From IMG/VR virus record IMGVR_UViG_3300020045_000347, positions 1 to 28,138 of that record: a stretch of 28,138 bases of DNA, one strand, 5' to 3'. Below are positions 1-28,138 of this stretch, piece by piece. The notes below the pieces were generated by a model. It worked only from the letters and a program-made list of their open reading frames with translations. It ran no database searches and was not told the origin of the DNA. The position numbers were made by a program, and so were the translations under genes. The DNA is from a virus (lineage: Duplodnaviria > Caudoviricetes). How positions within the stretch are numbered: position 1 is the first letter of the stretch; every line of letters begins with the position of its first letter.

Positions 1-3000
1 TTGAGCAGATAATGCACTATCAATCTTGTTAAGGTATGCTAACACGGGTGCTTGGTCTGCTGCAGCTCTAATAGCCGAAGAGAACACACTACCCTTGACG
101 TCATTGTCGGGTAACACGGGTGAGACAGCATCCCAGAAGCGTTGTGTGGTTCCCAGTAAGCCTGTCTGCCCAATATATCTCTGGAATTCCTTCTCTGACT
201 TCAACCACTTAGGCGGTGACTCACCGTACTTGATCATGTCTTTGAGGTACAGAGCGAGCATAGCTAGAGCCATCATCAACGCGATCGAGGTGGCAGCGTT
301 AATCTGATCGACTGACCCTGTCCTACGTAAGTCTTTGAGTAGCCTCGGTATAACCGTTGCAGTGAACGTAGAGGTGTATCCTTGGAACTGAGTAACTAGC
401 TGCAGATAAGGGTCATTGTAAAATGCTGGACGGTTAAGCTTAGACGGATGAACTACTGATTCCAACACAAAAGCATTAGTGCCGTTAGTTATCTCCTGCA
501 TAACAGCAGCATCATAGTCTGGGCTATCCTCGATAGGATTCAGGAACAGATCTACATTCACACCGAGCCTATTAAGGTGCTCTCTGGCCAGCTTAGCTTT
601 GTCACTCTTGGGGTCTGATCTGATTGTGCCAATCCAGTTCTGCATAGCATCAGTGCCAATGGCCAGCCGTGCATATCTCGTTATGTTGGTCACAGAGGTT
701 AGCCCGGTAAGCTTGAAGAAGCCCTCGGTGTACTTCTGGAAGTAACCGCTGATTACGTCCGTACGTGCTGTCATCGCGTTGTCACTTATGTATCCAGCTT
801 TATCGAGGGTCTCCCTGTACTTACTAGTATCAGCTTGACCACCGATAGCTTTGAATATGTGACTCAGTTCAGCACCAGTACCTTTCAAGATAGCCATCGT
901 AGCCTTCATCGATTGTGGTAGAGTTAGGTTACGGTAGACAAGACCGAATTCTACCGTGGATGAAATAGCTGCGAGTGGTAGTGACGTAATCGTTGTCAGG
1001 AAGCTCAAGGTATTTAGTGTGCCACTGATATACGGATTAGTTATCTGGTGATAGGTACCATCACGCATACCAAGCCATTTAACCAACTCACTAGCTTTGA
1101 ATGCTGCTTGCGCTTCAGTGATCTCACCATTAGTAATAGCAGTCTGTAACAAATAGTTTAATTTACTACCATTCTCACCAATGTAGTTCTTGTTGACATA
1201 GATACTGCCAGCTTTAGCCGAGAGGGACTCTACATTACGGTAGAGATCATTGGACAGATATGGGGCGAATGCACCTTTAGTGGTCGGGTTATTCATAACC
1301 TGCTCAATATTATTTTTCAGTGCAGTGTAGTTACTATCTGCATTCAGGACATCGTCCATCACATCGGTGATATCTGTTGCGCCATCATTGTTGATCAATC
1401 TACGCACAATATCATTTGCTTGGGTATCACTAATACCTAGTTTGGATTTTAGTGTTGATACGAATCCAGTTACATCCTGCGCGATAGCTGTTTTATCCAT
1501 CAATTTAGTAGACAAGAAATCGGTTACCTTCATGTTACTGTCGGTTTTCTTGTTGTATGCTGATACCATATTATCAACTCGATCGGCCAACTCATGGATA
1601 GCGTTCAGATTCTTGATAACCGATTCTGGTAGATATTGTTTGGGATCGACCGATGATATATTATCCTTGAGTGAAGTAGAATAGTTATTCGTTTTATGGT
1701 TAGCTAACTGGCTAATATATTCAACAACTCGAGGATCATACATAATCTCGGATACTTCAGACGATTTAATACCATCGAATAACCCGCGTATAGCATCCTT
1801 AGACCCCACCTTGTTCTTCACTTCCAGAGCAGTATTCGACTGTCGGGCTTCGATAGACCCACCAGAGAATACGTTATTAGAGCCTAGTAGGGATCCTAAT
1901 GCAGCAAGTGACCGCCCAGTGTAGTTGTGTTCACCCATGATAGTGTCGGAGAACTTGCCGAACAAAGAAGAGATCCCTTTGTTACCCCACCAAGAACCCG
2001 CCCGGGCAGCAAGCCCATTAGCAGCTAAAGCAGAGGTGTGTAGATTGGCTAGGTCAGATAGGGACTGATCTCTGGTAGTACCTTGGTACACCTTATCAGC
2101 TTCGTCGATCACTTTGATTAGCGAGTCAGTATTACGACCACCCTGTGCTTCCTTCTCACGAAACTTCAGGTCGTCCATATCAGGTGCTCTAGCTGGTAGA
2201 ACGCTTTGGGCTAAGTGTTGACCACCACCAAGCATACCACCAAGAGCTGAACCACCGATGAAAGCGTTAGCAGTTCTAATAGCGAGTGCTTGACGTTCTT
2301 CCGGGTCAGTGGGTAGCGAGATGCCCTTCTTTTCGCCGAAGTAACCCGCTAGTTCCTGCAGTGCTTCCTCCGGGCCTTCGTCCAGAATTCCCTTAACGGT
2401 GGCAACACCTGTCTGTCGGATAGCACCACCCTTAACCGCCTTCATAGCATCAGCCACTTGTGACGTTTGTTGTTTGATACTCTGCATAATAGCATCTTCA
2501 GCCGCTTTACGCTCCATACCACCCGCCATCAACTTCGCAATCACTTTCTCCTGAGTTTTACGTTCAAGGATATTGGTGAATACACCAGTGACACCAAGGG
2601 ATTCAATAGCAGCCTGAGTGATGCCGGATGCCCACGCCCATGCCGCGTCCTTTCCGTCCTTGGGCTGGTTACGCCATGTGTTACCGGCGTAGATCACAGC
2701 GGGGACGGTCAACGAAGCACCCATAGTAGCAGGTGCCGCAAGACCAGCCGCGATAGATACTAAGAACTGCGGCGCAGAGGTTGCTGCGGTACCGACGAGG
2801 TAGTCAGCTACTTGGGTGAAATCATTCAGGTTCCAATCACCCTTCTCATCAAGTGGTGAACCACTACGTAGGTAGGGTAACCCCTCTAAGTCAGCTTGGA
2901 GTGCATCACCTTGTGCTTTGCCATATGTACTAATGAATTCAGAACCGGATACACTACCAATACTATCAAGGGCATCGAATATGCCTTGCTTCATGGTAGT

Positions 3001-3651
3001 GTAGCCTGACTCGAGACCCGTTAGAGCATTCGATCTGGCGTACCCCGTTTTATCCTCACCGTCTTTTACATACGCTGGTCCTGAGAAGTACTGGCTATGA
3101 CCAGCAGAATCCAGAGAAGCGCCGAGCTGTTTGGCATTAGTGGTCTTCACCTTAGCCATCAATGGTTGCCCACCGTATAAGCTATCCATCAAACCACTAA
3201 GCTCTTCCGGATCACCGTTCTTAGCCCGTTCCAGTTCGCCAAACCGTTGTGTAGTTAGCTGCTCACTATTCGGTTTGAATGGTGTAGCGAAGCCATTACT
3301 GAGTACATAGCTGGAGAGTGTCTCGCCGCGTTCGTTGGCAAGATCACCGAGCTCTCGACCATAACGATCTTTTTCTCCTTTAGTTACTGGGATATTGAAC
3401 CCATTAAGTTTGATAGCAGAGTGGATCAGCTTACGTTGCTCTTGAGAACCCGGCATATCACCTGTGATCTTATCTTCAGTGAAGTGCCCCATCTCAGCCG
3501 CGTTAAAGCCGGACAACCGAATTTTACGTCCATCGGACATAGCGGCGGTATCCGCATCAATCAGCCTACCTGAATCAAAAGAGAAATCAGGGGTATCCTC
3601 CACTGGTGCTTTAATCCCCTGTGAAGCTAAATAATCGTCAAATGTACTCAT
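1..3651 (-). CDS. Large internal virion/DNA-ejection protein with N-terminal SNase (thermonuclease)-like domain; 3' end truncated by window
   Basis: Absent from the ORF track. ATG at 3651 with SD AAGGGG; I read the frame by hand and found no stop in 1217 codons. Starts MSTFDDYLASQGIKAPV. Contains RLIDADT...KIRLSGFNAAE...KDRYGRELG...LSSYVLSNGFA, hydrophobic Gly/Ala segments, and EGPEEALQE, FFKLTGL and TQFQGY motifs typical of podovirus ejection proteins. Last gene visible in the ejection cluster. Confidence 0.85.
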   Translation of the reverse strand, partial: MSTFDDYLASQGIKAPVEDTPDFSFDSGRLIDADTAAMSDGRKIRLSGFNAAEMGHFTEDKITGDMPGSQEQRKLIHSAIKLNGFNIPVTKGEKDRYGRELGDLANERGETLSSYVLSNGFATPFKPNSEQLTTQRFGELERAKNGDPEELSGLMDSLYGGQPLMAKVKTTNAKQLGASLDSAGHSQYFSGPAYVKDGEDKTGYARSNALTGLESGYTTMKQGIFDALDSIGSVSGSEFISTYGKAQGDALQADLEGLPYLRSGSPLDEKGDWNLNDFTQVADYLVGTAATSAPQFLVSIAAGLAAPATMGASLTVPAVIYAGNTWRNQPKDGKDAAWAWASGITQAAIESLGVTGVFTNILERKTQEKVIAKLMAGGMERKAAEDAIMQSIKQQTSQVADAMKAVKGGAIRQTGVATVKGILDEGPEEALQELAGYFGEKKGISLPTDPEERQALAIRTANAFIGGSALGGMLGGGQHLAQSVLPARAPDMDDLKFREKEAQGGRNTDSLIKVIDEADKVYQGTTRDQSLSDLANLHTSALAANGLAARAGSWWGNKGISSLFGKFSDTIMGEHNYTGRSLAALGSLLGSNNVFSGGSIEARQSNTALEVKNKVGSKDAIRGLFDGIKSSEVSEIMYDPRVVEYISQLANHKTNNYSTSLKDNISSVDPKQYLPESVIKNLNAIHELADRVDNMVSAYNKKTDSNMKVTDFLSTKLMDKTAIAQDVTGFVSTLKSKLGISDTQANDIVRRLINNDGATDITDVMDDVLNADSNYTALKNNIEQVMNNPTTKGAFAPYLSNDLYRNVESLSAKAGSIYVNKNYIGENGSKLNYLLQTAITNGEITEAQAAFKASELVKWLGMRDGTYHQITNPYISGTLNTLSFLTTITSLPLAAISSTVEFGLVYRNLTLPQSMKATMAILKGTGAELSHIFKAIGGQADTSKYRETLDKAGYISDNAMTARTDVISGYFQKYTEGFFKLTGLTSVTNITRYARLAIGTDAMQNWIGTIRSDPKSDKAKLAREHLNRLGVNVDLFLNPIEDSPDYDAAVMQEITNGTNAFVLESVVHPSKLNRPAFYNDPYLQLVTQFQGYTSTFTATVIPRLLKDLRRTGSVDQINAATSIALMMALAMLALYLKDMIKYGESPPKWLKSEKEFQRYIGQTGLLGTTQRFWDAVSPVLPDNDVKGSVFSSAIRAAADQAPVLAYLNKIDSALSAQ

Positions 3652-3667
3652 CGATACCCCTTATAGT

Positions 3668-6223
3668 TTACTTGCGCTTTGAGTTAATATAACCCTTTAG
3701 TTGGGCTTCCGCAAAGTTATAGAAAGCAGAATTGTCTTTAGAAGCTAGGTAGCGTTTACTCAGATTACCACGATCATCGTCCCAAGCTTTAGCTAGTGTC
3801 TTGAGTTTGTTGTTGATATAATCATCGTCAGCTTTCTTACCTTCTAGGTTAGCTACTGACTTTACCTGATCAACTAACTGCATACGCACAGGTACCGCCA
3901 TTGGCTTACCATCATTACGAATGAACATGTCCTCTTTGATAGCACCCTTAGTGTCCATCTTGATACGAGCTTCTTCGAGGTAAGGTAGAATAGTCTTGGG
4001 TGAATATCCATTGCTATTATCCCGCTTCATATACTCCACAGCAGTAGGTACAAGCAGCCCCATCTGCTGATTAGTGTTCTCGTCATTAGTATCATACCCA
4101 TGCGACTTCATCCAGTTAGCCATCTCAGTAGCGATAACGCTGGATGCTGGGTAAGTATCACGGTTCTGGATGTTACCACGAGAATCTTTAGGTAGGTTCA
4201 TCTTGATGACCTCTTCGGCTGACTTGGCATGGCTATCAATAAGTTGTTGACGATCCTTCGCTAAAGCATTTCGGTTAGTTCCCTGACCATAATCCACTAA
4301 TGCCACTGGTCTGTCTGACCCCGCTGATACAAACTTAGTTAGCTCGTTGTAGTCGCCCCACTGCCCACCGTTGATTCTAAACTGCTGCTTAGTCTCGTTG
4401 GTATACTTATCAGTTAGTGTCCTGACCTCAAATGGATCACCAGCATGAGATCCACTTGTAGGTGTAACATACTTAGTTGATCCAACCTGCTTTAGAGAAG
4501 GTATACGATCTCCGAGGTCTTCACGATTTCCCGTCTCAAGGAATCTCTTTGCCTTGATAGGATCGAACCCATCCTTGATATAGTCTTGTAGTAGTAGTCT
4601 ATTCTCAGATCGGACAGCATTCGTCTCTGAGCGGGCATCGGCTGTTTCAACGGATTGCTTGGTGTCGTACTGTTTCAAGGAATCCATAGCAGCGTATTTC
4701 AAACTACCATTAACAGATCCACCAGTAAGTAGCCCACCAGCACCTAGCAGGGCGAACCTACCGAGCGTCTTCGCATTGATAATACCTTCCTTACCGAAGA
4801 TACCGGAGAGGAACTCGGATAGGAACGATTGGGCTTCCTCTGGTTTACCTGCAGCTGCGATGACCTGGGCTTTCTCTTTAGCTTTATTAATAGCATATTC
4901 GTTATCTCTGGCAATTTCAGCCATACGGAAGTTAACCTGCGCAGACTCAGGTGTCATAGTTGCAACAGGTGGCACTTCCGGTACACTCGCAAGGGCATCG
5001 ATCTGTTTAGGCGGTACCCAGTCTGGCTTGGTTTTCTGTTTCCAAGCATTAAACTCATCTAGCGATGTGATAGTTCCGGATTGTAACGGTGGGGCTGACG
5101 GGACAGGAATACCACCGATAACACCTTGTTTAACGAAAGCTTTAACTGGATCATTCATATATCCGTCCGCAAAAGCAGCTGTTCTTCGGTCTCTTTCAAG
5201 TTCTAGCCCACCCTTATCCGACATACTAGCAGCGCGGGCATATTCAGGAGAATACCAAGGTGCCTTTAAGCCAGGGTCGGTTGGTGTAGTCGGGGATACT
5301 TTCATATTAGCTACATAGCCCTCAATAGCTGGAACATACTTCTGAGTCTCTAGTGGCATCTTTGATAACCAAGCATCACCGGCCTTAGATGCACTATCCA
5401 CGTTACCCGCACCTGCATTGTAAGCTGCCAACGCTTTATCGGTATCACCACCATAGCGGGTAAGCATAGCCCTCATATAGTCATTCTGAAAACGAAGAGC
5501 CTCTTCCTGACTCTGGTTAGCTAACGGTGACACCCCGTAGCCAGGATCGACACCTGTATTTGGCATAATCTGAGCAATACCACGAGCACCTTTAGGGGAT
5601 ACCGCAGAATGATTACCACCAGACTCTTGCCTGATTTGTGCAGCTAAAACCTCATTTAGGTTAGATGGCATAAACCCTTGGCGTTTGTTATACTCGTCTT
5701 GGACACTCTCAGTACCACCCGCATACCCCTTCAGCTTCCTACGAGAACCAACGATAGGAATAGTAGGTAACATATTCTCAGGATCAACCATGCCAGTGCT
5801 TTTCTTAGGAACCTTCGTAGTACCCTTGGCGTATCCGCGACCCTCATTAACAAGAGAGGTAATTACTTCTTTATTCTTTGGGTTCTGCGCTGCAGCTTCA
5901 GGGATGACTGCTTCCCCGGGTGTAAGCATAGCAGGAACAGTGTCACTAGGGCCACCCTCTGGATTACTAAATTCAATATCATCCCTACGTTCTGGAACAG
6001 GATTCAATGGGGGAACAGGTGAATGCATACCTGAATCGGCCAGCTTCTGTTTCTCTTTAATGATCTGATCACGAGTCTTGAATTGGAGACCTAAATTAGC
6101 TTTTGCCTCTGCCTCTTGAACTTTGATCTCCTGAAGCTCTTGCTTACGCTGTTCATCAGCGAGAGCCTTAGATCGATCTAACTGCATCTTCTGCTGTAGT
6201 TTACCTGACAGTGGTGCTACCAT
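3668..6223 (-). CDS. Internal virion/ejection protein with lytic transglycosylase (SLT) domain
   Basis: SLT motifs IRQESGG (catalytic Glu), GARGIAQIMP, ALAAYNAG and ETQKYV at aa ~190-302; hydrophobic segment FALLGAGGLLTGG; SD AAGGAG. Confidence 0.88.
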   Translation of the reverse strand: MVAPLSGKLQQKMQLDRSKALADEQRKQELQEIKVQEAEAKANLGLQFKTRDQIIKEKQKLADSGMHSPVPPLNPVPERRDDIEFSNPEGGPSDTVPAMLTPGEAVIPEAAAQNPKNKEVITSLVNEGRGYAKGTTKVPKKSTGMVDPENMLPTIPIVGSRRKLKGYAGGTESVQDEYNKRQGFMPSNLNEVLAAQIRQESGGNHSAVSPKGARGIAQIMPNTGVDPGYGVSPLANQSQEEALRFQNDYMRAMLTRYGGDTDKALAAYNAGAGNVDSASKAGDAWLSKMPLETQKYVPAIEGYVANMKVSPTTPTDPGLKAPWYSPEYARAASMSDKGGLELERDRRTAAFADGYMNDPVKAFVKQGVIGGIPVPSAPPLQSGTITSLDEFNAWKQKTKPDWVPPKQIDALASVPEVPPVATMTPESAQVNFRMAEIARDNEYAINKAKEKAQVIAAAGKPEEAQSFLSEFLSGIFGKEGIINAKTLGRFALLGAGGLLTGGSVNGSLKYAAMDSLKQYDTKQSVETADARSETNAVRSENRLLLQDYIKDGFDPIKAKRFLETGNREDLGDRIPSLKQVGSTKYVTPTSGSHAGDPFEVRTLTDKYTNETKQQFRINGGQWGDYNELTKFVSAGSDRPVALVDYGQGTNRNALAKDRQQLIDSHAKSAEEVIKMNLPKDSRGNIQNRDTYPASSVIATEMANWMKSHGYDTNDENTNQQMGLLVPTAVEYMKRDNSNGYSPKTILPYLEEARIKMDTKGAIKEDMFIRNDGKPMAVPVRMQLVDQVKSVANLEGKKADDDYINNKLKTLAKAWDDDRGNLSKRYLASKDNSAFYNFAEAQLKGYINSKRK

Positions 6224-6232
6224 ATATTCTCC

Positions 6233-6727
6233 TTAAAACAATTTAATTCCTAGCAGTCTAGCTGCGAGAAGTCCTGCACCTACATAGGGCATTGCTGTGC
6301 CAATGGTGGACGCCACCCCAGCCCCGAGAGGTGCCGCTGAGGCTGCTACTGTAGAAGCATTAGCAATACCAGCGCCAGTAGCCGCGGCTTCGGGTAGCGC
6401 GAGTACACCAGCGCCTTGGGTAAGGGTGCCATCAGCCGCCATCTGCCCACCGTACTGCGCGAGTGGTGCTGAGGAGATACCCAACGCATTGCTGACTCCC
6501 GTAATACCCTCTTCGATATACGGGGAGGCCTTTTTCTCCATAAGGTCAGCCCCTTTATTAATAGTCTTACCAACGATCATTGGTTTAACTACGCTGGTAA
6601 CAATACCCGGCTGGCCCTGCACGACCTCTGCGGGTGTAGCCTGTGCGGGTTGTACCGATGAACCTGATAAAGGTGACGCTACGGGTTGCTGTGAGGCCCA
6701 TGCCCACGGATCTTCCTGGTTATACAT
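6233..6727 (-). CDS. Small internal virion/ejection protein (Ala/Gly-rich, C-terminal hydrophobic helix)
   Basis: Start revised to ATG 6727 (MYNQEDPWAW), which follows the upstream stop as TAA-T-ATG with GGAGAG upstream. C-terminus AMPYVGAGLLAARLLGIKLF. Lies in the ejection cluster. Confidence 0.7.
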   Translation of the reverse strand: MYNQEDPWAWASQQPVASPLSGSSVQPAQATPAEVVQGQPGIVTSVVKPMIVGKTINKGADLMEKKASPYIEEGITGVSNALGISSAPLAQYGGQMAADGTLTQGAGVLALPEAAATGAGIANASTVAASAAPLGAGVASTIGTAMPYVGAGLLAARLLGIKLF

Positions 6728-6728
6728 A

Positions 6729-7142
6729 TTAGCCCTCTCCCGAATTACCGGAATTGCCTGTGCCACTTGGGCCAGGATCACTGCTACCATAGGTGCTACC
6801 ACCCGTACTTAAATCGGTTACAGGTGCCATGTTGGTAGTACCAAAAATACCATTAGGGGTACCACTATAGAAACCAGTATCTGTGTAACCATTATTAACA
6901 AACCCACCACTACCGCCATTCGCAGAACTACTATACAATGCACCAACAGGTGCAGCAGCCACTTGTTGAGCTACTGTATTCATACCAGCTGGAACGAACT
7001 TTGTGTTAATTGCACTAGTACCCTTACCACCAATCGTTGGTACCGCGTTGAACAAATTTTGGAACTGATTCTCGTTAGCCCCAGTCTGTTTAAAAGTAGG
7101 TGCTTGAGCAGCAACTACAGGTTGACCTACAGTGCCTCCCAT
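6729..7142 (-). CDS. Gly-rich hypothetical protein, probable internal virion protein
   Basis: 137 aa; TAATG overlap with the upstream gene; low-complexity G/S/T/N composition. Confidence 0.6.
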   Translation of the reverse strand: MGGTVGQPVVAAQAPTFKQTGANENQFQNLFNAVPTIGGKGTSAINTKFVPAGMNTVAQQVAAAPVGALYSSSANGGSGGFVNNGYTDTGFYSGTPNGIFGTTNMAPVTDLSTGGSTYGSSDPGPSGTGNSGNSGEG

Positions 7143-7810
7143 TATTTACCACCTGACGCAGTTGTTTGCTGACGAGCAGGATTACCGTAGATAGTACTAG
7201 CATATCTTTGAAGAGATTGCCAGGGTGCGTCAAGCTCCTGCTGGGCGATACTTCGCTCTTGATTACCGAGATTAGCCAGACCACTAGCTGTGTTATTAGC
7301 GAGAGAAGAGGATCCACTGACGGATTGCCCAAGGGCTCCTTCAGCAGCCAATCTGTTTTTATACATGGCATCCTCGTAGTTGGCATCTACTGCGGCTAAT
7401 TTAGCTGTAGTATCCGCATTCTGTGAACCTTGCATTACAGCTTGACGTGCTGACCCAAGTGTTCCGGATTGACCGAACCCGGTAGTCAGACCAGCCACAT
7501 TCTTCTGTGCATCGAGTAGTACAGCATTCTTTTGTGCTGCTAACGTTGCCGCTGATGGTGTTGCTGCCATATTACTTAATCGGGATTGCTGATCCGCCAG
7601 GTAGTCCATGCCTTGAGCACCTGATGCACCGATAGCAGTACCACCGGCACCGAAAGCAGCTTGCTGTAGGCCGGATGCGCCAGCTACGTTACCCAGGTCA
7701 CCGGACTGATACATTGTTTCAGCCTGATTACCTACATTCTTCATGTATGGCACTGCCCATTCTGGGATAGACGAAGATGTGGTTGAAGAGCCACCGCCAC
7801 CACTACTCAT
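7142..7810 (-). CDS. DNA pilot/ejection protein
   Basis: N-terminus MSSGGGGSSTTSSSIPEWAVPY, internal GTLGSARQA, C-terminus GGK; A/Q/G-rich; directly follows the GNAT-like gene, as P22 gp7 follows gp14. Confidence 0.7.
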   Translation of the reverse strand: MSSGGGGSSTTSSSIPEWAVPYMKNVGNQAETMYQSGDLGNVAGASGLQQAAFGAGGTAIGASGAQGMDYLADQQSRLSNMAATPSAATLAAQKNAVLLDAQKNVAGLTTGFGQSGTLGSARQAVMQGSQNADTTAKLAAVDANYEDAMYKNRLAAEGALGQSVSGSSSLANNTASGLANLGNQERSIAQQELDAPWQSLQRYASTIYGNPARQQTTASGGK

Positions 7811-8234
7811 TATTCTTCTCCAACATATTTATATCCTTCCGCATAACTGTATAAGCTTCGTAGAAGCCCGGTATTTGTTTTGGTAGCATCTTAGCCCATC
7901 CCTTTCGGCCCCACTGTTCAAGTGCAGAGCAACCATTGTCTTTGGCAAACTTCTCTACAATAGATAGTGGTTCCTGGTTCACAGAGGTTTTATCACCTGT
8001 GAACAGGATAATGTGTAGGGTTCTGTGCTGTGTATAGTTAAGTATCTCAGTAAGACCGACATCTCCATTACCCAACATCCAGCACTGAGCCTGATAGTTA
8101 AGCAACTTCTGTAGATAGTCAGCTAATGTGGATTCATGCTGACCATGATCCATCGCTCTCTGGAACAGCTGTGATATCCTTGGCCAATCAGCAATGATTT
8201 CTTCTCTTGTAAGTAGTTTAATATTTATGCCCAT
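7803..8234 (-). CDS. GNAT-fold acetyltransferase-like virion assembly protein (positional analogue of P22 gp14/T7 gp13)
   Basis: EKFAKDNGCSALEQWGRKGWAKMLP...GF pattern; 143 aa; lies between the tail genes and the ejection genes. Confidence 0.65.
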   Translation of the reverse strand: MGINIKLLTREEIIADWPRISQLFQRAMDHGQHESTLADYLQKLLNYQAQCWMLGNGDVGLTEILNYTQHRTLHIILFTGDKTSVNQEPLSIVEKFAKDNGCSALEQWGRKGWAKMLPKQIPGFYEAYTVMRKDINMLEKNNE

Positions 8235-9850
8235 GTTAGTCTCGCTGCTGGTAATGTTACTGTTCCAGGAGTTGTTCCTGGGAGGTCTGTAGAATTGAGT
8301 GTTACCGTTGCATCAGACCAGATATAGAATCTTACTTGGGTATCTGTGGCCCAATAGTATGATACAGGTATTGTCAACTGTGTTTGAGCGCCATTGGCTA
8401 TTTCTTGTACTCTCGCTGAGTAGCGCACAATAACCCACCCAGCGCCTGCTTTATTCTCTTCAGCATAGTAGTATACCTTCTTATTTGCAGCCGATGGTGT
8501 CGCATTAAGCATCAATACCAATGTATGAGTCCCACTTTGTAACGTTGTAACGATACCTGTGGAGGCATTATAAGAGAATCCTTGGGAAATGTCTACTGTA
8601 GGAAACTTAAACACAGTAGGAACCGTTGGTAAAGCAACCCCAGAGGTTGTGTTGATTAGATGCAATGAGGGATACCAGGGTTTTCTGTCTATCTTAATGA
8701 ATACTTTACCCAGGGCATCCGTGTGGACAACATATCCAACAGAGATAACAAAAGAGGGTTGTAGCGGAGCAACCTTGGTAAACCCGCCTGATACAACACT
8801 TGATAGGAATAGCTCATCACCTTCTACTAGTGTGTTAGAGGATGCATCAGTTAACGTTGATATATCATTTACCATACCTGATGAAGTGATATACCCGTAC
8901 GAATTACTGTGGATATCATGGGTAGCCATACCAATAGTAGATCCGGAGGTGAAAACCGTAGATGCGTTAGCCAAAGCTATAGATGGTATATCGTTGAATG
9001 CACCACTGATATAAGCAATGCTACCATTCAAGATAGTCGATCCAGTATTGTTATACACCCTTATAAGCTCTTCTCTACCAATATTAACAGTGATGTCCGA
9101 TTCGTCATTGTAGTAAGCTAGCGAATGGGTAGCGCTATCATAAAATACCTTACCCTCTACATGCGTTTGTGGGGATACTGGTGTAAACACCAAACTATCT
9201 GAGACAGTGCTAGACGCTATTGAGGAGGTGCTGATTGTCCCATTATCGAAAGATGTATTAGTTACAGAGCCATTGTCAAATGAAGAGTTAGTTATAGATC
9301 CAGTATCAAAGGAAGACCCACCTATCGTTCCAGTATCAAATGACGAATCAGTTATAATACCACCATCTAGGTAAACGCTGATATCTTGTAGGTGGGCTAC
9401 ATTAATATCACCACTTACAATAGTCTTAGGTAATACTAACTTATCAAGGTCGATAACATTAAAAGGTTCCTTCACCCACTTCTCAGTAGGTGGGTTTACA
9501 GCTACCTGGAACTTGACAGTTCTTACACCAAGCATAGTGTAATAAACAAAGTATGTAGTACCAAATCCAGGGGTGAACTCGAACCATTGATAGTCAGCTG
9601 GGTTGCTGGATTCAACGCTGTCGCTACTATTCCTAAGACCCCAAAAGTATTTGTTAGCTGGTAAGTTGGACATACCCGTACCAACATTGCTATCAGCATA
9701 TTTAATATGTATGTATTGTTCCGGGTATGGGACCGGATTACCAGAAGGTGGGGGTACACCGCTATCATAACCAGAATCTGTTACTTGTCTATATACCTCC
9801 TGTAAGAAGGCATCGAGGTCTTTATTATCGGTATACGGCGGGTTAAGCAT
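8225..9850 (-). CDS. Multidomain tail fibre/needle protein with C-terminal C1q/TNF-like domain
   Basis: N-terminal YIHIKYAD...SSNPADYQW module; 10-aa SSFDxG repeats; central beta domain (YNNTGSTI...IGMATHDI...GDELFLS); C-terminal FKFPTVDISQGFSYNASTGIVT resembles the start of a C1q domain. Follows the nozzle gene. Confidence 0.65.
   Translation of the reverse strand: MLNPPYTDNKDLDAFLQEVYRQVTDSGYDSGVPPPSGNPVPYPEQYIHIKYADSNVGTGMSNLPANKYFWGLRNSSDSVESSNPADYQWFEFTPGFGTTYFVYYTMLGVRTVKFQVAVNPPTEKWVKEPFNVIDLDKLVLPKTIVSGDINVAHLQDISVYLDGGIITDSSFDTGTIGGSSFDTGSITNSSFDNGSVTNTSFDNGTISTSSIASSTVSDSLVFTPVSPQTHVEGKVFYDSATHSLAYYNDESDITVNIGREELIRVYNNTGSTILNGSIAYISGAFNDIPSIALANASTVFTSGSTIGMATHDIHSNSYGYITSSGMVNDISTLTDASSNTLVEGDELFLSSVVSGGFTKVAPLQPSFVISVGYVVHTDALGKVFIKIDRKPWYPSLHLINTTSGVALPTVPTVFKFPTVDISQGFSYNASTGIVTTLQSGTHTLVLMLNATPSAANKKVYYYAEENKAGAGWVIVRYSARVQEIANGAQTQLTIPVSYYWATDTQVRFYIWSDATVTLNSTDLPGTTPGTVTLPAARLTWA
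9198..9366 (-). repeat. 30-bp (10-aa) tandem coding repeat, about 4-5 copies
   Basis: ITDSSFDTGT-IGGSSFDTGS-ITNSSFDNGS-VTNTSFDNGT-ISTSSIASST; 'cagtatcaaa' recurs at 9301 and 9331. Confidence 0.85.
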
Positions 9851-9852
9851 AT

Positions 9853-11382
9853 TTATCTCCTATCTGCTGGTCTGATATCAAATGTGATATTAGCGAGTCT
9901 CCAATAGCCCATAGAAGTGATTCTGAAATTAAGTAATCTACCATTGGAACGGGGGTCTACTTTATAACCGATACTATCTCTATTAGGGTCAAAATAAAAA
10001 GTAGTATTACCATCATCAACAGATAGATCAACATCATCATTATACCTATTCTGACCTTTAACCCTTATACTGATGATAGAATCATCACATAGATCAAATA
10101 CAGGAAATATAGCAGCTACCAAGTTACTTCCAGTAACATCACCAGCAGACATTTTTGTATGCTCAATATATGAATCGTAGTTAGATAGGGCAACACCGTT
10201 CCACATCAGGTGGCTATTATCTGTAACTAGTGTTTGAGTAGCGCTAGTGGTCATATAGACATTCTCTTGAATATACTGGAATGTGTTATCAACAATGGAC
10301 GGACCTTTGAAAGCATATGTTGTATTAGGTAATACACGTTTAGTCCATGTATTATTTTTATATTGATAGACTAAGGCTTCGTTACAGTAATTAGAGGTGC
10401 CCTTAGGGTAGCATACCCAAATCTCTTTATGATATATGTCTTTAACTACATGAACCATATTAAGTTTTAATTTATTTATATTATTAAAGAAGTATTTCTT
10501 TATTCTAAAATCGGCTACCGATTCAATACTACCTGACCCATTATGAATATAAATATCGTTCTTGTCTACAACTAAATGATTACCATCATACTCAACTACA
10601 CAATCGGTATTTAATATACCATATGTCTTAGAATACTGTTGTACTCTTGTCGAACTACCAACAGAGATAATATTAATACTGTCCTGTGAATATACAAATA
10701 GGTTACCACGTAAATCAAGCATATCTAGAATAGGTGATGTGGATGATAACTCAAATTCATCAGCCGTATCTGTGGTTAATCCGGGCATCCATATCTGGGG
10801 TATACTACCTGTAGCTGCTTGCGTGGATATTCTAATTGTACCTGGGGCATAGGTTACGATACCACCGTTATTAAGGGTTAAATTAGCTGAAACCAATGAG
10901 TAATTAATTGATCTAACTACTTTAGCGGTGACTGTCAATCCCGAAGTGTAATTCCATCCTGGTAATGGTTGGAATGTATGATCAGCTGCCGGGTCATTAT
11001 ACAGACAATATAGCGGAGTAGATTTACCATTATTAAGGATAACAGCAAATCCCCCATTAAATAAAGTGCCTTGCCAGTCACTATTAGTATATTCAGAGCT
11101 TACACTATTGAACATTGTACTAAAATTACCGGCAGAATCTGATCTAAGTATATTACCATCTCTAGCGAATATATTATATCCTGCGTCTGGTCTACGCCAA
11201 TGGATACCGTAGTTTGGCGCGTTAGGCACTGTCAAGTATGTTGTTTCACCCGTGATCGTCTGTACACAGCCATCATCAAACCGAACATTAAGGACGTCAG
11301 AGAAGATGTTGGGTGGTATATTTACTGGTGACTGGTCTGTGTTAAGACCACCTTCTCCGAGACCCTTAATTGGTTCAGCCAT
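9853..11382 (-). CDS. Tail nozzle / tail tubular protein B (P22 gp10-like DNA stabilisation protein)
   Basis: 509 aa, beta-rich; GGLNTDQSP...NVRF N-terminus; EIWVCYP...ALVYQY..NTW and R..GRLLNFRI motifs; SD AAGGAG. Confidence 0.8.
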   Translation of the reverse strand: MAEPIKGLGEGGLNTDQSPVNIPPNIFSDVLNVRFDDGCVQTITGETTYLTVPNAPNYGIHWRRPDAGYNIFARDGNILRSDSAGNFSTMFNSVSSEYTNSDWQGTLFNGGFAVILNNGKSTPLYCLYNDPAADHTFQPLPGWNYTSGLTVTAKVVRSINYSLVSANLTLNNGGIVTYAPGTIRISTQAATGSIPQIWMPGLTTDTADEFELSSTSPILDMLDLRGNLFVYSQDSINIISVGSSTRVQQYSKTYGILNTDCVVEYDGNHLVVDKNDIYIHNGSGSIESVADFRIKKYFFNNINKLKLNMVHVVKDIYHKEIWVCYPKGTSNYCNEALVYQYKNNTWTKRVLPNTTYAFKGPSIVDNTFQYIQENVYMTTSATQTLVTDNSHLMWNGVALSNYDSYIEHTKMSAGDVTGSNLVAAIFPVFDLCDDSIISIRVKGQNRYNDDVDLSVDDGNTTFYFDPNRDSIGYKVDPRSNGRLLNFRITSMGYWRLANITFDIRPADRR

Positions 11383-11420
11383 TATTCACTCCTTTATAGT
11401 TTACACTCTATAGGTACCGG

Positions 11421-11942
11421 CTAGGATACTCTTGATTGGTTAGCTATTGTTGTATCTTTCATCTGGCTACCATGAGAACTACCGAACCAGAAACCGAGTA
11501 CCATAATCAATGCACTGTCCATTGTACCGAGAACTCTACCAATGATGATCGGGTCAGCGCCGGGTGGAACTTGGTTGAACAGTAGCATGCCTTCGCAAGC
11601 TAGCGTGATAGCCACAACGATCCATGTAAGGATTGATGGGGTTATCGATTTAGTAGCTACCTGCATCTCTCTTGCTGATGCTGTATCTTTGAACTCTAGT
11701 TCAGCGTATTTGAACCCACGTTCTTTCTCATTCTCCCTGTATTGGAGGTCTAGCTTCTTAATCTCACTGACTTGCTCAGGGGTTAGTTGACCTGTCTTAA
11801 TAGCATCAGCGATTTTATCCTGTGTAGCTTCTGAGACACCAAGGATATTACCAACTGCTGCGACAGCAACACCACCTAGTGGCCCTAGAAAGGCACTAGC
11901 TACCGTTGGCGCGATACCTTTTAATACCGACATCCAGTCCAT
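11421..11942 (-). CDS. Holin (3TM gene-transfer-release-like family)
   Basis: IAPTVASAFLGPLGG, DTASAREMQ, two C-terminal TM segments and VLGFWFGSS; TGATG overlap with the endolysin stop. Confidence 0.75.
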   Translation of the reverse strand: MDWMSVLKGIAPTVASAFLGPLGGVAVAAVGNILGVSEATQDKIADAIKTGQLTPEQVSEIKKLDLQYRENEKERGFKYAELEFKDTASAREMQVATKSITPSILTWIVVAITLACEGMLLFNQVPPGADPIIIGRVLGTMDSALIMVLGFWFGSSHGSQMKDTTIANQSRVS

Positions 11943-12418
11943 CAATTATCCTCCGTTGCATATATAAGTTGTTTAGAGATGCGTCTTGCCCATCCCTTGC
12001 CAGCGTGCTCCCAGTTGGACAGATCTGTCATGAACTGAAGACGCAGCCCAATGTACTTCATCAGCACATCATTCAGTTCCATTGCGGCTAGGGCTGCTGC
12101 ACTTCGCGGTCCCCAGTGTCCATCATCTGCTGCACCAACTGCTTGCTGGAGCTTACGTGTGGCCGTCTGAATCCCGGAGTTAACCGCGAAGTCGAACGCT
12201 TGGTAGCGTACTGCTGGATGTGCTTCCGCTAAGGGTTGCCAGAAGTCTCGCATATAGATTTCCTTAGCGCCTTCTTTGGTAAGGTTCTTGATATCCACGT
12301 GTGGGTAGCTCCGCTTGCTGATACCCCAGTTAGTTTCCCCTCCGGGGTCCTTGGGGTCGTTGGAGTATCCCCCCTCGTTTCCGAGGAGGCGGGTGAAGGA
12401 TTCTTCAAAGGTTATCAT
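11942..12418 (-). CDS. Endolysin, glycosyl hydrolase family 108 with C-terminal peptidoglycan-binding domain
   Basis: EGGYSNDPKDPGGETNWGI signature; FDFAVNSG, LQQAVG..DDG.WGP and GKGWARR motifs. Confidence 0.93.
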   Translation of the reverse strand: MITFEESFTRLLGNEGGYSNDPKDPGGETNWGISKRSYPHVDIKNLTKEGAKEIYMRDFWQPLAEAHPAVRYQAFDFAVNSGIQTATRKLQQAVGAADDGHWGPRSAAALAAMELNDVLMKYIGLRLQFMTDLSNWEHAGKGWARRISKQLIYATEDN

Positions 12419-12421
12419 AAG

Positions 12422-12742
12422 CTATTTTAACAAGATAGAGCCATTGAAAGAGATCTCACAAGTAACAACGGAACTTGCGTTTCCATTAAAACACCTGCTT
12501 TGCAATAGGTTTCCAACCATCTGCAAGGCAGGCGCGGATGTCCCACCACTGCTGTTTGTTTTAAGTGTTACCTGCGTCAACGTTGTTCCGTCCCAACTAA
12601 TAGTAAACAATCCCGTTGTATAGGACGCACCGTCTTGGTAGTGGACATAAACTGTCCCGTTTGCAGCCAACCCAAGGTTAATAAGACTAGTCCAAGGTGT
12701 ATACCCACCAGCAGTGTTTGACAGCCCAGATACACTTGTCAT
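12422..12742 (-). CDS. Hypothetical beta-rich protein; possible orphan receptor-binding domain or gene remnant
   Basis: 106 aa of S/T/G/N-rich strands; no clear SD; in-frame TAA five codons upstream of the ATG. Confidence 0.45.
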   Translation of the reverse strand: MTSVSGLSNTAGGYTPWTSLINLGLAANGTVYVHYQDGASYTTGLFTISWDGTTLTQVTLKTNSSGGTSAPALQMVGNLLQSRCFNGNASSVVTCEISFNGSILLK

Positions 12743-12780
12743 ATCACTGCGTAGTTAGCAGCCATATTGTTTATCTGCTA

Positions 12781-14292
12781 TCATTTTGCCACCCATCCTG
12801 TATTCCCCGTCCCAGTCTCTTTAACATAGACTGATGTGCTTGCTCCACCGTCTGTTCGCAAGTATAAGCTTCCGACTGGTGCTGACGCATCTCCTCGTCC
12901 GTTAGGAGATCCTGGCCCTGCAAAGATACGAGCCGTTGAGGCGTCCACCCCTGTAAGTTGAACAAGGTTGGTATCTATCCTTCCACGATTCGTCCCGGTG
13001 TTGGTAGATTCATCAAATGTAGCTGAAACTATGCTCGGACCGTATACCACAACATCATTAACAGCCGTGCCATTGACAGGATTATTGATCTCAAGCTGTC
13101 CGCTTGTGTTTGTTTTTAATGTGGCAATTGTCGATCCTGATTTGTTTTTAAATCTTGCTTGCTGCCATATATCAAGGGATTCAAACATCCCGGGGATTCC
13201 AGATGTCGAGTACGCTACAACCCTACCCGAGACAGCATCGTTATAAACATTATCGTAATTGCTGTTACAAGTAGTTCCGATAATATTTACCTTCCCAACG
13301 GAACCAGTTACTTTAATAAAATCTGTTGCTGCCGCAGTATTTGAAAACCCGTAGCTTCCAATAATGTTTATTGTGGCCCCGGCAAGATTGTTAAGTTGAA
13401 CTCCAAGGCTTGATGCTGTTGGTTCCGTTGTTACGTTATGTTCATAACGGTAGTTAATTAGGTTGATATTCGTATTTTCCGTTGACCCAACATCAACGTA
13501 AAATCCAGCCTCTCCTGTGCCGTTCACACCGGCGTTATCTACTTGTAGATTTGCGATATTTGCAGCATGAGTCGTAGCTCCATTCAGATGTACGCCATTC
13601 TTTCCGGCAGAGCCGACAAATACGTTATTCACCCATATCGGGGTAGATGTTGCAAACACCTGAATGCCGTGGTCCCTTGAGTAGCCCAATTTAACGCTGT
13701 CTAGCCCGGAATTACTAAACAAAGAACCCACAAAGTAACAAGAACCAGCTACTAAATTACCTGCTCTATTAGCATTCACTGTTAAATTGCGCACCATTGA
13801 CCCAGATAGTCCGGATAGAGAGTCGTCAAAATTAGCCAAAACGTGGCAATTTTGAGAGTCAGCGAGTTTTATCCTTGTTCCTGTTTGAGCTCCTGAAAGA
13901 GTAGCAACCCCAGCGCCGACAAGGTTAACCCATGATTTAAGTAAGATTGCACATCCTATACTTGTCATAGTATCAAGCGCAACAGTACTTGGATCCTTAG
14001 AAACTAGATATTCACCTGTAGGAAAGTAAACCGTTCCGCCATAAGTGGAAACAGAATCAATGGCCGTATTAATTGCCACAGTGTCATCTGTAACGCCATC
14101 CCCCACTGCCCCGAAGTCTTTAACCGACACCCAGTCATTGAGCTTGCTGGTTACTGTCCGTGAGGTTGCCCCCGTACCATCGTGTAAGTAATAACCCGCA
14201 ACAGGATCGATAACTAGATCATCAACCCTATCACTGGGCGCGAGAGATACTGATCCACCACTGGTGGTTTTAAGTTTAAGAGTTGATGTCAT
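12781..14292 (-). CDS. Tailspike 2 (pectate-lyase-like beta-helix depolymerase)
   Basis: VSVKDFGAVGDGVTDDTVAINTAI...VYFPTGEY beta-helix cap; C-terminal GSP...APVGSLYLRTDGG...YVKETGTGNTGWVAK module; SD AAGGA. Confidence 0.88.
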   Translation of the reverse strand: MTSTLKLKTTSGGSVSLAPSDRVDDLVIDPVAGYYLHDGTGATSRTVTSKLNDWVSVKDFGAVGDGVTDDTVAINTAIDSVSTYGGTVYFPTGEYLVSKDPSTVALDTMTSIGCAILLKSWVNLVGAGVATLSGAQTGTRIKLADSQNCHVLANFDDSLSGLSGSMVRNLTVNANRAGNLVAGSCYFVGSLFSNSGLDSVKLGYSRDHGIQVFATSTPIWVNNVFVGSAGKNGVHLNGATTHAANIANLQVDNAGVNGTGEAGFYVDVGSTENTNINLINYRYEHNVTTEPTASSLGVQLNNLAGATINIIGSYGFSNTAAATDFIKVTGSVGKVNIIGTTCNSNYDNVYNDAVSGRVVAYSTSGIPGMFESLDIWQQARFKNKSGSTIATLKTNTSGQLEINNPVNGTAVNDVVVYGPSIVSATFDESTNTGTNRGRIDTNLVQLTGVDASTARIFAGPGSPNGRGDASAPVGSLYLRTDGGASTSVYVKETGTGNTGWVAK

Positions 14293-14300
14293 TATATTCC

Positions 14301-14609
14301 TTATTTAATTGATCCTGTTTTGAACCATACTATGGTTGCGGAGATAACACCGCTGATAATAATAATAGGTTTTAGCATATCACCAATCCAACCAAGTACT
14401 TTAAAGAATGATCTTCCAAGACCAATAATCTCTAATACTTCAGCCGTCTTCAGGTTGTTTTCAGTTAGCATGCTCTTTATCGCAAGTAGTTCTGCTGCGT
14501 GTATATTCACTCTACGCTCTAGGATAAATACCCCTTTGCAGTCGGAGCTACAAACATCCTCCTCGCGGAGGGGCTCTTCAACGCGGCGGTCTTCGTGTGG
14601 TAAGGTCAT
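14301..14609 (-). CDS. Small membrane protein (EDRR motif, helical middle, C-terminal TM); possible lysis-related protein
   Basis: Start revised to ATG 14609 (TAA-C-ATG after tailspike 1); TM segment PIIIISGVISATIVWF. Confidence 0.6.
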   Translation of the reverse strand: MTLPHEDRRVEEPLREEDVCSSDCKGVFILERRVNIHAAELLAIKSMLTENNLKTAEVLEIIGLGRSFFKVLGWIGDMLKPIIIISGVISATIVWFKTGSIK

Positions 14610-14610
14610 G

Positions 14611-16554
14611 TTAAATCGGTGTGTAGACTGTAGAATTAACACCATCCTTCCAGACCGACACATCAGACTGTCCAGCTGCAAATACAGGGCGGTTGTTAGT
14701 CGTATCCCAAACCATCTTGCCGGGGTATTTGTTGGCAGTGTTGACGGCGTTTGTCTTGAGTGCTAGATTTGCTGCTGTGGTGCGCAGTACGCCTGGATTG
14801 ACAGAACCCTCACGCACTATTTTAGCGACTTGCTTTTTCGTCTCTGTGAGAGTATCAACACCCTGATAAACCATAATATTCGATATTTTCCAGGTTGCTC
14901 CAACAGCATCAAAGGGGGCGAGAGACAGATAACTTCCAGAACCTCCGCCGTAAATAGAGCGCGTCATGACAACTCTTGTAAGTTTTCCTGCAAGTAATGT
15001 TTCTTGCCATTGCATCTTGCTTGCCGCTGCTCCATCATACCAAGTACCATTTACAAGACTATCAATGGAAGACTCAATTAGAAAACTAATAACAATCGTG
15101 TTGTCTGCTGTAACGGCAGGTAGTGGCAACTGCAACGATGAAGTGAAAAGCGTAGCAGGGAACACAAATTGCGTACAAAAACCCTGCTTGGTATCTTCTA
15201 CAAATGTCTTTGTAGGTGGAGAGCTCCCCGTAGCTGTCATATTCCCGACAATATCCGAGTACAGCGCCGGAACGCTGCTATCTAATTTCAGTTCAGGAAC
15301 ACCAAACATAGTAGTTTGGTAGAGATTCAGACTGTTTACGATCGTTGACAAAAATGATTGGGGCCAAGTGGCGACATTTTGAACAACCCCACAGCACTGA
15401 AACTCGCCTAACAGATTGACAATGGACGACGCGTCTGCTTGGACGATCTTTGCTCCAGTAGCAGCGGCGCTATTGGTGAAGTTTTCTAGATTGAGGACTG
15501 ATCCATTTTCGATATAGGCCCATACAGGCGCGGTGCTGTCCTCAATTTTGAAGTCTTTGAGAGAGAGTGTTGAGTTATTGGAATACACCACACAGCGAGG
15601 GATTACCTTCCCATTGATGGTTTGTGACACTGGAGCAAATGCCGGGTTTGCGTTGGCCTCAGGAGACCCGCCATAAAAATTAGCCTGTGCGTTGTATGCG
15701 GCAATGGCAGTGTAGTTACCGTTGGTTTGCGCGTTGTAAAAGTTATTGGCAATACTTCCGAGGTTGATTACTCCATCAATATAAATGCCCACCGCTTGAT
15801 AAACGGCGGTTATTCCGTAAAACTCATTGCTGTTGCCACCGAGCCCAGCCGCTGGAACTATCGAGAAACCTATTCCCCATCCCCCTGTTGCCACCAGATT
15901 CCTGAACCTGCAGAACTGAACCCATCCAAGTTGAAACGCCACAGTGTCCGCATTAAGAACCCTGACGTTATCCATGACAGACCCTGCGTTGTATGAAGCT
16001 GGGATTGTGATGTCCACATAAACACCAGTTATCCCTGTTTTACCGGTTGCATCAATGCACAGGTCGCGCACTTCCTGCCATCCGGTATCACCTCCGAAAC
16101 TTGCCCCCGGTGCCAGCGTCAACATTTTCATATTGTTGGCCGAAGGCTTCAATATTGATGCCTGCCCCCATAGCTTACCCCACTTCGGCACGGTCACAGC
16201 CGACGACAGGTAATTCCCAATAGGGAAGATAACAGGCCCCACAGGCGAATCCGTGAAAGCGTTTGCTATTGCTGTTCCGCTGTTTGTTCCCCCCGTCGGG
16301 TCGGCCCCTTTGTCTTTGACGCTTTGGGTATCACGCAGTTTGCTCTGCACAGTAGTGGCAACTGCACCAGTGCCTGCTGGGAGATAACTCATCCCAGACC
16401 CATCATTGTGAATCCGCTGAATCTCCGTTAGCGCTCCATCGAAGTTCCCCTTACTAAATACCAGATCCCCAGTAGATGGCTCACTTGCGATCACGATGTT
16501 TTTACTGGCGGTGACATTACTGCCAAGCTGCACATTGTTTGTTTTTAATGTCAT
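14611..16554 (-). CDS. Tailspike 1 (beta-helix depolymerase with additional C-terminal beta-sandwich)
   Basis: Start revised to 16554 (ATGA overlap, MTLKTNNVQLG). Neck YLPAGTGAVATTVQSKLRD, cap SVKDKGADPTG...IFPIGNY, C-terminal NAVNTANKYPGKMVWDTTNNRP module. Confidence 0.85.
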   Translation of the reverse strand: MTLKTNNVQLGSNVTASKNIVIASEPSTGDLVFSKGNFDGALTEIQRIHNDGSGMSYLPAGTGAVATTVQSKLRDTQSVKDKGADPTGGTNSGTAIANAFTDSPVGPVIFPIGNYLSSAVTVPKWGKLWGQASILKPSANNMKMLTLAPGASFGGDTGWQEVRDLCIDATGKTGITGVYVDITIPASYNAGSVMDNVRVLNADTVAFQLGWVQFCRFRNLVATGGWGIGFSIVPAAGLGGNSNEFYGITAVYQAVGIYIDGVINLGSIANNFYNAQTNGNYTAIAAYNAQANFYGGSPEANANPAFAPVSQTINGKVIPRCVVYSNNSTLSLKDFKIEDSTAPVWAYIENGSVLNLENFTNSAAATGAKIVQADASSIVNLLGEFQCCGVVQNVATWPQSFLSTIVNSLNLYQTTMFGVPELKLDSSVPALYSDIVGNMTATGSSPPTKTFVEDTKQGFCTQFVFPATLFTSSLQLPLPAVTADNTIVISFLIESSIDSLVNGTWYDGAAASKMQWQETLLAGKLTRVVMTRSIYGGGSGSYLSLAPFDAVGATWKISNIMVYQGVDTLTETKKQVAKIVREGSVNPGVLRTTAANLALKTNAVNTANKYPGKMVWDTTNNRPVFAAGQSDVSVWKDGVNSTVYTPI

Positions 16555-17144
16555 ACAATCACCCAATTTGATCCCGAAGGAACTGTTACTGTTACGCCAT
16601 CCGCAATGATCATTGGGCCAGCACTCATACCATTCTTACCCGCTGTTAATGTATAGCTCACATCAACCTGAATATCATTCTCGAATACGAAGAAGTCACC
16701 ATCTCCACCGCCAGCACCCGCCGCAGCAAGCCAGATGGTACCATTAAAATATTCCAATCTAGCTGTGGTGGTATTATATCTTAAAGAACCTACAGGTGGT
16801 GATACATCACGTTGCGCGGTTGTACCTGTGGGGATCTGTGCTGACCCTGTGTCGGATGTCTTGGCAACAGTATTGACATCAAGAGCAAACACCCAAGATA
16901 CACCGTTGTAACCCTCGAAGTGAGCTGCCTCAGTATTATAACGAAGGCTACCAAGAATGGGTACTGGATCTCTCTGCGCAGTAACGCCCACCGGTATCTG
17001 TGCTGATCCTGTACCAGATGTCATCGGTACAAAGTACACTTTGGTACTCACACCATCAACCCAAGTAGCGCCCCCATCGAATCCCGCATACTGACCACCT
17101 GCGCTTTGACCGGATGCAGCACCGGGATACGTTGAGTATGCCAT
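16551..17144 (-). CDS. Short tail fibre / receptor-binding-protein adaptor with two internal repeats
   Basis: Two TSxTGSAQIPxGxTAQRD...GSLRYNT...ExxNGxxW repeats; C-terminal FENDIQVDVSYTLTAGKNGMSAGP...VTVPSGSNWVIV domain. Confidence 0.7.
   Translation of the reverse strand: MAYSTYPGAASGQSAGGQYAGFDGGATWVDGVSTKVYFVPMTSGTGSAQIPVGVTAQRDPVPILGSLRYNTEAAHFEGYNGVSWVFALDVNTVAKTSDTGSAQIPTGTTAQRDVSPPVGSLRYNTTTARLEYFNGTIWLAAAGAGGGDGDFFVFENDIQVDVSYTLTAGKNGMSAGPMIIADGVTVTVPSGSNWVIV
16731..17021 (-). repeat. Duplicated 43-aa coding module (162-bp period)
   Basis: aa 42-84 (17021-16893) versus aa 96-138 (16859-16731); DNA similarity is still visible ('atctgtgctga' in both copies). Confidence 0.85.
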
Positions 17145-18056
17145 TTAAATGAGTCCTCCTGTGTTCATGTTCATCTGTACATTACCGCCAGACGCTCTTC
17201 TCCACTTTTCCTCTTTGTTTAGACTGAATAGATTCTCTTCGAACTTAGCCTTGTACCTTGCTTCCATCTTATCATCAAATAGGTATCCACCAAGATTACT
17301 TAAGGCACCCCATAGAAGAAGTCTCTCGTTCTCGTCCCGTAGCCAGTTAGGCACTTCCTTACCTTGGTAGTACTTGGTTGTTACCGGTGTACTGTACATA
17401 GTAGCTTCCTGAAGATTATCGAAGCACCGCTCATTAACACCAGCTCCAGAGAAATACAGTGGTGTATCTACTACAGTACCTAGCGTGAGGTATAGTTGGC
17501 TCTGGTCTTGTAGACCAACAATATAGTTGGTTGGGGTAACGTCATAAAGCGAGTTGAGTGCTGGTAGTCTCCGATAGTAATTGATCTCTACCTGGGCACC
17601 AACAGCTAACTGAGGATGAATGTAAATCTTGTTATCCATCCACATCCAGTTATATACCGAATATTTCTCACCGTATAAATCAAAGAATGTTCGCTTATCA
17701 GTGATCTCATTGAATACCTTTGATACGTTACTTGGGTAGGTAACATAAGGTGTTTCAGTGGAGGCACCAGCTACAGTTCTCACGTAGTTAAATTGTGTGA
17801 GATCATCTGGAATCAGGAACGATGTAAAGGCATTTCCGTATGGCAGCCCAGCACTATTCTCACCAGAGTTATCTGCTGCTACTACTGTGTATCTTGTGGT
17901 GAATTCTAGTGGTGGTATCCGGAGATTACGATAGCATTCGTCAGCTGAGTAGCTTAAACAGCTATCTATAACTGAATCCGGGATTGTATTAGAGGATGGC
18001 TTATTTGACCAATCTCTTACTTTGGCTAGTAGTGAATTATACCTTTGTGTTGCCAT
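17145..18056 (-). CDS. Head-tail adaptor / tail tubular protein A
   Basis: Start revised to 18056 (TAA-T-ATG; MATQRYNSLLAKVRDW). Motifs RNLRIP, INYYRRLPAL and NWL...LLLWGAL; position upstream of the fibre genes. Confidence 0.75.
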   Translation of the reverse strand: MATQRYNSLLAKVRDWSNKPSSNTIPDSVIDSCLSYSADECYRNLRIPPLEFTTRYTVVAADNSGENSAGLPYGNAFTSFLIPDDLTQFNYVRTVAGASTETPYVTYPSNVSKVFNEITDKRTFFDLYGEKYSVYNWMWMDNKIYIHPQLAVGAQVEINYYRRLPALNSLYDVTPTNYIVGLQDQSQLYLTLGTVVDTPLYFSGAGVNERCFDNLQEATMYSTPVTTKYYQGKEVPNWLRDENERLLLWGALSNLGGYLFDDKMEARYKAKFEENLFSLNKEEKWRRASGGNVQMNMNTGGLI

Positions 18057-18057
18057 A

Positions 18058-18333
18058 TTATCGTTTATCCTTAACTTGTATCTGAAAAGCATGTTGCTTA
18101 ACACGCCCACCAGTAGTAGTAACATATATAGTTACGGTATATAACCCACCATCAGACCCACCAGCGGTCCAGACTTTTATTACACCACCCACATTCGTCC
18201 AAGATACCAACGTAAAACCGGGTTGAGGTACTACGGTAACAGACGCGATGGTGTCACTCAAACTATCTAGCCAGCGATTAAACTTGATATCGTAGTCCTG
18301 GATATCTGCAGGTGACTTCTCGAATATTACCAT
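18058..18333 (-). CDS. Small Ig-like fibre-attachment (fibre-tail adaptor) protein
   Basis: EKSPADIQDYDIKFNRWL...DTI...KVWTAGG..G.LY.V...TTTGGR pattern; SD AAGGAG. Confidence 0.65.
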   Translation of the reverse strand: MVIFEKSPADIQDYDIKFNRWLDSLSDTIASVTVVPQPGFTLVSWTNVGGVIKVWTAGGSDGGLYTVTIYVTTTGGRVKQHAFQIQVKDKR

Positions 18334-18344
18334 AATCTCCTTTA

Positions 18345-18959
18345 TTATGCTACCTCGTAGCTATTAGTTGCGGGTTCAACATCATCAACAACTATACTTA
18401 TACCAACAGTGCCTATTATGTTACTGATTTGTACTACAGAAGAGTACTTTGCTGTAGCGGTGCTGAGTGGACCATACCTGTAGGAATACCCTTGTAGGGC
18501 AGAGTAACCACCAATCAGAATACCAGAGGAATTACCAGGAACACCTGTACCACCAATACCGACCACTGAATGCAACTGGTTTATTACTACACCAGTAGTA
18601 CTATGTGTAGTATTTCTAGATGCCGAACCGAGTATAGCAGCTTCGGTACCTGTTATAGCGCCAATCACCGCATGTGTCGTGTATCTAGCAGAAGTACCTG
18701 AGAGAAATGCAGGTAAACTTAAAATACTACCAGATGTTTGGTGCGATCTAAATCTAGCTGAAGACCCCGATACGGTGGATACTTGGCCTAGTAGCACACC
18801 TGATGTTGTATGTACTGTATAGCTCGCAGAGTTACCGAATACTACAGAGGATACTGCGGAGAGAGCCCCTACGGTATCATGGTTTGAGCCACCTGCCACC
18901 GCAGGCGCATCAGCCCATCCCCACGGCTTGTCACCCCAGCTTGATGCGCCCCAGGTCAC
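18345..18959 (-). CDS. Virion fibre-associated repeat protein (WG-rich N-terminus, 23-aa repeats)
   Basis: GTG start; MTWGASSWGDKPWGW followed by five His-led 23-aa repeats. Confidence 0.65.
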   Translation of the reverse strand: MTWGASSWGDKPWGWADAPAVAGGSNHDTVGALSAVSSVVFGNSASYTVHTTSGVLLGQVSTVSGSSARFRSHQTSGSILSLPAFLSGTSARYTTHAVIGAITGTEAAILGSASRNTTHSTTGVVINQLHSVVGIGGTGVPGNSSGILIGGYSALQGYSYRYGPLSTATAKYSSVVQISNIIGTVGISIVVDDVEPATNSYEVA

Positions 18960-18966
18960 TTAAGAC

Positions 18967-19371
18967 TCACAGTGATGCGGCCAGCAGCCACAAATCGTCG
19001 GCCTGTTGCTCAGACACGCCCAGCGCAGCGATCATGGCCACGACTTTGACGTGATTGCGCTCAAACACGGTGGCGAATTCCCACCAGTCTTTTGTATCCT
19101 GATCGCTTGCAGCCACGGCAGCTTCGACGGATGCACGTAAGCCTACGATGGTCAGGGCTTGACGGATTTGGCGCGGGGAGACTGTGGGGATGGCAGCACG
19201 GGCAGCGGCGGCTTGAGCGGCTGGGTAAGCGGCTTCAATTTCTGCTGGCGTGGGCTGTGGCTCGGGGCGGTGCCACTGCGCGATGTAGGGGCCGTTACCA
19301 GCATCCTCCACGATGCATTCAGTCTCAAAATTGATGCCGGGGAAAAGATTGGCAATAGATAGTGTCAGCAT
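18967..19371 (-). CDS. Tail-fibre assembly chaperone-like protein (XkdW-like N-terminus)
   Basis: LFPG...VEDAGNGPYIAQWHRPEPQPTPAEI followed by VSPRQIRQAL...WWEFATVFERNH...DDLW; immediately downstream of the fibre gene. Start 19371 preferred to 19383. Confidence 0.65.
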   Translation of the reverse strand: MLTLSIANLFPGINFETECIVEDAGNGPYIAQWHRPEPQPTPAEIEAAYPAAQAAAARAAIPTVSPRQIRQALTIVGLRASVEAAVAASDQDTKDWWEFATVFERNHVKVVAMIAALGVSEQQADDLWLLAASL

Positions 19372-19372
19372 G

Positions 19373-20188
19373 TCATTCCCCATAGTAAATAGCAGTTAGG
19401 GAATGTGCCGCCGCTACCCCTGCAATCGTTACCGCAGATGCAGCACTTGCACCCACGTACAGCCACGGTTCCAGGTAATCAGTAGAGCCATTCATTTGCA
19501 CAATCAAGGATGAAAATGAGCCGCCAGCCGCATTTGACACTGATCCTGCTGCATAAAATTCGCTTCGCGTTCCGCGCCCCAGTGCCACGCCGTTTTTGTA
19601 AATGGCGCTTGCGACGACAACGTTGCTTGCAGAGATCGTTGTAATTTGTGCCACGGTGGAGAATGACAAGATATATTTACCCGGCAACGTAGGCTGAAAC
19701 CGCGCAATGCCCGCGTTCCACCACCCGCGCTCATCGGTCGTTTCAACGTCAAAAACGCCGCTTTCTGAGCTGCCTTTGAGCCTGTTCCACGCATTGAGCG
19801 TGAGTGACTGAGATGCGCCTGAATTGGTCACAAATACATAGCCTGCATTGCGCGAAATCGTGTCGAGCAAATTACCAAACCCCGCCGACATCGTCACCGT
19901 CACCACAGCCGCGCTGGTCAGGTCAATCGGGACACCTGTGCTGCTATCGTCAAACGTCCCACGAGTCAGTGTGCGAGTGGCATGGGTATAAACGCAGCCG
20001 GTGCGCTGTTCTTCCCCGTTGACGCAAGCGGCGGTGATCGTAAACGACTTGCCGTTGTGCGCAGCCGTGAAATCACGCACAGGAATGCCGTCAGGCCGCG
20101 TGATCGGGCCTGCGATGACTAAATCACCCGACACGCCGGGCGTGTTCGAGATCGTGACGGCGGTGTTGTTTAGGGCTAGATCGGGCAT
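19373..20188 (-). CDS. Fibre tip protein with C-terminal C1q/TNF-like domain
   Basis: N-terminal anchor (...TLTRGTFDDSSTG...VTVT); C-terminal RFQPTLPGKY...AIYKNG...SSLIVQMNGSTDYLE. Confidence 0.7.
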   Translation of the reverse strand: MPDLALNNTAVTISNTPGVSGDLVIAGPITRPDGIPVRDFTAAHNGKSFTITAACVNGEEQRTGCVYTHATRTLTRGTFDDSSTGVPIDLTSAAVVTVTMSAGFGNLLDTISRNAGYVFVTNSGASQSLTLNAWNRLKGSSESGVFDVETTDERGWWNAGIARFQPTLPGKYILSFSTVAQITTISASNVVVASAIYKNGVALGRGTRSEFYAAGSVSNAAGGSFSSLIVQMNGSTDYLEPWLYVGASAASAVTIAGVAAAHSLTAIYYGE

Positions 20189-20191
20189 GGA

Positions 20192-20581
20192 TTAGGCCCC
20201 TAATGCAGTATACGTAAGCGACGAGCAGGATACGGTGTCACCCGCTGCGATAGTAAGCCCATTAGTCATATTGATATCACCCCCGGAAGAGGCTACAGAG
20301 CAGTGGATAACTACAGTACCACCCGATGTTTCTAGAGTAGCTGTGGCCACCGGGGATGCATTGCCAGTGGCATTTGTATCTGACGTAATAGCGTTAGCAG
20401 TGGCGGTACCAACTGACGAAGCACCAAAAGCGGTAGCAGAAAGTGTTAATGTCGCAGCAGCTAACCCAGGGGCACCTACAGTACCAGTCAATCTGAACTT
20501 AAGTTTACCAGAGGCACCGAGGAGTGCTGTCACTGCGTTTGTTGCAGCATCTCTTGCTGTTGTTGAGTGTGTTACTGACAT
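20192..20581 (-). CDS. Virion structural protein, probable fibre shaft subunit
   Basis: 129 aa, A/T/S/G-rich; ARDAATNAV...ATLTLSATAFG...GGDINM...TIAAGDTVS.SSLTYT pattern. Confidence 0.65.
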   Translation of the reverse strand: MSVTHSTTARDAATNAVTALLGASGKLKFRLTGTVGAPGLAAATLTLSATAFGASSVGTATANAITSDTNATGNASPVATATLETSGGTVVIHCSVASSGGDINMTNGLTIAAGDTVSCSSLTYTALGA

Positions 20582-20706
20582 TCGTTTTCCCCCGTTTGTG
20601 CTACGATGTAGCCAACCATTTCAACTTGACGAATTTCACCTGTAGAAGCACTGGTGATATCAAGGGTGAAACGCACTTCAGCTGGTCGTGTTACTAGTGT
20701 CACCAT
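20572..20706 (-). CDS. 44-aa hypothetical protein (not in track)
   Basis: MVTLVTRPAEVRFTLDITSASTGEIRQVEMVGYIVAQTGENECQ; TAA-T-ATG coupling; fills the gap and overlaps the next start. Confidence 0.6.
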   Translation of the reverse strand: MVTLVTRPAEVRFTLDITSASTGEIRQVEMVGYIVAQTGENECQ

Positions 20707-20707
20707 A

Positions 20708-20773
20708 TTATTTCTTACCTTTTTTAGTGGGTACTGTTTTAACAGGAGCCTTTTTAGTAGGTTTGCATGCCAT
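20708..20773 (-). CDS. 21-aa lysine-rich peptide (not in track)
   Basis: MACKPTKKAPVKTVPTKKGKK; SD TAAGGA just upstream; stop abuts the next ATG. Confidence 0.6.
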   Translation of the reverse strand: MACKPTKKAPVKTVPTKKGKK

Positions 20774-20781
20774 GATGATCC

Positions 20782-21075
20782 TTAATTGGTTAACGCAGCA
20801 CAGAATGCACCGTCGAAAGTGAATGATCCGTATTCATACCGGGCTGTACCTGTACCTGCATAAGCGGCTACAGCAGCGCTGATTACCGTAGGGGCAGCGG
20901 CTGCAGCACCGTCAAGGTATTTAACAGCAGTGATGATACCACGAACAGCTTGTGGTGCTCGGATATTAGATCCAGTATCGAGTGTATCAGCGCTAACTAC
21001 AATGTTAACAACATAGTTGTCAGGGATATATGTCTTGATGCCTGTAGTAGCTGCTGTGATTCTTAGAAATTCCAT
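20782..21075 (-). CDS. Hypothetical protein, possible capsid decoration
   Basis: 97 aa, Ala/Thr-rich; TAA-ATG coupling; SD AAGGA. Confidence 0.6.
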   Translation of the reverse strand: MEFLRITAATTGIKTYIPDNYVVNIVVSADTLDTGSNIRAPQAVRGIITAVKYLDGAAAAAPTVISAAVAAYAGTGTARYEYGSFTFDGAFCAALTN

Positions 21076-21402
21076 TTATGCTTTCCTTATATTAGATGTT
21101 TGTAGGAGAGGATAATCCGTCATAATGATCTGCTTTAGTTTACGCAGATTGGCGGGATTACTCATAAAGTCCTGCGCATGAATATCCAGACCATATTTAG
21201 TTAGGATATCTATAGCAACAATGTCCGGTATAATTGCGAACGACCTATAGTGTCGCCCATTATGAGAGATTACCTCATCTCGCTGTCTAGACTGTTCAGC
21301 ATAATCTTTATACGCACTCACATCTTGCTCTAACTTGAACTTGTCATCTAGATCTTTAACGACGAAACTGCTCTGCACATCGTCTATTGATTTATATTCC
21401 AT
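21076..21402 (-). CDS. Hypothetical protein directly downstream of the capsid gene
   Basis: 108 aa with RSFAIIPDIVAIDILTKYGLDIH; first gene after the capsid terminator. Confidence 0.7.
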   Translation of the reverse strand: MEYKSIDDVQSSFVVKDLDDKFKLEQDVSAYKDYAEQSRQRDEVISHNGRHYRSFAIIPDIVAIDILTKYGLDIHAQDFMSNPANLRKLKQIIMTDYPLLQTSNIRKA

Positions 21403-21414
21403 TGTGTCTCTTTC

Positions 21415-21448
21415 AATAAAATAGGGTGAGACCTTGATCCCACCCTAT
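21415..21448 (-). terminator. Rho-independent terminator after the major capsid gene
   Basis: Minus strand ATAGGGTGGGATC-AA-GGTCTCACCCTAT (8-bp perfect outer stem extended by G-U pairs) followed by TTTATT. A second small hairpin, tactca/tgagta, lies at 21455-21473. Confidence 0.8.
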
Positions 21449-21484
21449 ATTTAATACTCACAAATTATGAGTACCCTCTTGTTA

Positions 21485-22594
21485 TTAAGCCCCAGACAAA
21501 CCGAAGATCAAGCCAGCGCCCTTGGGGTTACGGCATTCCAAAGTTCCCTCTTCCACGATCTGACCGATGATAGAGTCACCTAGTTGACCGAGATCAACCT
21601 CTTGCAGGGGACGCAGAGAGGCATAGCTAAACCACATTGGATCGTACACGAATGCACTGAAGTTAGCTGCATTGGTAAGATTGGTGATTGGTGCTAGGTT
21701 GCTGATACCCATCACATAGTTAGGTACAACCATGATATCACCGAAGTCGCTCATATAGACCTCAACTGATTGACGCAGTTTACCATCCTGATCGATGTTA
21801 CGACGAACGTTACCATCACCAGCATTAGCGGTGCTTGAACCAGCGGCCTGTGCCTTAGCAGAGAATACCCGGCGATTTGCGGGAGATAGCATCAGCTTAG
21901 TAGCCTTACCACCATTCTCATAGATCGCTTGCATAGCATTGTCTACGTGTGACAGTGTGAGTGACACAGTAGCAGCTGAGGTAGCCGTAGAGAACGTACC
22001 AGTAACACCACCACCTGGATTGGTTGGGGGTACATAGGTAGCAGTAGACACATGGAATGCCGTGGCGGGAGTGGTTGTAGCTGCGGTGTAATTCACCCAA
22101 GCGTGATAACCACCGAAGGTACGAGTACCAGAACCGTTAGAAGACTTCCAGCCGATCAAGTCGAACTCTACGTCACGACGAAGTTCAGTACCACGTTTCT
22201 TTAGCTGATAAGCGTATTCGTCAGCAACACCAGCCTGATCCACAGCACGTTTGGTACCAGTTACGGTTACAGTCTTGCTGTTGATCTGGGTATAGTTACC
22301 TAGACGAGTACGGAAAGGTTCGGCGGCTTGAGCTGCTTGTTGTGTAGCGTAAGATGTACCCTCAGCAACAGCTGCAGAAACAGGAGGGGCTAGCTCGTCA
22401 GTCTGCCACTCGTGGAACACTGCGGTAGCTTTAGTCTTACCGATTGAAGACAAGAAGGGTGTCTCATCCCGGCTAATCATCGAAATGAAGTTAGCTAGAT
22501 CCTCACGTTCACCAGCGTTAACAGCGTTACCAGTAGCGCCAGCGGAACGAGCGGCGGCCTTAGGGCCACCAGTTGCAAAATTATTACCTGCCAT
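21485..22594 (-). CDS. Major capsid protein (DUF5309/SU10-type, HK97 fold)
   Basis: REDLANFISMISRDETPFLSSIG...HEWQTDEL, NYTQI, YMSDFG and EGTLECRNP motifs; strong SD TAGGAG. Confidence 0.93.
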   Translation of the reverse strand: MAGNNFATGGPKAAARSAGATGNAVNAGEREDLANFISMISRDETPFLSSIGKTKATAVFHEWQTDELAPPVSAAVAEGTSYATQQAAQAAEPFRTRLGNYTQINSKTVTVTGTKRAVDQAGVADEYAYQLKKRGTELRRDVEFDLIGWKSSNGSGTRTFGGYHAWVNYTAATTTPATAFHVSTATYVPPTNPGGGVTGTFSTATSAATVSLTLSHVDNAMQAIYENGGKATKLMLSPANRRVFSAKAQAAGSSTANAGDGNVRRNIDQDGKLRQSVEVYMSDFGDIMVVPNYVMGISNLAPITNLTNAANFSAFVYDPMWFSYASLRPLQEVDLGQLGDSIIGQIVEEGTLECRNPKGAGLIFGLSGA

Positions 22595-22616
22595 ATTTAA
22601 ATTCTCCTAAAGTAAG

Positions 22617-23741
22617 TTAAAGTTTCTTACTCACTGATGAGATACGTTTTAGAAAATCTAATTCGTCCTGCTTGGAACCTTGTCCAGCTAGCACTTTACT
22701 ACGGGCTACCTTGCTAGCATCACGTTCTTTTTGTGACTGCGGTACACCACTCTTGGTAGGTACAGATTTCACAGAAGGTGCTGCTTTACGCTTGGCTTCC
22801 CCAGTATCACGAGCTGTCTTCAGCTTACGATAGTCATTGATAAACTTAACCACTTGAGCGTCATAAACAGACTCTAGGAGTTGTTCGGGAATACCCTCTT
22901 TAATAGCAAACTCACGAATACTCTTGGCAACTTTGTCTGAATAATCAGGGATTAGCGTGCTAATATTTTCCCCATACGCTTTCAGTAGTTCTTGCTGCCT
23001 TACCGTTTGTTGCTCTTGCAGTTGTGTTGCGATAGCTTTAGTTTTATCTTCACGACTATTTCGTGCTTTCCAATACTTCTCTTGAACTAGTTCACGCGCT
23101 TCTTTAGCTTCTCGTGCTGCGTAAGTATCACCTTCCTCTCGTGCCTTCTCGATCTCAGCAGAGAGTTTGTTATATTCAGCAGTCAAGCTATTTTCAGTGG
23201 ATAGTAGCTCCGATTGAACCACAGTACCAATGTCAATAAGCTCCTTAAGCTTGGTATCGCGTAATGTTTCCAGTTGTTTTCGCTCATCAGCGAGTTGTCG
23301 CCCTTTAGAGGTCAAGTGTTGATCTGTGGCGTATCCTTTACGGATCTCTTCCAAAGTGACATATTTTAATGTACCATCAATTTTGACAGGTACTTGGTAT
23401 GCCCAATCGATATCTTCTTCAGCAGGTAGCTCAGTTGTCGGGGTAGATTCATCATCCTTTTTACCAGCATCTTCCTCAGATTCATCGTTGTCTTCACTCG
23501 ATTCTTTTTCAGACTCTTCCACATCCTCATCGGTGCTGTCTTCTGTGGGTTCGTCTTGAACGTGGCTAACTTCATCCTCTTCTGGTAGATCATCATTGAT
23601 CCCCAACAGCTTTGCAGCTGGTGAGTTTCGCAGGATGTCATCTAGGGAAGGTGCGTTGTTCTGTTGTTCACCGTCATCAAAGCTAGCACTTGAAATTTCA
23701 GATGCTGGCGTACTGGTAGAGAGTGCTAATGTTGGTAACAT
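22617..23741 (-). CDS. Capsid scaffolding protein
   Basis: Very acidic N-terminal third; VKIDG...VTLEEIRKGY...K..QLADERK motif; coiled coil; directly upstream of the capsid gene. Confidence 0.87.
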   Translation of the reverse strand: MLPTLALSTSTPASEISSASFDDGEQQNNAPSLDDILRNSPAAKLLGINDDLPEEDEVSHVQDEPTEDSTDEDVEESEKESSEDNDESEEDAGKKDDESTPTTELPAEEDIDWAYQVPVKIDGTLKYVTLEEIRKGYATDQHLTSKGRQLADERKQLETLRDTKLKELIDIGTVVQSELLSTENSLTAEYNKLSAEIEKAREEGDTYAAREAKEARELVQEKYWKARNSREDKTKAIATQLQEQQTVRQQELLKAYGENISTLIPDYSDKVAKSIREFAIKEGIPEQLLESVYDAQVVKFINDYRKLKTARDTGEAKRKAAPSVKSVPTKSGVPQSQKERDASKVARSKVLAGQGSKQDELDFLKRISSVSKKL

Positions 23742-23747
23742 ATTCTA

Positions 23748-23978
23748 TTATCCTTGTGTCGTATTATTCGATTTTTTAGCTGCTCGTACAGCTGCCATAC
23801 GGTCTACTGTAGTCTCACTTAGACCATCCAGTACATCAATAGCATTTTGGAGATTTACTAGAATAGGTGCATAGTTTTGTGAGCGACCCACACCGCCATT
23901 AGCTCCGCATCCAGCAATCTCATTGATCAGTTCGTTACGTGCTTTCAATAGCACATCTTTTGCTTTGTCATTACTCAT
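23748..23978 (-). CDS. Hypothetical protein (76 aa)
   Basis: Start revised to MSNDKAK at 23978, overlapping the upstream stop; ends DRMAAVRAAKK. Confidence 0.65.
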   Translation of the reverse strand: MSNDKAKDVLLKARNELINEIAGCGANGGVGRSQNYAPILVNLQNAIDVLDGLSETTVDRMAAVRAAKKSNNTTQG

Positions 23979-24336
23979 TATTTTCTGTTCCTTCTTGAAC
24001 TTTGTTTTGTTGATTGATAAATTGCATGTTGGCACCATACATCTCAATACCAACCATCTTTTGTTTTACAGACCCTAATGCCATAGCACTGGAGTAGAGA
24101 TACTGCCTAAGTTTGTCTTCATGCGGCTGGCTTGATAACCACGCCATGAAAATATCAGTCAAGATATCTGTGTAGCATTCCTTAAAGAAATCTTCCCTCT
24201 CTGCCTTAGCAAACATAGATTGTTTTAAAGCAATCTGTGAGTCACGGAATGGATCTACTTTCTCCTTACCCATACCATCTGAGTAATCTACTTTTGGTTT
24301 GATACGATCGTTAAAACCCTTACGAAATTGTTCCAT
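23971..24336 (-). CDS. Hypothetical helical protein between portal and scaffold
   Basis: 121 aa; SD AGGA; FFKECY.DIL.DIF..WL...EDKLRQYLY motif. Confidence 0.7.
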   Translation of the reverse strand: MEQFRKGFNDRIKPKVDYSDGMGKEKVDPFRDSQIALKQSMFAKAEREDFFKECYTDILTDIFMAWLSSQPHEDKLRQYLYSSAMALGSVKQKMVGIEMYGANMQFINQQNKVQEGTENNE

Positions 24337-24835
24337 TATATTTCCTGTTATAGTTTAAAAGAGCAAGAATCCTATCTTCACTCTCTTTTAAGTGCCCTAA
24401 AGCTATATTACAATTATTACACAGTATACCACGAACATCACCTGTTGTGTGGTTATGATCTACATGATGCCGACGCAGCATACTTGGATCCCATGGATCA
24501 CCACACGAGTCACATGTTCCCTCGGATAAGGCGAGTAATTCGGCAGCACGATCTATGTCAACAGAGAAGAAGTAAGATAATCTACGTTTAGCGTACAACT
24601 CCTTATTAACCGCACGTAATTCCTTGCGACGAGCAGAGATGGTTTCTTTGTTAGAATCACGGTACTGCTTATCTTGCGCTAGCTTCTTCTCCCTATTGAG
24701 GTAGTAAGTTTCTTTCTTTTTAGCCCGTTCAAACTCTATGTTCTCGTGATACCTTTCCTTCTGTTTGGCTAGTATCACTTCCTTATTGGTATGGTAATGC
24801 TCCCGTTTTCTTCTTAATTGCTCTTCATTTGTCAT
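24320..24835 (-). CDS. Free-standing HNH homing endonuclease, endonuclease VII family
   Basis: CDSC...HVDHNHTTGDVRGILCNNCNIALG signature; basic N-terminal Y..N.E repeats; SD AAGGA. Confidence 0.88.
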   Translation of the reverse strand: MTNEEQLRRKREHYHTNKEVILAKQKERYHENIEFERAKKKETYYLNREKKLAQDKQYRDSNKETISARRKELRAVNKELYAKRRLSYFFSVDIDRAAELLALSEGTCDSCGDPWDPSMLRRHHVDHNHTTGDVRGILCNNCNIALGHLKESEDRILALLNYNRKYNGTIS

Positions 24836-24908
24836 AATGATCCTTGTTGGTGGGACTAGACACTAATGACATAGCGTCAGGGTAATTACTCCGTTCATCC
24901 CGTAAATA

Positions 24909-27164
24909 CTACATTGGCATTTCAGGTGCCGCTGCAGGTCCACCCATAGGTTCTGGTGTAGTGCTACCATCAGGTGGGGCTGCAGTGTTTCCTCCAGTAC
25001 TCTTGATGTAACCATCTGCCATAGCAAGCAATTCCTCAATTGTTTTCTGCTTAGGTAACTCCGCCCCCTCTTTAGCTGCCATGATATATAGCTTGGCCCA
25101 CTCTTGTTGTGATTTATCCAATGCAACCATAAGCTGCTTTGTATTATCCTGCATAGCGTTGCGAGATTGTACATTAGTCAGATCAAGTGTGGCTTGTCTC
25201 TGAGCGATATCTAGCTGCTTAAGTTGTTCTTCCAGAGCGCGTTTCTTCTCTTCAGCTTGAGCTTCGGCCTGTCTACTTTGTTCAGCTTTCTGCTTAAAGT
25301 CATCAGCGGTATAGTCAACAAGATAGTCAAGAGGGTCAAGATCCATCGCTTCCAGTGTTTTACATGCAATACGTACTGCAGCTTCTGGGTTTATCGCACC
25401 ACCTGCACCAGCCGCTTGTAAAGCCGGTAGAAGTTGTGAGCCAATCATATTCATCTTCTTGACAGTGCTACTATTACCATTCTCACCCACATCTGCATCA
25501 ATATATAGCACAAGGTCACTAGGCAATGTTGACGGATCTACCGTTTTGAATATGTCGTTCTGATTTGTGTACTTAACCTCTTGGCCACGTAGCTTTTCCC
25601 GCAGCATTTTGTAGACACCATTGACTAGACGCTTGAATCCTGTCTCAGCGAATCGTCTTGCCATGAACTGAATGCGTACTTGAGCCGCAGATTGTGCTCT
25701 TTGCATCTTTTCCTCTGAATTACCAGAGACATACAGCGTATCATTCAAACCTTGGGCAGCTTTTGACATACCAGTGGCTTGTTCCTTGTGGAGCTGCAAC
25801 ATTTCCAGAAGTGGAACAGTACCTTGACTGATTGTATCAGGCGTCATAGCAGCAACAGCGGTATTTGGGTTACCATTTGTAGCAATAATCTGTTTTGGCT
25901 TCATATTCTGCAGTGCAGAGAAGTCAACAACATTAGGATCAGCTAACTTTGGTGAATAATTAGTAAGATACACATTCTCAACGAAACCGCGTAGTACAGC
26001 TGTAGTCGCCATGGTAGTTGGTCTAACCATATCAGCAACAGATAGTCCAAAGAACTCGTGCGGAACCTCAAACGGGCACAATGATGCTAATGGAATGGAA
26101 TCCGCATCTTCTTCCAGTAGAATTGTGCCTCCAGCGATGATGAAATGTTTGAGTTCTGCAATAGCGTCGCCATCCCGGTCGACTCGTAGCCAACATTCAA
26201 TAACAGTGAGCTGTCGAGACGCCTCTGTGGGGAATAACTCACGAGAGTTTCCACCTAACCAGTACTCTTCACCTACTAAACGCTTACGAGCAGCCTGCTC
26301 TTCAGTGTATTTAGTGGCCCAATCGTAGCTGCCATCACCAATCTGATCCCAATCGATCTTTTCCGCTACATCAGGGAAATATTTACGGATTTCAGACCGA
26401 GTCATATCAATCTGAATACCAACGAACGATGCATCATCAAGAGAATGGGCATCCCGTGTAATACGGAAGCACTCTGGGTGGACATTCTTGATCTGAATTC
26501 TGGTCTTGTTGTTCTTTTTCTTTAATCGAACGTCCTTATAGACCATTACATACTCAGATTGTCCTGTCTCTTCATTCCTTTTTAGCTCTTGATCATACTT
26601 TAACTGACCAATAATCTCAATACCTTCTTCTGCTAGTACAATATCGAGATTCTCTTGCGAAATCGAGTCATATTCTTCGAAAGAATATTCAAAATCTTCA
26701 ATAAATTCCCATCTTACGATACTATTTTTCCATAGCAAGGCAGCTTTCGTCCATGTATTCAAGATAGCCCACCCATCGTTCTGTTTGAAGATGGTGTAGT
26801 TAACCAGATCACTAGCTACTTTTGCTTTATGGTAATCATTCGGTTGTGATCCCGCTGGTATAAAACGAGCTAGCTTATTATTATTGAACATAAGCTCAGA
26901 AATAATAGCAGCATACCCCTCCACCGCCTCAACTGTGTCGGATGACACAATTTGTGATACACCCTGTGGTGTAAGGTGAAACTGTGGTATCATACCGTAC
27001 TCGTAGGTGGCCTTCTGCCGTTCTCGAGCGAGATCACTAGAGTTAAGGAAGTCACCAACAGAGTTCATTACACCCTGTTCGATCATCGCTAGGAGTTCTT
27101 CGTCCCCTACGATGTCGCCCTCTTTGACAGTAAATGTCACATTCCTATTTGTAGATCCGTTCAT
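24909..27164 (-). CDS. Portal protein (P22-like, long form)
   Basis: 751 aa; GVSQIVSSDTVEAVE, ECWLRVDRDGD..AEL, PHEFFGLSVAD and ARRFAETG motifs; C-terminal coiled coil; lies between terminase and scaffold. Confidence 0.92.
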   Translation of the reverse strand: MNGSTNRNVTFTVKEGDIVGDEELLAMIEQGVMNSVGDFLNSSDLARERQKATYEYGMIPQFHLTPQGVSQIVSSDTVEAVEGYAAIISELMFNNNKLARFIPAGSQPNDYHKAKVASDLVNYTIFKQNDGWAILNTWTKAALLWKNSIVRWEFIEDFEYSFEEYDSISQENLDIVLAEEGIEIIGQLKYDQELKRNEETGQSEYVMVYKDVRLKKKNNKTRIQIKNVHPECFRITRDAHSLDDASFVGIQIDMTRSEIRKYFPDVAEKIDWDQIGDGSYDWATKYTEEQAARKRLVGEEYWLGGNSRELFPTEASRQLTVIECWLRVDRDGDAIAELKHFIIAGGTILLEEDADSIPLASLCPFEVPHEFFGLSVADMVRPTTMATTAVLRGFVENVYLTNYSPKLADPNVVDFSALQNMKPKQIIATNGNPNTAVAAMTPDTISQGTVPLLEMLQLHKEQATGMSKAAQGLNDTLYVSGNSEEKMQRAQSAAQVRIQFMARRFAETGFKRLVNGVYKMLREKLRGQEVKYTNQNDIFKTVDPSTLPSDLVLYIDADVGENGNSSTVKKMNMIGSQLLPALQAAGAGGAINPEAAVRIACKTLEAMDLDPLDYLVDYTADDFKQKAEQSRQAEAQAEEKKRALEEQLKQLDIAQRQATLDLTNVQSRNAMQDNTKQLMVALDKSQQEWAKLYIMAAKEGAELPKQKTIEELLAMADGYIKSTGGNTAAPPDGSTTPEPMGGPAAAPEMPM

Positions 27165-27269
27165 TGTTACCTTTCAATCAGTCAATCAAAGGTCAACAAT
27201 GACCAGTGAGTATTGCTCGTCAATACGAACAAACTAGTGTTAGTGATATACTGCATTTCACCCGGTATA

Positions 27270-27608
27270 TCAGCGGATTTGACACAAGGAAATTATTCTC
27301 TTTAGGTACCGACTAATTGCCCATATAATTGTACCACAAAATAGTAGTACAGAGCTTACTAGTATTCCATATATGGGTATCGGTTTACATGGCTCCATAT
27401 CATGATGCAGAACCTCTCCATAGAAACCTACCAGCGAATGTATAGGTGTGGGTAGATCACTCCCCGGTACAAAGTGTGTAAGCTCGCTATGGTCATTCGT
27501 GTACTGCACATGCGCTACAGGCCAATGTGTACTCTTCCTGAAAACAACCCTACCACCCTCATCGCTCCACTTGTCTAGGGCATAAAATAGGCATTGACTC
27601 CAAACCAC
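27270..27608 (-). CDS. Hypothetical protein with C-terminal TM helix
   Basis: GTG start overlapping the upstream TAG; IYGILVSSVLLFCGTIIWAI followed by basic residues. Confidence 0.6.
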   Translation of the reverse strand: MVWSQCLFYALDKWSDEGGRVVFRKSTHWPVAHVQYTNDHSELTHFVPGSDLPTPIHSLVGFYGEVLHHDMEPCKPIPIYGILVSSVLLFCGTIIWAISRYLKRIISLCQIR

Positions 27609-27748
27609 TACTTACCACGGGGGTTAAAATCCTTTGGAATCTTCTCACCAATCTTCTCTTGTGGATTTACAAGTTTAACTGGTTTTGGTACTTTAGCAAA
27701 AGAACTAATTTGTTTCTTCTGCTCTGATGTTAGTTTTAGATCAATCAT
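27608..27748 (-). CDS. 46-aa basic hypothetical protein (not in track)
   Basis: MIDLKLTSEQKKQISSFAKVPKPVKLVNPQEKIGEKIPKDFNPRGK; SD AGAGGA directly after the terminase stop. Confidence 0.65.
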   Translation of the reverse strand: MIDLKLTSEQKKQISSFAKVPKPVKLVNPQEKIGEKIPKDFNPRGK

Positions 27749-27758
27749 ATTTATCCTC

Positions 27759-28138
27759 TTATAGCCAAGTTGTTTCTACACTCTGTATGCTACCTATCTT
27801 CTGCGTGTAGGGTACTCTATTAGTTGTCAATCGGTCACCGTGTGTTCTGATTACTTCCAGAGCAATAGCCAATGCAATCACCGTGTCATCGTTAGAACCC
27901 ACTGATCCACCAGTTTTACCAGAATCATTAACAACAAAGTTAAGTAACTCTGATATCATAATCTTGGATGGGATCCAGATCTCTTCATTCTCAATAGCTG
28001 ACTTAAGGAATCCAATAATCATGGGTTTAGACGAGCTAGTTGTTCTCCAACCCATCCGCATACCCTCTTCCTTGGATACGTTAGCTGCCTTCGTCTGGAA
28101 GTACATGTTGACATAGTTCATCTGTACAAGTCTGTTTA
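27759..28138 (-). CDS. terL: Terminase large subunit, C-terminal RNase H-like nuclease domain (5' truncated)
   Basis: Frame is open to the window edge; GWRTTSSSKP, ELLNFV and NDDTVIALAIA motifs; upstream of portal. Confidence 0.88.
   Translation of the reverse strand, partial: NRLVQMNYVNMYFQTKAANVSKEEGMRMGWRTTSSSKPMIIGFLKSAIENEEIWIPSKIMISELLNFVVNDSGKTGGSVGSNDDTVIALAIALEVIRTHGDRLTTNRVPYTQKIGSIQSVETTWL

Follow-up and report, generated by a model that had tools for sequence, protein, structure and literature searches.

The N-terminal part of the T7 ejection protein gp16 (aa 1-156) is described as a periplasmic transglycosylase which forms outward 'wings'; after it come membrane region I, a core in the cytoplasm and membrane region II (PMC8954989). 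The virion RNA polymerases (vRNAPs) N4 gp50 and DEV gp71 are cysteine-free, ejected proteins with an N-terminal membrane part, and the DEV paper describes the absence of cysteine as a signature of ejection proteins (PMC11445570). In phage Pa223, mass spectrometry detected gp53 (1,055 aa) in virions, and this protein is assigned as the gp16-like inner-membrane complex (bioRxiv 2025.06.11.659172). Staphylococcal nuclease (SNase) is a secreted and strictly Ca2+-dependent enzyme (PMC11719836).

An SNase domain and an ejection-protein body are each of a known kind. Their combination did not appear in the literature searched, including main texts on polyvalent, T7, N4 and DEV proteins. The word 'nuclease' is not mentioned in the main text of the N4 or the DEV paper. 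The main text on phage polyvalent proteins, which are alike in being virion-borne and multidomain with enzyme cargo, does not contain SNase, staphylococcal, thermonuclease or micrococcal, although the domain could appear in its supplements with a different name (Iyer et al. 2017, PMC5512222).

The window, meaning the whole 28,138-nucleotide stretch of viral DNA that was analyzed, comes from a record that is itself a 28-kb fragment and encodes a large protein with a predicted SNase head on a putative ejection-protein body. The likeness to T7 gp16 is an analogy of layout only, with an N-terminal enzyme, a membrane region, a helical core and a second membrane region in this order (PMC8954989). 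The head of gp16 is a transglycosylase, whereas the window protein has an SNase-like head and the SLT domain is found on the upstream gene. N4 and DEV have the polymerase and the membrane part in one fused protein, whereas in relatives of the window phage an RNAP-like gene is separate and lies directly downstream. The head shares its predicted fold and the D-x-D-T, R, E and R site residues with the SNase family PF00565 (1sta, 3mz5 and variants), but has Asn at the D40 position, shows no secretion signal and is fused to a membrane-type body of more than 1000 aa.

The locus and the putative ejection-protein body

The window is a podovirus structural module with all genes on the minus strand. It encodes an SU10-type portal, a scaffold, an SU10-type major capsid protein, an adaptor, tail genes, a GH108 endolysin and an SLT-bearing protein. 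The features discussed here are as follows.

1..3651, minus strand: large cysteine-free protein of at least 1217 aa with a predicted SNase head and a putative gp16-like inner-membrane ejection body (phrog_6958 E 1.6e-24; no Cys; both ends match LUZ24 gp50 as apparent homologues)
3214..3567, minus strand: predicted SNase (thermonuclease) domain, aa 29-146 (Pfam; AlphaFold with Foldseek and VIA; atlas neighbours are PF00565 clusters)
3547..3558, minus strand: D32-A-D34-T35 motif (D32, D34 and T35 in 33/33 representatives)
3493..3519, minus strand: R45, N50 and E53 (R45 and E53 in 33/33; position 50 is N in 25 and D in 8)
3355..3357, minus strand: R99 (33/33 representatives; 146/149 wider rows, the remaining 3 being gaps)
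2710..2766, minus strand: uncharged hydrophobic conserved segment aa 296-314, first predicted membrane segment (simple hydropathy and charge scales)
2218..2274, minus strand: uncharged Gly-rich conserved segment aa 460-478, possible second membrane segment (simple scales)
202..1182, minus strand: C-terminal region of the LUZ24 gp50, PaP3 p19 and tf gp51 family, with hydrophobic segments aa 878-896 and 1118-1136 (sequence matches)
3668..6223, minus strand: 851-aa cysteine-free protein with an SLT domain at aa 186-280, putatively in a gp15-like slot by position (Pfam SLT E 7.6e-16; no Cys)
6233..6802, minus strand: 189-aa cysteine-free protein, putative ejection cassette (no Pfam or PHROG match)
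7142..7810, minus strand: 222-aa cysteine-free conserved protein, putatively in a gp14-like slot by position and size (conserved in related loci; no family match)

The preliminary description had proposed a hidden ORF of more than 1200 aa running from 3651 past position 1, and this was borne out. The ORF (3651..<1, minus strand) is open over 1217 codons, with an AAGGGG ribosome site 5 nt upstream of its ATG, and its C-terminus lies beyond the left end of the window. Since the nearest relatives are 1239-1276 aa long, about 20-60 aa are absent from the window protein. The gene is the largest of a cassette placed after the tail genes, in which the SNase-headed protein and the upstream 851-, 189- and 222-aa proteins all lack cysteine. 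The scaffold and one tail protein also lack cysteine, so this property is not exclusive to the ejection cassette.

The cell-wall hydrolase of the cassette (the slot at 3668-6223) is swapped among relatives. It carries SLT in the window, GH108 in L004, pesticin/lysozyme in CRP-7 gp35 (L001), Hydrolase_2 in L049 and a lysozyme-like domain in L053, and no cell-wall hydrolase was detected in this slot in L003 and L006. Elsewhere in the window, an Endonuclease VII-type gene (24320-24835, minus strand, Pfam E 2.5e-17) lies between the portal gene and a 121-aa gene, overlapping the latter, and is probably a mobile homing endonuclease. A 541-aa tail protein contains imperfect 30-nt repeats at 9240-9359 that encode a pentapeptide-like run (SSFDTG/SSFDNG). 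Several tail-fibre/spike-like genes (503 and 651 aa) lie at 12781-16566 and 18345-20581 (minus strand), and the capsid genes are separated from the tail genes by a block of small genes. Promoter and terminator counts in the window show no excess, being at or below chance, and the repeat search gave nothing notable.

The body matches phrog_6958 over aa 824-1150 (E 1.6e-24). This is the family of tf gp51, which is annotated as similar to LUZ24 gp50 and PaP3 p19. The family profile also matches LUZ24 gp50 (1055 aa) in two regions, aa 66-278 and 615-961, with an E of 3.7e-22 at Z=1e6. Judged by these profile matches, the body is homologous to LUZ24 gp50, the gp16-like ejection protein of Bruynoghevirus. 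The large particle proteins of Bruynoghevirus and Krylovvirus in this family (LUZ24 gp50, PaP3 p19, tf gp51 and Pa223 gp53) share the N-terminal membrane and C-terminal regions, are also cysteine-free, and are placed after the tail and smaller ejection genes as in the window, but they lack the SNase head, their first residues corresponding to about aa 215 of the window protein. Cysteine is absent in 93 of the 95 relatives of at least 900 aa (from the best 150 of 961 clusters, minus P0068; see below). Homology, gene order and the lack of cysteine thus support the earlier suggestion that the window protein is an ejection protein. Packaging in the virion is suggested because its homologue Pa223 gp53, which is equated with LUZ24 gp50 by genus and length (1055 aa) and not by sequence comparison, was detected in Pa223 virions by mass spectrometry.

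A model of the full-length protein has a low-confidence linker after the head and is helical thereafter. Foldseek with this model gave no PDB match at E<=0.001, and a PDB search with the full family profile gave nothing significant; both searches are insensitive for long helical proteins. Therefore, homology to T7 gp16, to which the family has no sequence or fold match in these searches, is not claimed. The nearest named atlas clusters to the body carry LPD38, LPD3, PBECR3 or MuF_C, with scores of 0.91-0.93, and serve as a lead only.

The SNase head and its predicted active site

The assignment of aa 29-146 to the SNase family is supported by both profile and structure searches. Pfam PF00565 matches aa 43-141 when the first 184 aa are used (E 5.7e-4), where the 20.7 bits just miss the cut-off of 21. 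The score is 21.6 bits, above the cut-off, for the 144-aa head piece and 16.9 bits, below it, for the whole window protein. Among 13 related heads, 8 match SNase at E<=0.1. The AlphaFold model of the head has a pLDDT of 73.8, and all 50 PDB rows listed by Foldseek are staphylococcal nuclease (best E 1.2e-4, TM about 0.5). VIA places 1sta first among 48,161 chains, with a Z of 9.2 and an rmsd of 4.0 over 113 aligned residues. The identity to solved SNase chains is about 14-22%, and PDB searches using the sequence only gave nothing significant. The atlas neighbours of the head are PF00565 clusters, and in the viral library it matches best a protein of 1368 aa, as long as CRP-7 gp34, with thermonucleases coming next. 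The model and these matches indicate an SNase domain with the SN fold, an OB barrel plus three helices. The preliminary description had placed such a domain at 3214..3567; these coordinates correspond exactly to aa 29-146, and its four motifs and its numbering of D32, D34, R45, N50, E53 and R99 are correct. As an observation on automatic annotation, two JGI members of the family bear the name 'endonuclease YncB (thermonuclease family)', and a UniProt phage protein of 1342 aa is labelled SNase-like.

We take D32, D34 and T35 to be D19, D21 and T22 of SNase, and R45, N50, E53 and R99 to be R35, D40, E43 and R87, a mapping made by motif order and spacing. D32, D34, T35, R45, E53 and R99 are the sole invariant residues of aa 1-293 in 26 representatives that are less than 80% identical and 21-53% identical to the window protein. 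Over the whole protein only 3 of 81 Asp, 4 of 58 Glu and 3 of 46 Arg are invariant in this set. The same six residues are kept in 33/33 diverse representatives. A wider set was obtained with a head profile searched against 1.84 billion representatives, which gave 961 clusters (at 50% identity) at E<=0.001 and 156 at E<=1e-10. The best 150 of the 961 were taken and P0068 was removed as a repeat-protein false match, leaving 149 rows. D32, D34, R45, E53 and R99 are kept in 145/145 covering rows, a count that is partly circular as the set was picked by a profile of the same motifs.

The Asn at the equivalent of D40 had been noted in the preliminary description, which read it as a possible catalytic weakening and proposed an Asp-versus-Asn survey. 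The Asn itself is confirmed, and the survey lends the weakening little support. Position 50 is N in 25 and D in 8 of the 33 representatives. In the 149 rows (best 150 of 961 clusters minus P0068), Asp is the commonest state with 77, followed by N 56, S 5, G 3, A 3, Q 3, Y 1 and one gap, and the other five residues are unchanged. Since the position alternates between Asp and Asn, the Asn does not indicate decay. A FastTree of the C-terminal region (long branches flagged) shows both states intermixed, and the idea that Asn50 represents a single loss of function was therefore rejected. Asn at this position also occurs in L033, a stand-alone phage SNase-like protein. Changes at D21, R35, D40, E43 and R87 of SNase are each described as harmful to activity, with D40E and D40G reported as detrimental (bioRxiv 2021.10.25.465661). 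By analogy, Asn50 may lower the metal affinity of the head, while the Asn carbonyl should still be able to bind metal.

The dN/dS is 0.05-0.42 for the head versus 0.035-0.24 for the body in 24 related, non-independent pairs, so the head is under purifying selection like the body. The head has a net charge that is near neutral or negative. Because the five site residues are invariant, the head is probably an active nuclease.

Distribution of the head and the downstream polymerase-like gene

The same cassette is present in 13 viral loci plus 22 more. The head is found in 34 of 35 loci located by body motifs alone, the 35th being a fragment cut at its 5' end, and the body is found on 95/95 proteins of at least 900 aa in the best 150 of 961 clusters (minus P0068). 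In L040:10001-13794 the homologue consists of two ORFs of 799 and 457 aa, with the break behind the head and membrane region; this is either a natural split or an assembly error. The nearest cultured relative found is the roseophage CRP-7, described as a 58-kb podovirus with a T7-type RNAP, and a T7-type RNAP is present in relatives of the window phage. CRP-7 gp43, gp38, gp37, gp36 and gp34 match window genes in the same order. CRP-7 gp34 (1368 aa) and gene 66 of Aeromonas phage phiA008 (L060:3706-9858, 2050 aa) carry the same head on the same body in cultured phages, and both are recorded as 'hypothetical'. Both have Asp at position 50 as opposed to the Asn of the window. CRP-7 gp34 is about 21% identical to the window protein, while phiA008 gene 66, which is cysteine-free with a canonical SNase head of 35.3 bits, has a long extra middle region, of which about 1200 aa are without assignment. 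No further relatives of the phiA008 N-terminus were found in phage records. P0172 (2314 aa) combines an SNase head with a weak M78 metallopeptidase match at aa 1345-1386, as in polyvalent proteins.

No head match is present in LUZ24 gp50, tf gp51, VPp1 gp14, Vibrio 1.262.O gp27 or the KPP25-like CRPAP1904 protein. Since LUZ24, tf and VPp1 do without it, the head is an accessory, optional module. The GTDB genome contigs gave 176 pattern matches and no confirmed relative, and thus no prophage or host clue. The records of phages tf (L015), PhiCHU and TL have annotated site-specific single-strand nicks, and their homologue is without an SNase head in the cases tested. The proposal that the SNase makes the nicks of tf and LUZ24 was rejected on the ground that these two phages lack the head.

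The next gene in the relatives encodes a protein of about 1120-1280 aa and is expected just past the left end in the window phage. Copies are found at L001:19048-22755 (CRP-7 gp33), L002:10186-13602 and L049:13945-17499. Three of three deep members tested have a weak match to phrog_414 (T7-type RNAP; E 1e-5 to 6e-4), which is absent in 5 other copies and in 1 more. D677, Y778-G779 and D963 are invariant in 20/20 representatives and presumably correspond to polymerase motifs A, B and C. Searching the PDB with a profile of this gene gave nothing significant and did not confirm the polymerase identity. The gene is a candidate for a divergent single-subunit RNA-polymerase-like protein, which would be a separate virion RNAP beside the normal T7-type RNAP. 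No RNAP-like ORF was found in the 18.7 kb of phiA008 examined.

An N4-like vRNAP (phrog_2206 E 1.6e-59) is encoded over two ORFs of 2422 and at least 1166 aa in L034, an 82-kb viral contig (9833-17101 and 17101->20598). Its N-terminus has SNase-like motifs with an insertion, scoring 15.8 bits, which was reached by 0/2000 shuffles. L034 was found through the same motif pattern and hence is a lead only. No further relatives of this N4-like head were found.

Location and possible role of the head

By simple scales, the protein has four conserved uncharged segments (aa 296-314, 460-478, 878-896 and 1118-1136), of which the first two lie between the head and the central region. If both of these cross the membrane, the head and the core would share a side, possibly the cytoplasm. 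The relatives give a different indication. An extra domain lies directly before the head in 6/149 rows (best 150 of 961 clusters, minus P0068). In P0061 and P0135 it is lysozyme-like, with phrog_7 matches of E 5e-5 and 5e-4 and a Pfam E of 0.0039 for P0135 that is below the cut-off, and it matches lysozyme-like ORFs of related cassettes. In P0039, P0051, P0060 and P0113 it has no family match; it matches a domain in upstream gp15-slot proteins and is presumably SLT-like, judging by a motif. In all six, every 19-aa segment from the start to the end of the head stays below a hydropathy of 1.3 (highest 1.26; maxima of 1.26 in P0061 and 0.98 in P0135), therefore the pre-head enzyme and the head would lie in the same compartment, and a muramidase has to be in the periplasm. 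As SNases that use Mg2+ are described (PMC3585158), the metal does not fix the compartment. We lean slightly towards a periplasm-facing head, because of the T7 gp16 layout and the lysozyme-like domains fused before the head in relatives. The preliminary description had also considered an attack on host nucleic acid. The head occupies the slot of the periplasmic transglycosylase of T7 gp16 and in some relatives lies behind a lysozyme-like domain, which points to the periplasm and away from host nucleic acid in the cytoplasm.

Together with their DNA, these phages likely deliver a pre-made nuclease into the envelope of the host. The best explanation, with a probability of only about 0.36, is that the head works outside the DNA tube, facing the periplasm, as a packaged and co-ejected nuclease that depends on metal and most plausibly cuts non-self DNA such as that of a co-infecting phage. 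The SNase-headed protein would be packaged in the virion, ejected after the smaller cassette proteins and anchored in the inner membrane, with the head displayed outside the DNA tube on the periplasmic side as a metal-activated nuclease. In the capsid it would be kept silent by a packed pre-ejection state or by a lack of free metal. The choice of foreign DNA, for example a competitor genome, as the target is the weakest step. Competitor DNA that enters through its own tube may be poorly stopped by a few anchored copies. Also against this explanation, the lysozyme matches are weak and below the Pfam cut-off, the other four pre-head domains have no family match, and the two uncharged segments between the head and the central region could possibly put the head on the side of the core. 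Finally, position 50 is occupied by S, G, A, Q or Y in 15/149 rows (best 150 of 961 clusters minus P0068), and changes of D40 are reported to harm SNase.

The conserved site is equally compatible with an active nuclease in the cytoplasm, where it would attack host DNA or RNA early (for shut-off, nucleotide supply or counter-defence) while a co-injected polymerase starts transcription. With two candidate membrane segments the head could end up on the same side as the core, Mg-dependent SNases exist (PMC3585158), the next gene of relatives has RNA-polymerase motifs, and an ejectosome protein with a counter-defence role has been described (ICP3 gp15 versus CBASS). However, the lysozyme-like domains directly before the head need the periplasm, and the incoming genome would itself be at risk from a non-specific nuclease; this role is rather unlikely. 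A head that does not cut, in which the OB fold grips the genome in the capsid or during passage, would accommodate Asn50 in the window protein and in 56/149 rows and the other residues in 15 (best 150 of 961 clusters minus P0068), given the reported harm of D40 changes to SNase (bioRxiv 2021.10.25.465661), and both Arg residues would serve binding too. Binding alone would hardly require D32, D34 and E53, which are as invariant as the Arg residues; moreover, the charge of the head is about neutral or negative, Asp is the commonest residue at position 50 of the same 149 rows, and LUZ24-type phages do without the head. Such a grip is therefore unlikely. The preliminary description had suggested a domain that grips or pulls the genome during entry, and a need for it is less favoured as LUZ24 gp50, tf gp51, VPp1 gp14 and Vibrio 1.262.O gp27 share the body but carry no such head.

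Controlled processing of the phage's own genome at entry, by a nick or trim of the leading end that possibly makes a template for the co-injected RNA polymerase, would account for the co-occurrence of the head with the candidate virion RNAP gene in CRP-7-like loci. It is also in line with the weaker SNase motif match at the N-terminus of the N4-like vRNAP of L034 (15.8 bits, 0/2000 shuffles) and with the site-specific nicks in the virion DNA of the related phage tf. However, tf and LUZ24 lack the head, so nicks there are of other origin, the examined 18.7 kb of phiA008 has no RNAP-like ORF, and canonical SNase is not site-specific, which makes this role quite unlikely. Its more specific form is a still more doubtful idea: the nuclease and a separate RNA polymerase would be ejected as a pair, and the head would nick or trim the entering genome so that the polymerase of the next gene transcribes it and pulls the DNA in. 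If true, the pair would be a two-gene counterpart of the giant polymerase of N4, with a genome-processing step unknown in any ejectosome. A vestigial or purely structural domain would fit the absence of the head from several related phage groups and the Pfam scores near or below the cut-off, but exactly the site residues are retained under a purifying selection like that of the body, and this reading is highly improbable.

The periplasmic nuclease favoured here poses a puzzle, namely how a DNA-filled capsid and a DNA channel could safely carry a non-specific nuclease. Since the cultured phages CRP-7 and phiA008 have the head and their close kin LUZ24 and tf do not, the question is directly testable. 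The N-terminal enzyme of the gp16 type is described as a cell-wall hydrolase and the cargo of the N4 type is a polymerase; a nuclease would be a further class of pre-made cargo. This cargo, kept in about 150 clusters at 50% identity, would act before any phage gene is expressed.
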